This document shows, piece by piece, positions 1-64,000 of a stretch of 64,000 nucleotides of DNA. Source of the stretch: Candidatus Iainarchaeum sp. (GTDB lineage: Archaea; Iainarchaeota; Iainarchaeia; Iainarchaeales; JAXPJC01); NCBI GenBank assembly GCA_016187745.1, contig JACPJC010000005.1:32001-96000 (forward strand), given 5' to 3'. The position numbers were made by a program, and so were the translations under genes. The notes below the pieces were generated by a model. It saw only the letters and a list, made by a program, of their open reading frames with translations. It was not told the origin of the DNA and ran no database searches. Positions within the stretch are counted from its first letter, which is position 1; each line of letters starts with the position of its first letter.

Positions 1-632
1 TCATCGCCTGCATAAATTATTGGGAATTTTCCCTTAAGTTCGGCTGCAGCATCCCTTGCAATTTCATCAATTTCATTTCTGCTTTCTTCCAGCAATGAAA
101 GCATCTCATTGTAGCTGTTCTCCTGATTTTTAATCAAGCCAAGTTTTTCGAATATTGGGATCATTGGAAGCGTAAGGAAAGGAACTGCCATGCGGGGCTG
201 CGGCGCATCCCTTGGAAGGGCAATTCTATATTTTCCCAAGTCTTTCAACTTTCCGCCAGAAGCAAGCCCAACAACTAGGCAGTTTCTCTTCAGCGCCTCT
301 TCCATGCATGCGAGTGTTTCCTCAGTATTCCCGGAATAGCTTACAGCAAAAACAAGCGTGTTCTCATCTGCATATTTCGGCAGGGAATAGCTGTGATAAG
401 CCTCTATTGGAATAGCGAGTTCAGTTTTCAACAAGTTTTTCAATATGTGCCCACCGATTCCGCTTCCGCCCATTCCGCTTACAATAATGTTGCTGATTTT
501 CCTGCCATCATTAATTTCAAGCCTTCTGCCAAGCTCCAATGCATTTCTGCATTGCTCCGGAAATGTCTTAAGAAAGCCAAGCGCATTGCTCTTGTCAAGC
601 TCTTCGGCAAGTTTTGAAAAATCAGGCCCCAT
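1..632 (-). CDS. Bifunctional phosphoglucose/phosphomannose isomerase (SIS domain), 3' end runs off the window
   Basis: Not in the ORF track. Manual translation from ATG at 632: MGPDFSKLAEELDKSNALGFLKTFPEQC...IIVSGMGGSGIGG...VFAVSYSGNTEETL...ASGGKL...PQPRMA, the SIS motifs of archaeal PGI/PMI. Confidence 0.88.
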   Translation of the reverse strand, partial: MGPDFSKLAEELDKSNALGFLKTFPEQCRNALELGRRLEINDGRKISNIIVSGMGGSGIGGHILKNLLKTELAIPIEAYHSYSLPKYADENTLVFAVSYSGNTEETLACMEEALKRNCLVVGLASGGKLKDLGKYRIALPRDAPQPRMAVPFLTLPMIPIFEKLGLIKNQENSYNEMLSLLEESRNEIDEIARDAAAELKGKFPIIYAGD

Positions 633-691
633 GGTAAAAACAACGCGCTCCCTTGGTTAAAAAGTATTTTGGTTCAAAATTGCCAAGCAAC

Positions 692-753
692 TTTCACCGG
701 CGGAATGCCCCCGAAAGCGTTTATAATCCCGCCTGCGGAAGTTCCTTCATGGA
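692..753 (+). repeat. Direct repeat copy 1 of a promoter-containing segment (BRE/TATA); copy 2 at 1477-1538
   Basis: tttcaccggcggaatgcccccgaaagcgtttataa versus tttcaccggcggaatggtcccgaaagtgtttataa (32/35 identical); both begin 57 nt before an ATG. Confidence 0.85.
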
Positions 754-1174
754 GCAATTGATTTACATTGACACAAACGTCTGGATTGATTTCTGGGAAG
801 ACCGCAGGGACAATGTCAGGCCGCTCGGCGAGTTTGCGTTTCAGCTGCTGAAAAAGGCATATGAGTGCAAATACCGCATAATTGTTTCAGGGCTAGTTAT
901 AGATGAATTGGATTTGTTCTACTCAAAAGAGACTATTATTGAAATTATGAAGAATTTGAGAGCTTCAGGAAAATATCAACCTCTCAAAGTTTTGGAGCAA
1001 GACAGATTGCAAGCGGAAGAGACTGCAAAGGAGACGGGAACAAGCTATAATGATGCGCTTCATGCAATATTGGCCAATAGAGCTAATGCTGACTATTTGG
1101 TTACAAGGAACTTGAAGGATTTTGAGAGGCTTTCTGATTTAAATAAAACCGTGCTCCCTGAGAATCTGCTCTGA
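749..1174 (+). CDS. PIN-domain (VapC-like) ribonuclease toxin
   Basis: YIDTNVWID, VIDEL, YNDALHAILA and LVTRNLKDF motifs; start moved to ATG 749 downstream of the TATA box. Confidence 0.88.
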   Translation: MEQLIYIDTNVWIDFWEDRRDNVRPLGEFAFQLLKKAYECKYRIIVSGLVIDELDLFYSKETIIEIMKNLRASGKYQPLKVLEQDRLQAEETAKETGTSYNDALHAILANRANADYLVTRNLKDFERLSDLNKTVLPENLL

Positions 1175-1426
1175 CCTTTCCGGCGTGTGCGCCCTTGCAA
1201 TCTTTTCCCTGATTTCCGGGGTCAATCCCTTGCCCTTCCCCCTGAGCATTCCGCGCTGCTTAGGAAGGTTTTCAAGCGCCTTTCTCCTGTAATATTCTGT
1301 TATGATGCCCCTTATTCCTTCCCTCACAAGCTCCGCCTGGTTGCTGAACAGCCCCGAATGTATTAATTCATCCATGCTGCTTTTCAGTTCAGCGCCAATT
1401 CTTATGTGGATTAAACTATTTGCCAT
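1139..1426 (-). CDS. Ribbon-helix-helix (CopG/Arc/MetJ-like) protein, putative antitoxin
   Basis: IHIRIGAELKSSMDELIHSGLFSNQAELVREGIR fits an RHH fold; adjacent to the PIN gene. Confidence 0.75.
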   Translation of the reverse strand: MANSLIHIRIGAELKSSMDELIHSGLFSNQAELVREGIRGIITEYYRRKALENLPKQRGMLRGKGKGLTPEIREKIARAHTPERSEQILREHGFI

Positions 1427-1443
1427 TTTCTCCCATAACTAGG

Positions 1444-1471
1444 TATATCATAACAGTATAAAAATGATATA
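1444..1471. promoter_or_regulatory. Inverted repeat over the RHH gene promoter, putative autoregulatory operator
   Basis: tatatcat-N12-atgatata flanking a TATA-like gtataaaa just upstream of the RHH start. Confidence 0.45.
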
Positions 1472-1476
1472 GCCAG

Positions 1477-1538
1477 TTTCACCGGCGGAATGGTCCCGAA
1501 AGTGTTTATAAAGGCCTGAAACAAGCTTCTTCCATGGA
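1477..1538 (+). repeat. Direct repeat copy 2 (promoter of the PolB-like gene)
   Basis: Matches 692-753; contains cgaaag-tg-tttataa (BRE/TATA). Confidence 0.85.
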
Positions 1539-3117
1539 CTCCCTAACTCCCAATATAAGGGTGCCCGTGTCATTATCCGCCCCGGGCAAGAATGCAATTT
1601 CCAATGCTGTGCTGTATTTGTCCAATGCAGCCTATCTCCCGGAAAGGCAGGAGGTAGTTATTGAATTTTCCAACCGCGCGCAGAAAATTACAAGGCCGTT
1701 TTATTTCCTCCCATGCATGCACGTAAACCCGAACGGAAGCAGGGAGTTGCTCATCGAGCTTCTTTCAGCATATGAGAACAAGAAAATAAAATTCGGGGAA
1801 TGCGGAAATAAAATAATCAGGATTACGGCAGCAACTTTCGCTGACCTGCAGAAGGCAGCAGTTATGCTCCAATCAACCCTGCAGTTAAGCCCGGTAATAA
1901 TTTCCCCTGAAAGGCAGTTTTTGCTCCAGATGGGCTGGAGCTATTTTGATGCCTTTGTTTTTCCTTCCAATGAGCCTGAAAAAATTGAAGTGCCCTCAAT
2001 TCCCAATGTGAAATTTGAATTCCTGCATGATTCCACAAGGCGCATTTTCTCCTCAATGCTTAATGAGGAAAAGGCTGTTGCCTCAGGCCTTGCTGAAGCC
2101 CTGGTAAAGTCAAACATGCTCACGCTTCCAATAAACGCGCTTCCCGAAACAAAGCAGGAGATTGCCGAGGCCTGGCTTGAAAAAATATTCTTCAAACATG
2201 GCTTTGCGCTTTCCGAAGCGCACATCCCGAAAGCGCCATTCGCGGAAAGCCGGCAGAAGGGCTTCCATTCGAAGGACGCACTAATGGAAGTGAATTTCTC
2301 AGAGGTATGGCCCCTGCTTATTACAAAATCATTCTTCAACCTGGGCTTTGAAACGCTCAATTGCGCATGCTGCGCGCCGGAAAATCTCCAATCCGGAAAT
2401 TTATTTCCGAATTCGCCCGTGAATGTGAAATTCCTCGCGCACGCCAACTATTTTGAATCCATATCAGAGAGCTTCGCCCTTAACTATCATATTTCCAATC
2501 CGAACAGGGACTCAAGGATTGCAAGGATGCAGGAATTCTGCCTGCAGGCAATTCCTGTCGGGCCAACAACAAAGGACAGGGAAATGCTTATTCCCCTGCA
2601 TGACGCAAAGCAGCTGCAGGATGAAAAGTCCGCGCAGATAATGCCCTCAGGCCATAAACTTCTCTGGGGCTGCAGGAAAAAGGAGAGCTTCCTCTCTCTG
2701 GAAATTTCAGAATTGCACAAAAAGATTGCAGGGCTGGAAGCGCTTATTGCGGAAATTGAGAAAAGGCATTCGGAAAAATTCGGCCTGAACTGCTTTGCCG
2801 AACTGGAAAAAAACGAGAAATACAATTACGCCCTGCAGAAGCTTTCCTGCCTCAAGGCTCTTTTCACATATCTGCCCCGGCATCTCGGGTGCAGGAGCTC
2901 AAGGTTTTATTCGGAAACCATTGCGGATTCCCTGCAGGCAATAGAGAAAAGCGTGATGCTCGGCTTCAGGGAGTTTACCTCGGCGCAAGGCATAAGGTGC
3001 TTCGCATTCCGGAACAAGGCGTTCATTGAAGGCAAGGAGGCGCTTGCCATCGCAAAGGGATTTTCGGGCCTTGCAAGCCTTCCCGAGCCCTCAATCGGCA
3101 AGAGGCACGATTTTTAA
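1534..3117 (+). CDS. Degenerate, probably inactive family B DNA polymerase-like protein
   Basis: EVNFSEVWPLLI...NLGFETLNCACC aligns to PolB motif A (DFxSxYPSII...NISPET); LKALFTYLPRHLGCRSSRFYS aligns to motif B; no YGDTDS motif. Confidence 0.65.
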   Translation: MDSLTPNIRVPVSLSAPGKNAISNAVLYLSNAAYLPERQEVVIEFSNRAQKITRPFYFLPCMHVNPNGSRELLIELLSAYENKKIKFGECGNKIIRITAATFADLQKAAVMLQSTLQLSPVIISPERQFLLQMGWSYFDAFVFPSNEPEKIEVPSIPNVKFEFLHDSTRRIFSSMLNEEKAVASGLAEALVKSNMLTLPINALPETKQEIAEAWLEKIFFKHGFALSEAHIPKAPFAESRQKGFHSKDALMEVNFSEVWPLLITKSFFNLGFETLNCACCAPENLQSGNLFPNSPVNVKFLAHANYFESISESFALNYHISNPNRDSRIARMQEFCLQAIPVGPTTKDREMLIPLHDAKQLQDEKSAQIMPSGHKLLWGCRKKESFLSLEISELHKKIAGLEALIAEIEKRHSEKFGLNCFAELEKNEKYNYALQKLSCLKALFTYLPRHLGCRSSRFYSETIADSLQAIEKSVMLGFREFTSAQGIRCFAFRNKAFIEGKEALAIAKGFSGLASLPEPSIGKRHDF

Positions 3118-3157
3118 AGGTTTTTATAGCTATTCTTAATATTCATTCTGGCTATTT

Positions 3158-3373
3158 GTGGTTGATATGGAAAAGCTTACTAGATTTGAGGTTACAAGGC
3201 TCATTTCAGCAAGGGCGCTGCAGCTCTCCCTCGGGGCAAGCCCATTAATTGAGCAGGAAAAGGGCGTATCGCTGTACGAGCTTGCGAAACTTGAGCTTGA
3301 GAAGAAAGTGCTTCCGCTTGCGGTAATGCGCGCCTATCCCAACGGGGAAATAAGGCGCATAGATGTGAGCTGA
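3158..3373 (+). CDS. rpoK: RNA polymerase subunit Rpo6/K
   Basis: LTRFEVTRLISARALQLSLGA signature. Confidence 0.95.
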   Translation: MVDMEKLTRFEVTRLISARALQLSLGASPLIEQEKGVSLYELAKLELEKKVLPLAVMRAYPNGEIRRIDVS

Positions 3374-3390
3374 TTTTAGGGAGTGAAAAA

Positions 3391-3585
3391 ATGGGAAAGG
3401 CAGTTCCAAAAAACCTGAAATCGCGCGCGTCCATACTGATTAAGGAATTCCCCGACAAATTCACAATAGATTTTGACAAGAACAAGCAGTTCCTCAATTC
3501 ACTGCAGCTTCCATTCACAAACGAAGTAAGGAATCTCATTGCGGGTTACATAACAAGAAAGGTCAAGCAGAAGCACGCTTCATAA
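3391..3585 (+). CDS. rps17e: 30S ribosomal protein S17e
   Basis: FTIDFDKNK and RNLIAGYITR signatures. Confidence 0.95.
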   Translation: MGKAVPKNLKSRASILIKEFPDKFTIDFDKNKQFLNSLQLPFTNEVRNLIAGYITRKVKQKHAS

Positions 3586-3633
3586 ATCAGAAACCTTAGG
3601 TTTCCTCAAACTTCCTCTCTTCCAAAACATCCT

Positions 3634-5706
3634 TTATGCCGAAACTGCTTGCATAATGGGCTTTGTTATTCCATCCTCTTTTTTATCGCGCTCCATTATG
3701 TAAATGCGCGAAGTTGCTGCTTTCTCCATTTCCTTGTCATGGGTTATGATGAAAACCTGCTCCACGAATTCAGGCAGGTGCGCCTTAAGCATTTTGCTGA
3801 ATTCTTCCACGGCAAGCACATCAAGGTTGTGCGTTGGCTCATCCAGAATTATCCAGCTCAGGTTCTGCGCGAGAACGAGGGAAAGCGCAATCCTTATTGT
3901 TATTGCCGCAGCAGAGCGTTCCCCCCCGCTAAGGATTCCCTCAACCCTTGTCCAATTATTGCGCGCATCCCTCACCTTAATCTCATAATTCCCGTTTTCA
4001 ATGTCAATTTTTGCTGAATTGTAGTCCGCGTAGGGATAGACCTTCCCCCAGACGTTGTGCATTGCCTGGTTTATCGCATCAATCATAAGATTGCGCAGCT
4101 CCCCCTGGCTTGCCTTCAGCGCATTTGTGAATATGCTTAGCTTTTCCACAACAGCCTTCATGTTCCCGATGTCAGATTCCATAACCTTCATTTCATTTTT
4201 CATCCCCTCAATCTTCCCGATATTCGCCTTTATGCCCCCGATAATCTCATTATTGCTTTCCAGCTCCTTATGCAGTGACTCAATCCCTGAAGTTTCCCTC
4301 ACATATTCATTTCTCGCATTCCTCAGCAAGGATTCATTGAAATTGAGCTCGCGCATCTTCTTCTCAATTGCTTTCTGCTTCTCCGCTGAATTCTGCATTT
4401 CCCTGATATAATTTTCCATCTTTCCTGCCTTCTCCGCAAGATTCCTGAACTGCATCTCCTTCTCCCTTAATTCCTTCAATGAATTTTCCGCAGAGCTTTT
4501 TTCCTGCCTTAGTTTGCTTCTCTGCGCGCCTATCCTCCCAATTTCAGCTTCGCTCGCCTTCAGCTGCTTCTGCAGCAATTCAATATCCCTCTCATCTTCC
4601 GCAACCAGTGCGCGCTTGGTCTTTTCATCCAGCGCGGACTTGCATATCGGGCAGGAGGCCTTTGCGCCCCTAAGCTGCAGCAGGTTTTCCTGAATTTCAG
4701 CAATCCTGCTTTCATGCACCTTTGCCTTCTGCATTTCACTGCTTGCAAGCAGGTTGTTCTTCTCAAGCAGCTCATCGAATTTTTTCATTTCATCCTCAAA
4801 TTCAGCAAGCTTTTTCCTGCAGCCTTCCGCTTCCTTCCCAATGTCGCTTAATTTCCTTTTTCCAAGCTCTCCCTCAATCCCGGAGATTATCCCGGAAATC
4901 TCCTCCGCGCGGGCCTTTGCCTTGAGCAATTCCTCATTAAGCATGTCGTGCTTCTTTTCCATATCCTCAAGTTTTTCAACTTCAAGGCGCAGTTTTTCAG
5001 CAACGCCCTTTGATTTTTCAATCCTTTTACCCAGTTCTTTTCCATGCAGGGTTTTTTCATCCAGCCTTTTGTTCAGCTCCGCAAGCTCGGAATCGCTTAT
5101 CCTGTTTTTTTGTTCTGCAAGAAGTTTCTCCCTGTCCAGCGCCATTGCCTTTATCCTGTTCGCAAGCGCCCCGGCCTGCTCCCTCGCGTTCTCATATCTG
5201 TCTATCGCAAGCAGCTCATCAATCTTACCCTTCCTTTCGGAGGGATTCAGGCGCAGGAAAAAATCAATCTGGTTCTGCTCCGCATAAACCGCGCGGGAGA
5301 ACAGGTCAAAATTAATTCCCAGGATTTCCTCCACTCTCTCATTGACGTCGCTTACCTTCGGCCCTGCAAGGAAGTTTGAGTTCCTGTATATTTTTGCCTC
5401 ATTGGTCTTTCTGCCAGAGCTTTTTTGCAATATCCTTTCAATCCTGTAATTTTCATTCCTGTAATCAAACTCTATTGCAACCTTCGCAAAATCAGCGGAA
5501 GTCGGCTTTGACATTATCACCTCGTCCTGCGAAAGCCGCCTTGCAAGCAGCGCAGGGAACGTGCCAAATAATGCATAGCTTATGGCGTCCATAACGCTTG
5601 TTTTCCCGCTGCCCATCTTCCCTATAATCACATTCGTGCCCTTCCCAAATTCAAGCACGCTGTGCTTATGGCTCTTCCAGTTCTCAAGCTCCACAAGGGA
5701 AATCAT
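3634..5706 (-). CDS. Rad50/SbcC-like SMC ATPase
   Basis: Walker A GKMGSGKT, coiled coil with CPIC zinc hook, LSGGE signature, ILDEPT Walker B; start at MISLVELENWKSH. Confidence 0.88.
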   Translation of the reverse strand: MISLVELENWKSHKHSVLEFGKGTNVIIGKMGSGKTSVMDAISYALFGTFPALLARRLSQDEVIMSKPTSADFAKVAIEFDYRNENYRIERILQKSSGRKTNEAKIYRNSNFLAGPKVSDVNERVEEILGINFDLFSRAVYAEQNQIDFFLRLNPSERKGKIDELLAIDRYENAREQAGALANRIKAMALDREKLLAEQKNRISDSELAELNKRLDEKTLHGKELGKRIEKSKGVAEKLRLEVEKLEDMEKKHDMLNEELLKAKARAEEISGIISGIEGELGKRKLSDIGKEAEGCRKKLAEFEDEMKKFDELLEKNNLLASSEMQKAKVHESRIAEIQENLLQLRGAKASCPICKSALDEKTKRALVAEDERDIELLQKQLKASEAEIGRIGAQRSKLRQEKSSAENSLKELREKEMQFRNLAEKAGKMENYIREMQNSAEKQKAIEKKMRELNFNESLLRNARNEYVRETSGIESLHKELESNNEIIGGIKANIGKIEGMKNEMKVMESDIGNMKAVVEKLSIFTNALKASQGELRNLMIDAINQAMHNVWGKVYPYADYNSAKIDIENGNYEIKVRDARNNWTRVEGILSGGERSAAAITIRIALSLVLAQNLSWIILDEPTHNLDVLAVEEFSKMLKAHLPEFVEQVFIITHDKEMEKAATSRIYIMERDKKEDGITKPIMQAVSA

Positions 5707-5741
5707 AAATAACCAGTGCGCGCAAACCAATAAAAGAATAT

Positions 5742-6002
5742 TCAAACAAGCGTCATTCCCGCAACTTCCACATTGCTCACTCCGCTTATCGCCTTTATTG
5801 CGCTTTCCAATGCCTCAAGCACCCCTTCAACCTTGTCCGGGAGAAGGTATGCCGCCTTAATCAGTTCCATTCCAAAAGCCACAGGCTCCTTCTTCACTTC
5901 CCTGAATTCCCCTTCCTTCAGCCCCCTGAGCGCCTTCTCTATGTGCGGAATGTCCCCCACATCCTCAGGATAAACTGCAAAAACCACGAACATCTTACCC
6001 AT
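5742..6002 (-). CDS. ef1b: Translation elongation factor aEF-1beta
   Basis: KEPVAFGMELIK and ISGVSNVEV motifs; downstream of the Zn-ribbon gene as in the conserved archaeal pair. Confidence 0.92.
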   Translation of the reverse strand: MGKMFVVFAVYPEDVGDIPHIEKALRGLKEGEFREVKKEPVAFGMELIKAAYLLPDKVEGVLEALESAIKAISGVSNVEVAGMTLV

Positions 6003-6023
6003 ATAAAAAACCGCCAAACAGGC

Positions 6024-6179
6024 TTAAGGGCCTGTAAATCCGCACTTCGGGCATGTGTATGTGTTTACAATCTCCCTGCAGTGCACGCATCTCACGATAT
6101 TGGACTTGCCGCACTTCGGGCAGCGGAACTCCGCATAGTCCCTTGTGACCTTCTTATTGCACGTTGTGCAGATTTTCAT
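6024..6179 (-). CDS. Small Zn-ribbon protein (DUF1610-like), 51 aa
   Basis: Manual translation MKICTTCNKKVTRDYAEFRCPKCGKSNIVRCVHCREIVNTYTCPKCGFTGP, four CxxC; usual position upstream of EF-1beta. Confidence 0.9.
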   Translation of the reverse strand: MKICTTCNKKVTRDYAEFRCPKCGKSNIVRCVHCREIVNTYTCPKCGFTGP

Positions 6180-6315
6180 TGCATTCATACATTGCACCAA
6201 ATCCGTATTTTATAAAGGCTTAAATAATCAGATATAGTAATATTCCATATAAGCAAAGATTAAAAACCCTCCTGAAAAAGCGGAAGGTATCGGAAACGAA
6301 GGGTTTCTGATTGCA

Positions 6316-6387
6316 GGACCCATCGGCTAATGGACAGGCCAGACGGCTTCGGACCGTCCAATGGGGGTTCGATTCCCTCTGGGTCCA
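6316..6387 (+). tRNA. tRNA-Arg(UCG), intronless, CCA not encoded
   Basis: Acceptor GGACCCA/TGGGTCC, anticodon arm GACGG-CTTCGGA-CCGTC (TCG at 6349-6351), T-loop TTCGATT. Confidence 0.95.
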
Positions 6388-6390
6388 ACC

Positions 6391-6460
6391 ACCAATCCCT
6401 TTTCTTTTAGGAAAAGAAAAGGTCTAGGTTTTACCCCAAAAGAAAAATAGGTTTCAAGTT
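6391..6460 (+). repeat. Dispersed ~70 bp intergenic repeat, copy A (copy B at 39978-40044)
   Basis: accaatccct-tttctttt-agg-aaaagaaaagg-tctaggt-ttacc-aaagaaaaa-ggtttcaagtt; internal T/A hairpin; between convergent genes. Confidence 0.75.
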
Positions 6461-6475
6461 GCCAAAAAGAAAATG

Positions 6476-7789
6476 CTATATGAATTTGTTTTTCCTTAAC
6501 AGGCCTTCCAGATTTGGCTTTCCTAATTCCTCCAATTCGTAGCTAACTTCGATTGCAGGCTTATTGAGTTTCAGTATTCTTGCAAGATTCACAGGCGTTG
6601 CATCCACAACATAATCGCACGGGGTCCTGTTTATTGTTGATTCCAGCTCAGCAACCTGCTTTTTTCCATAGCCGAGCGCAGGCAACACATTGCGCAGATG
6701 CTTCCATTTTTTCAATTCCTTCCTTAATGAGCCGACAGCATACTTATGCGGAGCAATGATTATTGCCTTGTGCTTTTTTGCAACAATAATGCCTGCGCCA
6801 TAAGCCATGTTCCCATGTGTAAGCGTAGGGCCATCCTCAACAACCAGGACCTTTTTATTATGCATTTTCCAGGCAAGCGGAGAAATCAATTCCGAATTTG
6901 CCTTTACAATCCTTGCATTTGGATTCACAAGCCTCGCATTTTCAATTATCTCTTTTATTGCCTTTTTCTTTGCGGTATTCATCTTGTTTATTACAATCAC
7001 ATCAGCCATCCTGAAGTTTGTTTCTCCGGGATGATAAAGCAGCTCGTGCCCCGCCCTGTGCGGATCGGTAACAACAATCAGCAAATCCGGTTTTATGAAT
7101 GGGAAATCATTATTGCCTCCATCCCAAATTATTACTTCAGCTTCCTTTTCAGCAGCACGCAGGATTTTTTCATAATCCACTCCTGCATAAACTATTGCGC
7201 CCCTTTCAATCAAGGGTTCATACTCCTCCATTTCCTCAATTGTGCACTTTTGCCTTTTCAAATCATCAATACGCTCAAACCTCTGGCATCCCTGCAGCAG
7301 CAAATTCCCATAAGGCATTGGATGCCTTATCACAACCGCTTTCTTTCTGTGTGTTTTCAGAATATCAAGGATTCTCCTTGTGGTCTGGCTCTTTCCCGAG
7401 CCTGTGCGGACTGCACATACAGCAATTACTTTCTTCGTTGATTCCAGCATTGTTTCCTTTGGCCCAAGAAGTGAAAAGCCCGCTCCGCAGGCAAGCACGA
7501 TGCTCGCCTTGTGCATGACCTCTTCATGGCTTACATCAGAATAAGCAAATACAACTTCATGCGCATTGAATTTCTTAATCAATTTTGGCAGTTCTGCTTC
7601 AGGATAGATAGGAAGCCCTTTTTTGTACAATCTGCCGGCAAGTTCTGCAGGATATTTGCGATTTGTAATTTCTGGAATCTGAGTTGCAGTAAAACAAACA
7701 ACATTATAATTCGGATTATTTCTAAATGCTATATTGAAATTGTGGAAATCCCTTCCAGCAGCGCCCATTATTATTACGTTTCTGCGCAT
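6476..7789 (-). CDS. cDPG-synthetase-like P-loop protein (COG2403), probable arginine synthetase ArcE
   Basis: MGAAGRDFHNFN, ATQIP, AVRTGSGKSQT, RHPMPYG, WDGGNNDFPF, VEDGPTLTHG and VLPALGY motifs. Confidence 0.8.
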   Translation of the reverse strand: MRRNVIIMGAAGRDFHNFNIAFRNNPNYNVVCFTATQIPEITNRKYPAELAGRLYKKGLPIYPEAELPKLIKKFNAHEVVFAYSDVSHEEVMHKASIVLACGAGFSLLGPKETMLESTKKVIAVCAVRTGSGKSQTTRRILDILKTHRKKAVVIRHPMPYGNLLLQGCQRFERIDDLKRQKCTIEEMEEYEPLIERGAIVYAGVDYEKILRAAEKEAEVIIWDGGNNDFPFIKPDLLIVVTDPHRAGHELLYHPGETNFRMADVIVINKMNTAKKKAIKEIIENARLVNPNARIVKANSELISPLAWKMHNKKVLVVEDGPTLTHGNMAYGAGIIVAKKHKAIIIAPHKYAVGSLRKELKKWKHLRNVLPALGYGKKQVAELESTINRTPCDYVVDATPVNLARILKLNKPAIEVSYELEELGKPNLEGLLRKNKFI

Positions 7790-7799
7790 TCCTCACTCC

Positions 7800-9182
7800 C
7801 TATTCCATAAATTCTTCCTTTCCCTTGAGATAGCGCGTCAAAAAGCGCCGGAATTCCGCATTCTTCCCGTAAAGCGCCGATATTCCTTTCGCATCCAGAA
7901 CCCTGCAGCCGGATTTTATTGCGCGCTTTATGTCTTTTTTCTCCTTTTTTGCCAATTCCTTTGCATTAACGCAAAGCAGCTTTTTCACATCCGCAAATTC
8001 GCGCCTTGTTTCAATCACCCAGCGCCCTTTCTCAATCCTGGGACCTGAAATTATCCTCCCCTTGTGCGCCGCAATAAATCTTTTTTGGTTTTCCAAATCC
8101 TCCGCAAAAGGCCCGATGCGCCCCATTGTTTTCGGAAGCGCCAATTCCTTAAGCTCGTAAATCAGCGCAATTGTTTTTTTCTCATCGCTCCAGCTGTCTG
8201 AGCGCACAACATCAAATTCATACTGCTTCAGCTGCACAGAAATCTTCCTCTCAAGCCTTCTCAGTTCGCCCCACATTATGTCCGGCAGGACATTCTTCGG
8301 ATATGCCAGCTGCAGCGCAATTATTTCCTTTTTTGAAAGCATTTGCCTTATTTTCCCAATGCCCCAGCATTTCACAAGCTCTGGAAAGAAAAATTTCTCA
8401 GCCGGCTTTTCCAAAAACGCATTTGCAGCAAGCACCATCCTTTCAAACTGCTCGCGGGAAAGCGCTGCAGCAACATTCCTCCCCTTGTCTATCGGGTCAA
8501 TTATTATAAGCGCAGAAGCAGGGAACATTTTTCTCACATCTTTCTCATTCCAATAACCCTCCAAATCAATTACCTTCCCGAAATGCCACTCCGCAATTGC
8601 CTTCAGGCAGTCCTCAAATTCCCCATATTCCAGAATAAGCAGCTCAATTACATATCCCGGAACGCTTGCAAATTTCAGGTCAGCGCCATAACAGCCGATT
8701 CCCTTCATGAACTGGCGCAGCAATCTTACTTCGCTCCTGTGCCCTTCATTCAGGTTCTTCAGCAGGTATTTTGTATGAAAGGCAGTCCGGTCAACAGCAC
8801 TTTTCAGTTCCCCTGTGTGCTCAATCTTATAGCTCGGAACAATCTCAACATCATACCCTTCAACATTTGCGCGAAGGTAAGGATGTTCGGAATACGCCTC
8901 AAACCATTTGTATCCCTTAAGCACCTTCTTTCCGATGCGAAGCCCCTCCTTTACAAATTCCTCCCTTGAGAGATGCTTTGGAAACAAAACAAAAATATCA
9001 ATGTCCCTGTCGCCTTTAAGATGGGTGTTCCGCGCAAGAGAGCCGGCCAGCAGGCAATCGACATGCCTGCCCTCCATTGATTTTATCTTCCCAATAAGTT
9101 TGTCCGCAAGCGCAATTTCGCTTGCATACTCCAAGGCGCTTGGGGTTATTTTTGCAAGCACTTTTTGCAGCAGCTTGTCCAT
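7800..9182 (-). CDS. cca: Class I (archaeal) CCA-adding enzyme
   Basis: GSLARNTHLKGDRDIDIF, YSEHPY, SAVDRTAFH, DPIDKGRNVAAA. Confidence 0.96.
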   Translation of the reverse strand: MDKLLQKVLAKITPSALEYASEIALADKLIGKIKSMEGRHVDCLLAGSLARNTHLKGDRDIDIFVLFPKHLSREEFVKEGLRIGKKVLKGYKWFEAYSEHPYLRANVEGYDVEIVPSYKIEHTGELKSAVDRTAFHTKYLLKNLNEGHRSEVRLLRQFMKGIGCYGADLKFASVPGYVIELLILEYGEFEDCLKAIAEWHFGKVIDLEGYWNEKDVRKMFPASALIIIDPIDKGRNVAAALSREQFERMVLAANAFLEKPAEKFFFPELVKCWGIGKIRQMLSKKEIIALQLAYPKNVLPDIMWGELRRLERKISVQLKQYEFDVVRSDSWSDEKKTIALIYELKELALPKTMGRIGPFAEDLENQKRFIAAHKGRIISGPRIEKGRWVIETRREFADVKKLLCVNAKELAKKEKKDIKRAIKSGCRVLDAKGISALYGKNAEFRRFLTRYLKGKEEFME

Positions 9183-9211
9183 GTTAGCAATTATATAGAA
9201 AGAGGAATATA

Positions 9212-9235
9212 TTGGTTTTGTTTAAACAAAACCAA
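9212..9235. repeat. Perfect 24 bp palindrome between thpR and cca
   Basis: ttggttttgttt|aaacaaaaccaa directly adjacent to the thpR stop codon. Confidence 0.85.
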
Positions 9236-9772
9236 CTACTTAAGCATTACTCTCCTTACCACACTATATTCAGGCCCACTCCGCATGAGCTTGCTTTCCA
9301 TTATGTCAATGCTTTCCACTTTAATGTTTGCGGAGTAATTTTCGGCCTTCAATCTTCCAAGCACCTCATCAACTTCCCTTCTTTTTAGCATTTTATTCCT
9401 TGCAAGAGTGATATGCGCATGGAACCTTTCATCATGGAGACTGAGCGCATCATCAATCATTGCGGAAATGCGCTGAAACTCCCCGCTTCCTTCAGCAATT
9501 CCAATCCATATTACGCGCGCATTGAAATCCCCAATCCCTGAAATGGTTGCATTGAAGCGGGTCTCATTTTCAATAATTTGCATTTTTTCCCCAATTTCCT
9601 CCAGCTTTTCATCGCTTACATAACCCAAAAATTTCATTGTTATGTGCAGGTTCTGCATTCCCACAACCTTGCACTTTTCTTGCGGAATTTTGCAACTCAG
9701 CCTTTCATAAATCTGCCGCTTGATTTCCTCAGGCAGATTGACTGCAATGAAAATCCTTCTAAATTCCGCCAT
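9236..9772 (-). CDS. thpR: RNA 2',3'-cyclic phosphodiesterase (2H family, LigT/ThpR)
   Basis: Two HxT motifs (LHITMKFLG, HAHITLAR); adjacent to cca as in many archaea. Confidence 0.93.
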   Translation of the reverse strand: MAEFRRIFIAVNLPEEIKRQIYERLSCKIPQEKCKVVGMQNLHITMKFLGYVSDEKLEEIGEKMQIIENETRFNATISGIGDFNARVIWIGIAEGSGEFQRISAMIDDALSLHDERFHAHITLARNKMLKRREVDEVLGRLKAENYSANIKVESIDIMESKLMRSGPEYSVVRRVMLK

Positions 9773-9776
9773 ATTC

Positions 9777-10177
9777 TCACACAAGCCTTAAAATGAAAGT
9801 CTTTGTTCCAACATAATTCTTGGGATATATTCTCACAGGCTTCCATTCTTTTGCCTTTGCCATGACTCTCAGCATCCCGTGATTTTCAGAGCTTACATCA
9901 ATAAACAATTTCCTATTTTGTTTTTCTTTGCATAATCTGCAATGTCCTTAAGAAATTCTCCAGCCAGATCATGCCCCCTGCGCTTCGGATGCACATACAC
10001 CCTGGATATGTGCAAGCCGTATTTGCCTTCCTTGTGGAACAAAGCGAATGAGCCTCCTATCTTGCGTGGCACATTAATTAATGCTGGTTCCGGGAGAGCG
10101 TTTGCATGCACAGGCTTTCCTGAATGTGCAATAATCACATTTCCATATCTTGCATGATTTATTTTCACGCGCCTCAT
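9777..10177 (-). pseudogene. GNAT-family acetyltransferase interrupted by a 1-nt frameshift near 9909-9911
   Basis: Motif A ISRVYVHPKRRGHDLA in the first frame; the shifted frame continues KLFIDVSSENHGMLRVMAKAKEWKP...ILRLV* to 9777. Confidence 0.65.
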
Positions 10178-10782
10178 TCCAGTTTCTCCTTCGCGGCTTT
10201 CTCAAGCCTCTTCAAAAGTTCGTAATTCTTCCTCAGTTTGCTGTTTGCCTCATCCAGTATCTGCTTCATATATTCCCTCTCAATGAGTATTTTCGCGCCC
10301 TTTTTTACAGGCAGGCTTATGCTTTGAGTGCCAACAAACTCCGCAATGCATTTTCCCTTCTTTGCGACTATTATGCCCCCGCGCTTTACCCCCGCATTGC
10401 GCATCACATTTAGCAATGAATCCGCATCCCCGAGGCTTTTTGTTCCAATGTGAATTATGAACGGCTCCATCTTGAACCAGAGGGTTCCAGTGCTCTTCGC
10501 TTCCAATCCCCTCCATAATTCAGCAAATTTAACCGCGCGGTGCCATTTCCTGTGGAAGTAGCTTTCCTCCTTTGTTCCCTTACCATACAATCCCAGAAGC
10601 ATTATCCTTCCCGCGCACCCGGATGAAGTGAAAAAATTCTTTGTGGAATTTATGTAATTGCACAAAGAAAGCATTTTTTCATCAGCCTTTCCTTCCCTTA
10701 CCGCATTTTCCCAGTTTTCCCTGTTGTGCAGCTTGCTCATCCTCCAGCGCTCATTTTCCGAAAAATCCATAAGCCTCTTCAT
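10174..10782 (-). CDS. taw3: tRNA wyosine-derivative methyltransferase Taw3/Tyw3
   Basis: FFTSSGCAGRI, KWH and EPFIIHI motifs. Confidence 0.9.
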   Translation of the reverse strand: MKRLMDFSENERWRMSKLHNRENWENAVREGKADEKMLSLCNYINSTKNFFTSSGCAGRIMLLGLYGKGTKEESYFHRKWHRAVKFAELWRGLEAKSTGTLWFKMEPFIIHIGTKSLGDADSLLNVMRNAGVKRGGIIVAKKGKCIAEFVGTQSISLPVKKGAKILIEREYMKQILDEANSKLRKNYELLKRLEKAAKEKLE

Positions 10783-11447
10783 ATTTCAAATTGCACCTTC
10801 AGCAGTTTCATTTTTCCGTTAAGTTCGGCGAGCAGGGCATTCCCCTCTTTCAGCGGGCCGACATTTATGGATTTTGTTTTTCCAATTTCAATCTCCCCCT
10901 TCGCCTCGTGCACATGCGCGCATATGTGCAGCAGGGGCTGGAACTTCTCAATCGCCCTGCTTATTTCCCTGCAGCCGAGATGCACGCCAAATCCCGCAAG
11001 GTCAATTTTTACATTATACGGGGGGGAATGCGTAACAAGGATTGTTTTTTTCGGGTTCGTTCCGGGAAGCAGCCCATTCAAAACTTTTTTTGCCTCCAAA
11101 TCCCCGAGGCTGAACTTATAAAAAGTGTGGTAGGGGATTGCGCCGCCAAGCCCGATGAAAGCATAGCCCCCGAATTCAATTTTTCTCTTGTGCAGGAGAA
11201 TTCCCTTTTTCTCCAGCAGTTCCACAACTTGCTTGCCGTCCATGTTCCCCGGAACCGCAATTATTTTTTCCGCAAAATCCAGCTCATTTAGGACCCTTTC
11301 AGCGCTTTCAGCCATGCCGTCATCAGTTATGTCCCCGGCAATTGCAATCAAACCAATCCCGGCACCTGAAAATTTCTCCTTAAGCCTCCGCGCGGCAAGC
11401 GCATTGGAATGCGCATCAGCAATGAAAAGCACTTTCATGAAAACCAA
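10779..11447 (-). CDS. Calcineurin-like metallophosphoesterase
   Basis: ADAH, GDITD, PGNMD, THSPP and AHVHE motifs. Confidence 0.9.
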   Translation of the reverse strand: MVFMKVLFIADAHSNALAARRLKEKFSGAGIGLIAIAGDITDDGMAESAERVLNELDFAEKIIAVPGNMDGKQVVELLEKKGILLHKRKIEFGGYAFIGLGGAIPYHTFYKFSLGDLEAKKVLNGLLPGTNPKKTILVTHSPPYNVKIDLAGFGVHLGCREISRAIEKFQPLLHICAHVHEAKGEIEIGKTKSINVGPLKEGNALLAELNGKMKLLKVQFEI

Positions 11448-11489
11448 CCTTTATAATTTTATATCCTTAATTATATATTGGGGTGCAGA

Positions 11490-12290
11490 ATGTTAAATAA
11501 GTTTGTTATTTTGCTTCTTTTGACCCTTATGCTGGGCTTTGCAAGCGCGGACATTCTGATAACTTCCCCAATGGAAAGCCGCCTTCTCCCGAATGAAAGG
11601 CTCGAGCTCGGCTCAATTTCTCCCGGAGAAACGCTCATAATAGGCATTAATTCAGACACGGGCTACACGACCCAGCAGAAATGGAGCAGGGCGGAATTCA
11701 TTGCGGAAACGCTCCCCGAGAACTGGGAATACACTAACTCAAAATACCTTGCGGATGTTTTTACACTGCAGCTGAAAGTTCCGGAAGATGCGGAAAAAGG
11801 CGCATACAATGCGAAAATAAAGCTTACAGACGTGAAGCACAACATTCCGGATGAATTTGTGCAGCTTCTTTTCTATGTTGAGGACAATTTGATAACCGCG
11901 GACATTTCGGATTTGAGGCAGGATGTGGTTGTTGGAACCGAAGCAAAATTCAAGCTCACAATAATAAACGACTCAATAGCTGAACATGAAATTTCTGTTT
12001 CCTCAACGCTCCCGAGCTACTGGTTTGCGGAGCAGAAAATAACAGCAAAGCCGAAATCAGTAATCACAAAAACCCTTAAGGTCGATCCGAGGGTATATGG
12101 CGCAAAGCAGTTTGATTTTTACATAGCTTCAGAACAAACAGGAAAGAAAATCGCAACATTCAATGCGCAGCTGAATGTTCTCCCTACCCCCCCAAGCAAG
12201 TTCGCGTCCGGCTTCAACGGCCTTGCGTTCTTCACCCCGAACATGCTTGTAAGCTATTTCATAAACTCATTCATAAGCCTGCTTGGTTAA
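11490..12290 (+). CDS. Secreted/surface protein with probable beta-sandwich domains and a C-terminal hydrophobic tail
   Basis: Signal peptide MLNKFVILLLLTLMLGFASA; VPEDAEKGAYNAKI Ig-like motif. Confidence 0.6.
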   Translation: MLNKFVILLLLTLMLGFASADILITSPMESRLLPNERLELGSISPGETLIIGINSDTGYTTQQKWSRAEFIAETLPENWEYTNSKYLADVFTLQLKVPEDAEKGAYNAKIKLTDVKHNIPDEFVQLLFYVEDNLITADISDLRQDVVVGTEAKFKLTIINDSIAEHEISVSSTLPSYWFAEQKITAKPKSVITKTLKVDPRVYGAKQFDFYIASEQTGKKIATFNAQLNVLPTPPSKFASGFNGLAFFTPNMLVSYFINSFISLLG

Positions 12291-12294
12291 ATTT

Positions 12295-13881
12295 ATGGAC
12301 GAAGAAATTGCCCATTATTCAAGGCAGATAATTTCCGAAATTATCTCCGGGAAGATTGCTGATTTGAAGCGGCTGAATGAAAGGAAAATGCAATTAAGCA
12401 GGGAGCTGATGATTCCCCGGCTTCCGAAAAACCCGGACATACTCGCATACGCAAAGAAAAAAACCCCGAAATTGATTTCCTTCCTCGGGATAAAGCCCGT
12501 TCGCACGCTTTCAGGGATTGCTGTTGTAGCGGTAATGCCGGCTCCGCAGGAATGCCCGGGAAAATGCATTTACTGCCCCTCAGGAAGGGCCTTCAATAAA
12601 AACTCCCCGAAAAGCTACACAGGATTTGAGCCCGCAACAATGCGCGCTCTCCGCGCGGATTTTGACGCATTTGAGCAGACTTCCGGGCGCATAAAGCAAT
12701 TGCAGATCACAGGCCACAAAACTGACAAAATAGAATTGATTGTCATGGGCGGAACTTTTCCGGCTTGCAGATTTTCCTACCAAAAAAAATTCATAAAGGA
12801 ATGCACCGATGCAATAACGGGCAAAAAGTCCCGCGACTTGCAGCAGGCGCAGAAGAATGCGGAAACCTCAAAACAGCGCCTAATTGGAATTACATTTGAA
12901 ACAAGGCCTGATTACTGCAAGCAGAAGGAAATTAAAAACATGCTTGCATTGGGCGCAACGCGAGTTGAATTGGGCGTGCAGAACATCGATGATGAAATTT
13001 ACAGGAAAATAGGCAGAAACCACAGCGTTGAAGATGTAATAAATGCAACGCAGCTGCTGAAGGATTCCGCGCTGAAAGTCTGCTATCACATGATGCCAGG
13101 CCTGCCCGGCAGCACTTACAAAAAGGATTTGCATGCGTTCAGGGAAATTTTTACAAATCCGAATTTCAGTCCGGATATGCTCAAAATCTACCCCTGCATT
13201 GTGGTAAAGGGCACAAAACTATATGATTTGTGGAAGAAGGGAGCATACAACCCTTACACAACAGAACAGGCAGCAAAACTGATTTCAGAAATAAAGCCCC
13301 TTGTTCCCAGATGGATGAGGATTATGCGCATCCAGCGCGACATTCCACTGCATAAGATCTCCGCGGGCGTTGCCCAGAGCAATTTGAGGCAGATTGTGAA
13401 GCGCAAAATGCGCGCAAAAAGCGCAAAATGCAGATGCATACGCTGCAGGGAGGCTGGCCAGCGCAGCTATCTTGAGAACGAATTTGCCGATATGGAAAAA
13501 ATAAAAATCCTTTCCGAAACCTACAGCGCAAGCAATGGCGAGGAAATCTTCATTTCAGCCGAGGACACAAAAAGGGATTTGCTCCTTGGATTCTGCAGAT
13601 TGCGCATTCCAAATGCGCCATTCATCAAACCACTTACCGAACATACTGCGCTTGTAAGGGAGCTGCACGTTTATGGCGAGCTTCTCGGATTGGGGGAGAA
13701 AAAGCCAGGCGCCTATCAGCACAAGGGCTTTGGGAAGGCGCTCCTGCAGGAGGCCGAGCGAATTGCAAATGCGCAGTATGGCATGGAAAGAATTGCAGTA
13801 ATGTCCGGAATCGGCGCAAGGCAGTACTATAAAAAATTGGGTTATTCCCTTGAAGCGCCCTATGTGCTCAAATCCCCATAA
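12295..13881 (+). CDS. elp3: Elp3 tRNA U34 acetyltransferase (radical SAM + GNAT)
   Basis: CPGKCIYCP, PKSYTG, ETRPD, RIQRDIP, RELHVYG, QHKGFG. Confidence 0.97.
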   Translation: MDEEIAHYSRQIISEIISGKIADLKRLNERKMQLSRELMIPRLPKNPDILAYAKKKTPKLISFLGIKPVRTLSGIAVVAVMPAPQECPGKCIYCPSGRAFNKNSPKSYTGFEPATMRALRADFDAFEQTSGRIKQLQITGHKTDKIELIVMGGTFPACRFSYQKKFIKECTDAITGKKSRDLQQAQKNAETSKQRLIGITFETRPDYCKQKEIKNMLALGATRVELGVQNIDDEIYRKIGRNHSVEDVINATQLLKDSALKVCYHMMPGLPGSTYKKDLHAFREIFTNPNFSPDMLKIYPCIVVKGTKLYDLWKKGAYNPYTTEQAAKLISEIKPLVPRWMRIMRIQRDIPLHKISAGVAQSNLRQIVKRKMRAKSAKCRCIRCREAGQRSYLENEFADMEKIKILSETYSASNGEEIFISAEDTKRDLLLGFCRLRIPNAPFIKPLTEHTALVRELHVYGELLGLGEKKPGAYQHKGFGKALLQEAERIANAQYGMERIAVMSGIGARQYYKKLGYSLEAPYVLKSP

Positions 13882-13933
13882 TATCCTACTAATTTATATA
13901 TAATAATTATAGTATTATTATAGAGGCAATTTT

Positions 13934-14281
13934 ATGGGAAAGGCACTGGTAGCAACCCTTGGCGCTGGAAGGGGGACATGGGGCCATGTTGCAAGGCTCA
14001 TTGCTACAGAGGAATGGGATTCTATTCTGCTGGTTTCAAATGAATGGGCCAAGGAGAAGTTCGCCCCCGCAAAGGAAGTGGAATGGATTCTCCTGAACAA
14101 CCGCGCTGGCTTTGACATTATAAAAGACACAATAAAGGAAAAGCTTCCTAAAGGAGAAATTGCAATAAGCATGGCATCCGGCGCGGGAAAAGAGCACATG
14201 GCGCTTATTGCTGCGCTGAATGAAACAAACCGCACTTACACGATCGTTACGCTCACAAAGAATGGCTTAAAGTATTATTGA
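13934..14281 (+). CDS. Small Rossmann-like hypothetical protein, possibly CARF-like
   Basis: LVATLGAGRGTW at the N-terminus and ISMASGAGKEHMALIAAL later. Confidence 0.55.
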   Translation: MGKALVATLGAGRGTWGHVARLIATEEWDSILLVSNEWAKEKFAPAKEVEWILLNNRAGFDIIKDTIKEKLPKGEIAISMASGAGKEHMALIAALNETNRTYTIVTLTKNGLKYY

Positions 14282-14310
14282 GTTTATTAAGCATTTAGGA
14301 AACTCCCGAT

Positions 14311-14670
14311 ATGTTTGAGTATGTTCTATTAGTTATTGTGGCAATTCTGGCAATCTTCCTTATTTTCCTATACAAGAAATCAAAGTCCCTTGAATTCCGG
14401 CTTTCAGAGCTCGGCTTCAGGAAGGCATCGCAATCAGTGAAATACGGCAAGCTTACGGAGCAGTGGATTCCGATGAGCAGGGATTTCCCCTACAACCCGA
14501 ATGATTTCAGGTTCATTGGCAGCCCCATTGACGGAATTGTTTTTGACGATTCGGAAATAGTTTTCTGCGAATTCAAGGCAGCAAATTCGCAGCTCAACGA
14601 AAACCAGAAGCGCATCAAGCAGCAAGTGGAAAACAAGAAAGTGAAATGGCTCGAATTTAGGGCTGAATAG
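14311..14670 (+). CDS. Membrane-anchored Holliday-junction-resolvase-like PD-(D/E)XK endonuclease
   Basis: N-terminal TM helix; GKLTEQWIP, RFIGSPIDGIVF and FCEFK motifs. Confidence 0.85.
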   Translation: MFEYVLLVIVAILAIFLIFLYKKSKSLEFRLSELGFRKASQSVKYGKLTEQWIPMSRDFPYNPNDFRFIGSPIDGIVFDDSEIVFCEFKAANSQLNENQKRIKQQVENKKVKWLEFRAE

Positions 14671-14704
14671 GAAATGCCACAAGTATTTTTTTATTTTATG
14701 TCCA

Positions 14705-15265
14705 TCAGGCTAAATTTCTCCTGAGCAGTATCATTACAGGAAGGTCATTTTTATGTTGTTTTCTGAGCATTTGCCTTATTTCTGGCAGCGCTGGCAATTC
14801 ATCACGCAGCCCAATGCCAAGAATTCCTTTTAATTCTATTTCACAATGCTTGTCAACCTTCCATCCAAGCCCAAGAAGTGTATTAATAACAGATTTTTTT
14901 GTAGTATTTACAATAGCTTCTTCACCGCCCTTTTCCTTTATTATAAATTCCATTAATCTAAAGCACAACCTTCCGAGATTCAAACCTCGAGATACAGGCA
15001 TTATTTCCCTGTGGTTAATATTCCATTCTTTATTATCAAGAGTTATTGCATTAAATACTGCAATTTCTTTTTTTGTCTTATCACTCAATCTCAAGCCAAT
15101 GGCTCTATCAGACCCGCTACGAATATCATTTGCAAAAATTCTTTCATCCCCCATGATTATATATTCACCTCTCCGCATTTCTCTAAAACTCGGGCTTCCT
15201 TTAGCGCGCCTGACCTTCCATTCCTTTGGAATGTTTTTGTAAAATCTTTCATATGGCATATTCAC
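14705..15265 (-). CDS. Hypothetical protein, GNAT-like
   Basis: HREIMPVSRGLNLGRLCF resembles GNAT motif A; AT-rich ORF. Confidence 0.5.
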   Translation of the reverse strand: MNMPYERFYKNIPKEWKVRRAKGSPSFREMRRGEYIIMGDERIFANDIRSGSDRAIGLRLSDKTKKEIAVFNAITLDNKEWNINHREIMPVSRGLNLGRLCFRLMEFIIKEKGGEEAIVNTTKKSVINTLLGLGWKVDKHCEIELKGILGIGLRDELPALPEIRQMLRKQHKNDLPVMILLRRNLA

Positions 15266-16305
15266 TCAACCCTGAACCTCAGGAGCGCTGCAATCCCTGT
15301 AAGCCCCTGCAGCTGCTTTCCCGCATCGCCCTCAGCGCTTATTATATGGACCTCGGCATTTGTTTTTTCCGCGCTTTCCATGAGCGCTTCCATTTTTTCC
15401 CGCTCCGCAAACAATTTCTCGTCAGTTATGAGAATTTTCTTGACAGCGCCGTAATTTATTGCATTCTGCACTTCCTTCTCCCCATAGGCAACAAGCCCCG
15501 AATTCTTTGCAAGCTCCTCGTATAATTTTGAAATGTTCCTGATTTCCTCCGCAACCGCAGTTTCCTTCAGCACGCTTTCAATAAGCCCAGACTTTACTGC
15601 CTCATTCAGCCCGGTTTCCCCCACAGAATTTGTTGCGCCCCAAACAATATCAAATTTCGCGCCTTTCTCCTCCAGATATTTCTCAAAATCCTCCTTCGCG
15701 AATCCCGGCCCCGCAACGATTATCTTATCCGCCTTTATTTCGGAAATTTTTTTGAGTAGTTCTGAAAAATACTTTTTCTGTGCATCTTCTGTTGCGTATC
15801 TTTTCCCTGATTTTCCCGCGTGCATTTTCAGCTTGTGCTCCAGCCCGAACTGCTTCACAAGCGCAAAGTCCGCCTGCTCATCATCCATTACCAGCAAAAG
15901 CAATTGAGGTATTTTTGTCGCCTGCTCCGCCTTCTTCAGGCGCGCAATCTGATACTGCTTCAGCTTCAGTTTTTTTATTTTTATCGGCTCGTTCAAAATT
16001 ATTTCAAGAGTATGGGAACTCCCAAGCGGGGCAACATCCTCGGGCTTTGCATATTTCACAGTCCCCGAGGCGCGCAATTGCTTTGAATACTTGTGGAACT
16101 CAACCTTCTGGACGGCAATTTCAAGGAAAAACTTCTCCCTCTTGCTTTCAGCGCCTTCATTTTCACTAACCCTGATTTTCCTAGTGCTTGCTCCGCTGAG
16201 CACATCATTCGGCTCAATTATCCTCTCAAGATGCCAGAGGTCATCAATTGTCTGCGGCACAACCTGCAGGAAATTCTCCCCTGCATCAATCTTCAGAATG
16301 CGCAT
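15262..16305 (-). CDS. pelA: Pelota (Dom34) ribosome rescue factor
   Basis: DDLWHL, AGPGFAKEDF, LVAYGEKEV and GIAALLRF motifs. Confidence 0.96.
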   Translation of the reverse strand: MRILKIDAGENFLQVVPQTIDDLWHLERIIEPNDVLSGASTRKIRVSENEGAESKREKFFLEIAVQKVEFHKYSKQLRASGTVKYAKPEDVAPLGSSHTLEIILNEPIKIKKLKLKQYQIARLKKAEQATKIPQLLLLVMDDEQADFALVKQFGLEHKLKMHAGKSGKRYATEDAQKKYFSELLKKISEIKADKIIVAGPGFAKEDFEKYLEEKGAKFDIVWGATNSVGETGLNEAVKSGLIESVLKETAVAEEIRNISKLYEELAKNSGLVAYGEKEVQNAINYGAVKKILITDEKLFAEREKMEALMESAEKTNAEVHIISAEGDAGKQLQGLTGIAALLRFRVE

Positions 16306-16357
16306 AGATATGTTATGCAGATACTGCTTTTTAACTATTTTTACCCCCCTTCAATAT

Positions 16358-18151
16358 ATGCCAAAGCAGAAAGAGCGCAGGATACGCATTGCGGTAATCG
16401 ACTATGACAAGTGCAAGCCCGAGCTGTGCAGCTACTTGTGCCAGAAATCCTGCCCCGGGGTTAGGATGGGCCAGGACACGGTTTTGATAAATGAGCTTAC
16501 AAAAAAGCCGGTAATTTCGGAGGAACTCTGCACTGGCTGCGAAATCTGCCTGCACCGCTGCCCCACAAAGGCAATAACAATAATCAACCTCGCAACAGAG
16601 CTTGCAAATCCCCTTCACCAATACGGGGAAAATTCCTTCAGGCTCTACCGCCTGCCGCTTCCGAAGGAAAATTCAATTGTCGGAATCATAGGGAAGAACG
16701 CAGTAGGAAAATCCACAGCGCTCAATATAATTTCTGGGCTGCTGGTTCCAAATTTGGGCAATTACAGGAGCGCTTCCCAAAATTATGACGCTGCAATTGC
16801 GCAGTTCAAGGGCAATGAGCTGCAGGGCTTTTTCCAGAAACTGAAATCAAGTGGCATAAAAATTTCCAACAAGCCGCAGAACATAACTGAAATCCAGAAG
16901 ATTGCAGAGGGGAAAGTCCAGGATTTGCTGAAAAAGGCGGACGGGAGAAATGCGCTTCACGAAATAATTGAGCAGATGAATCTGCATCCGCTATTGCAGC
17001 GCAATCTCTCAGAGCTTTCAGGGGGGGAGCTCCAAAAGGTCGCAATTGCGGCATGCGCACTGAAGCTTGCCGACATATACGCATTTGATGAGCCCACCTC
17101 CTATTTGGATGTTTCAGAGCGCCTCAAAATGGCAGTTTTATTGCGCTCACTGGCGGAGCAGGGAAAAAGCATTATTGTAATCGAACACGACCTTGCAGTT
17201 CTGGATTATCTGAGCGATTATGTGCACATCCTTTATGGAAGCCCCGGCGCATATGGAATTGCCTCAAACCCCAAATCCTCAAAGGAAGGGATAAATGAAT
17301 TCCTGCAGGGCTTTATTGCAGATGAGAACATCCGCTTCAGGGAAAAGGAACTGCACTTTGATGTGAAGCCCGCATCAAAGGGGCGCAAAAGCAAAATTAT
17401 TGCAGAATATCCCGCGCTTGACAAGAAATTCCAAAATTTCTCCCTTTCCGCAGAATCCGGCAATCTCTATGAGGGGGAAGTAATTGGGATTTTAGGCGCA
17501 AATGCAACAGGCAAAACAACCTTTGTGAAAATGCTCGCAGGCCTGCTCCAAGCGGACAACTGCCAAATAAATTTAAAATTGAAGGTTTCCTACAAGCCAC
17601 AGTATCTGCAGGCGGAGCAGGGAATTAGTGTGGGGGAGGCATTTGAAAAGGCGCAAATAGATGCGCGGATATTTGAAAGCGAGATTGACAAGAAACTTAA
17701 CATAAGTGCGCTTTATGACAAGAAGCTCCCGGAACTTTCAGGGGGAGAACTGCAAAAAGTTGCTGTTTCACTCTGCTTGTCTAGAAATGACGCTGATTTA
17801 TTCCTTCTTGATGAGCCAAGCGCATTCATTGATGTTGAGGACCGCCTGAAAATTGCGGATGTCATAAAAAGTGTTGTTGACAAGAACGACAAGATTGCAA
17901 TGGTTGTAGACCATGACATCATCTTCCAGGATTACATTTCAAACCGCCTTGTTGTATTTTCCGGAATTCCCGGAAACAACGGAAATGCCTCCCCCCCGAT
18001 GAGCATGCATGAGGGCATGAATGCATTCCTGAAAGGCCTTGGAATTACCTTCAGGCGCGACCCCGCAACAGGAAGGCCGCGCGCAAACAAGCCGGATTCA
18101 GTGAAGGACGCGGAGCAGAAAAAGAAAGGTGAATACTATTATACATTCTAA
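16358..18151 (+). CDS. ABCE1/RLI ribosome recycling ATPase
   Basis: N-terminal Fe-S cysteines, two ABC domains (LSGGELQ twice), FRRDPATGRPRANK; start at MPKQKERR. Confidence 0.97.
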   Translation: MPKQKERRIRIAVIDYDKCKPELCSYLCQKSCPGVRMGQDTVLINELTKKPVISEELCTGCEICLHRCPTKAITIINLATELANPLHQYGENSFRLYRLPLPKENSIVGIIGKNAVGKSTALNIISGLLVPNLGNYRSASQNYDAAIAQFKGNELQGFFQKLKSSGIKISNKPQNITEIQKIAEGKVQDLLKKADGRNALHEIIEQMNLHPLLQRNLSELSGGELQKVAIAACALKLADIYAFDEPTSYLDVSERLKMAVLLRSLAEQGKSIIVIEHDLAVLDYLSDYVHILYGSPGAYGIASNPKSSKEGINEFLQGFIADENIRFREKELHFDVKPASKGRKSKIIAEYPALDKKFQNFSLSAESGNLYEGEVIGILGANATGKTTFVKMLAGLLQADNCQINLKLKVSYKPQYLQAEQGISVGEAFEKAQIDARIFESEIDKKLNISALYDKKLPELSGGELQKVAVSLCLSRNDADLFLLDEPSAFIDVEDRLKIADVIKSVVDKNDKIAMVVDHDIIFQDYISNRLVVFSGIPGNNGNASPPMSMHEGMNAFLKGLGITFRRDPATGRPRANKPDSVKDAEQKKKGEYYYTF

Positions 18152-18160
18152 ATGAAAAAT

Positions 18161-18526
18161 TTAGCCGCGGTATTGTTGTGATATTTGTTTGGCGTCTAGG
18201 TAGATTTTATTTCTGAATCCTACTAATTCTCCCAGCCTTGTTAATTGTTCCTCATCCAGGGGTTTATGCTCCTTTAAAATTGCTTTAAGAAGAGGTATAC
18301 CGTGAGCCTTTCTTTCAGCCCCCGCATACATTTGGCTATTTTTCCCGACTAACTCCCCAAAACGTTGCAATTCCGGAGGTTCTAGGTATCCACGCCCATC
18401 TTGAACCGCAAATAAGGCATTAAGGTTTATTTGCTCTTCTCTAGTTCTTACAACGGCTTTTGGTACTTCATGGCTTCGCTTTTTCCACTTCAGCAGCCAC
18501 CCCCTAACGGCCCCTATATTTGCCAT
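18161..18526 (-). CDS. Hypothetical protein with two copies of a ~30 aa helical repeat
   Basis: GYLEPPELQRFGELVGKNSQMY and KPLDEEQLTRLGELVGFRNKIY; SD-like gaggt upstream. Confidence 0.65.
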   Translation of the reverse strand: MANIGAVRGWLLKWKKRSHEVPKAVVRTREEQINLNALFAVQDGRGYLEPPELQRFGELVGKNSQMYAGAERKAHGIPLLKAILKEHKPLDEEQLTRLGELVGFRNKIYLDAKQISQQYRG

Positions 18527-18562
18527 ATAATAACCTCATTTCCGAGCAAGTTTTAAACCAAA

Positions 18563-18651
18563 CGAATTTCACTGGTTTTAACCGGTGGCGTGAGTGTAAT
18601 TCCCAACTATCAAAAACCATATGCCGCTGACTTCAGTCAGTGGTGATTGAC
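18563..18651 (-). mobile_element. ~90 bp non-autonomous IS200/IS605-like palindromic element (PATE/MITE-like remnant)
   Basis: Minus strand begins GTCAATCACCACTGACTGAAGTCAGCGGC and ends CACGCCACCGGTTAAAACCAGTGAAATTCG, two imperfect hairpins with TGAA and TAAA loops. Confidence 0.55.
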
Positions 18652-18864
18652 TCATACAGGCCTGGGCCCGGATTTGCGGATTGTTCTTTGCATTTTTTTA
18701 TATTTTAGTGCTTTTATTAAAACATTTCTGTAGGCCCTACTTCCCCTTCCAAGCAAAGACCTAAGGTCCCTCCATTGCTCTTTTTCCAAATAACCTTGAA
18801 TTCTGAATGCCCTCAACAGCATATTGCGCAATAATTGTTGTTCTTTAGTCAGAGCCATCATCAT
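18652..18864 (-). CDS. Hypothetical 70 aa protein, paralogous to 18161-18526
   Basis: GYLEKEQWRDLRSLLGRGSRAY; ATGA overlap with the upstream apgM-like stop. Confidence 0.6.
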   Translation of the reverse strand: MMMALTKEQQLLRNMLLRAFRIQGYLEKEQWRDLRSLLGRGSRAYRNVLIKALKYKKMQRTIRKSGPRPV

Positions 18865-19952
18865 ACCCTTGAAAGTTTCGTAACCAGTCTCATCAAATCC
18901 TTCCCGTAAATGCGCCCAATGCTGCCCCCTGCGCATGCGCTTTCCGAAAATTCCCCAATCCCATCGCCTCTAATCCCTGCTCCGCTGATCAATACTGGAA
19001 CAGGGTCCGCGGAATGGCGCTTCAGCGCGCAGGGAGTTGAATGGTCCGCAGTAATGCAAATCAGCGCATTTTTCTCCTTCACAAGCGGAGCAAGCATTCT
19101 ATCAATTTTCTCAATCGCCTTTTTCTTTGCAAGCGCATCCCCATTATGCCCGAGCTTGGCAGGCCCCTTTATCTGCACATAAATATTTGTTCTGCAATTC
19201 ACTATCTGCCTGACTTCATCCCTGCCGCGCCTTATTACTTTCATCCCCAGAAACTTTCCCAGTCCGATTTCAACAGGCATATCCGCAATAATGCCCCAAT
19301 TATGCATTTTTTTCACATTCCCCGGCTTTTTCCCCGCATCCCTCAGGAGAATAGTCCCGTTATGCATAATCCTCTCTGCATTTGCAATGAATTTGTTTAT
19401 CCTTTTGCAGGTTTTTATCTCCCCCCTGCAAATCCTCTCTATCTTTGTCCGTGTAACCGCGCGCGAAATGCTCCCGTATTTCTCATATCCCGGATGCGTG
19501 TTTGAAACATCCTCAGAGGCGTTTTTCACAATCATAACCGCGCGGTAATCAATTGTCGGGATTATCCTTATTTCAGGGTCAATCATGTTCAGCCTTTCAA
19601 TAATTCCCCTTGGCGGGATTTTCATCCTCACATCAATAATTTTTTTTCCCCTGACCTTTGCAAAATTGCACCTTATTGCGATTTCCCCCCTCTTCAATTT
19701 ATATCCGATTCCAAGCGCTTCCAGGGGCCCGCGCCTCGGGCAGGAATTCAAATCATATCCTAGAATCGCATACTGCGCCGCCCCTGATTCAGGCGCAATC
19801 CCTTTTATCGGCTGCATTATTCCAAGTTTTGCGCGGGATGCAAGCGCATTCAGATTCGGCTTTCCCGCAGCCCCAAGCGGGGTTTTGTTCCCCAATTCCG
19901 CAATTGGCAGATCCCCTATCCCGTCAAGTATTATCAGGATAATTTTTTTCAT
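18861..19952 (-). CDS. apgM: Cofactor-independent phosphoglycerate mutase, archaeal ApgM family
   Basis: ILDGIGD, KTPL, RGPLEALG, TADHSTP, HSADPVP; one metal-ligand Asp appears substituted. Confidence 0.82.
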   Translation of the reverse strand: MKKIILIILDGIGDLPIAELGNKTPLGAAGKPNLNALASRAKLGIMQPIKGIAPESGAAQYAILGYDLNSCPRRGPLEALGIGYKLKRGEIAIRCNFAKVRGKKIIDVRMKIPPRGIIERLNMIDPEIRIIPTIDYRAVMIVKNASEDVSNTHPGYEKYGSISRAVTRTKIERICRGEIKTCKRINKFIANAERIMHNGTILLRDAGKKPGNVKKMHNWGIIADMPVEIGLGKFLGMKVIRRGRDEVRQIVNCRTNIYVQIKGPAKLGHNGDALAKKKAIEKIDRMLAPLVKEKNALICITADHSTPCALKRHSADPVPVLISGAGIRGDGIGEFSESACAGGSIGRIYGKDLMRLVTKLSRV

Positions 19953-20317
19953 TCCACCACTTCAACCTTTTCCCCTTTCCCTTTTACATTAAATGCCCTT
20001 GTGCTATTTAAATTATAGGGGTGCGCCATGATGATGTGCAATTCCCCGAACTGCGCAAAGCTTGAAATATCCGCGGAAGACGGAAAATTATAATTCCCGG
20101 GGTGGGAATGCGCGCTCCCCGCAATCCTTGAATCAAACGGGACCAGCCAGGTTTTTATGAGCGTTGAAGTTCTCCCATATTCCGCAGGCACAACAATAAT
20201 TTCATCAATGATTTTTTCCCTTTTATTTCCCCCGAGAAGCGCGAAGAACTCATCCGGATATGCATTCCTTGCGGCCTCAAGCAAATCCATCAGAACAGCC
20301 CTTTTTATGCGCCACAT
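19949..20317 (-). CDS. JAMM/MPN+ metalloprotease
   Basis: YPDEF and GSAHSHPGNYNFPSSAD. Confidence 0.92.
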   Translation of the reverse strand: MWRIKRAVLMDLLEAARNAYPDEFFALLGGNKREKIIDEIIVVPAEYGRTSTLIKTWLVPFDSRIAGSAHSHPGNYNFPSSADISSFAQFGELHIIMAHPYNLNSTRAFNVKGKGEKVEVVE

Positions 20318-20332
20318 GCCAATAACTATAAT

Positions 20333-21520
20333 TCACAAACCCAGATAAAACAGCATTGTAGGCAGCATCAGAAATGCCATTGCGTTTGTGCGCTTTGTCC
20401 CTGTTGCAATCGGTATCAGCCCAATGCTAGTTGCAATTGCGCATATGAACAGCCCAAAAGGCCCGGAAAGCAGCAATACCAGAACGAGCAGTACAGCAAG
20501 GACAATCGCATTAAGCGCCTTGTAATTCAGGTTCTGCACTCCATTTACAAGCGCCTTCGCAAGAATGCCTGTTGCCAAAAAGGCAATTCCTGCAACAAAA
20601 ACGCACACAAGCGCAATAATTATTATTTGTTCAGCCTGCAGATTGATGATTTGCGCAATTGCCGCAGCGCTTCCGGTTCGGGTTTTTCCAAGCGCAAACA
20701 GCACAAAAAAGCCGAATATCATATTGCTTGTTGAAATTCCCCCGAGCATCACAAGATATTTGGAAGTGCTGATTTTCCCAAGCAGCTTGCGCAGAATGAA
20801 TGCGGCCTCATTCGGCCCTATGCTTGGCAGCAAAGCCACAAGGCCTCCCGCAACAGCGCTAAGGAAACTCCCGTGCAGGACCATTTTTTTGCTGTAGTTT
20901 GAGGATTCAATCACCTGTCTTGGAATAGTGGAATTGTTTTTCAGGCTGAAAAGAAGGTTGCTGATTCCGAAAAAGCCCGTAATCAGCGGAAAGAGCGCAT
21001 TGCCCATTGAAAAATTGCGCAAAATATACAGGCCCATGATTCCCGAAAGCGCAATTACAGCAAGCGCCCAGAGTTTTTTGCAAATGTTTTTTTCCGAATG
21101 CACCATCAGGATAAGCACAAGCCCCAGCAGATAGGGGATTGCAATTGTTATCAACGGAATGAATTTTGCAATGAAAACCAGGAACAGCGGGGCAAGCAAA
21201 AGCGCAAAAATTGCCCCGAAAAAGCATCCGAGCGAAGTCAGCTTTATCGCCTTGTATCCCAGGCCTTTAAGCAGCATCCTGTGCCCTGGAAGCACTGAAA
21301 GGAAGGAATTCTCATCAGGCGCCCCGAGAAGGATTCCTGTAACAAAATCCACAAAGCTGTGCATTACGCTCATCGCAACAATCAGCAGCACCAAATTGAA
21401 ATCCCCCAAGGCCGCAAAAAGCAAGAGAACCGCAGAAACAGTATTTATGTGAATTCCCGGCGCAATTCCCGTGAATATCCCTATAATGCATCCGGCAAGG
21501 ACATAAAGCAATTCAATCAT
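20333..21520 (-). CDS. TctA-like (DUF112) membrane protein
   Basis: TGIAPGIHIN and LLGAPDENSFLSVLPGHRMLLKG; many TM helices. Confidence 0.88.
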   Translation of the reverse strand: MIELLYVLAGCIIGIFTGIAPGIHINTVSAVLLLFAALGDFNLVLLIVAMSVMHSFVDFVTGILLGAPDENSFLSVLPGHRMLLKGLGYKAIKLTSLGCFFGAIFALLLAPLFLVFIAKFIPLITIAIPYLLGLVLILMVHSEKNICKKLWALAVIALSGIMGLYILRNFSMGNALFPLITGFFGISNLLFSLKNNSTIPRQVIESSNYSKKMVLHGSFLSAVAGGLVALLPSIGPNEAAFILRKLLGKISTSKYLVMLGGISTSNMIFGFFVLFALGKTRTGSAAAIAQIINLQAEQIIIIALVCVFVAGIAFLATGILAKALVNGVQNLNYKALNAIVLAVLLVLVLLLSGPFGLFICAIATSIGLIPIATGTKRTNAMAFLMLPTMLFYLGL

Positions 21521-21908
21521 TTTCCGCAGCTTCCAGCTTCTGCTCAATCAATGCAATCTTTTCAATGATTATTTCAGGATTTCCCTGATACTGCCTTACG
21601 CTTCCGACAACCCTCACAAAATTTCCCTTTTTTGCAATGCGCCTTTCCTCATCGCCTGGATTGAACTTTACTGCGCTGATTTTATTGCCATCATAGAGCT
21701 GGAGCATAAGCGCGTTTTTTGCTGTGTAAGCACTTAGAATTTTCGCATTAATGCCCGCCTTCTGCATTGCCCGCCCCTGCAGTATGCCCGAAATGCTGGT
21801 CTCTGTTGGCTTCTGCTGCTCAAGGGCAAAAACTACCAGCAGCAATCCCAATACGGATGCGATTAAGGCAATTTTTGCAATATTCCCGTCGCTGAGCTCA
21901 AAAGCCAT
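21513..21908 (-). CDS. Membrane-anchored OB-fold protein
   Basis: N-terminal TM; KGNFVRVVGSVRQYQGNPEIIIEKI. Confidence 0.75.
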   Translation of the reverse strand: MAFELSDGNIAKIALIASVLGLLLVVFALEQQKPTETSISGILQGRAMQKAGINAKILSAYTAKNALMLQLYDGNKISAVKFNPGDEERRIAKKGNFVRVVGSVRQYQGNPEIIIEKIALIEQKLEAAEND

Positions 21909-22011
21909 ATGAAATTAGCGCATGGAAAGGGTTATAAGTATATTCGTCAATCGCCGATAAATATAAAAACCTTTTTAAATAGAATATACCTATAGATTAA
22001 GAGGTGAAAAG

Positions 22012-22380
22012 ATGCCAAAAAGAATACCGAATTACTTTGAGATTCTGATTACGCCAAACCCGCCATTTACAAAAAAGATTCAGGGAATAGGCTTCAGGCC
22101 ATTTATAGTTGAGAATTCCACTAAATTTGATTTGCATACCCTTCCAATAAACCAGCCGGATGGAAGCGTTTTCATCCAGGTATGGGGAACAGAAAGCAGC
22201 ACCGAGGGCTTTATGCAGTTTTTAAGAGACAACAAACCGCAGAAAAATGCGGATTACAGGGTTGATTTAATCTCAAAATCATACAGAACGCAGAATCAAT
22301 TCAAAGTCCTGTATTTCATAGACGCCCTGACTCTCGGGCAGATAAAAAGAGGGGTTGACTTTGCCATCAATATGAGATGA
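22012..22380 (+). CDS. Acylphosphatase-like protein
   Basis: IQGIGFRPFI and NQPDGSV motifs. Confidence 0.7.
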   Translation: MPKRIPNYFEILITPNPPFTKKIQGIGFRPFIVENSTKFDLHTLPINQPDGSVFIQVWGTESSTEGFMQFLRDNKPQKNADYRVDLISKSYRTQNQFKVLYFIDALTLGQIKRGVDFAINMR

Positions 22381-22399
22381 TGGCATACCTGATGCAATT

Positions 22400-23527
22400 T
22401 CATAGCAGCACCAAATTCCAGAGAATATCCCCCACAATGCTCAAAACAATGAACGCAATCAATATTGCGGGCACAAATGGAACGCTCATCTTTATGCAGA
22501 TTTCATCCTTCAGTTTTTTTTGCCTTACCAGTTTTTTAAGTTCCGCAATCTCCTCTTCGGAAACTCCGCCCGCGCGCCTTGCGCTTGCAATTATTTTCCC
22601 CTTTATGCGCATCCTTTCCGAAAGCGCGCGCATGTTCATTCCTCTGAAATAATCCCACAGCTCCCCGAAGCCGAGCGGCTTCACCCTGATTATTTTCCCG
22701 TTTCTGCTTACAATATTTTCCGCAACAATCATCCCTTCCTCCAGCGCGGTTATTTTCATCCTTTTTCTCATTGCCTCATCCCTTCCGACAACATAGAGTT
22801 TCAGCAGCAGATAGATTGCCGCAACAACCGCAAACAACACCAAAAAATCAAATGCAAGCGCATAAGCATCAAAGAACAGCGCAATTGCAATCAAAACGGC
22901 ATCAAGAGCCATCCTGATTAATTTTGGCAGCAATGCCATAACAATCAATGCAATCAGCACCAAATACGCATTCCACTTCAGTTGGATGAATATTGCATTC
23001 AGCGCACCGACCGCAATTGCAAACTCCGCAATATGCAGAAGTCTCCCCTTAATTTCAGGCATAATTATTTTTCTCAATTCCGCATTTTTCCTAATTCCGT
23101 TAATGCTCAACGCCAATCCGTAAGGAAGCATCGCAAGAACGCTGAAAACAAAAAGCGTCAATGGGAAAAGTGGAAGAGCAATTGTTTCCAACAGCGGGGC
23201 GCTTATTCCGAGCGCGCTCCCCAAAAACGCGTAATTAATGGGATTAAGCGCTGCAATTGCAGTGAATAATTTCACATCCCCGCCCGCCCAGACCCCGAAA
23301 TGATAGAGCGCATATGCAAAAACAAAAGTCGCAATTACCGCAAAAACCGTCTCATAAAACACCAGCATCTGCGCATTTGCAAGCGCATCCGCAAAATGCA
23401 GCGCAATTCCTATTGCAATCAGCCCGAAAGTGAGCCTGTTTGCAACAATGCGCTCCCTGAAATCAGTGTAAGTCGCATAGCCCAATCCGAAAACACTCAG
23501 CAGGAAATATGCAATTGAAAAATACAT
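22400..23527 (-). CDS. Prepilin/prearchaellin peptidase (A24, PibD/FlaK/EppA-like)
   Basis: TDFRERIVAN, WAGGDVKLF and PFVPAILIAF. Confidence 0.92.
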   Translation of the reverse strand: MYFSIAYFLLSVFGLGYATYTDFRERIVANRLTFGLIAIGIALHFADALANAQMLVFYETVFAVIATFVFAYALYHFGVWAGGDVKLFTAIAALNPINYAFLGSALGISAPLLETIALPLFPLTLFVFSVLAMLPYGLALSINGIRKNAELRKIIMPEIKGRLLHIAEFAIAVGALNAIFIQLKWNAYLVLIALIVMALLPKLIRMALDAVLIAIALFFDAYALAFDFLVLFAVVAAIYLLLKLYVVGRDEAMRKRMKITALEEGMIVAENIVSRNGKIIRVKPLGFGELWDYFRGMNMRALSERMRIKGKIIASARRAGGVSEEEIAELKKLVRQKKLKDEICIKMSVPFVPAILIAFIVLSIVGDILWNLVLL

Positions 23528-23534
23528 TTTTTCA

Positions 23535-23684
23535 CTAGGCCTTTAGGTTTCCCTTCCACTCTTTTGCCATTTCCCTGTGAATTGCCTTTTTGCCCTGCTC
23601 AACCAGCCTTTGCTGCTGCTCCCTCAATTTCACATTGCGCTTCGCTTCGGCAATGAATTCCCTTACCGCTTCCTTTGCATCCAT
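23535..23684 (-). CDS. Small helical hypothetical protein, 49 aa
   Basis: MDAKEAVREFIAEAKRNVKLREQQQRLVEQGKKAIHREMAKEWKGNLKA fills the gap between thrS and the peptidase with 7 nt spacers on both sides. Confidence 0.6.
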   Translation of the reverse strand: MDAKEAVREFIAEAKRNVKLREQQQRLVEQGKKAIHREMAKEWKGNLKA

Positions 23685-23691
23685 GTTCTCA

Positions 23692-25596
23692 TTAATTGCT
23701 GCTTACAAATATCGGCCTCTTGCTCAAAAGCCTTGGCAGCGCAATCGGCCTGAAGGGCATTCCCTCAGTGCGCTTCTTGATTTCCTCAATCAGCTGCCCC
23801 TTTGACATCTGCTTCTGCTCATTTGTTTTTCTGATTCTTACATTCAGCGGAGCGCCATTAATTTCTTTATCCCCTATGACAATTATGTGCTGCGCCCAGT
23901 CCTTCTCAGCATCCCTTATTTTGCGCCCAATGCTTTCCACCCTGTCATCAATATCAACCCTTATATTCTGCTTTTCAATCTCATCAGCAAGCTTGTTTGC
24001 AAATTCCAGATGGCTATCAGAGACTGTTGCAATCCTCACCTGCGTAGGGCTCAGCCAGAGGGGAAGAACAGCCCTTGCGCCCTTCTGCTGCTCCATATAG
24101 GCCTTCTCGAGCAGCGCATAAATTACCCTCTCAATCGCCCCGCAGGGGGAGAAATGCAATATTAATGGGTTTTTTTGCTGGTTGTTCGCATCAGTAAATT
24201 TCAAATCAAAGTTTTTCCCATTCTCAATGTCTATCTGGTCAGTATTGAGCGCGGAGGCCTTCTCAAGCGCATCAACAAAATTCCACTCATATTTCATTGC
24301 AAAATAGAAGAACTGCCTGTCCCACATCTCAATAAGCGCGGGCTTCCCCCATTTCTTTACAAGCCCTACCACAAACTCCTTGTTCTGCTCCCAGAATTCC
24401 TTCACAACCCTTATTGCGAATTCCAGATCATTCGGAATCTCAAACCCTATCCTTTCCTGCATATTGCGCGAAACCTCAAAGCGCCTTGACATCTCATCCT
24501 TTGCCTGCTGCATGTCCGCGCACAGCGCATGGCAGTCCGGCATTGTAAAGGCACGCAATCTCCTAAGTCCTGTAAGCTCGCCGGATTGCTCCACCCTGAA
24601 GCTGTATTTTGTCATTTCAAAAATCTTAAGCGGCAGCTGCTTGTATGAAAAGTTCGCATCATGCAGCATCAGAAATTGCCCGAAACAGGCGCTGAATCTC
24701 AGGAAAACATCCTTGTTCGGGGTTTTGATCGTATACTGCCTTGCGGGAAATCTCTCCAGATATTTTTTAAGCGAGGGATGCGCATAATCATACATTATCG
24801 GGCTTTCAATTTCAACTGCGCCATATTTGTGCATCTCATCAGAAACGAACTCCTCAAGGAGCTTTTTTACCAGTTTCCCATTAGGTGGATAGCGCATGTT
24901 CCCCGGGTCCGAACCGCTTTCATAATCCGCAATCTCAAGCTGCTTCATCATTTTAACATGCGGCGGCTCCTCCTTCGCAACCCTTACCTTCGCCATCTCA
25001 TAGCTAGCAAGCTTCTCAAGGCCCTTATAATTCCCGAAATTGAATCCCGCGACTTTCCCATTCTCATTCCTTATTTCATTCAATTTCCCGTTAGGCTCGA
25101 GCACAAACCAGCCTGATTTAAGAGTTTTTTCAGCCTTTACTGCGGTTGATTCAGCCTCTTTTTTTGTTTCAGCAGTTATCTGCCTGCTCAATTCGCTTAA
25201 TGGATGCCCCTTGCATGCAATCTCAAATGCCTTGTAATAGCCGAAGGGGCTTTTTACAACCTTGTATTTCTCTTTTGCAAGCGCCTGCTCCGCAAGAGCC
25301 ATTATTTTTACAGCGGTTTCAGGCCTGCTGGGCTTTTTCCCGAAAAGCAGATGCACATAGGGATACAGGACAATATTTTTCTCCTTAAGGCTCTGCGCAA
25401 CGCCTGCAATTTCCTTCGCGAGGTTTTCCGCAGTTCCCTCGGGATTCGCATCGTCCTCCTCAGCAAAGCTCATAAAGCAGACAAGGCATTCCTTCAGCTT
25501 CGCGCTCTTCTCCTTGGGGGCCAGAGGCTCAGCAAACTTGGTTTTCTCCCCCGCCTTGTAATTCAGCTTGTCAGAGTGTATGAATAGCACGTTCAT
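23692..25596 (-). CDS. thrS: Threonyl-tRNA synthetase with archaeal editing domain
   Basis: YPYVHL, PFGYYKAF, GHPLSELSR, LRFSACFG, LRRLRAFTMPDCH. Confidence 0.97.
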   Translation of the reverse strand: MNVLFIHSDKLNYKAGEKTKFAEPLAPKEKSAKLKECLVCFMSFAEEDDANPEGTAENLAKEIAGVAQSLKEKNIVLYPYVHLLFGKKPSRPETAVKIMALAEQALAKEKYKVVKSPFGYYKAFEIACKGHPLSELSRQITAETKKEAESTAVKAEKTLKSGWFVLEPNGKLNEIRNENGKVAGFNFGNYKGLEKLASYEMAKVRVAKEEPPHVKMMKQLEIADYESGSDPGNMRYPPNGKLVKKLLEEFVSDEMHKYGAVEIESPIMYDYAHPSLKKYLERFPARQYTIKTPNKDVFLRFSACFGQFLMLHDANFSYKQLPLKIFEMTKYSFRVEQSGELTGLRRLRAFTMPDCHALCADMQQAKDEMSRRFEVSRNMQERIGFEIPNDLEFAIRVVKEFWEQNKEFVVGLVKKWGKPALIEMWDRQFFYFAMKYEWNFVDALEKASALNTDQIDIENGKNFDLKFTDANNQQKNPLILHFSPCGAIERVIYALLEKAYMEQQKGARAVLPLWLSPTQVRIATVSDSHLEFANKLADEIEKQNIRVDIDDRVESIGRKIRDAEKDWAQHIIVIGDKEINGAPLNVRIRKTNEQKQMSKGQLIEEIKKRTEGMPFRPIALPRLLSKRPIFVSSN

Positions 25597-25643
25597 TCCG
25601 CAGCACCACAAATATGATAAAGCCAAATATTTAATATATTATC

Positions 25644-26885
25644 ATGAGTACTTCCCCAAGCGCCGAGCTTTGCGTCAGGTGCAAAGGGCGCCTTTACTGC
25701 GGCATGCACTATTGTCCAATCCTTGAGCGCTATAAGAGCGCCAGGAGGATTACTTCTGAAATAAAGGGCACTGAATTCTCAGGGAATTCCCCCCCGGGCG
25801 TTTTTGTTTCATGGAATGATTATCCTAACATTTCCTTCGCGCCCATGTCTCCCCCGAAGGTAATGGAAAACGCGGATTTGCTTGACAATCCCGAGAAATG
25901 GTATGGCATTGCGCAGGAGGAAATTATTGCCTTCAGGGAAATACTCATAAGGGGCACAAAGAAATTCAATGCGCTTTCAGCCTCAAATCCCTCCTATGAG
26001 CTTTCCGAAATGCAGGAGATGCTGATGGCCTCAAAGCCCACGGAAGTTGAAATAAAGCTGAAATATGCCCCGAAAATTGAACTGGAATTTGACGCAAGCG
26101 CCGCGCCCTCAGGCCCAGCTGCCCCGCTTGAAAAATTCACACTTGCAGAGAACCCGAAAATCCCCAAGGACATTGATTATGCTGTAAGCGATTTTGACCT
26201 GAAGGCAAACTCCGCGCTGCAGGAACTTTATAAAAAGGAAGTTCCCGTCCATGTGCTCTACAAGCTGCTGAGCGCAGGCCTGCTCGGGGTGCAAAAGAAC
26301 AGAAAATTAACTCCCACCAGGTGGTCCATTACTGCAACCGATTCAAATTTATCCAATGCGATGATTTCGCGCATAAAGGAATTTTCAAAAATTGACTCTT
26401 ACTTGCTTTTCAATTCAAATTATTTGGATAATAATTTCTATGTCCTGCTGTTGCCAAGCGAATGGCAGTTCGAGCAGCTTGAGGCATGGCAGCCCGGAAG
26501 CCCCTGGGCGGGAAATGCTGAAAACGCGTTCATTATTTCGGATTATGAATTTTACAAAGGCAGGACAACATACGCTGACAATGTAACAGGCGCTTATTAC
26601 TCCGCAAGGCTTGCAGTCTGCGAATATCTGACGCAGCAAAAGAAGCAGGCAGGCGCAATAATTTTCCGGGAGATAGGGCCAGATTACAGGGTTCCGCTAG
26701 GGGTATGGCAGATAAGGGAAAATGTAAGATATGCGCTGAAGCAGAAGCCGCTTAATTTCTACTCCCTTGATTTGGCGCTGCATTACATTGACTCAAAGTT
26801 CAGGATTCCGATGAAATTCTGGAAAAGCAAATCAGCGCTCCTTGACGCGCACCTCAGGCAGAGAAGGATGCATGAGTGGTTCTAA
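25644..26885 (+). CDS. nreA: DNA repair protein NreA
   Basis: CVRCKGRLYCG, PTRWSITATD, GVWQIRENVR and C-terminal PIP box QRRMHEWF. Confidence 0.93.
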   Translation: MSTSPSAELCVRCKGRLYCGMHYCPILERYKSARRITSEIKGTEFSGNSPPGVFVSWNDYPNISFAPMSPPKVMENADLLDNPEKWYGIAQEEIIAFREILIRGTKKFNALSASNPSYELSEMQEMLMASKPTEVEIKLKYAPKIELEFDASAAPSGPAAPLEKFTLAENPKIPKDIDYAVSDFDLKANSALQELYKKEVPVHVLYKLLSAGLLGVQKNRKLTPTRWSITATDSNLSNAMISRIKEFSKIDSYLLFNSNYLDNNFYVLLLPSEWQFEQLEAWQPGSPWAGNAENAFIISDYEFYKGRTTYADNVTGAYYSARLAVCEYLTQQKKQAGAIIFREIGPDYRVPLGVWQIRENVRYALKQKPLNFYSLDLALHYIDSKFRIPMKFWKSKSALLDAHLRQRRMHEWF

Positions 26886-26899
26886 CATTTTCTCTTAAT

Positions 26900-27868
26900 T
26901 CATTTCCCCGCATACTTCATGAACTGCGCGAGCAGCGCTTCCAGCTGTATCCTTTCATTTGCGCCCTCAACAATCCTGAAATTGTACTCGCCAATAATGT
27001 CAATCAGCTCAATCTTCGTTTTGCTGTCAATCTCGGTTTCAGGCATGTCAATCAGCTCCCTGTACAACTGCACAATAATGTCCTCCCCGCTCATCCCGTG
27101 CTCATAAAGCAGCGCATCAAGCTTCTGCCGCGCCTCCAGAAATTCATGTTTTAGAATGAGCTTTATCATTTCCTGGATTTCAACAGGCTTTGCGCGCGAT
27201 GCGACATTGTATATTGTGTCCTCATCAATTTTTTTGCCCAGGGAAGCTCCGGCCTGCAGTATGTTAACAGCTTTCCTCAAATCCCCCTCGCTCACGTAAA
27301 TCATCGCCTTTACCGCCTTTTCATCCATCTGCAATGATTCCTTCCCCGCAATATCCTGCAGCTTCTCCTCTATGTGCCTTGAACTCAATGGCTTGAAGCG
27401 GAACAAAACGCATCTGCTCTGCAATGGCTCAATAATGCGCGAAGAGTAATTGCATGAAAGGACAAACCTGCAGGTCTTTGTATAGCGCTCCATTGTCCTT
27501 CTCAGGGCCTGCTGCGCATCCGCTGTTAATGCATCAGACTCATCCAGAAAAATTATCTTGAATTCTGTATTGAAAGCAAGGGTGCGCGCAAAATCCTTTA
27601 TTGTAGAGCGCACAACATCTATTCCCCTCTCATCCGATGCATTCAATTCCAGGAAATTCCTCCCGGTTTCATTCCCATACAATTCCCTTGAAAGGGCAAC
27701 CGCCGCGCTTGTCTTTCCGGTTCCCGCAGGCCCTGAAAACATCAGATTCGGCATGTTCCTGTTTCTCACATATGCCTCCAGGCGCTTAACTATCTCATCG
27801 TGCCCTATTATGTCATTGAGCCTCTGCGGCCTGTATTTTTCCACCCATGGAAGATTGTCAGCAATCAT
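26900..27868 (-). CDS. rfcS: Replication factor C small subunit
   Basis: PWVEKYRP, GPAGTGKT, ELNASDERG, SRC; no intein. Confidence 0.97.
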   Translation of the reverse strand: MIADNLPWVEKYRPQRLNDIIGHDEIVKRLEAYVRNRNMPNLMFSGPAGTGKTSAAVALSRELYGNETGRNFLELNASDERGIDVVRSTIKDFARTLAFNTEFKIIFLDESDALTADAQQALRRTMERYTKTCRFVLSCNYSSRIIEPLQSRCVLFRFKPLSSRHIEEKLQDIAGKESLQMDEKAVKAMIYVSEGDLRKAVNILQAGASLGKKIDEDTIYNVASRAKPVEIQEMIKLILKHEFLEARQKLDALLYEHGMSGEDIIVQLYRELIDMPETEIDSKTKIELIDIIGEYNFRIVEGANERIQLEALLAQFMKYAGK

Positions 27869-27929
27869 GAAGCATCAAAATAATTAGCGTAGGGAACACT
27901 TTTAAAGTGTTTGCAGAACTATTTGTAAT

Positions 27930-28349
27930 ATGAATTTCAACTATGCCGCAAAGTTGATAGTACTCTTCATTTTCTTCTATGCTGTCCTTTTTGCCGTTTC
28001 AAATCTCATCAATCTCGGGCTGACCGCCTGGTCAAACAACCCGATGTTCTGGCTCATGCCCTTTGTGGGCTTCTTTTTCGTGTTCATTGCGATTGACTAC
28101 ATTGACAGGTATCTTGGAATAAAATTCGCAAACACGGTTTTCTTCCCGCTTGCCTTCATAATTGCGTGCTTCATCTCCTACTGGGTAGCGCTTTACATAT
28201 ATTTCGGCAATACCGCCCAGCTTTCAGGGCAGACGGCAGTTGTGTTTGACTTCTGGGAGAAGCTCAGGGCGAGCGCCTTTTTGCTGTTTGTTTTCTCGGG
28301 GCTTTTCGGCTGGCTCTCAAAAATCGCAATGGACAGAATAGGCAAATAA
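27930..28349 (+). CDS. Hypothetical membrane protein (4 TM)
   Basis: Hydrophobic ORF filling the intergenic space. Confidence 0.7.
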   Translation: MNFNYAAKLIVLFIFFYAVLFAVSNLINLGLTAWSNNPMFWLMPFVGFFFVFIAIDYIDRYLGIKFANTVFFPLAFIIACFISYWVALYIYFGNTAQLSGQTAVVFDFWEKLRASAFLLFVFSGLFGWLSKIAMDRIGK

Positions 28350-28398
28350 TGCATCAGAAACTGCGTTTCCCCAGGCTTCCTCATTTTCAGGAGAAATT

Positions 28399-29652
28399 AT
28401 GCCAAATTCAAAAACATTTTACCTTGAAACTTACGGCTGCGCGTTCAACAAGTCAGATTCTGAAATATTGTCGGGGTTCCTGAAGCAGCACAAGTTTTCC
28501 CCCGCTCCGCCGGAAAAGGCGCGCTATATAATAATAAATTCCTGCGCGGTAAAGGAGCCCACGGAAAAGAGAATGCTCTGGCGCATCGGGGAGCTGCAAA
28601 AAACTGCGGAAAAAAGCGGGGCGGAGCTGATTGTTTACGGCTGCCTGCCGAAAATAAATTCAAAAGCAATATCTGAAATTTCCGGAGAAATAACCCAAAT
28701 CGGGCCGGATTTGGGGGAGCTTGCGGATTATTTGCACCTGCATCCCGCGCAGAATGAGCTGGAAATCCCGGAAGAGCGCGCAAACAGATTCATTTCCATA
28801 ATTCCAATATGCAAAGGTTGCTTACAAAACTGCGCATACTGCTGCACCAAATTCGCCCGCGGGAAACTCAAAAGCCAGGGCATTGAAGCGATAAACAAGC
28901 GATTCCAAAGGGCAATTAAAAAAACAAGCGAAATCTGGCTAACCGCGCAGGATTGCGCGGCATATGGCGCGGACATAAAAACAGGCCTTGCTGAATTATT
29001 GGGGGCTTTATTGCAGAACAGGGGCAATTACAGGATAAGGATTGGGATGATGAACCCCCAGCATCTCCTGAAAATATATGGTGAATTTGCGGAAGTGTTT
29101 GATTCCCCGCGCATATACAAATTTTTGCATGTTCCGCTGCAATCCGGCTCCGACCGCATACTGAAGCTGATGGGAAGGGGCTACCGCGCAGATGATTTTT
29201 TGGGCTTGGCAAAAAAACTGAAAAAGGAATTCCCGGAACTTTCGCTCAGCACAGACATTATTGTGGGTTTCCCCTCGGAAACTGAAAGCGATTTCAGAAA
29301 GACAATTGAAACAATTGAAAAAATAAGGCCTGACATTGTGAATATTTCAAAATTCGGCGCAAGGCCGGGAACAAGGGCAAAGGAAATGGAACTGCAAGTT
29401 GATGGCGCAATAATAAACAGGCGCTCCGCGCTGCTGAGCAGAATATGCAGGGAAATCGGGCTTGAAACTAACAGGGAAATGATTGGAAAAAAAGCCCGGG
29501 TACTGGTTTCAGGGAAGGGCTCAAAATCCGGCTTTATTGGAAGGGCTGAAAACTACAAGCCGGTACTGCTGCGCAAAAACCTTCTCGGGAAGTTTGCCAA
29601 TGTGAAAATAACCGGCGCAAGGCAGAATTACCTTGAATGCAAACTGATTTAA
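28399..29652 (+). CDS. tRNA methylthiotransferase (MiaB/MtaB family, radical SAM + TRAM)
   Basis: ETYGCAFN, NSCAVK, GCLQNCAYC, HVPLQSGSD, DIIVGFP. Confidence 0.93.
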   Translation: MPNSKTFYLETYGCAFNKSDSEILSGFLKQHKFSPAPPEKARYIIINSCAVKEPTEKRMLWRIGELQKTAEKSGAELIVYGCLPKINSKAISEISGEITQIGPDLGELADYLHLHPAQNELEIPEERANRFISIIPICKGCLQNCAYCCTKFARGKLKSQGIEAINKRFQRAIKKTSEIWLTAQDCAAYGADIKTGLAELLGALLQNRGNYRIRIGMMNPQHLLKIYGEFAEVFDSPRIYKFLHVPLQSGSDRILKLMGRGYRADDFLGLAKKLKKEFPELSLSTDIIVGFPSETESDFRKTIETIEKIRPDIVNISKFGARPGTRAKEMELQVDGAIINRRSALLSRICREIGLETNREMIGKKARVLVSGKGSKSGFIGRAENYKPVLLRKNLLGKFANVKITGARQNYLECKLI

Positions 29653-29690
29653 ATTCCTTTCTTTCCAAGATTATAGCAAGGGGTGCATTT

Positions 29691-30416
29691 ATGGATTTGC
29701 TTACCGTTGCAGAGGAATACATTTCAAACTACAGGATTGCGCTTGGCTTCGGCATACTTCTCGTTTTCGTAATCTTTTTCGCGCAGTTCTCCGGCCTGTA
29801 CATAAGCTCAGGCTCAATCTTCATGGAATACAACCTCATGCAGCAGAATGTTTTCACAATTCTCCCGCAGATTGGCGCAATTCTGGTATACCTTGCAATG
29901 TTCTCAACCTTTGTTACCCTCCTTGTTTTTGCAGTGAAGAACGACCTGAACGTTACGAAGCGCCTTTATTACTTCACTGAGAAAATGCAGAAGTTCGGCG
30001 CAAGGGTCTTTGTTTTCTACGCAATAATGATTGCGGCGCTTTCCATTCTGGGCGCGCTTCTGATAGCGGGCGGGGCAAGCACCATTGTTACTGCACTAAT
30101 ACTGCTTGTTATTTCACTCCCCTTCATTTTTGTCGTGCAGGCGCTCATAGTGGAGGAATGCTCGCTCCGCAATGCAATACTCTATAATTTTGAATTCATC
30201 TCCGAAAACATTGACACAACAATCTATGTTATTGTGATTTCCGCAGCGCTTCTCGCAGGCCTGCAAATTGCGGAATTCTATCTCGACTCCTTTGCCCTCT
30301 CCGGAAAATTCGTCTCGCTGCTCATAATGCTGGTCCTTATAGTGCCGCTGGTTGAAATCCTGAAAACAGCCGCATACATAGTGCAGAAATTCACGCTTGT
30401 AAGAAGAGTTGTATGA
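29691..30416 (+). CDS. Hypothetical multi-pass membrane protein
   Basis: About 6 TM helices; start probably at MDLLTVAEE. Confidence 0.7.
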   Translation: MDLLTVAEEYISNYRIALGFGILLVFVIFFAQFSGLYISSGSIFMEYNLMQQNVFTILPQIGAILVYLAMFSTFVTLLVFAVKNDLNVTKRLYYFTEKMQKFGARVFVFYAIMIAALSILGALLIAGGASTIVTALILLVISLPFIFVVQALIVEECSLRNAILYNFEFISENIDTTIYVIVISAALLAGLQIAEFYLDSFALSGKFVSLLIMLVLIVPLVEILKTAAYIVQKFTLVRRVV

Positions 30417-30421
30417 CCCTA

Positions 30422-32071
30422 TCACATTGCAACGCACTCCGCATTGCCGGCAAGGAGCTTTTGCACATCACTAATGCTGCCTGCGGCGCAGGGCATTGAA
30501 TAATATTTCCTAACTATGAAATCGCTCTTCATGAACTGCCCCGTGGATTCCGTTTCGGAAGCCCTGTAGCTGAATTTCCTTGAATTTTCATATGCAAACC
30601 TTTCCCCTGCCTCATCATCCGAAGCAGGCGCAATAATCCATTCCGCCCCCAGCGATTTTCTTATTGCATCCATTGTGCGCTCAGCAAATTTCATTGTTTC
30701 CTTTGCATTTTCCCCGGAAAATGCCGCCGCAGCGCCAAACAGCGAATCAATGCAGAGCATCGGCGCAAATGAATCCAGCCCGATGCCCCTTTCTTTCAAG
30801 TATGCGCGCTGCCCCAATTGCAGAAGCTTTATTTCCGCAATCTTCTTCGCGGAATTAATGCATTTTTCCAGCTGCCCGAAGAAATCCGCGTCATTCCCCC
30901 TTGCGGACAGCGCAATGCCCGTAAGGTTCGCATTTACGCAGGAAAGGATTCCGTTCCTGAATTTCGAATAGAAGCCCTGCGCAAGCGGTCTGAGATTGTT
31001 GCTCTTGCAGTTTAGCACGTATGCGCCCCTGCGCAGCGCAGCGCCTTTAAGCAGCTTCAGCTCCGCCGGCGAATCAACCGCTATCTTGAATGTGAATTTT
31101 CCATCATATCCCGCGCTTCCCAGAAGAAGCGCGTTTGCAAATTCTATTGCCGCTGACTTCCCATCCTTCCTTACCTGCATGCCCTCGGGCGCAAAAAGAC
31201 TTATCCCTATCGTGCATTTTCCATTAAATGCGCCGAATGCCCTGAAAAAAAGACTGGAAGTTTCCGCAATCTTCCTATTTCCCGCATTCACAAGGTGCTT
31301 TGAAATTGCCATGTTAAGCGCCTCAACTGAAATCGGGAGGGAAAAAAATTCCCGGATTTCCGCAATCCTTTCCCCAAGCCCGAAAATGAAATCCTCCGCG
31401 CTTGCAGCCTCCTTAATCTCATTCGCAGGGATGCAGTACGCATAGGGCTTTGTTGGAAAATCCCCAAGCGCTGAAATGTGGATTTCGGCGGAAAAATGCC
31501 GCTCCCTTATCTCCTGCGGAATGAGCCTCTGCAGGGAATATCCCTTCAGCAGCTCGCAATTCCCGTAAAAGCCCTTTGAAATCTTTTCAGCGATGTCATA
31601 TGAGGGAAGGCCAATCCTTGCATACTGCCTGTAAATGTTCTCATAGCCGTATTCCAATAGCCTTGCATTCACAAGCTCGCGTATAAGCGCAGTATCCAAA
31701 TATGAAATTTTAAGGTCCTTGATTTTCCCCTCAACCTCATGGCCTATCCTCTCAGCTATTGCCCTCGGCAGGCTTGTTTCCTTCAGGAGCGACTTTATTA
31801 TGTTGCCCCTGTCAAAACCCTCAATCCTCTCCCCTGAAGTATGAACATGCATCCTGTGGAAGCTCGCATACACTTCCGCTGCCTCAGGGTTTATCCCGCG
31901 GAGCAGTGAAATTGCCTCTTTTCGCAGCTCTTCAATGTCAAGGGTTTCCCTCTCAGAAAGGGATTTTATTATTTTCACGACATCCCATTTTGAGGCGCCG
32001 GCTTCCTCGCACTCAAGCGCTATTTTCCCTATGGTTTCATTCATCGGCTGCGCCGAGTGCTGCTGCATCAT
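30422..32071 (-). CDS. ATP-cone protein homologous to anaerobic ribonucleotide reductase NrdD, lacking the glycyl-radical C-terminus
   Basis: VHTSGERIEGFDRGNIIKSL...TALIRELVNARL (ATP cone); RIGLPSYD, HFSAEIHISAL (NrdD N-terminal motifs); no R(V/I)xGY motif. Confidence 0.7.
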   Translation of the reverse strand: MMQQHSAQPMNETIGKIALECEEAGASKWDVVKIIKSLSERETLDIEELRKEAISLLRGINPEAAEVYASFHRMHVHTSGERIEGFDRGNIIKSLLKETSLPRAIAERIGHEVEGKIKDLKISYLDTALIRELVNARLLEYGYENIYRQYARIGLPSYDIAEKISKGFYGNCELLKGYSLQRLIPQEIRERHFSAEIHISALGDFPTKPYAYCIPANEIKEAASAEDFIFGLGERIAEIREFFSLPISVEALNMAISKHLVNAGNRKIAETSSLFFRAFGAFNGKCTIGISLFAPEGMQVRKDGKSAAIEFANALLLGSAGYDGKFTFKIAVDSPAELKLLKGAALRRGAYVLNCKSNNLRPLAQGFYSKFRNGILSCVNANLTGIALSARGNDADFFGQLEKCINSAKKIAEIKLLQLGQRAYLKERGIGLDSFAPMLCIDSLFGAAAAFSGENAKETMKFAERTMDAIRKSLGAEWIIAPASDDEAGERFAYENSRKFSYRASETESTGQFMKSDFIVRKYYSMPCAAGSISDVQKLLAGNAECVAM

Positions 32072-32160
32072 AGGATTATGCGCGCAAAAGTAATAAACCT
32101 TGCTTTCGGAAAACAAACTTTTATATAATCTTGCGTTTGGAATATTAACAGGGAGATAGC

Positions 32161-32634
32161 ATGGAGCTGACTTTGGATAAAATTGACCATAAAATAATTC
32201 AGAAACTGCTTGAGGACGGAAGGGCGAGCTTCTCGGCAATTGCAAAGGAGATTGCGCTTACTGATGTTGCGATAAAGAAGCGCGTTGAGCGCCTGAAGAA
32301 GCGCGGCATAATTTCCAACATTTCCGCCGAGCTCAATCTGAAGGTATTGGGCTATGAAAATCCCATATTTGTGCAGATACGCACGGAAATGAGCAAAAAC
32401 AAGGATGTCATAAAGCGCCTGAAAGAACTTGATTACATTGTTGAATTGTATCAAATCCTCGGCGAATACAACCTTCTTGCAAAGCTGATAGTTCCGAACA
32501 TTGAAAGCGCGGAAACCTTCATAAACAAGCTTGGAACCTTTGATGGAATTTTAGATGTGAAAACCCAGGTAATTCTCACAGAGCTGAAAAAGACCAATAC
32601 GCTTCCCGCGCACTCGCTTCAGAAGAAGCTCTGA
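32161..32634 (+). CDS. Lrp/AsnC family regulator
   Basis: LDKIDHKIIQKLLEDGRASFSAIAK HTH plus RAM domain. Confidence 0.93.
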   Translation: MELTLDKIDHKIIQKLLEDGRASFSAIAKEIALTDVAIKKRVERLKKRGIISNISAELNLKVLGYENPIFVQIRTEMSKNKDVIKRLKELDYIVELYQILGEYNLLAKLIVPNIESAETFINKLGTFDGILDVKTQVILTELKKTNTLPAHSLQKKL

Positions 32635-32639
32635 TTGCT

Positions 32640-33293
32640 ATGGCCGGCAGATATAACAGGATTAATTTGGCAAGGCTTAAGAAATTCCTTAAGCTCACAG
32701 GCGGAAATATTAACAAAGCAGCCGGGCTGCATGGAAAAATTACAACTGAAGCCGCGAGGCTGGCTGTTTTGAATAATAAAGCGCTTAAGGAATTCAGGAA
32801 AAAGGGAGGACAGGGTTCTGTAATGAGGGTGGCAGACCCCAATCTCAAAAAACTTGCCGGAAAGAATTCAGCATTTGAAAGGGATTTGGCGTGGCAGGAA
32901 ACAATCCAGAAAGTGCTCGCAGCAAAAAACGTGAAAGAAGCCGCAGAACACCTGAATATAAATAAGGCTGGCCTGTACTCAAGGCTTAATCTCATTGGGG
33001 GAGTTAAAACATTTCTAAGAGATGAAAAACAGGCAAGACCAAAAACCACCACAAGGATTTTTGACGCAAAATTAATAAAGTTTGCAAGGGAATACCCCGG
33101 CCTGACAAGGCAGTTTGCAATACTGGATACTGTCTGGAAGAATAAAATAACAGGGAATGCGGAAAGGACCGCAAAAGCGATGAAACTTAAGGAAATAACA
33201 GTTTTCAAGAGGCTCCAGAACGCAAACGGCGCAATGGCCGCCCTTAGGGCACGGCTCCCGAATAAAACGCTCAGGGAACTGAAACTGCGCTGA
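32640..33293 (+). CDS. Basic hypothetical protein with three Fis-like HTH repeats
   Basis: GGNINKAAGLHG, NVKEAAEHLNINKAGLYSRL, GNAERTAKAMKLKEITVFKRL. Confidence 0.65.
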   Translation: MAGRYNRINLARLKKFLKLTGGNINKAAGLHGKITTEAARLAVLNNKALKEFRKKGGQGSVMRVADPNLKKLAGKNSAFERDLAWQETIQKVLAAKNVKEAAEHLNINKAGLYSRLNLIGGVKTFLRDEKQARPKTTTRIFDAKLIKFAREYPGLTRQFAILDTVWKNKITGNAERTAKAMKLKEITVFKRLQNANGAMAALRARLPNKTLRELKLR

Positions 33294-33337
33294 GTTGGCT
33301 TTTTATTACTTTTTGAATTCAAAGTTTGTTGATTGGC

Positions 33338-35563
33338 ATGATAGTGGTAATAACAGAGAAGGCCATTGCGGGCAACAGGATTGCGGGAATACTTTCCGGG
33401 GGGGACTTGAAGGAGGAGATGCGCGAGGGAATTCCCTTCTGGATTTTCGAAAGGGCAAACAAGCAATTTGCAGTTGTGCCATTGAAAGGGCATATTGTTG
33501 AACTGGATTTTCCGCCGCAGTACAAGCACTGGTTGGGAACTGACCTTAGAAAACTGAATTCCGCGCCAATCGAATACCTTCCCTCTGAAAAAAGGATTGT
33601 TGCGCTGCTTGAGAAAACAGCAAAGGGCGCCGATTCCGTAATTGTTGCAACTGATGCGGACAGGGAAGGGGAATCAATAGGGGTTGAGGCGCTGAATTTC
33701 ATGAAGGCAGTTAACCCAAAATTGAAAGCAGAGCGCGCCTATTTCTCGGCTATTACCCCACAGGACATAAATGAGGCATTTGGAAAGCTTGCAGAGGTTG
33801 ATTACAATCTGGCGGATTCCGCGGATGCGCGCAGGGAAATTGATTTGATATGGGGCGCAGTTCTCACGCGCTTCCTTTCCCTAGTTTCGGGGAGGATGGG
33901 TCATGAGTTTCTGAGCATAGGGCGCGTGCAGGGCCCTACCCTAAAAATAATTGTGGACAGGGAAAAGGAGAGGCTCGCCTTTTCCAGCAAAAAATACTGG
34001 GTTGTAAAGGCGATTTTTGAAAAGGAGAAGAAGGAGTTTGAGGCGATTCACAAAAAGGCGCGCCTCTGGGCAAAAGAGGAGGCGGAAGCCATCCTCAAGA
34101 AAAAAGCCCCAAGCGGAACTGTTGTGAAAGTTGAATCGCACAAAAGGGGCATAAGCCGGCCGATTCCCTTCAGCACAACCGGCTTTTTGCGCGCCGCAAC
34201 TCTGCTGGGATTTTCCGCAGGGGAGGCGATGAGCATTGCGGAAACCCTCTACATGCAGGGATATATTTCCTATCCCAGAACGGACAACACAGCATATCCG
34301 AAAACCCTTAACCTAAAGCAAATCCTTAATGAGCTGCTCAAAGGCGAATTTGCGCCGCTTGCTGAAAAAATCCTCGCGCTTGGAAAATTAATCCCGAGTT
34401 TCGGGAAAGAAACAAAGGACCATCCGCCAATCCATCCCGTCGCTTCAGCCCCAAAAAACAAAATCAGCGAAAGGGAGTGGAGGATTTACGAGCTGATTGT
34501 AAGGAATTTCCTTGCGACGCTCGCGGAGGATGCGCAGGTTGAAACAACAACAGTTGAAATTGACCTGAACTCGGAGCCCTTCATTGCAACAGGCCTGGTA
34601 ATACTTTCCCCGGGCTGGAAGGAATTCTATCCATATATTGCGCTAAAGGAAGTTACGCTTCCAAAGCTCCAGAAGGGCGATGTTGTGCTGCTGAAAAAAC
34701 TGGAAATGCTCGAGAAGGAGACCCAGCCCCCGACGCGCTACTCCCAGGGCGCGCTGATAAAGCTGATGGAGCAGTTGGGAATAGGCACAAAATCAACGCG
34801 CCATGAAATTATAAAAAAACTGTATCTGCGCAATTACATTTCCGGAATAAAATCCATCGAGCCCCATAAAATTGCGTTTGCAATAATTGCCGTGCTCGAC
34901 AAGTACTCGCAAAAAGTTGTGAAGCCGGAAATGACCTCTGATTTGGAAAAGGAAATGGACTTTGTTGCGGAGGGAAAAAAGAAGAAGGAAGAGATTGTTG
35001 ACGGAAGCAGGGGCGCGCTTGCAAGCATTTTGGATGAGTTGCTGCAGAACAAGGACAAGATCGGAAGCGAACTGAGGACCGCGCTGAGGCAGGACACAAT
35101 CCTTGCAAAATGCACAAGCTGCCCGGGGGATTTGCGCATAATAAAAAGCCGTTTCGGAAAGCGCTTCCTCGGCTGCACAAACTATCCCAAATGCACAACC
35201 ACTTATCCGCTTCCCCAGAAGGGAATCATTTCCCTTGGGAAGGAGCCCTGCAAGGAATGCGGCAAATTCACAATTGCAATAAAAGGCACGCGCTACAGGT
35301 TTGAGATGTGCATTGACCCCAACTGCAAAACAAAGGACGAGTGGAAGGCAAAAGCCGCGGCAAAAAAAGCGGAGGAAGCCGCGGCGCTTGAGGCGGAAAA
35401 ATTATCCGGCAAAAAAACTGAAGCAGGAATTGAAGCCGCAAAAAAGCCCGAAGCGCAGGCAGAAAAGGCAATTGGAAAGAAAGTGGAAATCAAGCCAATA
35501 AAGCCGCAGGAAAAAAAGGCAAAGCCAAAAGCCGTTAAAATTAAAAAAGAAAAGGGGCAGTGA
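33338..35563 (+). CDS. topA: DNA topoisomerase IA
   Basis: ITEK, ATDADREGE, GRVQGPTL, ISYPRTD, GIGTKSTR, C-terminal Zn ribbons and Lys/Ala-rich tail. Confidence 0.97.
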   Translation: MIVVITEKAIAGNRIAGILSGGDLKEEMREGIPFWIFERANKQFAVVPLKGHIVELDFPPQYKHWLGTDLRKLNSAPIEYLPSEKRIVALLEKTAKGADSVIVATDADREGESIGVEALNFMKAVNPKLKAERAYFSAITPQDINEAFGKLAEVDYNLADSADARREIDLIWGAVLTRFLSLVSGRMGHEFLSIGRVQGPTLKIIVDREKERLAFSSKKYWVVKAIFEKEKKEFEAIHKKARLWAKEEAEAILKKKAPSGTVVKVESHKRGISRPIPFSTTGFLRAATLLGFSAGEAMSIAETLYMQGYISYPRTDNTAYPKTLNLKQILNELLKGEFAPLAEKILALGKLIPSFGKETKDHPPIHPVASAPKNKISEREWRIYELIVRNFLATLAEDAQVETTTVEIDLNSEPFIATGLVILSPGWKEFYPYIALKEVTLPKLQKGDVVLLKKLEMLEKETQPPTRYSQGALIKLMEQLGIGTKSTRHEIIKKLYLRNYISGIKSIEPHKIAFAIIAVLDKYSQKVVKPEMTSDLEKEMDFVAEGKKKKEEIVDGSRGALASILDELLQNKDKIGSELRTALRQDTILAKCTSCPGDLRIIKSRFGKRFLGCTNYPKCTTTYPLPQKGIISLGKEPCKECGKFTIAIKGTRYRFEMCIDPNCKTKDEWKAKAAAKKAEEAAALEAEKLSGKKTEAGIEAAKKPEAQAEKAIGKKVEIKPIKPQEKKAKPKAVKIKKEKGQ

Positions 35564-35580
35564 AAAATAAAAAAAAGTTT

Positions 35581-35695
35581 AAGAGGGGGATCAGGATATT
35601 TTTTAAAAAAATATACCATTTAAGCCTGGTGAGCCTATCCCCCTCTTTTGTGAATAATTCTAGGTTTTAGATTTATTCCCCCCTTCTGAGTTGTA
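35581..35695 (-). ncRNA. Candidate structured non-coding RNA
   Basis: Minus-strand BRE/TATA near 35718-35733, two hairpin domains, then a T-tract; no ORF. Confidence 0.35.
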
Positions 35696-35808
35696 TAACT
35701 ATTGCATCATATCTTCCTTATATAAATTCTTTGGCTATAATTGTGCTGAAATGGATAGCTATTTTAATTTAATTGTTCTGGAATATATAATAAAGAGGGC
35801 ATATCTAT

Positions 35809-36351
35809 ATGCGCGCACCAAAGCGGATTGGCGATGAAATAAGGCTGAAAATACTGGAAGCGCTGCTCGAGAAGGGAAGCGTTGCCCCCAACATAAGGCA
35901 GATACAGAGAAAAACAGGCTTCCACAAGGCAACAATAAAGGCATCGCTTGATTTCCTCGCGAAGGAAGGCCTGCTCCAGGGCTATGGCCCGAAAATAAAT
36001 TTCCATTCCCTCGGCTACAAGCTTGAAACAACAGTTTTGCTGCAGGCTGACATGTCCGAGAAAAAGACCTTTGATGAGCTTGTGGAAAGAATAAAAAAGG
36101 ATCCGCATATCTATCAGTTAGCATCAGTAATAGGCTCCGGGAACTGGAACCTGCTTGCAAGGCACATCTACAAGGATGTTGAATCCTACCACAACAACGA
36201 CCTGAAAAATTACTATGAGGCAATTCCCGGGATTTTCAAGGTCATAAAGGACAGGCAGATATTCTATGCGACAGAGCCGTACTACAAGAGCGCCTCGCGC
36301 ACGCGCTCGATAATAGAGCTTATAAGGCGCTCAAAGGAAGGGAAGGACTGA
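35809..36351 (+). CDS. Lrp/AsnC-like regulator
   Basis: N-terminal wHTH, INFHSLGY linker and RAM-like domain. Confidence 0.8.
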   Translation: MRAPKRIGDEIRLKILEALLEKGSVAPNIRQIQRKTGFHKATIKASLDFLAKEGLLQGYGPKINFHSLGYKLETTVLLQADMSEKKTFDELVERIKKDPHIYQLASVIGSGNWNLLARHIYKDVESYHNNDLKNYYEAIPGIFKVIKDRQIFYATEPYYKSASRTRSIIELIRRSKEGKD

Positions 36352-36355
36352 AAAA

Positions 36356-37165
36356 ATGAATGTGGAAATTGACTTGCGGAAAAGCCTGAATGAAAACGCA
36401 TCGGATTACTTCAACAGGGCGAAGAAGCTGAAAAGCAAAATACACGGGCTGCAGATTGCGCTGCAGGAAACCCAGAAAAAGGCTGAAATGCTCAGGAGAA
36501 GGGAGCAGCAGCAATTGCAGAGAAAGGAAAGGGTTCCCGAGAAGCGCAGGGAAAGGGAATGGTATGAGAAATTCCACTGGTTTTTCTCCTCTGACAATTA
36601 CCTTGTTATTGCGGGAAGGGACGCGGCAAGCAATGAGCTGCTTGTAAAGAAATACATGGAGCCCAGCGATGTTTATTTCCATTCCGATATCCAGGGGGCG
36701 GCGCACTGCATAATAAAATCAACAAACAGCAAGGCCCCGGAGGCAACAATGAATGAGGCTGCGCAGTTTGCAGCTGTATTCTCAAAGGCATGGGCGCTCG
36801 GAATTGCCGCAGTTGATGTTTATTCTGTTGCGCCTGAACAGGTAAGCAAGTCCGCGAAATCCGGGGAATATCTCTCAAAGGGCGCATTTGCAATCTCCGG
36901 GAGCCGCGAATGGTACAAAAAAATGAAGCTCGAGCTTGCGGTAGGGGTGCGCAAGGAAAAGGAAGCCTATGTAGTAATTTCAGGGCCTGTTTCGGCAACG
37001 GAAAAGCATTCAATCGCGTTTGTAAGGATTGCGCAGGACTCGATGGACAGGAACGGGCTTGCAAAGCAAATCAAAGCCGCATTGGAAAAGAAGATTGAAA
37101 AGTTTGGGGCGCTCAGCCTTGATGAGATAAATTCCATGCTTCCCGGAGGGGGGAAAATTGCATAA
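36356..37165 (+). CDS. NFACT-R domain protein (truncated Rqc2/NEMF-like)
   Basis: WYEKFHWFFSSD, GRDAASNE, YFHSDIQGA, SGEYLSKGAF. Confidence 0.88.
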   Translation: MNVEIDLRKSLNENASDYFNRAKKLKSKIHGLQIALQETQKKAEMLRRREQQQLQRKERVPEKRREREWYEKFHWFFSSDNYLVIAGRDAASNELLVKKYMEPSDVYFHSDIQGAAHCIIKSTNSKAPEATMNEAAQFAAVFSKAWALGIAAVDVYSVAPEQVSKSAKSGEYLSKGAFAISGSREWYKKMKLELAVGVRKEKEAYVVISGPVSATEKHSIAFVRIAQDSMDRNGLAKQIKAALEKKIEKFGALSLDEINSMLPGGGKIA

Positions 37166-37724
37166 CGCAAGGGCGCTTGAGGAATTCGCAAAAAACAGGC
37201 TCAGGGGAATTCCCGTCCTCGGGTTTGCATGCATCCTGAGGGTCAGGCGCAATGCGGAAATAATTTCAGAAGGAATGGATTTTGATGGAAAAATCCTCCA
37301 TGCCGCAATTTACCTCCACAACCTGGGGATGGAGCAGGCGCTGAAATACAACCAGGATGCGATTGCAACCTCAATGGCGCTCGCAAAGAAATTAATGCTC
37401 AACAACAATTTCACGCAATCGGAAATTGACAGGGTACTGCACTGCATTTCCGAAGCCCACCTGAACGGAAAGCCGAAAACAGCCGAGGCAAAAATACTGC
37501 ACGATGCGAAAATGCTTGACGAATGCGGCGCCTCCGGAATCCTCAATGACTGCTATGCGCTCGCGCAGCGCAAAAAAACCTCGCCGCAAATTGCCTCGCA
37601 TTTTGCCTCAAAAGCAAGCCTGCTCAAAGGCGCATTTTTCACGCAGTCCGGAAAGGAGCTCTCAGGCGGGAGCATTGCATTATATGTGGAATTTGCAAAA
37701 TCGCTGGAAAAGGAAATCCTGTAA
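37158..37724 (+). CDS. HD-domain protein with degenerate metal ligands
   Basis: AAIYLHNLG in place of LHDIG; EAKILHDAKMLDECGASG. Confidence 0.7.
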   Translation: MHNARALEEFAKNRLRGIPVLGFACILRVRRNAEIISEGMDFDGKILHAAIYLHNLGMEQALKYNQDAIATSMALAKKLMLNNNFTQSEIDRVLHCISEAHLNGKPKTAEAKILHDAKMLDECGASGILNDCYALAQRKKTSPQIASHFASKASLLKGAFFTQSGKELSGGSIALYVEFAKSLEKEIL

Positions 37725-37773
37725 ATTTGTGCCGGATTGGACGGGTTTAAAATCCTTTGGAATTTAAGTTCTT

Positions 37774-39978
37774 ATGGAGCTGGGCAGCATGTTGGCAGGC
37801 GATAAAAAGCGCAAGGAAATTGTCCTCAGGGTGCAGGACCCTGACCCGAGCCATGTGGGGCGCAATATTGTCACGCTGAGCCGCAAGGCAAAGGAAGAGC
37901 TTGAAATTACCTCGGGAGACATTGTTGAGATTGAGGCAACCAAAAAAACTGCTGCTGTTGTATGGCCCGCAAGGCCCGAGGACGAGGGCAAGGACATTAT
38001 AAGGATGGATTCCCTCATAAGGAGAAATGCCGGAGTTGGGCTTGGAGAAAAGGTAACAATAAGGAAGGCGCACGTTGAGGAAGCAAAAAAGGTTGTTCTG
38101 GCCCCAACGCAGGAAGTTAGGATTATAGCTTCAGGCTATGACAGGATATTAAAGCGCAATTTCATCGGAAGGCCGCTCACAAAAGGCGACAGCGTATGGA
38201 TAAGCGTCTTCGGCTCCGGCTTTATTTACATTGTTACTGAAACCTCCCCGCGCGGAATAGTAAGGGTTACCGATTACACGCAGTTCATCCTGAAGGAAGA
38301 GCCGGTAAAGGAAGCCGCCGAAGGAGTCCCGAAGGTTGCCTATGAGGACATTGGGGGCCTGGAAGAGCAGGTCCAGAAAGTAAGGGAAATGATTGAACTG
38401 CCAATGCGCCATCCGGAGCTTTTCAGGCGCTTGGGGATTGACCCCCCTAAAGGCGTTTTATTGCATGGCCCCCCGGGCTGCGGAAAAACGCTCCTTGCAA
38501 AGGCAGTTGCAAATGAAACCAATGCGCATTTCATTTCCATTTCCGCCCCTGAAGTAATGAGCAAATTTGTGGGGGAGGCGGAAGAGCGCATAAGGCAGCT
38601 GTTCAAGGATGCGCAGGAAAATGCCCCGAGCATAATTTTCATTGACGAGATTGATGCGATTGCCCCAAAGCGCGAAGAGGTAATTGGGGAAGTGGAGAGA
38701 AGGGTTGTTGCCCAATTGCTTGCAGCAATGGACGGGATGGAAGCGCGCGGGAATGTTATTGTGATTGCAGCAACAAACCGCATAAATTCAATTGATGAGG
38801 CGCTGCGCAGGCCCGGAAGGTTTGACAGGGAAATAGAATTCCCGGTTCCTGACAGAAAGGGAAGGAAGGAGGTTCTCCAGATTCACACAAGGGGAATGCC
38901 GCTCGCAAAGGATGTTGACCTTGACCATTTTGCAAATATTACGCACGGGTTTGTGGGTGCAGACCTCTCCGCGCTCGGGAAAGAGGCCGCAATGAAGGCA
39001 TTGCGCAGATATCTCCCTGAAATAAACCTGGAGGATGAAACAATCCCGCAGGAAGTCCTTGAGAAGCTTGAGGTAAACAGGGAAGATTTCATAAACGGCC
39101 TTAAGGATGTCCAGCCTTCTGCGCTCAGGGAAGTTACAATTGAAATCCCGAATGTGAAGTGGGAGGACATTGGCGCACTGGACCATGTGAAAGAGGAACT
39201 GCGCCAGGCGGTTGAATGGCCGCTGCAGAACCCGGAGGCATTCAAGAAATTAGGCATAAAGCCCCCGAAAGGAATTCTGCTTTACGGGCCTCCGGGCTGC
39301 GGAAAAACCCTTATTGCAAAGGCGCTCGCAACTGAAAGCGGGATAAATTTCATTTCAATAAAAGGCCCTGAGCTCCTGAGCATGTATGTCGGGGAAAGCG
39401 AGCGCGGGATAAGAAAAGTCTTCAGGCGCGCAAGGCAAGTGGCCCCTGTAATAGTATTCTTTGATGAAATTGATTCAATTGCAAGCAGGCGCGGCGCACA
39501 CACTGATTCCGGGGTAACGGAAAGGGTTGTAAATCAATTGCTTACAGAGCTTGATGGAATAGAAAACCTCAAGGATGTTATTTTTGTTGCCGCAACAAAC
39601 CGCCCCGATTTGATGGATCCGGGATTATTGCGCCCGGGTAGGATTGACAAGATAATCAAGATTGACGCGCCCGAGAAAAAGGCAAGGCTTGAAATACTGA
39701 GAATACACACAAAGAAAATCCCCCTTGACAGGAATGTCCCGCTTGAGGAGCTTGCGGAAAAAACCGAAGGATACAGCGGCGCGGACCTTGAGGGATTGGT
39801 AAGGGAAGCCGCGCTGATTGCGCTTAAGGAAAGCGGAATGAAAGTTGAGAAAGTTGATAAAAAGCACTTTGCGCAGGCAATGCAGAAAATTCTCCCGAGC
39901 ATAAGCAAGGAAACAACAGAGGCGTATGACGAATTCAGGAACAGCTATTCCACATACAAGCCGAGCTATGTAGGCTAA
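37774..39978 (+). CDS. cdc48: Cdc48/VCP AAA+ ATPase
   Basis: N-domain plus two AAA modules (GPPGCGKT twice, RRPGRFDRE). Confidence 0.97.
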
Positions 39979-40044
39979 CCAATCCTTTCTCTTTTAAAAA
40001 AAAGAAAGTCTAGGTGTTACCTAAAGAGAAAAAAGGTTCAAGTT
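39978..40044 (+). repeat. Dispersed ~70 bp intergenic repeat, copy B
   Basis: accaatcctttctctttt-aaaagaaag-tctaggtgttacc-aaagagaaaaaaggttcaagtt, similar to 6391-6460. Confidence 0.75.
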
Positions 40045-40049
40045 TCTGA

Positions 40050-40643
40050 TTAAAAAACCAGCCCCGGCAGAAATGCAATTACAGCGCTCGGCACGAACAA
40101 AATTCCCCAGACCAAGGGATTCCATGAAATTACCTTTGTGCCATCCAACGGCCCGAAGGGAAGCAGGTTGAAGGCAGCGAGGAAAAGATTCACGCGCATC
40201 CCAATTCCAGCAATCGCTGCAACAAGCGGCGAAAATGGCAGAACAAGAATTGAAACCAGAAGGAATATGGCCGCAATTATTATGTTTGTAAGCGGCCCCG
40301 CGGCTGAAATTATTCCGTTTTCTTTCCTCCCTAAATTCTCGCCAAATATGTAAACCGCGCCAGGCGCTGCGAAAACAAACCCGCCGTTTGTAAGCAATGA
40401 AAGCAGAAGCGCCAGCCCCAATCCATAGGGCCATGCGAAATACTCGGCATGGCTGCCGTAATGGATTGCGGTGTATTTGTGCGCAAGCTCATGCAATACA
40501 AATCCAGTGCCTACTGCTATAATCACTGCAACAAATGAAATTGCAATCCAATAAAGCGGCGGTAGGGGAAAGCCGGGCCATGCGAATGCTATTGCTATTA
40601 CAAGCATTGAAAGCAATATGTCGCGGACTTCGCGCGGGTTCAT
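40050..40643 (-). CDS. Site-2 protease (M50) intramembrane metalloprotease
   Basis: HELAH, AAGPLTN and FNLLPFGPLDG. Confidence 0.94.
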   Translation of the reverse strand: MNPREVRDILLSMLVIAIAFAWPGFPLPPLYWIAISFVAVIIAVGTGFVLHELAHKYTAIHYGSHAEYFAWPYGLGLALLLSLLTNGGFVFAAPGAVYIFGENLGRKENGIISAAGPLTNIIIAAIFLLVSILVLPFSPLVAAIAGIGMRVNLFLAAFNLLPFGPLDGTKVISWNPLVWGILFVPSAVIAFLPGLVF

Positions 40644-40686
40644 GGTTAAATTAGAATGCAAAATGCTTTAAATTCTATTTCTGAAT

Positions 40687-41007
40687 TTATTTGGCTATCA
40701 TTTCGAGTTTCTTCTCAGATATGACTTTAAGCATCACCTTCTCCCCGCTTTTCAGCTCCAGCGCCTCCTCTATTCTTTTAGGAATCCTTACAATCAGATT
40801 GCTCCTAATTCTTCCAAGCTTTACCTCAAGCGCAGCACTCTTCAACTTATTCTGGAGAAGAAGCCTCTCGGCCTGTATTGGCTCAAGATACTCCTCCCCG
40901 CACTTGCACTTCCATCCATCTATCTCGCTGCCCTGAATTCTCAGCCTTGCCCCGTAAGCTTTCTTGCCGCATCTGGCGCAAATCATCCAATTTTCATTAT
41001 CCTTCAT
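40687..41007 (-). CDS. Zn-finger plus AbrB/MazE-domain putative antitoxin
   Basis: CARCG...CKCGEEY followed by SNLIVRIPKRIEEALELKSGEKV. Confidence 0.8.
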   Translation of the reverse strand: MKDNENWMICARCGKKAYGARLRIQGSEIDGWKCKCGEEYLEPIQAERLLLQNKLKSAALEVKLGRIRSNLIVRIPKRIEEALELKSGEKVMLKVISEKKLEMIAK

Positions 41008-41008
41008 T

Positions 41009-41254
41009 TTAGAAAACCCCGGCATGAATTATCAGCCAACACCCTGTTCTGTAAAAGTTGTTGTATGCATTAACAACCACAACCTTTAATGTTTTGTTCC
41101 CTCTCCAAATGCATTTTTCAATCACATCCTTCTTTCTTCTGCCGCTTCCGCAATCAAACCCATATTCCAAAATTTCAGCAACATCACACAATGAAATGCC
41201 GCATTGCTCCAATTCAGTGAAAGCGCTTCTTGATGGAATTACCGGCAATCCCAT
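41009..41254 (-). CDS. DUF4258/BrnT-like putative toxin
   Basis: SRSAFTELEQCGISLCDVAEIL...LKVVV...WLIIHAG; directly upstream of the Zn-finger/AbrB gene. Confidence 0.6.
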   Translation of the reverse strand: MGLPVIPSRSAFTELEQCGISLCDVAEILEYGFDCGSGRRKKDVIEKCIWRGNKTLKVVVVNAYNNFYRTGCWLIIHAGVF

Positions 41255-41392
41255 GTAGCGCGGATAAATTACAAAGTCATTATACATATGTAATCAGCAT
41301 ATGTTATTAAAATATGTTTTTACAATCCATTTATATATCGTTAATCAACGAAATATTTAAAATACCTTCCATTCAGTATATGTATGATTTTT

Positions 41393-41560
41393 ATGGATTG
41401 CAAAGCACAAATCTCAATAGAAATGATAATAGTTCTTGCGGCAGTTGTTGCAATTGTATTGCTGCTGGTTTCGCAGCTGCAGCAGACGAGCAAGCAGGGC
41501 GCCGATGTGATAAAAAAGAAAACCGACGACATCTTCAAGGAAATAACGGACATAGCCTAG
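41393..41560 (+). CDS. Short type IV pilin-like protein with class III signal peptide, 55 aa
   Basis: Manual translation MDCKA|QISIEMIIVLAAVVAIVLLLVSQLQQTSKQGADVIKKKTDDIFKEITDIA; Q+1 and E+5. Confidence 0.85.
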   Translation: MDCKAQISIEMIIVLAAVVAIVLLLVSQLQQTSKQGADVIKKKTDDIFKEITDIA

Positions 41561-41565
41561 GGAAA

Positions 41566-42000
41566 ATGCGGAAAATTGAAGTGCACAGCAGGGCGCAGCT
41601 TTCTCTGGAATACATGCTCCTGCTTGCTGCATTTTTCTCAGCGCTGCTGGTTTTCATGCCGGTAATTGCGAGCCTGCACGCAAATGCCGTTTTTGCAAGC
41701 GATGTGCAGAATGCGCAGAACTTCATGGGCGGGCTGGAAAGCGCTTCGGAAAAAATGCTCATCCTTGGCAGCGGCTCGCAGCTGGAATTAACCGCAAAAG
41801 TCCTTACCGCATGGGACTTGGAAATAAGCGGGCCAAAAGCAGTCCTAAATATCAGGTCAGAAAGCGCTGGCAAAAGCAAAACCATTGAGGCAGAGCTTGC
41901 TGCTCCCCTTGAGTTGGGCCGGAGAACATTCACTTCAGGATTCAGCATGCTGCTGAAAAATGAGGACGGGAAAATCACAATCAGGCAGGCTCAGCCGTAA
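41566..42000 (+). CDS. Pilin-like protein with class III signal peptide
   Basis: MRKIEVHSRA|QLSLEYMLLLAAFF; true start inside the track ORF 41314-42000. Confidence 0.85.
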   Translation: MRKIEVHSRAQLSLEYMLLLAAFFSALLVFMPVIASLHANAVFASDVQNAQNFMGGLESASEKMLILGSGSQLELTAKVLTAWDLEISGPKAVLNIRSESAGKSKTIEAELAAPLELGRRTFTSGFSMLLKNEDGKITIRQAQP

Positions 42001-42347
42001 ATGCTTATGCTTATCTCAACCGCATTCAATTCCCCATCAAGCGCAAATCCCGATGCCGAATAAGTCTCCCTGTGCCTTCCTCCGGGCTTCCCGACAGCAA
42101 TCCTTTCATTTCCAAGCCCTATCTCCCCTGAAGAATTCGGAAAAACGAATTCAAAATCCGCCTTCATCCCATCCAAATCAAAATCCCTTTCAAAGAGCCA
42201 TGCCTTAAGCAGGTCATCCTCTTTCTGCAGGATGTGCAGCTCATCCAAATCTTCCATTTTATTCTGCATGGGGATTGAGAGTATTGCAAACAGGATGAGC
42301 AGGCTCAGCATCGCCTCAAATGCAAGGTAAATTCCCCTGCGCTTCAT
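41991..42347 (-). CDS. Minor pilin-like protein
   Basis: MKRRG|IYLAFEAMLSLLILFAIL; ATGA overlap with the upstream gene. Confidence 0.7.
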   Translation of the reverse strand: MKRRGIYLAFEAMLSLLILFAILSIPMQNKMEDLDELHILQKEDDLLKAWLFERDFDLDGMKADFEFVFPNSSGEIGLGNERIAVGKPGGRHRETYSASGFALDGELNAVEISISIYG

Positions 42348-42805
42348 TTTCCAACCCCGCACATCAAAAACAGAATTTTCGCTTTCCCATCCCCGGAATC
42401 ATTCCTTATATGAACAAGCCTCTCAACAGCGGAGCAGTTATTTTTATTTCCGCTTTCCGAAATGACCTCTTTTTTTCCATCAACATATTCAAGCGCAATT
42501 TTCCCGATAAGGAATTTCTCATTTTCCGGCTTTTGCGAGCCGCTTTTTTTGAGCAGCCCGTAATCAATCACATTATCCAGAACCCTGCGCCTTTCCATAT
42601 CATAAACCGCGAAAGAATCCTTCACTGAAGAATCTGCAAACGAGAATGCGTTCTGGTAGAATGAAAACTCCCCAAGCGCATCTGCGTCCTGCGCCGCAAT
42701 CAAATTAAAATTAAGGAGCATGAAATACAGCATTGCGCACATTATGAAAAACGCCAGCAGCAGGTCAAAGCTGAAAAGCAATCCCAGCTCATTTATAGTG
42801 CGCAT
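42344..42805 (-). CDS. Minor pilin-like protein
   Basis: NELG|LLFSFDLLLAFFIMCAML. Confidence 0.65.
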   Translation of the reverse strand: MRTINELGLLFSFDLLLAFFIMCAMLYFMLLNFNLIAAQDADALGEFSFYQNAFSFADSSVKDSFAVYDMERRRVLDNVIDYGLLKKSGSQKPENEKFLIGKIALEYVDGKKEVISESGNKNNCSAVERLVHIRNDSGDGKAKILFLMCGVGK

Positions 42806-43133
42806 TTGTTTTCACCCATATTTTGGTCCCGCCCAGTGATTCCACGTTTGTTGCATCCCCATAAAGCAGGAAAGCGTCTGCCTCCTGCCCCGCATATTTG
42901 CTTGCAATTTTATTTCCCTTTATGAAGCAGCTTATTTCAATATTTGTGAGATTTCCTCCCTCCGCGGAATAAAGCCCGTTTACAAGGGCGGCGCATTTCT
43001 CCGCATTTATTTTTGCTGTTGCGTAATCCCTGCTGCTGCCTGCTCCGCTGCCCGCATTCTGCAGTGCGCCAGCAAAAACCCCGATGATTGCGAGGAAGGC
43101 GGCAAATGCGATCAGTGCCTCATAGCTCTGCAT
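42789..43133 (-). CDS. Pilin-like protein lacking a basic leader
   Basis: MQSYEALIAFAAFLAIIGVF; Cys pair in the head domain. Confidence 0.6.
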   Translation of the reverse strand: MQSYEALIAFAAFLAIIGVFAGALQNAGSGAGSSRDYATAKINAEKCAALVNGLYSAEGGNLTNIEISCFIKGNKIASKYAGQEADAFLLYGDATNVESLGGTKIWVKTNAHYK

Positions 43134-43135
43134 TT

Positions 43136-43702
43136 TTATGCCTCCGCGGTTATTGCATAATCAAATGGAATTGCAAAAACCTGCAAATAATTTCCATATG
43201 CAATTTCCGCAAAAACAGCCCTGTCCTTGAATATTCCCCCGGTGTATGAAAATTCCGCGCTATAACCCTCCAAATCCTTGACAACAATCACCTTGCTGTT
43301 TGCGCAAATGTCAGATTCCTGCAAGGGCGCTTTTACTTTCAAAGGCAGCTCCTGATACTCGGAAGAGCTTGCAAAGGCCGAATAGAATTTTATTGAAGGG
43401 TGCGCCGCATATGCCGATTCCACATCCGTAAAATAGCCGAACAGCGCCGAGCAGATTTTTCCCCTTATTGTCTCGGGGTCGTAATTCCCGCCCTTCAGCT
43501 CATTTTCCATGACCCTTTCAATCAGGAAATCTGAATTCTGCTCAATCTCATTGCGCACATAAGAAGCCTTTTCCATCTGCATCAGCAGCGCCTGCGTTTT
43601 CCCAATCTCCATTGCAATTTCGTTCTGCGCCCCGAGCATTGCAAACTCCATGGCAATGAACAGCAGGACAAGCACGAAGCTCAATATGCCCCTTGAGCGC
43701 AT
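43136..43702 (-). CDS. Minor pilin-like protein
   Basis: MRSRG|ILSFVLVLLFIAMEFAML. Confidence 0.65.
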   Translation of the reverse strand: MRSRGILSFVLVLLFIAMEFAMLGAQNEIAMEIGKTQALLMQMEKASYVRNEIEQNSDFLIERVMENELKGGNYDPETIRGKICSALFGYFTDVESAYAAHPSIKFYSAFASSSEYQELPLKVKAPLQESDICANSKVIVVKDLEGYSAEFSYTGGIFKDRAVFAEIAYGNYLQVFAIPFDYAITAEA

Positions 43703-43727
43703 GCAATAATTATGGAGAAATAGCTTT

Positions 43728-44345
43728 TTATTTATTTCGCTTATCAACGAAATATGATGCTTTGGGCATTTTGCGCATTTTCATGATGCAAAACGCAATC
43801 AAGAGCCCAAGCGCAATAATTACCGCAATATACAAAACAACATCAGCAAAGCCCGCAGCGGAAACTGCCTGCGCAGCTGCCTTTTCCGCAATGCCCTTCA
43901 CAACTTCATTTTTGCCTGCTTCCAGCGCAGGCGCCGAAGCGCCCGTAAGCCCCTGGCTCATCTCAGGCGCGCCTGAGGCAATAGGTTTTGCGGCTCCCAC
44001 AAATAAAACCCAGAATTTCGAAATGAACTCATAAAGCAGCCCAACCATTGCAAGCGATGCAAGCGCCAGAACTATAAGTATGCTGGCTTCAGCCTTCCCC
44101 ACAAGCGCCTTGCTCTTATTGCTCAGCGTATAGTATTTCCACTTGTGCCTGCTTTCAATCTGCTCAACAAGCCCGGCCTTCCCAAGCGTGCCAAGATGCT
44201 GCTTTATTGTTGGCGAGGACATTCCAAGCTTTGCAGCCAGCTCGCTGAGATTGTGGTTCCTGACTGCAAGCAGCTTTATTATGTCAACGCGCGTTTTGGA
44301 AGAGAGCGCCTTGAACTCGTTTGCGCCCAATGCAACTTCAGCCAT
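43728..44345 (-). CDS. Membrane-anchored ArsR-family wHTH regulator
   Basis: FKALSSKTRVDIIKLL...HLGTLGKAGLV...KWKYY followed by two TM helices. Confidence 0.88.
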   Translation of the reverse strand: MAEVALGANEFKALSSKTRVDIIKLLAVRNHNLSELAAKLGMSSPTIKQHLGTLGKAGLVEQIESRHKWKYYTLSNKSKALVGKAEASILIVLALASLAMVGLLYEFISKFWVLFVGAAKPIASGAPEMSQGLTGASAPALEAGKNEVVKGIAEKAAAQAVSAAGFADVVLYIAVIIALGLLIAFCIMKMRKMPKASYFVDKRNK

Positions 44346-44391
44346 GATTCTATTAATTGTTAAAAGGAATTTATAACCCTTCTTATTTTAC

Positions 44392-44407
44392 TTAGGCAAA
44401 TGCCTAA
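44392..44407. promoter_or_regulatory. Palindromic operator upstream of the ArsR-TM promoter
   Basis: ttaggca-aa-tgcctaa, just upstream of a minus-strand TATA (ttataaa near 44369-44375). Confidence 0.5.
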
Positions 44408-44411
44408 CTAA

Positions 44412-44915
44412 CTATTGTCTTTTATTTGATATAATGCGCCTAATCGCAGCAATTTGTGCATGTTGCTTGCCAAGAATTGTTTTAAACAATTTTACAGATT
44501 CTTCATTGCTAGTCGCATTCCTAACAAGGTTATCAATGTTGTCAAATTTATCTAGTACTTGCTGCTGCACTTCCTGCCTTTCAGGACCAGATATTTTATC
44601 AGGGTGTTGCAAATCCTGTGATAAATTAACTATATTTTGAAATTCATTGTGAATGAGGCCTCTATAATAGCGGTCCTGTGGTATCTTCTGATTAAGCCCT
44701 ATTGCACTCAATGCTTCGCTCACAGCAATTCTAGTATTGAGGCCGAATCTTTTTCTAGCTGAATAGTCAATCCAGTTTCCCCCCTCTTTGGAAATTTTTT
44801 CTGCTCTACTTGCAATTTTTTGTTCATGTTTACTAAATGTTTTTTTTAAGGCTCTATCAGTCGGCCCTAGAAGGCCTCTTCTAATAATTCTTTGAATTCC
44901 CTTCGCCCCAGTCAT
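44412..44915 (-). CDS. Hypothetical protein (AT-rich orphan)
   Basis: 167 aa ORF with gtga SD-like element; no recognisable motif. Confidence 0.65.
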   Translation of the reverse strand: MTGAKGIQRIIRRGLLGPTDRALKKTFSKHEQKIASRAEKISKEGGNWIDYSARKRFGLNTRIAVSEALSAIGLNQKIPQDRYYRGLIHNEFQNIVNLSQDLQHPDKISGPERQEVQQQVLDKFDNIDNLVRNATSNEESVKLFKTILGKQHAQIAAIRRIISNKRQ

Positions 44916-44978
44916 TGTTTCACATTGATTTATTGTACAACCTTATTAATAACAATTTCTCATAACAAAAAGAAATAT

Positions 44979-45815
44979 CTATAATTTCTCCCAGTATTTT
45001 TTCATCAGCAGCGCGTCCTCTTCCAGATTTGGGGATTCGCAAATAATGCAGCCTGATGCATTTTCCCCGCGAAGCGCTTCCAAAAGCCATTTGTAGTTGA
45101 AGCTGTTCCCAATTTCCTGCATATTCATATGGTTCCTTTCCCCCTTTGCGCTGAAATTTATTCCAGAAACATGCATCTGCAGGTTTTCCAAAAACTTTCT
45201 GTTTGATTTTTTGATTTCATTTATCGCTTCTGCAAAATCCCTTTTTGTTTTAAACCTTCCATTCTCCCGCGCGTGCAGGTGCGAAAAATCAACCATCGGC
45301 ATTATTTCAGGAATGCGCCTGCACAATTCAAGCGTTTCCGAAAGCGAACCAAATTGCGAGCCCTTTCCTGTTGTTTCAGGCGCAAGCCTTATGTTCATTT
45401 TTTCCTTTTCCATTCCCCCAAGGATGTCATTGACTGCGCTTTCAACAGCCCGCATGCACTCCTCCCTGCCGCTCCCCCCGTAATATGCGGGATGGAACGT
45501 TACAATCTTAGCCCCGCAGATTTCCCCAATCCTTGCGGAATCAAAAATCCTTTTCTTGCTCGCCTCAATTTTCTTTTGTTCAGCAGAAGTCAGATTTATG
45601 AAATAGGGTGCATGCACGCGGAGCATTACATTATTGTCCCTTGCCGCATTCCCAACAGAATGCGCAGTTCCCTCGCTCATGTGCACCCCCCGCACAAATT
45701 CAAGCTCCATCGCATCAAGCCTGAGCGCTGAAACCCTTTCAATCCCGCTTATTGAATCGGGTCCGCCCGAGGAGTGAGGAACCCCCGCAGTGCCAAAAAG
45801 CATTTTTGCTTTCAT
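44979..45815 (-). CDS. nfo: Endonuclease IV (AP endonuclease 2 TIM barrel)
   Basis: MELEFVRG, HAPYFINL, ETTGKGSQFG, DFSHLHAR, ICESP. Confidence 0.9.
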   Translation of the reverse strand: MKAKMLFGTAGVPHSSGGPDSISGIERVSALRLDAMELEFVRGVHMSEGTAHSVGNAARDNNVMLRVHAPYFINLTSAEQKKIEASKKRIFDSARIGEICGAKIVTFHPAYYGGSGREECMRAVESAVNDILGGMEKEKMNIRLAPETTGKGSQFGSLSETLELCRRIPEIMPMVDFSHLHARENGRFKTKRDFAEAINEIKKSNRKFLENLQMHVSGINFSAKGERNHMNMQEIGNSFNYKWLLEALRGENASGCIICESPNLEEDALLMKKYWEKL

Positions 45816-45819
45816 GCTT

Positions 45820-47031
45820 CTACCATCTGCCAGTCAGCTTTGCCCCGACATATGGCGCCCCGCCAGGCGTCCTCATAGGTCCCAGGTCCACATTTATGTT
45901 TCTCTCCCTGAGCAATTTCGGGTCAATCCTGCCTGTGAGTGCGGCTTTCCCAAGCCCGCGCAATGTTGACCAGTTTAATGCAAGGTCCATAACCGCGGCT
46001 GCGCCAATCATCCCCCTGCTAACGCCTGTTTCCCTGGAAATGCCGTTCAGGTCATTGATGGATTCTTTGCTTCCCCCAAACAAATAAGCGCTTGCAACAT
46101 ATGTCGGGAAGTCAAGCCTTCCAAAAAGGCCCGCAGTTGCCCAGAATGATGCATGCGCAGGGTCCCCCATAGCCAGATTCTCGGCCATATGGGCGAAATT
46201 TCTTGAATTTTCCAGCCCGCTGACATATACATCAAGCAGGACCCTGCTTGCCGCCTTCGGGTCCTTATCCGCCAATTCCCTGAATTTCTCCGAGTCATAC
46301 CATGTTATCTTGCCGCTGACAGGAAGAAGGCTGGCGCGGAATCTGACATTAAATTCCACGTTTTCAAAAAGATTTCCATAGCTATGTATTGTTTCCAAAT
46401 GCCCCAAATACTCGTGTGCAAAACTCGCAAGCAGGTTGGTGCTGACCGCAGTTGCAACACCCCCAACAAGCGTTAATTTTTGTTCGCCGCCAATAACTCT
46501 TGCAGCCAAAGCCTCAGGCCCGCCTTTTCCTTTTTTTGCGAAGCCCTCGGCTTCCATAACTGATTTCACGCAGCCCGGAGCAAACTTCTGAGCAACAGGC
46601 AGCTGGGAATCATTTATTTCAACCAATCTCATTTCTGCGGTGTTTTTAATCATTTCCTGCGGATTTTCAAGCCCAAACAGGCCTTTTGCATTTATTTCGC
46701 GCACAATTGGTGTTGGCTTTCTGGCTCCGCGCAACATTGCGCTAACATCTTCCTGGACAGCAGCCAGCCTCGGGGCAATTAATGAAGGCAGGATAAACCC
46801 AAGCGCCCCGAGCGCAATGCGCCTTTTGAGGGAGGAATTCCCAAAAAACCTTCCCCGCCGCAGATTCTCAACAGGCGTTTTATTTGGAAAGGGGATTCTG
46901 ATTTTCCCGGGAGGGGCGGCGCGCCGGTTCCCAAATACCGGGAAACGCCGGTTTCCTCTTTTGGATAAACGCCTGTTCTGCGCACTAAGGTTGATATTGC
47001 TCCTGTTTCCAACAATTATTGATCTGCCCAT
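45820..47031 (-). CDS. Hypothetical protein with a long Arg-rich N-terminus, a hydrophobic segment and an HEYLGH motif
   Basis: 403 aa ORF; possible Zn-metallopeptidase-like motif. Confidence 0.6.
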   Translation of the reverse strand: MGRSIIVGNRSNINLSAQNRRLSKRGNRRFPVFGNRRAAPPGKIRIPFPNKTPVENLRRGRFFGNSSLKRRIALGALGFILPSLIAPRLAAVQEDVSAMLRGARKPTPIVREINAKGLFGLENPQEMIKNTAEMRLVEINDSQLPVAQKFAPGCVKSVMEAEGFAKKGKGGPEALAARVIGGEQKLTLVGGVATAVSTNLLASFAHEYLGHLETIHSYGNLFENVEFNVRFRASLLPVSGKITWYDSEKFRELADKDPKAASRVLLDVYVSGLENSRNFAHMAENLAMGDPAHASFWATAGLFGRLDFPTYVASAYLFGGSKESINDLNGISRETGVSRGMIGAAAVMDLALNWSTLRGLGKAALTGRIDPKLLRERNINVDLGPMRTPGGAPYVGAKLTGRW

Positions 47032-47124
47032 CTGCTCTCAAATCAATTATATCTTAAGAGGTATTAATGCCTTTCGGCATATTCTTTAAATATCCTTTCA
47101 GCCATTTTATTCTCAGGAATTGGA

Positions 47125-48258
47125 ATGCCTCGCAACATATTTGAGAATGCAGCGCTTGAGGGCGCAATATTCAAGAATGAAAGTTATCTGTATCCGGAAT
47201 TCGTTCCCGAGCGCCTCCCGCACCGCGAGGCGCAGATTGATGCGCTTGTTTACTGCTTCTCCCCGATAGCAAAAGGCGCAAAGCCGCACAATGTCTTTGT
47301 CCATGGGAAAACCGGAACAGGGAAAACCGTAACAGTGAAATATGTGATGAATGAGCTGCAGGAGCACACTGACCGCGCGAAAGCGCTTTACATAAACTGC
47401 TTTGAGTTTTCCTCGCGCTCTTCTGTCCTTTCGGAAGTCGCAAACTTCATTGGCGCTGTTGTTCCAAGGCGCGGGCTCTCAACTGATGAGATATACTCAA
47501 AACTTCTTGAAAGCGCCAGGCGCCTGCAATTTACCCCCATAATCATCCTTGATGAGGCGGACCAGCTCTCAGTTCAGGGAAAGGAGGATGCCTCAAAGCT
47601 GCTTTACGATTTGCTGCGCATAATAGAATATGAAAAAATCCGCTTCGGGATTGCGCTCATTTCAAATTCCGGGGAATTCCTTGCAAAGCTTGATGCAAGA
47701 GTAAGGAGCTCCCTTGCCGAGGAGCGCATTGAATTCGAGCCCTATTCCCCCATTCAATTGAAGGAAATCCTGAGGGAGCGCGCGGAATTTGCATTCCTTC
47801 CAAATGCGCTTGAGAATGAGGTTATAAATGTCGCTGCGGCGCACGCTGCAAAATTGGGGGGAGACTGCAGGATTGCGATTGAAAGTTTATGGAAAGCGGG
47901 AAGGATTGCGGAAAAGGAGGGCGCAGGGAAACTCACATTAAAGCACCTGCGCAGCGCCTTTGAGCTTATTGAAAGCTCCCCGGGAAGAAAGCCCGCGAAT
48001 TTCCTTTCCGGAACAGAAAAGGCAATGCTCAAAATAATCCTGCAGGAAAAGCAGCTCAATTCAGGTGAACTGTTCAGGAAATACAATGAAAGCGCAGGGG
48101 AAAAGCTCAGCGAGAGGCGCCTGCGCGAAGTTGCAACCGGGCTTGAAAAAAAGCAGATAATTTCCTCAGAGGGAATAAACCTTCCGGAAAGGGGCAGGAC
48201 CCGGAGGATTTCGCTGAAGATTTCCCGGCGCGAGCTCGCGGAAAAATTAGGCAAATGA
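47125..48258 (+). CDS. cdc6: Orc1/Cdc6 replication initiator
   Basis: PERLPHRE, GKTGTGKT, YINC, ILDEAD, GDCRIAI and C-terminal wHTH. Confidence 0.95.
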   Translation: MPRNIFENAALEGAIFKNESYLYPEFVPERLPHREAQIDALVYCFSPIAKGAKPHNVFVHGKTGTGKTVTVKYVMNELQEHTDRAKALYINCFEFSSRSSVLSEVANFIGAVVPRRGLSTDEIYSKLLESARRLQFTPIIILDEADQLSVQGKEDASKLLYDLLRIIEYEKIRFGIALISNSGEFLAKLDARVRSSLAEERIEFEPYSPIQLKEILRERAEFAFLPNALENEVINVAAAHAAKLGGDCRIAIESLWKAGRIAEKEGAGKLTLKHLRSAFELIESSPGRKPANFLSGTEKAMLKIILQEKQLNSGELFRKYNESAGEKLSERRLREVATGLEKKQIISSEGINLPERGRTRRISLKISRRELAEKLGK

Positions 48259-48292
48259 ATTTAAATAAGTTTCCCCTATTATTCCTTCAATT

Positions 48293-49192
48293 ATGTCTGC
48301 ATTAGGCATACTGAAGAAAATTGTCCTTGCAGTCCTTGCATTCCTCCTAGTTTCAAATCTGGTTGCGCTTGTGCTTCTGCTGAATTTCAAGGCAGTGGCA
48401 TTTGAGCCAACATTCTATGAGGATGAGCTGGAAAAGCTACAGGTTTATGGCTCCGCGAAAAATCTTATTGCAGAGCTGCTGGTTCAGCAGCTTCCCGCGC
48501 AATTAACATTAATAATCCCCGCAGACCGGCTTGAAGCGGAAATAAAAAATGCAATCCCCGATTCCTGGATGAAGGTGCAGTTCAAAAGCCTGACGCAAAA
48601 CACCCTTGCCTATTTAAAAGGCGAAAAAGAAGCCCTTGAGCTTGAAATTTCCCTTTCCGAAGTGAAATCCTCGCTGCAGGCATTTGCGCAGGATTACATT
48701 GCGAAGAACATCCCCCCTGAGCTCGCAGGCGCAATAAATTTAAATCAGCTCTTAAGTTCGCTCCCGGACACATTTGATTTAACATCAATGCTCCCGAATC
48801 TGCAGCAAGTGGAGCAGGCAAGGCGGATAATACAATTGTTTTTCCTTGCGATAAATGCGCTTATTGTGAGCGCGGTAATCCTTTTTGTGCTTATAATTCT
48901 CCTTACATTCAGGAGTTTGAAATCCCTGCTCCGCTGGGTTTCTGAGCCATTGATTGCATCAGGCGCGGTATGCATTTCCCTTGCCTACACGATGCCGGCT
49001 GTTGTAAAGCAGATGCTTTCCCAGCAATTGGGCGCGGCGGGCGGCCTTGCCTATGGCGCCAATACAATTTCCGCATTTATAGCGGATTTCGCAAACGCAA
49101 TCTTCTCGGGCGCAATGGCTTATGGGATAGCGCTTCTGGTTATAGGGCTGGTTCTGTTTATTGCGTCATTTTTCATAAAGAAAAAGATATAA
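48293..49192 (+). CDS. Hypothetical membrane protein with a large helical loop
   Basis: One N-terminal TM and three C-terminal TMs. Confidence 0.7.
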   Translation: MSALGILKKIVLAVLAFLLVSNLVALVLLLNFKAVAFEPTFYEDELEKLQVYGSAKNLIAELLVQQLPAQLTLIIPADRLEAEIKNAIPDSWMKVQFKSLTQNTLAYLKGEKEALELEISLSEVKSSLQAFAQDYIAKNIPPELAGAINLNQLLSSLPDTFDLTSMLPNLQQVEQARRIIQLFFLAINALIVSAVILFVLIILLTFRSLKSLLRWVSEPLIASGAVCISLAYTMPAVVKQMLSQQLGAAGGLAYGANTISAFIADFANAIFSGAMAYGIALLVIGLVLFIASFFIKKKI

Positions 49193-49207
49193 AATATTTA
49201 ACTTTTT

Positions 49208-50167
49208 TTAAATCTGCGGCGCATAATAGATTTTTTCAGTTTTGAAAATAGTTATCCAGTTGAATTCTTTTATTATTTCAGGGAATTTCAGCCTTATTTC
49301 CCTCATCAGCTCATGGAATTCTCTTGGTGTTTGAAGCATTGCCTCAAACTCAAGATCAGAAATGCCAATTGCCTCTGTTACAAACATTACATTCATTTTG
49401 GATTTAAGGAAAGAAATAAGTTGCAGATATTTTTCTGCAGAAAGGTCCTGCAACTGCATGAAGACCTTATACCATGTGTATCCGATTTTTGAATAATCCA
49501 AAACAACCATGTACCCCAGAATGACTTTGTTTCTTTCAAGCCTTTTTATCCTATACTTTACAGTCTTGTCTGATATGCCAAGCTTTTTTCCCATTTCAAC
49601 AAGCGAGGCCCTGCTGTTTTTTGCCAATATGCTAAGAATTCTGCCGTCAATAGAATCTATTTCAAAGTGCGAGAACCTTTGCTCCATCATCAGCTCATGC
49701 AAAGAGGTTTCTTTTGTGAGATATCTATGGGAGATATGGTGCGCCCTCACAATAAAGGAAATATCAACTGTTTTGAGAAACTTCCCAAACTTAAATTTCA
49801 ATGTCTTTATTGCGCCATCAAGCTCAAGCATATCTCTTGACCAGAAAATTATTAAAAGATCATATGCGCCATCAAGCCTTGTGACCCAGCCAACATCGTG
49901 CATCTTCAAAGCAAATTTAATGATGTCATCTTCATTATAGCTGCCTTGCAGCTTTATCCAAAGCCTTGCACTCTGCCTCTGAAGCTTGAAAACATCAATT
50001 ACTGCATAGTATCCAAGAATTATTTTGTTGTACTCAAGTTTTTCAAGTCGCTGCTTTACTGCCTGCTTTGAGAGCCTTACTTTTTTAGCTAAAGCTGAAA
50101 TGGGCTGTCTTGAGTCTTTGTCCAGTTCAGCCAATAGTTTTCTGTCTATCAAGTCTAGCTTATACAT
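49208..50167 (-). CDS. Tandem (double) Lrp/AsnC regulator
   Basis: LDLIDRKLLAELDKDSR and IDSIDGRILSILAKNSR, each followed by a RAM domain. Confidence 0.92.
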   Translation of the reverse strand: MYKLDLIDRKLLAELDKDSRQPISALAKKVRLSKQAVKQRLEKLEYNKIILGYYAVIDVFKLQRQSARLWIKLQGSYNEDDIIKFALKMHDVGWVTRLDGAYDLLIIFWSRDMLELDGAIKTLKFKFGKFLKTVDISFIVRAHHISHRYLTKETSLHELMMEQRFSHFEIDSIDGRILSILAKNSRASLVEMGKKLGISDKTVKYRIKRLERNKVILGYMVVLDYSKIGYTWYKVFMQLQDLSAEKYLQLISFLKSKMNVMFVTEAIGISDLEFEAMLQTPREFHELMREIRLKFPEIIKEFNWITIFKTEKIYYAPQI

Positions 50168-50230
50168 ATATTGACAATTGTAAAAAAATATTAATAAATC
50201 TTTCTATTAGTTCTGTAAAATAATAGGAAT

Positions 50231-50242
50231 TCTTATAAATCA
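50231..50242 (+). promoter_or_regulatory. TATA box for the small-ORF/radical SAM operon
   Basis: ttataaat at 50233-50240, about 30 nt upstream of ggtgga-ata-ATG (50272). Confidence 0.5.
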
Positions 50243-50271
50243 GAATGAAGGAAGATGTGTATGGTGGAATA

Positions 50272-50391
50272 ATGAATAAATGGTTAAAATCCTTGACAAA
50301 AGAGAGAATAGAAAAAGATGTGAGAGGCGAACGCTGCTCATCTCCGCTTGAAAGGCAGTTGAGGGGCGGGCATGATTGCCCCTATCCTTAA
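50272..50391 (+). CDS. Small ORF A, 39 aa, putative RiPP precursor
   Basis: MNKWLKSLTKERIEKDVRGERCSSPLERQLRGGHDCPYP*; SD-like ggtgga; alternative in-frame ATG at 50245. Confidence 0.55.
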   Translation: MNKWLKSLTKERIEKDVRGERCSSPLERQLRGGHDCPYP

Positions 50392-50400
50392 GGTATGCGT

Positions 50401-50511
50401 ATGCAAGAGAAAAATCCTTGGTTGCTTAAAAGGCGCAGAGAAAGGCAAAAAGAATCAATACAAAAGCGCTATGCCTCGGCATCCGACCAATGCAGGCTTC
50501 ATACGATTTGA
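50401..50511 (+). CDS. Small ORF B, 36 aa, putative RiPP precursor
   Basis: MQEKNPWLLKRRRERQKESIQKRYASASDQCRLHTI*; aaggt upstream; alternative ATG at 50395. Confidence 0.55.
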   Translation: MQEKNPWLLKRRRERQKESIQKRYASASDQCRLHTI

Positions 50512-50535
50512 CTACAAAACTCCCGGCTGATTTAA

Positions 50536-52125
50536 ATGCAGATTCAACTAGTTAGGCTTAGAGACGCAAGGACAAATGATGTGTTGCATTTCCCAAAGGT
50601 GGAAAGCCTGGCCCTTGGCTATCTGGCTGGCTTTTTGAAGAGTAAGGGGCTTGAGGCAGAAATCATTGATGAAGAAGTTATGGGTTTGCAAAGGAAGCAA
50701 ACAATTGAAAGCCTCCAATGCAATAGCGACATAATTGCCTTTACAGCAATTGCAAAATCACAAATCTATTCCATACTTGAAGTGATTAAAGAGTTGAAAA
50801 AGAATGGAAATAAAGCACACATAACTATCGGCGGCCAATTTGCAACCTTTCTTTTCAGGGAGCTCCTTTCCCTTGAGAATAAATTTGATTCCGTTGTTCT
50901 ATATGAGGGCGAGGAAACGCTTTTTGAGCTTGCAAATGCCCTTAATAATGAATTTGATTTGGGCTCCATTAAGGGCTTGGCATTTAAAACTTTCAATGGA
51001 CAAATAAAGCAAAATCCTTTAAGGCCTTTAATCTGCAATTTGGATTCACTCCCATTTCCTGCAAGGGATACTTTGCCTAAAGTTATTGAAAATGGCGGCT
51101 TGCCCATTATATCTTCCAGCAGGGGCTGCTATAATCGCTGCTCTTATTGCTCAATAAGCCAGTTTTATTCAGGGCCCGGAGGAAGTGCATTTCGCTACAG
51201 AAGCGCTGGGAATGTCTTGGCAGAATTGAAGCATTTGAAAGAGGAATTTCCCGAAATTAGCGATATTTGGTTTGTTGATGATAATTTTGTTGTTCCTGGA
51301 AAAAAGGGCTTGGAAAGAACAGCAAAGCTTTGCAGAGGGATAAAAGATTTGGATTTGGGAGTTGACCTTAATATTTATCTCAGGGCAAATCAAATCAATG
51401 GAAGGCTCTTGAAGTTATTGGATGAATGCAGTGTCAGGTCTATTTTCATCGGCGCTGAGGCAGGAACAAATTATACATTGCAGCAAATTTTCAAAAAGAA
51501 CCTATCAATTGAACAAACAAAAAGGGCAATAAAATTATGCGGCCAGAGGGGAATAAATGTTGACCCCGGCTTCATAATGTTCCACCCGTGGAGTACACTT
51601 AAAGAAATTGAAAGCAATATTCGCTTTTTGGAGGAGATTGGTCAATTTACCCTGTATGGGATTGTAAGCTTTTTGACTGCTTATAAATTCACGCCGATTG
51701 GAAAGGAAATGCTTTCGGGGGAAAGAACATACAAAAAACCCATTTTCAAATCAAAAGAGCTTATTCAAGATACAGTGCCATATGAAATAGCCGATGAAAA
51801 AGCAGAGGTGCTGCTCTGCCTAACTTTGAAGGCATTTGAAGAATTCCACAAACTGCCTGAGCAATTTGCAAAATTAAAGCAGGAAATAAGGAAGATTAGG
51901 TCAATCAATAAGGAAAAAGCAATGGCACTAGATAAAGAATGGACTATTAGGGTTAATGCGATGAATAGGCAGGGAATGGCTTTCTTTAAAGAGCTATTCA
52001 GATTCATTAAAAAGGCAGATTTAAATGACAAATCAATAAAGCCGTTCTTTGGGCATTTCAAATTAAAGATAAGAAGCTATGTTGCGAAAGAATCAGGAGA
52101 AATAGAAAATTTGACCAAGAATTAA
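50536..52125 (+). CDS. Cobalamin-dependent radical SAM enzyme
   Basis: SLALGYLAGFL, IGGQFAT, YEGEET, LDSLPFPAR, SRGCYNRCSYC, FVDDNF, FIGAEAG. Confidence 0.93.
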   Translation: MQIQLVRLRDARTNDVLHFPKVESLALGYLAGFLKSKGLEAEIIDEEVMGLQRKQTIESLQCNSDIIAFTAIAKSQIYSILEVIKELKKNGNKAHITIGGQFATFLFRELLSLENKFDSVVLYEGEETLFELANALNNEFDLGSIKGLAFKTFNGQIKQNPLRPLICNLDSLPFPARDTLPKVIENGGLPIISSSRGCYNRCSYCSISQFYSGPGGSAFRYRSAGNVLAELKHLKEEFPEISDIWFVDDNFVVPGKKGLERTAKLCRGIKDLDLGVDLNIYLRANQINGRLLKLLDECSVRSIFIGAEAGTNYTLQQIFKKNLSIEQTKRAIKLCGQRGINVDPGFIMFHPWSTLKEIESNIRFLEEIGQFTLYGIVSFLTAYKFTPIGKEMLSGERTYKKPIFKSKELIQDTVPYEIADEKAEVLLCLTLKAFEEFHKLPEQFAKLKQEIRKIRSINKEKAMALDKEWTIRVNAMNRQGMAFFKELFRFIKKADLNDKSIKPFFGHFKLKIRSYVAKESGEIENLTKN

Positions 52126-53315
52126 TGGTTCAGCTGTATTTTCACAATGTCATTGCTCTTCAGCGCGTGCTCTTTTCCAAGCTTCATTCCGCTCCTGCAG
52201 TCAACTGCAGCAACAAACCTCTTTATGAAATCGCTGTGTATTTCCCCCGCGAGATCAAGCGCTGTTGCGCCTTTTTTTAGGAGATAAGCATCCGGTAAAT
52301 AATGCCCCTTTCCCGAAAGCATTTTGTGCTGGTCCTCCACGGGATAAACAACCATAAGCTCCAGCAAATTGAATGCGGTTTCATTTATCGCTTCCTGAAC
52401 TCCGGTTCCGCCCCACACATCCAATATGTTTTTCTGTATGAACTCAAGTGCCTTTTTCTGCTTCTCATCAATTTCTTTAAGCACACTGAATTCCTTCGCC
52501 CCGGGAACATATTCTATTGCGCCATTTCTTGCTGCCCTGCGCAATGCAAGTTCAGCTTCCGCACAGCAGGGAACAATTTTCTTCCCCGGCAATTGCGCGC
52601 GCAATTTCTCATAATTCTCCCTGGATTCAGGCAAATCAATTTTATTTGCTGCAATCAACATCGGCTTGCTTTTTTTCCTTATATCCCCGGAAAAGCGCAG
52701 AATCTCATCCTCATTCCAATTGTCAGGCCTTTCGCCGAAGTTCCCCTCCTTAATTACCTCCTTCACATTCTCCTCGGAAATTCCCAATCCGCTCAATTGC
52801 TTCGCAAGCGTTGGCGCAGCGCCCTTGGAATCCATCGCTGCCTGCTTGCTTAGCTTCTGCCAGCTCTCCATCAGAATTCCCCTAATCCAGTAGGAAATTT
52901 CCCTTTCAAGGAATTCAACATCCAGCGCAGGATCCCTTCCCTTTGTAGGATTTCCCTCCGCATCAGTCCTTCCGGAAACATCCAGCACGTGAATCAATGC
53001 GCGCGCCTGCATTATGTCCCCCAAAAACCTGTTCCCAAGCCCCTTCCCCTGCCACGCATCAGGCACAAGCCCAGCAACATCATAAAGCGTAATGGGTATT
53101 TCCCTTATCCCATTAATGCATTTTGAGTTCTGCGGCTGGCATTCCCCCTTTTCAAAATCAGTGTGCGCGCATTTTGCTGTTACGTATCCAATCCCCTGAT
53201 TCGGCTTTATTGTAACAAATGGCCTGTTTGATATTTCAACATCAACAAGCGTTGCCGCGCTGAAGAAGGAAGATTTCCCAGTGTTTGTTTTTCCAACGAT
53301 CCCTATCTGCATCAT
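52122..53315 (-). CDS. ychF: YchF/Ola1-like Obg-family NTPase
   Basis: GKTNTGKS, PFVTIKPN, DVAGLVP, ANKID and C-terminal TGS domain. Confidence 0.93.
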   Translation of the reverse strand: MMQIGIVGKTNTGKSSFFSAATLVDVEISNRPFVTIKPNQGIGYVTAKCAHTDFEKGECQPQNSKCINGIREIPITLYDVAGLVPDAWQGKGLGNRFLGDIMQARALIHVLDVSGRTDAEGNPTKGRDPALDVEFLEREISYWIRGILMESWQKLSKQAAMDSKGAAPTLAKQLSGLGISEENVKEVIKEGNFGERPDNWNEDEILRFSGDIRKKSKPMLIAANKIDLPESRENYEKLRAQLPGKKIVPCCAEAELALRRAARNGAIEYVPGAKEFSVLKEIDEKQKKALEFIQKNILDVWGGTGVQEAINETAFNLLELMVVYPVEDQHKMLSGKGHYLPDAYLLKKGATALDLAGEIHSDFIKRFVAAVDCRSGMKLGKEHALKSNDIVKIQLNH

Positions 53316-53375
53316 TTTATCTATCTGGGCACAAAATAGTTAAAAACTCTTGCAACGAAGCTTATATGGGAGAAC

Positions 53376-53759
53376 ATGTTCAAATTCCGAAATAAGAAAG
53401 TGCAATTGCCCAGGGCAGGCAGGCAATCATTGCGCCAAGTTGGTGATAGTAATGTTTTTGTCCTTGGAGAGCCGCCAAGGGGCGCAGGTCATCAAATTGA
53501 TGCGCTTGAACAAATGGTTAATGAGAGATTGGAAAAAGGAAAAATTTCTCTCAAGCCAACACAAACCCGCGGGGCAGGGCTGGAAAAACGCAATCCGGAG
53601 CGCAGGATAAAGATAGACCGCATACTCCATACAAGCGGCATTCCAATTGCAAGCAAAAAGACCATAATAAATCTCCTGAAAATAATAAACCGCTCCCTGA
53701 AGACAAAGGTAGAAAGGGACGTAGCCCTCAGAGCTATAAAGACTTTTTTGGGGGAATGA
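53376..53759 (+). CDS. Basic hypothetical protein
   Basis: 127 aa ORF co-oriented with rfcL and ending 7 nt before it. Confidence 0.6.
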   Translation: MFKFRNKKVQLPRAGRQSLRQVGDSNVFVLGEPPRGAGHQIDALEQMVNERLEKGKISLKPTQTRGAGLEKRNPERRIKIDRILHTSGIPIASKKTIINLLKIINRSLKTKVERDVALRAIKTFLGE

Positions 53760-53766
53760 AAAACAC

Positions 53767-55152
53767 ATGCCCGAACTCTGGACTGACAAGTATTTTCCGA
53801 AAAGCCTTTCCGAGTTCATAGGCAATTCCGAAATAGTTGGAACAATTGATAAATGGGCGAATGGATGGAATTCAGGAAAGCAGGGAAAGCCCCTCCTCCT
53901 TTACGGCCAGACAGGCTCCGGGAAAACAGCGCTTGCGCACCTTATTGCGCGCATAAACGGCTGGCAGATTTTTGAATTGAATGCAAGCGATTTCCGCACA
54001 AAGGAAATAATTGAAAGGCTTGCTGGCGCTGCAGCATTGAACGCTTCCTTCAGCGGAAAGCCGCGCCTTGTTCTCCTTGATGAGATTGATGGCCTGCAGT
54101 CAAGCGACAAGGGGGGTGCGGCAGCAATTGTAAATGTGCTGAAGCAGTCCCAGAATCCTGTAATGCTTACGGCAAATGAGATTTATTCCGAAAAAAAGCT
54201 CGCGCCAATCCGCGCTGTTTGCACTCCGCTGGAATTCAGGAAAATAAATTACCTCTCAATCGCGAATTACCTTAAAAAAATCTGCAATGCCAATGCGCTT
54301 GCATATGAGGATTTGGCGCTTGCGGAAATTGCAAAGAACTGCTCCGGGGACCTGCGCTCCGCGCTTCTTGATTTGCAGACCCTTGCAATCAGCTCCGAGC
54401 GCATTACGCTTCAGGAGGTTTCAACCCTCTCCTACAGGGAAAGGCAGGAAAAAATATTCTCAATCCTCGCAAAGGTATTCAATGCGCAGAGCATAAGCGA
54501 GGCGAGAAGCGCGAGATTCTCAAGTGAAGTGGACACTGAAATGCTCCAGAACTGGATTGAGGAGAACATTCCCAGAGCTTATGCAGATGCCAATGACATC
54601 GCCTCGGCATACCGGATGCTGAGCAGGGCTGACATTTACGAGGGAAGGATAAGGAAAAGGCAGCACTACGGCTTCTTGAAATATTCCTCCGAGCTTGCAA
54701 CAAGCGGGGTCGCTCTTTCAAAATCCCAAAAAATCGCTTCCTATGTCCGATATGAGTTTCCGCAATTCCTCAAGAAGCTGAGTGCGGGCTCCTCCCAAAA
54801 GGCCCTGCGCAAAAGCCTTTCCGGGAAAATGGCGGAGCAGATGCACTCCGGCATTAAGGGCATAATCCGCGAGGATTTAACTTACATAAAGATGCTTTTT
54901 GAGAACAAGGCAAATGCGATAAATCTGGCTGCGCAGTTTGATTTTGATGCCGAGGAAGTCGCCTTCCTTCTCAGCACAAAGCCCGAAACAAAGAAAGTGC
55001 AGGCAATAATCGGGGAGGCGCAGAAAATCAGGGGCAGGCACGCAGTGCCGGGAAAGCAATTAATGCAGGAATCCGGGATTGCAGAACCCGCGCATGAGCA
55101 GGAAGAAATTCCAAAGCCGGTTGCGGAAAGCGGCCAGAGGAAATTATTTTAA
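53767..55152 (+). CDS. rfcL: Replication factor C large subunit
   Basis: WTDKYFP, GQTGSGKT, ELNASDFR, WIEENIP and C-terminal PIP box QRKLF. Confidence 0.95.
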   Translation: MPELWTDKYFPKSLSEFIGNSEIVGTIDKWANGWNSGKQGKPLLLYGQTGSGKTALAHLIARINGWQIFELNASDFRTKEIIERLAGAAALNASFSGKPRLVLLDEIDGLQSSDKGGAAAIVNVLKQSQNPVMLTANEIYSEKKLAPIRAVCTPLEFRKINYLSIANYLKKICNANALAYEDLALAEIAKNCSGDLRSALLDLQTLAISSERITLQEVSTLSYRERQEKIFSILAKVFNAQSISEARSARFSSEVDTEMLQNWIEENIPRAYADANDIASAYRMLSRADIYEGRIRKRQHYGFLKYSSELATSGVALSKSQKIASYVRYEFPQFLKKLSAGSSQKALRKSLSGKMAEQMHSGIKGIIREDLTYIKMLFENKANAINLAAQFDFDAEEVAFLLSTKPETKKVQAIIGEAQKIRGRHAVPGKQLMQESGIAEPAHEQEEIPKPVAESGQRKLF

Positions 55153-55155
55153 CAA

Positions 55156-55881
55156 ATGATCCCAATGGAAAAACAAATAAATAGCAGGGATGTCTTTGAG
55201 GCATTGGCAAAGGATTATATCAGGGAAGACACCCACTGGGGCTCTGATTTGGATTTGATAAAAGCAAGCCTTGACGAACTGATTAAAACAGAACCGAATC
55301 CAAGATGGCTTGATCTGGGATGCGGCGCAGGATTTCATATTGCAGCCATGGCTGAGCTATATCCTGAAGTTAGCATTGTCGGAGTTGACCACTCCCAACA
55401 GATGCTGAATGCCGCAAAATACAAAATTAAAAATCTGGGCCTTAAGAATATAGCCCTCAACAATTCCGATATTACTAAAAAATTTCAGGAAGGCAAATAT
55501 CACCTAATAACTTCCCTCAACAACGCCTTCGGCAACTTGTACGTAAGCGGCACTGACCAGAATGAAATAAGGGCAGGCATAGCCGGGAAAATAACAGATG
55601 CGTTGTGCAGCAAAGGATGCCTAATCCTGTCAGTATACAACATAGAAAAGTTCAATGAAAAATCACAGTATTGCAGCAATGTTACAGTGGTTGAAAATCT
55701 GAGCGATTTAGCAAAAGGGGATTTAATTGCAGAGTACCGCAACAAAGGCAAAAAAGTTCTTTATTACACCCACTGGTTCTCAGAAGGGGAACTCCGCGAA
55801 CTTGCAAAGGAAACAGGCCTTAAAATTGATTTCTTAGAAAGGAGAATGTCCAGGTTTCTGGTTAGATATAAAAAGGACTGA
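55156..55881 (+). CDS. Class I SAM-dependent methyltransferase
   Basis: WLDLGCGAG and GVDHSQQML. Confidence 0.9.
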   Translation: MIPMEKQINSRDVFEALAKDYIREDTHWGSDLDLIKASLDELIKTEPNPRWLDLGCGAGFHIAAMAELYPEVSIVGVDHSQQMLNAAKYKIKNLGLKNIALNNSDITKKFQEGKYHLITSLNNAFGNLYVSGTDQNEIRAGIAGKITDALCSKGCLILSVYNIEKFNEKSQYCSNVTVVENLSDLAKGDLIAEYRNKGKKVLYYTHWFSEGELRELAKETGLKIDFLERRMSRFLVRYKKD

Positions 55882-55886
55882 TGAAC

Positions 55887-57527
55887 CTAAATTTCGAATT
55901 CAAGCACAGCAACAGGCGCATCAATGAGGAAATTTTTCAGGACTTTCTCGCCCACTTCCCCGAGGATTCCGCATTTTCCCAATGCAACAATCTCCGCAGC
56001 CCTTCCCTCCGCAAAGCTTGGGTGCTTCATTGCGCGCGTTTCGTATTTTATTCCAAGGTTCTGCAAAAGCGCATTCAAATGCGACTTTATTTCAGTAAAA
56101 TTCGCGTTCTTGTGCGAAATTGCAATGCACACCTGCGTGCGCTCCTTAACTCCCGTTTCAGCGCTTGCATCAAGCGCAAGCGTCCTTCCAATCTCGAATA
56201 TTTTCTGCGGATAGGGGCAGTTCTTGTTTTTTGACAAAAATTCAAGCAGCTCAGGAACAACGCTCCTGCGCAATACGCTCCAGTTGGTTGAAACAGGGTT
56301 TGCGATTTCCACAAACTGCTGCTCTGGGAGTTCCATCATCCTCTGCTGCTTTTCCTTTGAGGTTAGGGTAAAGGTAAGGACTTCCTGCAGCCCAAGCCCG
56401 ACACAAACTTCCCTGCAGGCATTTTCAATCCTGTTGTTCTGCAGCTCATTCCCGATTGTTGCGATTTTCACTTCCGCAGGCGCAATTTTCTCATATCCGT
56501 ATGCAATAATAATGTCTTCAATCACGTCTATCGGATGCAGGATATCCTGGCGGTATGCGGGATACTCCGCAATAATTTTCTTTCCCTTTGCAGCCGCATC
56601 ATAGTGCGCATTTCTGAGGAGTTTTACAATATCTGCGGCGCCCAGCTCCAACCCGCTGATTTTCTGCACATCTGAAACATCAACTGAAATTTTTCCCGGA
56701 GTGAAATCCGGAGTTGTAATCCTGCTTTTCGGATAAACTATCTGCACGGATTCAATTTTTGCATTCCTCTCGGCAAGCGCGCTTGCAATTACATTCAGCG
56801 CGGTATTAACAGTTTCCTGCCTCATTCCCGTAACTTCCACAAACAAATTGCGGGTTTTTTCAGTTACTTTTCCCGTTGCCTGGGAATTTATTATGGGAGG
56901 CATTGATGCAACAACATCCGCGCTGTCAATCAGTATGGGATATTTCTTGCAGCCCTGGAGCAAATGCGCATATTCCTTCCCCTTCGGATGCTCCTTCAGG
57001 ATTTCGTCCAAATCCATCTCAACTCTGTATTCCAGGGGAACGAACTTCAATTCATGCGGGGCAAACGCCTTGTAATGGATTGGCGCCTTCATCGCATCAA
57101 AATCATACAAGCCGATTGCAGCCTCTTTGCGCTTTCTTCCAAATGTTAAGCAGACCTTCTCCTGCAGCTGCACCATCTGCTTGATGAAATTTCCATCCAC
57201 CTTTACATTCCTCGCAATTGCGGCAGCAATGCAGGGCCTTACCGCGGAAACGGAGGCATCAGCAATTACCTTCACTCCGCTTGATTTCACATCATATTTC
57301 GCAAGCCCTTTTTCCTTTCCCAGATGCCCCTTCAATTCCCTTGCAATTCCCTCCGCAGAGAGCAGATCCGGCCTGTTGGTTTCCTTCACATCAACAACAA
57401 TTTCATTCCCATCAACAGAATCGATTTCCCCCTTTACAAAAAGCAGCGCTTCCCTCACCCGCTCAAGGCTCAGCTTCTTCCCCACAAGCGCGCCCAAATC
57501 ATTCAGGTTAATTTCAACGTTTGGCAT
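55887..57527 (-). CDS. pheT: Phenylalanyl-tRNA synthetase beta subunit
   Basis: NRPDLLSAEG, SMPPIINS, YRQDILHPIDVIEDIIIAYGY. Confidence 0.96.
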   Translation of the reverse strand: MPNVEINLNDLGALVGKKLSLERVREALLFVKGEIDSVDGNEIVVDVKETNRPDLLSAEGIARELKGHLGKEKGLAKYDVKSSGVKVIADASVSAVRPCIAAAIARNVKVDGNFIKQMVQLQEKVCLTFGRKRKEAAIGLYDFDAMKAPIHYKAFAPHELKFVPLEYRVEMDLDEILKEHPKGKEYAHLLQGCKKYPILIDSADVVASMPPIINSQATGKVTEKTRNLFVEVTGMRQETVNTALNVIASALAERNAKIESVQIVYPKSRITTPDFTPGKISVDVSDVQKISGLELGAADIVKLLRNAHYDAAAKGKKIIAEYPAYRQDILHPIDVIEDIIIAYGYEKIAPAEVKIATIGNELQNNRIENACREVCVGLGLQEVLTFTLTSKEKQQRMMELPEQQFVEIANPVSTNWSVLRRSVVPELLEFLSKNKNCPYPQKIFEIGRTLALDASAETGVKERTQVCIAISHKNANFTEIKSHLNALLQNLGIKYETRAMKHPSFAEGRAAEIVALGKCGILGEVGEKVLKNFLIDAPVAVLEFEI

Positions 57528-58993
57528 TATTGCACCACCGCGCATTTCCTGAGCCAGCCCAAATCATCCGAGAACAGATAGCGCACGTCCTTTATGTTCA
57601 GTTTGAACATCGCAAGCCTGTCAATCCCTATCCCCCATGCAAGCGCAGGCTCCTTGATTCCAAGGGGCAGCATCATTTCCGGCCTGAAAATTCCCGCGCC
57701 CGCAAATTCAATCCATCCCAATTCAGGATGCTTTGCGCTCAATTGAACTGAAGGCTCCGTGAATGGATAATAATCAGGAAGGAATTTCACTTCCTCCGCG
57801 CCCGCAATTTCCACTGCGAACTGCTTCAGCATCCCCAGAAGATGCCTGAAATTGAATGATTTATCAACAACAAACCCCTCTAATTGGTTGAATTCAATTA
57901 AGTGTGTAGCGTCAACAACATCAGGCCTGTAGCAGCGCGCAATTGCGAAATATTTTCCCGGAATTTCAATACCTTTTACCAATTGCCTTGCGCTGTGCGC
58001 GGTTCCGTGCGCTGAAGGCATGAGCCTTTTTGCAATTTCCTCATTCCATTTGTACTGCCATCCACTGCTTCCCGTATTTCCTCCGTTCTCATGCGCTGCC
58101 TTTACCCCTGAAACAATTCTCGCATCCGGAAGCTTCCCGAATTTCGGCTGTTTTAACTGATAAGTATCAGACCAAGAACGCGCAGGATGCCCCTGCGGCT
58201 GGAAAAGAGCATCAAAATTATAGAACTCCTGCGTTATCAATGGCGCAGGCATTTCCTTGAATCCCAGCGCAACTAACTTATTGCGGATATTCCCCAAAAA
58301 CTGCACATAGGGCTGTTTCTTTCCCAGAAGAATTTCAGGAACCCCAGCATCAACAACATATTTTCTCTCAGTGAACTTTTCAGCAAACGCAAGCGCCTCA
58401 AGCCCAAGCTCATTTATCCTCGCGCTCCTCTCAATTATCTGCTTCCTTTCCACAAACCCGCGCCTGATAAGCTCATTCAGGCCTTCATTTTCAGCTTCGC
58501 TTAATTTCTCATTCTCCCCAATTTTTCCAAGCGCAATTTCGCTTGCATATTTCCCCTGCAATAAATCCTTCTCAAGCCCAGTAAGTTCCAGAACAAGCTC
58601 ATTCCCCTCCTTGTGCAGCGAAACCCAGGCATTGCGCTTTGCAATTCCCAGCACAAAATCGCTTTCCTTTCCCAGATTCGCATTTTTCTGGATCTCAATC
58701 AGCCTTTCCTTTCCCCCGGCCTTATGTATTGCCTCAATTGCCCTTTTCTCCGGCAGGCCCTTCTGCAGCGCCTCCTTCCCCGAAGTAGTCAATGAAATGT
58801 GCATTTTTGCGCTTTCAATCAAATCAACAAGCGCCTTCTCCTTCAGCCACATTATTGCCCTGCGCGCGGAATCTATGTTCATGCCTGCGGAATTTGCAAT
58901 CTGCCCAGCATTTTTTAGCCGCCCGTCCCTAAGCGCAATTAGGGAATTTCTTTCAATCTCGCTCAGCGCCTGAGCGGTTTCCTCGATTTTCAT
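57527..58993 (-). CDS. pheS: Phenylalanyl-tRNA synthetase alpha subunit
   Basis: NFDALFQPQGHPAR, THLIEFNQLEG, YYPFTEPS, GAGIFRPE. Confidence 0.97.
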   Translation of the reverse strand: MKIEETAQALSEIERNSLIALRDGRLKNAGQIANSAGMNIDSARRAIMWLKEKALVDLIESAKMHISLTTSGKEALQKGLPEKRAIEAIHKAGGKERLIEIQKNANLGKESDFVLGIAKRNAWVSLHKEGNELVLELTGLEKDLLQGKYASEIALGKIGENEKLSEAENEGLNELIRRGFVERKQIIERSARINELGLEALAFAEKFTERKYVVDAGVPEILLGKKQPYVQFLGNIRNKLVALGFKEMPAPLITQEFYNFDALFQPQGHPARSWSDTYQLKQPKFGKLPDARIVSGVKAAHENGGNTGSSGWQYKWNEEIAKRLMPSAHGTAHSARQLVKGIEIPGKYFAIARCYRPDVVDATHLIEFNQLEGFVVDKSFNFRHLLGMLKQFAVEIAGAEEVKFLPDYYPFTEPSVQLSAKHPELGWIEFAGAGIFRPEMMLPLGIKEPALAWGIGIDRLAMFKLNIKDVRYLFSDDLGWLRKCAVVQ

Positions 58994-59053
58994 GGCAATT
59001 CCTTTATATTGTATAATGATGCATTTAATTATATTTATACTTTAGTGATTATT

Positions 59054-59545
59054 ATGCTATATCTCCTTGATGCCGGCGCGATTCTGAACGCCCCGGGCTT
59101 CCGCTTCTCAAGGGAGCACAAATACCTCACAACGGATTCAATCGTTGGGGAAATGCGCGATTTGGTAAGCAGGAACTTCATTCAGGCCGCAATAGGGCAG
59201 AAAAGCCTTAGCATAAGGAATCCTGAAGCCGCGGCCCTCAGGGAAATTTCCCTGCGCTCAAAACAGCTGGGCCTGAGGCTTTCGGATGCGGACAAGTCAA
59301 TACTTGCGCTCGCGCTCGAGCTTCGCTCAAGAAAGCGCTCCTTTACCCTAATTACTGATGACAGGTCTGTGCAGAATCTCGCAAGCGCGCTGAAATTCCG
59401 CTTTATTGATGTACTGCACGGAAGGATTTCTGAAACGCTCAAATTCAGCAAAAACTGCCCGGTGTGCGGTAAGGAGTACAGCAGTTATGTAGAAGAATGC
59501 GAGGATTGCGGGGCAAGGCTTATCCGCGGCAGAAAAAGGCTCTAA
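59054..59545 (+). CDS. nob1: Nob1 PIN/Zn-ribbon pre-rRNA endonuclease
   Basis: LLDAGAIL, LSDADKSILALA, TDDRSVQN, CPVC...CEDC. Confidence 0.9.
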   Translation: MLYLLDAGAILNAPGFRFSREHKYLTTDSIVGEMRDLVSRNFIQAAIGQKSLSIRNPEAAALREISLRSKQLGLRLSDADKSILALALELRSRKRSFTLITDDRSVQNLASALKFRFIDVLHGRISETLKFSKNCPVCGKEYSSYVEECEDCGARLIRGRKRL

Positions 59546-59546
59546 A

Positions 59547-59566
59547 ATTAACTAATTTTAGTTAAT
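59547..59566. promoter_or_regulatory. Palindrome upstream of the promoter of two small membrane genes
   Basis: attaactaa-tt-ttagttaat about 10 nt before cttataaa. Confidence 0.45.
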
Positions 59567-59681
59567 AAGTTATGCTTATAAAGCCCAAAAGCCATAATAT
59601 TATAGTAGTATAGCGGGCGCTGCGCCCCCTTTGGAAACAGCAAAATGGAATATTTCTTTGAAATAGGTGAAGTGAGCAAAA

Positions 59682-60047
59682 ATGGCAATGTTGTTTGATG
59701 CAATCGCGGCGACTCTTACCCTGAACCTCAGCTGGTGGGTCTGGATTATAATGAACAATTTGTTTTGGGTATTCGGCGTTATGGCCGCCGCCTACTTTTT
59801 CTATGGCAGAAAAAAGATGCTCTCGGGCTTCATTATAGCTGTATTTCTCTTATGGAGCGCGCTGGATTTCAGCGCATTTTCAGGATGGGTTATTCTTTCA
59901 GGAACGTTCCTTGCGCTGCTTTACCTCTCAAGGCTTGCGCTTGTGGGCTTTGTTGAAAATGTGCCGAGCATGCAGAAAAAGCTACCATTCATAATCAGCC
60001 TGCAATTTATCGTGATACTGGTGATTTACAACATATTCCTGCGCTAG
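59682..60047 (+). CDS. Hypothetical membrane protein
   Basis: Hydrophobic 121 aa ORF; aggtga upstream. Confidence 0.7.
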   Translation: MAMLFDAIAATLTLNLSWWVWIIMNNLFWVFGVMAAAYFFYGRKKMLSGFIIAVFLLWSALDFSAFSGWVILSGTFLALLYLSRLALVGFVENVPSMQKKLPFIISLQFIVILVIYNIFLR

Positions 60048-60050
60048 TGA

Positions 60051-60233
60051 TTGAAAATGATAATGAAATCAATATTCAAGTCGTTCGTAATAATCTTGGC
60101 CTTTTACCTGGCCTTCATACTCATAGGAACAGGCAATATTACGTTCTTCAGCGGCAGTTTTTTCACGGATTTGGGGATGTTCGCATTTTTCATGTACATA
60201 CTCTGCAATGTAATGCTGTATTATTTTGTCTGA
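60051..60233 (+). CDS. Small two-TM hypothetical protein
   Basis: Hydrophobic 60 aa ORF immediately after the previous gene. Confidence 0.55.
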   Translation: MKMIMKSIFKSFVIILAFYLAFILIGTGNITFFSGSFFTDLGMFAFFMYILCNVMLYYFV

Positions 60234-60238
60234 ATTCA

Positions 60239-61027
60239 TTACTCCAGCTCAACTTCCTCTTCCGGCGCCTTCGCCTCAATTGAGGAGTGCGCAACAACAT
60301 AATTCTCTATTCTCTGCGCTATTGGCCTGCGCTTCCATATTGCAATGGCAATCAGGATTGCAACTATCGCAACAAAAACAATATTCAGCTCTGATGCCAT
60401 GAACTGCCTTATCAGCTGCGCGAAGTCCACGGGCGGCGCAATCGGCTTCTCAAGCGCGTATTGCAGGTTCACGTAAGTTGTGGAAATGCCGCTCAGCACA
60501 ATCGCGTCCTCAATCCTCTTCGCGTGGCTTGTGAGCTTTGCCTCATCAATTCTCGCTCCAACGGGCAGGACAATCTTAATTTCAACATTTTTAGGAATTA
60601 TTATTATTCCGCCATTCGCAAAATTGCTGAATTTGCTGTCCAGAAGGCGCCAGTCCGCGGTTCTTGCGCTTTCGCTTTCCAGCTTTGCAAATTTGTCATC
60701 TATCGCATAATTGAGTATTACCGCCCTCTCCCTGTCATCAAAGGTTATGTAGGCGGAAATTCTTGTAGTGCTTGCAAAATGCGGGAACAGCCACGGATAA
60801 TCGCTTTTCCACGCATCAAGGCTCGGCCCGTTCTCTGCAACATTCTTGAGGAAAGCGCTGAGGCTGTTCTTGTCCGGGAAATCAAGGGAATAAATTTCAG
60901 TAACTTTCGCATATCCGCTTTTGTCAATGTCAATTTCAATAAGGTGCCTTGTAAGGTTCTGCGCACTTGCGTAGCTGAGCAGAAGGATTGCAAGCGCTGC
61001 CGCCATTGCAAAAGCGATTTTCCTCAT
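60239..61027 (-). CDS. Secreted protein with a C-terminal TM anchor
   Basis: Signal peptide MRKIAFAMAAALAILLLSYASA; TM followed by WKRR. Confidence 0.75.
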   Translation of the reverse strand: MRKIAFAMAAALAILLLSYASAQNLTRHLIEIDIDKSGYAKVTEIYSLDFPDKNSLSAFLKNVAENGPSLDAWKSDYPWLFPHFASTTRISAYITFDDRERAVILNYAIDDKFAKLESESARTADWRLLDSKFSNFANGGIIIIPKNVEIKIVLPVGARIDEAKLTSHAKRIEDAIVLSGISTTYVNLQYALEKPIAPPVDFAQLIRQFMASELNIVFVAIVAILIAIAIWKRRPIAQRIENYVVAHSSIEAKAPEEEVELE

Positions 61028-61085
61028 TTTCCCAGAGCCCCGGATATATTACTACTTCCAAACTCCCTTATATTTCTTATTGTAT

Positions 61086-61159
61086 TAAAGAGTGCTGAAC
61101 ATATAAAAGCTTAATTATGGCTTATATATGCATCAAACTAAAGTGTTCAACACTCTTTA
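61086..61159. repeat. 16 bp inverted repeat flanking a 42 bp AT-rich spacer
   Basis: taaagagtgctgaaca (61086-61101) and tgttcaacactcttta (61144-61159), 15/16 match. Confidence 0.8.
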
Positions 61160-61210
61160 TTAATCAAGAACTTATTTAAACTGCATTGCAGTGTATTATA
61201 TCGTAGGCTT

Positions 61211-61903
61211 ATGGTGAAGGCAAGGTTTCTTGGGCATTCCTCATTTTTGATTTCGCTTGCAGGCACAGGCGTCCTTATAGACCCTTATTTCTCGCACGAG
61301 GGCAGCGAGGACCTGAAGCGCATTGTTCCCTCATCCGCCCCGGAAAATGAATTCAGGGACGTTTCCCTTATTTTAATCACCCATGAGCATTTCGACCACT
61401 TTGACAAGAGTGCGATTGAGAAAATCGCATTAAAGAACAATTCAACAGTGATGGCGCACGAGGAAATGCTCAACCAGCTGAAAATCCAAAATTCGCAGAA
61501 GCAGACAATAAAAATGAACGACACCTACCTCCTGCGCAACATAAAGATTGATGTAATGCCCGCGCACCACCCCCAGTCCTTTTACCCTGTTGGCTACATA
61601 CTTTCGCACGAGGGCAAGAGCATCTATCACATGGGGGACACCGAACTCATGGAGGAATTCACTGACCCGAAGCTGAATTCAATAACCCTTATGCTCCTGC
61701 CGATAGGGGGCACATACACGATGGACGTTACTGATGCCGTAAAGACAGTAAAGAGCATGAAGCCGGATTATGCAATCCCAATGCATTTCAACACATTTGG
61801 CGCGATCAGGGCAGACCCGAACGAATTCAAGGAGCGCATTGAAAAGAGCATAATAAAAACAAAGGCAATCATCCTGAAGCCCGGGCAGGAATTTGAGTTC
61901 TAA
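61211..61903 (+). CDS. Metallo-beta-lactamase fold hydrolase (UPF0173-like)
   Basis: LGHSSF, IDPY, THEHFDH, YHMGDT, PIGGTYTM, IPMHFNTF. Confidence 0.92.
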   Translation: MVKARFLGHSSFLISLAGTGVLIDPYFSHEGSEDLKRIVPSSAPENEFRDVSLILITHEHFDHFDKSAIEKIALKNNSTVMAHEEMLNQLKIQNSQKQTIKMNDTYLLRNIKIDVMPAHHPQSFYPVGYILSHEGKSIYHMGDTELMEEFTDPKLNSITLMLLPIGGTYTMDVTDAVKTVKSMKPDYAIPMHFNTFGAIRADPNEFKERIEKSIIKTKAIILKPGQEFEF

Positions 61904-61912
61904 TAACATAAT

Positions 61913-62056
61913 CTATTTTTTATAAAATCTATTGCCTTCAATTTCTTTTCTAAATTCCTTAATGCATGTGTTTCTGTAGCCGTACTTCTTAAAATGTTCC
62001 TTCTCTATTTTAAGGATTTTTTTAATATAGCTTTCCTTCACTTCAAGTTCTGGCAT
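61913..62056 (-). CDS. Small hypothetical protein, possible antitoxin fragment
   Basis: MPELEVKESYIKKILKIEKEH...IKEFRKEIE resembles the C-terminus of DUF2683-like antitoxins. Confidence 0.35.
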   Translation of the reverse strand: MPELEVKESYIKKILKIEKEHFKKYGYRNTCIKEFRKEIEGNRFYKK

Positions 62057-62768
62057 TTTCAAACATCCTGTTCGCTTCCTCAAGGTCCTTCGCATTTGAA
62101 ATGTCAATCCTGAATCCATTGTAAAGCAGGCACGCAATTTTTGCGCCTTCGCCCAGCATCAATTCCAATGAATCAGTAATCTCATACTCGTTCCTTATCG
62201 GGTTTATCGGGGTTCTTTCAATTGCGTCAAATATTTTTTCTGAAAAGCGGTAAATCCCGCAGTTTGCAATGTCGGTTTTCGTTTCCCCGGGCTTGGGCTT
62301 TTCAATTATATTTTTTACCAGCCCTCCCTCAATTTCCAGCGCGCCAAACCTGCTTATGTCCTTAACCTTCCTTCCCACCATTACCGCATCATAGCCATTT
62401 TTCCCGGCAAGCTCTTTTATCAGAGAACTTTCAAACAGCAAATCCCCGTTTACGGAAATGAAATCCCCCCGCATGAACTGCCTTGCCAGCCCTGTGGCAT
62501 GCGCCGTTCCTAATTGCGTCTCCTGGGCTGCATAATCTATTTTCAGCCCCTTGAATTCATCCCCGAAATATTCCATTATCCGCCCCTTTTTATAGCCAAC
62601 AACAATCACAGTCTCATCAATTCCTGAACCCCCCAGCATGTCCAGAATCCTTTCAAGCATGGGCTTTCCCGCAATCTCAACCATAGCCTTCGGAATTTCT
62701 TCAGTAACGGGCAGCATCCTTACGCCCTTCCCTGCGGCAAGAACCAGCGCTTTCAATTTTTCATTCAT
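62043..62768 (-). CDS. Sugar-phosphate nucleotidyltransferase (RmlA/GlmU N-terminal-like)
   Basis: LAAGKGVRMLPVT..IPKAM, QLGTAHA, NGD, IEKP, EYEITD. Confidence 0.92.
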   Translation of the reverse strand: MNEKLKALVLAAGKGVRMLPVTEEIPKAMVEIAGKPMLERILDMLGGSGIDETVIVVGYKKGRIMEYFGDEFKGLKIDYAAQETQLGTAHATGLARQFMRGDFISVNGDLLFESSLIKELAGKNGYDAVMVGRKVKDISRFGALEIEGGLVKNIIEKPKPGETKTDIANCGIYRFSEKIFDAIERTPINPIRNEYEITDSLELMLGEGAKIACLLYNGFRIDISNAKDLEEANRMFENART

Positions 62769-63679
62769 AATTCCACGGCATCCAAATCATTCGGGGCAAT
62801 GGAATTTGCAAAAACCATCCTCGCCTCATTCTCGCTCTGCTTCACATCCTTGTGCCGGGGGCTTATGTGTATGAGGTAAAGCGCCTTCACGTGCGCCCTT
62901 TCCGCAATTTCCCCGGCCTGCCTTGCTGTGCAGTGGAAGGTTTCCTTCGCCCTTTCCCTCATTTTCTCAAGGAACGCGGACTCATGTATTAGGACATCGG
63001 CATCCCTGATTGCGGGAACATACTGCGCGCCCGGAAGCGTATCAGTAATATAGCAGATTTTCCTGCCCTTCCTCGCCTTAGTGTAATCCATCACCTGCGC
63101 GGGGGATATTTTTTTATTTCCGATGGAAATTGTCTCCCCGTTCTGCAGCTTCCCGAAGAGGGGCCCTTCCGGAATGCCAAGCTCCAGCGCCTTCTTCTTG
63201 TTGAATTCCCCGGCTTTTCCAGTCTCCTCGAACACAAAGCCATAGCACGGGACATCATGCTTTAATTTTACGGCCTTCACGCTGAAATCCTTCCCCTGGA
63301 GGAGCGTTCCCTCGCGCATAATTTCCTTAGTGCGGACTTCAAAATTGCACTGCATAAGCGCGAGCTTCAGCGCGGTCTTGACCCTTTCGGAAATTCCCTT
63401 CGGCCCGTAAATATTCAGGGGATAATCGCGCCTGTGCATGCTCATCGTAGCTATCAGCCCCGGAAGCCCAAGCAAATGGTCCGCATGCAGGTGCGAAATG
63501 AAAATGTGCTCAATGCGCATATAGGAAATCCCCGAGCGCATCATCTGCCTCTGCGTTCCCTCCGGGCAGTCAAAAAGCAATGTGTTCCCCTCAAATTTCA
63601 GCGCAACGCTGCTCAGGTTGCGCTCCTTTGTGGGCGCGCTGCATGATGTTCCCAAAAACACTATCTGCATATTCGCCAT
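62765..63679 (-). CDS. rnz: Ribonuclease Z
   Basis: FLGTS, FDCPEGTQRQ, SHLHADH, GP exosite, IHES, HISPR. Confidence 0.96.
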   Translation of the reverse strand: MANMQIVFLGTSCSAPTKERNLSSVALKFEGNTLLFDCPEGTQRQMMRSGISYMRIEHIFISHLHADHLLGLPGLIATMSMHRRDYPLNIYGPKGISERVKTALKLALMQCNFEVRTKEIMREGTLLQGKDFSVKAVKLKHDVPCYGFVFEETGKAGEFNKKKALELGIPEGPLFGKLQNGETISIGNKKISPAQVMDYTKARKGRKICYITDTLPGAQYVPAIRDADVLIHESAFLEKMRERAKETFHCTARQAGEIAERAHVKALYLIHISPRHKDVKQSENEARMVFANSIAPNDLDAVEL

Positions 63680-63738
63680 ATTTTCCCCAAATAATTGAAT
63701 TGTGAACCTTTTTAATTATTAATCAATATAATACATTT

Positions 63739-64000
63739 ATGAAAAAGGCCCCGAAAAAAGAAAAAAAAGGGAAAATTGCGCATGCAAAGGCGCGCAGGCA
63801 GATTCCAATTTCCGAAATTCCAGGCGATTGGAATTCCACTTCTGAAATTGCGGTTCCCGAAAGGATCATTGACCAGGTTATTGGGCAGGACAATTGCGTT
63901 GAGCTGATTAAAAAGGCTGCGATGCAGAAGCGCAACGTCCTTCTTGTGGGGCTGCCCGGAACCGGAAAGTCAATGCTCGCGCAGGCAATGGCCGAAATCC
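63739..64000 (+). CDS. lonB: Archaeal Lon protease (LonB), partial, runs off the window
   Basis: [19 protein letters not shown]...[28 protein letters not shown]. Confidence 0.92.

Follow-up and report, generated by a model that had tools for sequence, protein, structure and literature searches.

A cassette of small peptides, a double-Lrp protein and a B12-type radical SAM enzyme in Iainarchaeota looks like an undescribed peptide-modification system

The locus lies in a 64,000-nucleotide stretch of Candidatus Iainarchaeum sp. DNA (the window; positions 32,001 to 96,000 of contig JACPJC010000005.1), and all coordinates given here refer to this stretch. The following features were assigned:

49208-50167, minus strand: fused double-Lrp ORF (319 aa), with transcription divergent to that of the peptide operon
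50168-50271, no strand: divergent control region, from an alignment of 8 loci
50272-50391, plus strand: ORF A, a 39-aa peptide with the family leader (W-L...E-R)
50401-50511, plus strand: ORF B, a 36-aa peptide, the universal family member
50536-52125, plus strand: class B (B12-binding) radical SAM enzyme (529 aa)

The gap between the double-Lrp and the radical SAM ORFs comprises 368 bp (50168-50535). An earlier note, made from the sequence of the window, had placed two small ORFs in this gap, and their coordinates and quoted peptides were reproduced exactly. In the ORF listing the longest forms extend from 50245 to 50391 for A (48 aa) and from 50395 to 50511 for B (38 aa), while the internal ATGs at 50272 and 50401 yield the 39-aa peptide A and the 36-aa peptide B. 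The shared motif N-x-W-L-x5-E-R described in the note occupies residues 2-12 of A and residues 5-15 of B, but of this motif the family as a whole kept only W-[ILMFV] and [K/E]-R-[Q], and the asparagine was not conserved. In ORF B the leader corresponds to residues 4-17 and the core to K22-D29 (50464-50487). ORF A has a Cys-containing core of 'class ii' in variant form, with a 14-residue extension behind it. The stop codon of ORF B ends at 50511, and the ATG of the enzyme follows 24 nt further on, at 50536, as had been stated. Nine small ORFs (20-60 aa) matched a loose leader pattern in six frames of the whole 0.96-Mb genome, and A and B were the only adjoining pair among them. The block was also AT-rich relative to its surroundings, as had been supposed, with a GC content of 0.36-0.41 over 49200-52200 compared to 0.43-0.54 in the flanks.

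The control region consists of an AT-rich conserved block with the palindrome ACAATTGT and TATA-like boxes for both directions. The TATA box and SD-like elements mentioned in the earlier note were all located. The sequence TTATAAAT is found about 30 nt before ORF A, within a non-coding block that was kept in all eight aligned loci, and GGTGG and AGGT stand immediately before the ATG of ORF A and before the ATG of ORF B, respectively. In the 8-locus alignment 33 columns were invariant in about 90 nt of the control region, including T-T-x-A-C-x-x-T-T-G-x-A-A-A-A-A. Strains differed most in the part closest to ORF A (50220-50268), where 14 sites varied. A search of the region against Rfam gave no family match at E values up to 1.

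Upstream small ORFs in homologous loci, which the note had proposed as a check, were sought by six-frame translation of 164 fetched loci. Fifteen of these encode a radical SAM enzyme with at least 47% identity, and 149 encode more distant homologues. A small ORF ending in K-R-[H/Y]-A-S-A-[S/T]-D was present in 14 of the 15 loci, and the fifteenth (L086) starts inside the radical SAM gene, so that it contains no upstream DNA. The core motif was found in none of the 149 loci of more distant homologues. With a profile of the family, 19 unnamed small proteins containing the core were recovered among 5.8 billion.

The codons of the core varied between 15 copies. Serine was encoded by TCG, TCT, TCA, TCC, AGC and AGT, arginine by CGC, AGG and AGA, and alanine by all four codons. 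Judged by this synonymous turnover, which includes switches of serine between TCN and AGY and of arginine between CGN and AGR, the ORFs are under selection at the protein level. Coding-type conservation, the second check suggested beforehand, was thus found, and SD-like motifs preceded 16 of 21 units versus 6 of 58 other ATGs, a difference whose p-value is overstated among such related sequences. On this sequence evidence the two tiny ORFs are real, conserved peptide genes. It is very improbable that they are not genes at all and that the conserved feature is an element of the DNA or RNA, for example regulator binding sites or a structured 5' leader, which is open by chance. Serine and arginine switches of this kind alter two or three bases and keep the amino acid, all 23 leader-like matches in intergenic spans were within intact ATG-to-stop ORFs, and the enrichment of SD-like motifs and the negative Rfam search also speak against such an element, which is close to refuted for ORF B. 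In its favour, the region is flanked by a regulator gene and the gene that this likely controls, the conserved non-coding block forms part of the gap, and the nucleotide conservation of ORF A among strains exceeds the expectation from synonymous sites of the radical SAM gene. ORF A showed only 1-3 changes in its 120 nt among strains, namely two synonymous changes and one change of the start codon from ATG to GTG, and 13-14 changes were present in the 49 nt directly upstream. The variation among strains fell in the 5' region and spared A and the core of B.

The loci contained one to five tandem peptides with a common leader and three recurring core types. Several loci carried three to five tandem peptides that had the leader W-[ILMFV]...[K/E]-R-Q in common and contained other conserved cores. 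For these additional core classes the comparison was mostly between rather closely related genomes (Lrp proteins 77-81% identical), which makes their conservation weaker evidence. Within the family, conservation was highest in the C-terminal core. This core was retained in long forms of 56-76 aa, and the tail behind it varied from 0 to 8 residues.

ORF A resembles the double-glycine bacteriocins in having ...R-G-G followed by a short tail, and a double-glycine cleavage site had been considered at this position. This idea was not supported. In related peptides the two glycines lie inside the conserved C-terminal core G-G-[G/C]-[F/C]-C-S-N-L, with the stop codon 4-6 residues after G-G, and the C39 peptidase or ABC exporter of those bacteriocins was not conserved near the cassette. 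Of the loci examined, the window and its 95% strain (L085) were the only ones with the tail of ORF A.

Of 215 genomes of the phylum, 8 contained an orthologue of the radical SAM enzyme. In seven of these eight, a degenerate DNA pattern of the core matched once each, 49-117 nt upstream of the orthologue, and the eighth genome (L022) contained two variant cores. The pattern gave no match in the 207 genomes without the orthologue, and a reversed control pattern gave no match. The double-Lrp orthologue (52-81% identity) was confined to the same eight genomes, in agreement with the Lrp linkage assumed earlier. The distribution of the cassette in the phylum is therefore patchy, and its GC content is below that of the flanks.

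Across the 15 loci the only conserved neighbours were the radical SAM gene, present in all 15, and the divergent double-Lrp gene, found in every one of the 11 loci whose upstream DNA was long enough. No gene for a leader peptidase, an exporter, immunity or a second tailoring step was conserved nearby; the note had already seen no adjoining peptidase or transporter in the window. This lack of conservation is unusual for secreted RiPPs. A paralogous pair of radical SAM and double-Lrp genes in the same genome was without small ORFs, and the Lrp linkage thus does not depend on the peptides.

In the double-Lrp protein Pfam detected an HTH_AsnC-type domain in two stretches (E 6.7e-26). The AF2 model (pLDDT 83.6) showed two halves, each composed of a wHTH and a RAM domain. 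The best Foldseek match was fused NirDL (TMq 0.60, 14% identity), followed by Lrp/AsnC regulators (TMt 0.77-0.86, 20-28% identity), and each half gave a match. The arrangement by which Lrp/AsnC proteins are recognized, an N-terminal AsnC-type HTH with a RAM (alpha-beta) domain behind it, occurs twice in this one chain. The double-Lrp protein is likely the regulator of the cassette.

The radical SAM enzyme contains a B12 domain at about 50602-50931 (Pfam PF02310, B12-binding, residues 23-132; 52.5 bits versus a cut-off of 32.1) and a radical SAM core at about 51109-51630 (Pfam Radical_SAM; 61.5 bits versus 29.5). The motif CxxxCxxC is located at 51127-51150, and C198, C202 and C205 were invariant in all 25 aligned orthologues. 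In the AF2 model (pLDDT 90.4) the helices 421-455, 459-493 and 498-528 form a C-terminal three-helix bundle (about 51796-52119), which is the predicted dock of the leader. The CxxxCxxC motif, the Rossmann-type B12 domain and the modelled fold all fit an enzyme of class B. The scores were below every curated NCBIfam cut-off. The best match, ApyD (NF050148), reached 119.1 bits and was far below its cut-off of 750; HpnJ (TIGR03471) also reached 119.1 (cut-off 577.6), so that a hopanoid enzyme scored equal to a RiPP enzyme. The RiPP C-methyltransferase subfamily rSAM_ocin_1 (TIGR03975) reached 45.8, again far below the cut-off (281.85). Neither CobS nor CbiB was detected in the genome, which is 91% complete. 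Cobalamin would therefore have to be imported, and the need for external B12 that the note had suspected is plausible.

A PqqD-like RRE was not found by a Pfam scan of five proteins, which gave only B12-binding and Radical_SAM for the enzyme and HTH families for the neighbour; the impression of the note that no RRE was obvious was thus correct. The co-folding of peptide and enzyme that it had suggested was carried out, and the leader was placed on the helical C-terminus as had been guessed. The ipSAE values were 0.82, 0.83 and 0.82 versus 0.02 for the best of three controls. Of 80 solved complexes 58 reached the ipSAE mark applied, versus 2 of 110 mismatched pairs, a calibration that holds only roughly for this prediction, in which own alignments were used and SAM and the 4Fe-4S cluster were included. 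The runs agreed in at least 46% of the contacts, and the pLDDT of the partner was at least 56. The predicted interface comprises residues 402-432 and 496-502, and the conservation of interface residues was 0.70 compared to 0.53 for the rest of the C-terminal part. As the nearest solved relative, OxsB, has an identity of 19% and a depositor's title without mention of a peptide partner, it seems unlikely that the prediction reproduced a known complex. The leader is predicted from these models to bind the enzyme. The alignments of bacterial homologues with 33-35% identity reach the C-terminal part or run through it, as far as query residues 486-528, and no such peptide was present upstream of these homologues in the 11 loci inspected. 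Because these peptide-less homologues and OxsB align there too, the helix bundle alone is not a signature of peptide binding.

The confident contacts were made by the leader only, and the core was not confidently placed in the active site. This would also fit peptides that bind the enzyme as accessory subunits or regulators (activator, inhibitor, chaperone or substrate mimic), the true substrate being a small molecule, a lipid, a glycan or another protein. The lack of a conserved protease or exporter points in the same direction, as does the NCBIfam similarity to small-molecule enzymes (HpnJ, BchE and PhpK), which equals that to ApyD. Furthermore, the same genome has eleven other B12-type radical SAM matches that do not appear to be peptidic, of which ten lie in a cluster on contig C2 that seems to be of the glycan type by its ORF content. 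Such a role for the peptides is nevertheless unlikely, because one to five tandem copies with one leader and several different conserved cores would be left unexplained, and the C-terminal core, although it is the most conserved part, is unused for binding in the model. No other protein of the genome contains the full core that a mimic would imitate; the sole other match was partial and lay in an 1826-codon frame.

The predicted binding also bears on the idea that the small ORFs are regulatory uORFs, i.e. leader or arrest peptides, which tune the expression of the radical SAM gene, for example in response to a metabolite. We regard this as quite unlikely, since the prediction places the conserved N-terminal motif on the enzyme itself with a wide margin over the controls. 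The retention of the core in the long forms and the occurrence of several different cores in tandem are likewise hard to reconcile with it, and the variable tail and the variable distance to the radical SAM gene argue against a fixed geometry of stalling or coupling. Arrest peptides typically have a conserved C-terminal peptide motif, however. The ORFs are also on the same strand and directly upstream of the radical SAM gene, at 24 nt in the window and with the core 49-117 nt before it elsewhere, and downstream processing genes are absent.

The reading that we prefer, and consider probable, is that the three-part cassette of double-Lrp protein, precursor peptide(s) and B12-type radical SAM enzyme makes a ribosomally synthesised, enzyme-modified peptide. 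The comparative test, by peptide-enzyme pairing and coding conservation, supports the RiPP-like reading given in the earlier note, and this is apparently the first radical SAM-dependent peptide maturation from DPANN archaea. The peptides would be the first cistrons of an operon with a conserved divergent promoter, which is probably controlled by the double-Lrp protein. Each peptide begins with an amphipathic, basic leader, W-[ILMFV]-x5-8-[K/E]-R-Q-x-K, and has a putative C-terminal core, which is K-R-[H/Y]-A-S-A-[S/T]-D-H in B, the universal peptide, and contains Cys in A. The leader would dock in helical form on the C-terminal bundle, which is conserved and partly acidic (E417, E424, L427, L429, L431 and L496), without a PqqD-like RRE. 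Docking would bring the core to the [4Fe-4S]/SAM/cobalamin site for radical modification. The commonest chemistry of class B radical SAM enzymes is C-methylation. The genes, their joint inheritance and the selection on their protein sequence are established and the binding of leader and enzyme is predicted, while we infer the modification of the core and its chemistry, as well as how the cassette is regulated and what becomes of its product.

A more far-reaching proposal is tentative and, in our estimate, rather doubtful. The cassette may be a horizontally mobile, minimal three-gene unit and a new RiPP class, the first from DPANN archaea, in which the enzyme reads a helical leader via its own C-terminal bundle without an RRE. 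In the peptide of about 30 aa the enzyme would convert the invariant core, R-[H/Y]-A-S-A-[S/T]-D, to an intracellular cofactor-like or signalling product, which the fused double-Lrp protein would sense or chaperone, and the genome of about 1 Mb would import cobalamin, presumably from the host or community. The genomes of DPANN archaea are tiny, and the group is usually regarded as metabolically stripped. If the proposal is true, Iainarchaeota would possess a dedicated modified peptide, which might serve as cofactor, signal or weapon in a host-dependent lifestyle. The accessible text of a metagenome survey states that no biosynthetic gene clusters were detected in its ten Iainarchaeota genomes (PMC9902471). 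With one class B enzyme of 529 aa, natural substrates of about 30 residues, three core types and a non-RRE dock, the cassette would be a compact case for enzymology, and all parts lie within about 3 kb and are thus directly testable by co-expression.

Several known systems resemble parts of the cassette. PoyB and PoyC (polytheonamides) and the C-methyltransferases of bottromycin and thiopeptides are B12-dependent radical SAM enzymes of RiPP pathways. As in these pathways, a class B enzyme is encoded beside short precursor peptides with leader and core. Unlike them, the cassette is without another tailoring enzyme, protease or exporter, its host is a DPANN archaeon, and its peptides fitted no family of Pfam or NCBIfam, nor of Rfam or PADLOC. 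OxsB (oxetanocin; PDB 5ul2-5ul4) was the nearest solved structure by sequence profile (E 1e-34) and by fold (TMq 0.73), and TsrM (6wte) was a further fold match (TMq 0.58-0.60). Both share the Rossmann B12 domain and the radical SAM barrel with the enzyme, and OxsB aligns over most of its length, but the identity is 19-20% and neither is encoded with a peptide. According to the depositors' titles and the literature, OxsB and TsrM act on small molecules.

MgmA (PDB 9ccb, TIGR04014) matched the fold with a TMq of 0.56 and the family with 74 bits versus a cut-off of 360. MgmA is a glutamine methylase, and MgmA and Mmp10 modify sp3 carbons of residues of methyl-coenzyme M reductase. These archaeal class B radical SAM enzymes agree with the present enzyme in class and type of host, but their substrate is a large enzyme subunit, whereas the cassette has a dedicated small leader peptide, and no methanogenesis context was seen around it. 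PQQ (PqqA/D/E) and mycofactocin (MftA/B/C) are made by small, self-contained clusters in which a radical SAM enzyme processes a short peptide with a conserved C-terminal motif and an exporter is not required. Their enzymes are SPASM-type radical SAM proteins that work with a PqqD-like RRE and further enzymes, whereas the enzyme of the cassette is of the B12 type and its predicted dock is a helix bundle.

The peptide genes lie in a compact cassette with the gene of a B12-binding radical SAM protein (the enzyme) and a divergent gene for a fused two-unit Lrp/AsnC-type protein (the double-Lrp protein). The following features were recorded in the cassette and its surroundings.

Features of the cassette and its flanks
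47125-48258, Orc1/Cdc6-type AAA+ protein (Pfam)
49208-50167, minus strand, double-Lrp protein, 319 aa, two AsnC-type HTH domains
gap of 368 bp between the double-Lrp gene and the enzyme gene, holding ORFs A and B
50272-50391, plus strand, ORF A, 39 aa; longer form from an upstream ATG at 50245
50401-50511, plus strand, ORF B, 36 aa; longer form from an upstream ATG at 50395
50536-52125, plus strand, enzyme, 529 aa; B12-binding domain at residues 23-132, radical SAM domain at residues 192-365
52122-53315, strand opposite to the enzyme gene, YchF/Obg-like GTPase (Pfam); its end overlaps the enzyme gene end by 4 nt
53767-55152, RFC-like AAA+ ORF, by the look of its translation only
55887-57545, Phe-tRNA synthetase beta-like ORF, by the look of its translation only

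The description of this block in the earlier note was borne out by the ORF list and the sequence. Both small ORFs were present in the gap, both carried the motif N-x-W-L-x5-E-R, 24 nt separated the end of ORF B from the ATG of the enzyme gene, and the GC content was 0.36-0.41 in the block versus 0.43-0.54 in the flanking regions. The cassette is tightly packed amid convergent neighbours and flanked by housekeeping genes.

Close relatives of the enzyme, with 47-64% identity, numbered about 25 and were unnamed or generically named. Contigs from metagenomes and from a set with one genome per species supplied their DNA. At every locus with upstream sequence at least one small ORF on the same strand was located just before the enzyme gene, and the last of these ORFs always ended with K-R-[H/Y]-A-S-A-[S/T]-D-[H] plus 0-8 further residues. 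The homologous loci were searched for upstream peptides, as the earlier note had proposed, by a six-frame scan of 164 loci. The core K-R-[H/Y]-A-S-A-[S/T]-D was detected in 14 loci, which were 14 of the 15 with an enzyme of at least 47% identity; the sole exception, L086, starts at enzyme residue 192. The core was absent from the other 149 loci, all of which carried more distant B12-radical SAM homologues. Eleven distant loci (L028-L030 and L092-L099; 32-35% identity) had no such peptide in the 0.9 kb upstream and had methyltransferase-like or ABC-ATPase-like ORFs there instead, so the pairing is specific to the archaeal clade. Bacterial homologues with 33-35% identity (L028, L092, L093 ~3120-3980; L029, L097) directly follow a SAM-methyltransferase-like or ABC-ATPase-like ORF and are probably part of another pathway that does not involve a peptide.

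By the names given to homologues, the organism falls among the Iainarchaeota/Diapherotrites (DPANN). Within the phylum an orthologue of the enzyme (E at most 1e-90) was present in 8 of 215 genomes, namely in the family of the window's own genome, in 1 of the 9 genomes of family f2 and in 6 of the 23 genomes of family f21. A degenerate DNA pattern for the core matched once in each of 7 genomes, all among these 8, and each time the match preceded that of the enzyme by 49-117 nt. The other 207 genomes gave no match to this pattern, and a reversed control pattern gave none. The eighth orthologue genome (L022) contained two variant cores, with V for A and N for D. An orthologue of the double-Lrp protein (52-81% identity, E at most 3.5e-108) occurred in the same 8 genomes, while the next best matches were paralogues with 36% identity or less; in 2 of the 8 genomes it was on another contig, because the enzyme contig ended within the intergenic region. 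Loci L088-L091, which encode the long peptide form, also had a divergent double-Lrp gene, 27-28% identical to that of the window in L088-L090, the copy of L091 being cut by the contig end. Besides the enzyme and double-Lrp genes no conserved neighbour was found among the 15 loci.

Coding-type conservation of the small ORFs, a check put forward in the earlier note, was evident from synonymous turnover in 15 core copies. The two Ser positions of the core used TCG, TCT, TCA, TCC, AGC and AGT, Arg used CGC, AGG and AGA, and Ala used all four codons. The retention of the same residue across unrelated codon families indicates selection at the level of the protein and not at that of DNA or RNA. Each of the 23 leader-like matches in intergenic spans was in an intact ORF with an ATG at most 12 codons upstream. 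SD-like GGTG, GAGG or AGGT preceded 16 of 21 unit starts, as compared with 6 of the 58 remaining ATGs of these spans (L021, too near its contig end, was not counted); the Fisher p of 4e-8 overstates this enrichment, since the loci are related. Comparison with strain L085 (about 94% identical) and with contigs of four runs showed that 13-14 of the 49 nt preceding ORF A are variable and that the 120 nt of ORF A have only 1-3 changes, two of them synonymous and one ATG to GTG. ORF B varied by K4E, P6S, I20T and synonymous changes, with the core intact. At E up to 1, positions 50100-50600 matched no Rfam family. For ORF B a non-coding element is thus close to excluded.

The peptides were also searched for as a protein family. 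In an alignment of 14 peptides the core residues R, A and S were invariant, and K, D and the leader Q occurred in at least 90%. When 5.8 billion proteins were searched with a profile, 19 small proteins (32-67 aa) matched, all with the core, none named beyond "hypothetical" and none with a Pfam domain; 7 of the 19 may share a contig with an enzyme orthologue, as is suggested by the equal length of the longest contig of each. A HMMER scan of 1.84 billion representatives yielded 10 matches, of which 8 were small proteins with the core, and the family is therefore rare. The two other matches (1055 and 1577 aa) were long repeat proteins matching the long-leader part only and were set aside. Neither A nor B nor any of three longer relatives matched a Pfam or NCBIfam family.

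Short forms of 28-36 aa had the leader W-[ILMFV]-x5-8-[K/E]-R-Q-x-K, and long forms of 56-76 aa had a longer N-terminus and a core identical to that of the short forms. The array of the window has two units; larger tandem arrays were found at four loci of enzyme homologues.

Tandem arrays of small ORFs
L022:1244-1722, five small ORFs
L026:3181-3635, four small ORFs
L027:3575-3946, four small ORFs
L087:3531-3924, three small ORFs

Two further C-terminal types recurred besides the universal core, the Cys type G-G-[G/C]-[F/C/R]-[C/S]-[S/A]-[N/Q/S]-[L/C] and [P/A]-[A/S]-D-M-[P/S]-x-R or G-M-A/P-P-L. ORF A of the window aligned with the Cys type and then continued for 14 extra residues. The earlier note had likened the end of A to a double-glycine cleavage site; this reading fails, since the G-G belongs to the core motif of related peptides and the neighbourhood has neither a C39 peptidase nor an exporter. 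With a profile of the Cys-type ("class ii") peptides, the only match among 5.8 billion proteins was the ORF of the window itself or of a near strain, a result that says little because ORFs of this length are seldom annotated. A possible role of the core as a mimic of a larger-protein segment was discarded, the genome containing one other partial match, which lacked the Arg. Several non-terminal array ORFs end in AGG-TGA, which forms the SD of the following ORF. The "class iii" core GACATGCC resembles AGACATGCC, and GACATGCC approximates the R-H-A codons of the universal core in another frame; these likenesses are suggestive of an origin of some units as frame-shifted duplicates of the B unit.

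The CxxxCxxC cysteines of the enzyme were invariant. Its AF2 model (pLDDT 90.4) had three long C-terminal helices at 421-528, and the nearest solved structures were OxsB (TMq 0.73, 19% identity) and TsrM, followed by MgmA, CysS, TokK and AprD4. The enzyme reached no NCBIfam model; ApyD and HpnJ tied at 119 bits each, so similarity alone cannot tell if the enzyme acts on a peptide. The only PADLOC matches were weak ones to generic domains (29 bits for the enzyme; HTH similarity to Csa3/CasR for the double-Lrp protein), and a known defence system was ruled out on these grounds.

Co-folding of peptide and enzyme, likewise proposed in the earlier note, was done for peptide B with an own alignment for each partner and with SAM and the 4Fe-4S cluster included. 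The complex reached ipSAE scores of 0.82, 0.83 and 0.82, while the best control reached 0.02. Among 80 solved complexes 58 had attained the mark used for this score, as had 2 of 110 mismatched pairs; this calibration is only rough here because own alignments and ligands were used. At least 46% of the contacts agreed between runs, and the partner pLDDT was at least 56. Confident contacts linked peptide residues 4-8 and 11-17, including the W-L and E-R-Q positions of the leader, to enzyme residues 402-432 and 496-502, among them the conserved E417, E424, L427, L429, L431 and L496. Conservation was 0.70 for interface residues versus 0.53 for the rest of the C-terminal part. The model supports binding of the leader of B to the C-terminal part of the enzyme, with the core left without placement.

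The leader-only contacts and the absence of processing genes would also suit peptides that are accessory subunits of the enzyme and not its substrates, but the tandem copies with different conserved cores would then be left unexplained, and we consider this unlikely. That the small ORFs are regulatory upstream ORFs fits their position and is quite improbable in view of the predicted enzyme binding, the long forms and the variable geometry, none of which fit.

All 8 aligned loci shared a conserved block of about 90 nt in the part of the gap that adjoins the double-Lrp gene; 33 of its columns were invariant. With the palindrome ACAATTGT and TATA-like boxes in both directions, this block would fit a shared operator and promoter. 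The model of the double-Lrp protein consisted of two wHTH+RAM halves, each resembling Lrp/AsnC regulators; the fused enzyme NirDL was similar to the whole chain in architecture only (14% identity). A regulator would be the simplest reading of this model, and binding of the peptide or its product is possible. A second divergent pair was located outside the window on contig C1 of the same genome (C1:158597-161148), with a B12-radical SAM paralogue on the minus strand and a double-Lrp paralogue, 32% identical to that of the window, on the plus strand. Its 95-bp gap held no small ORFs. Such pairing may thus be a wider theme in the phylum. Fused double-Lrp/AsnC proteins (about 320-350 aa) form an expanded group there: at E up to 1e-30, 69 of the 215 genomes had matches, with as many as 9 in one genome.

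Radical SAM-modified peptides, including those of B12-type enzymes, are an already known kind. Apparently new here are the family of peptides, its association with enzymes of this clade and with the double-Lrp protein, the seeming lack of an RRE, and the DPANN host; none of these had a counterpart in Pfam, NCBIfam, Rfam and PADLOC. At the level of titles and abstracts the literature contained no report of this peptide family or of a radical SAM RiPP from Iainarchaeota or DPANN, and supplements of mining studies could list such clusters. In the available part of a metagenome survey, gene clusters were undetected in ten Iainarchaeota genomes (PMC9902471).

The window's own genome (0.96 Mb, 10 contigs, 91% complete) gave 12 B12-radical SAM matches, many copies of one enzyme class for this size. 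Neither CobS (PF02654) nor CobD/CbiB (PF03186) was found in it with Pfam; this absence despite 12 B12-binding radical SAM matches is consistent with import of cobalamin. Another contig of the genome, C2, carries glycosyltransferase-, sugar epimerase/dehydrogenase- and flippase-like ORFs at about 4.5-64.5 kb, outside the window; read from the ORF starts, this region looks like a large surface-glycan-type gene cluster. Ten of the 12 B12-radical SAM matches are interspersed in it.
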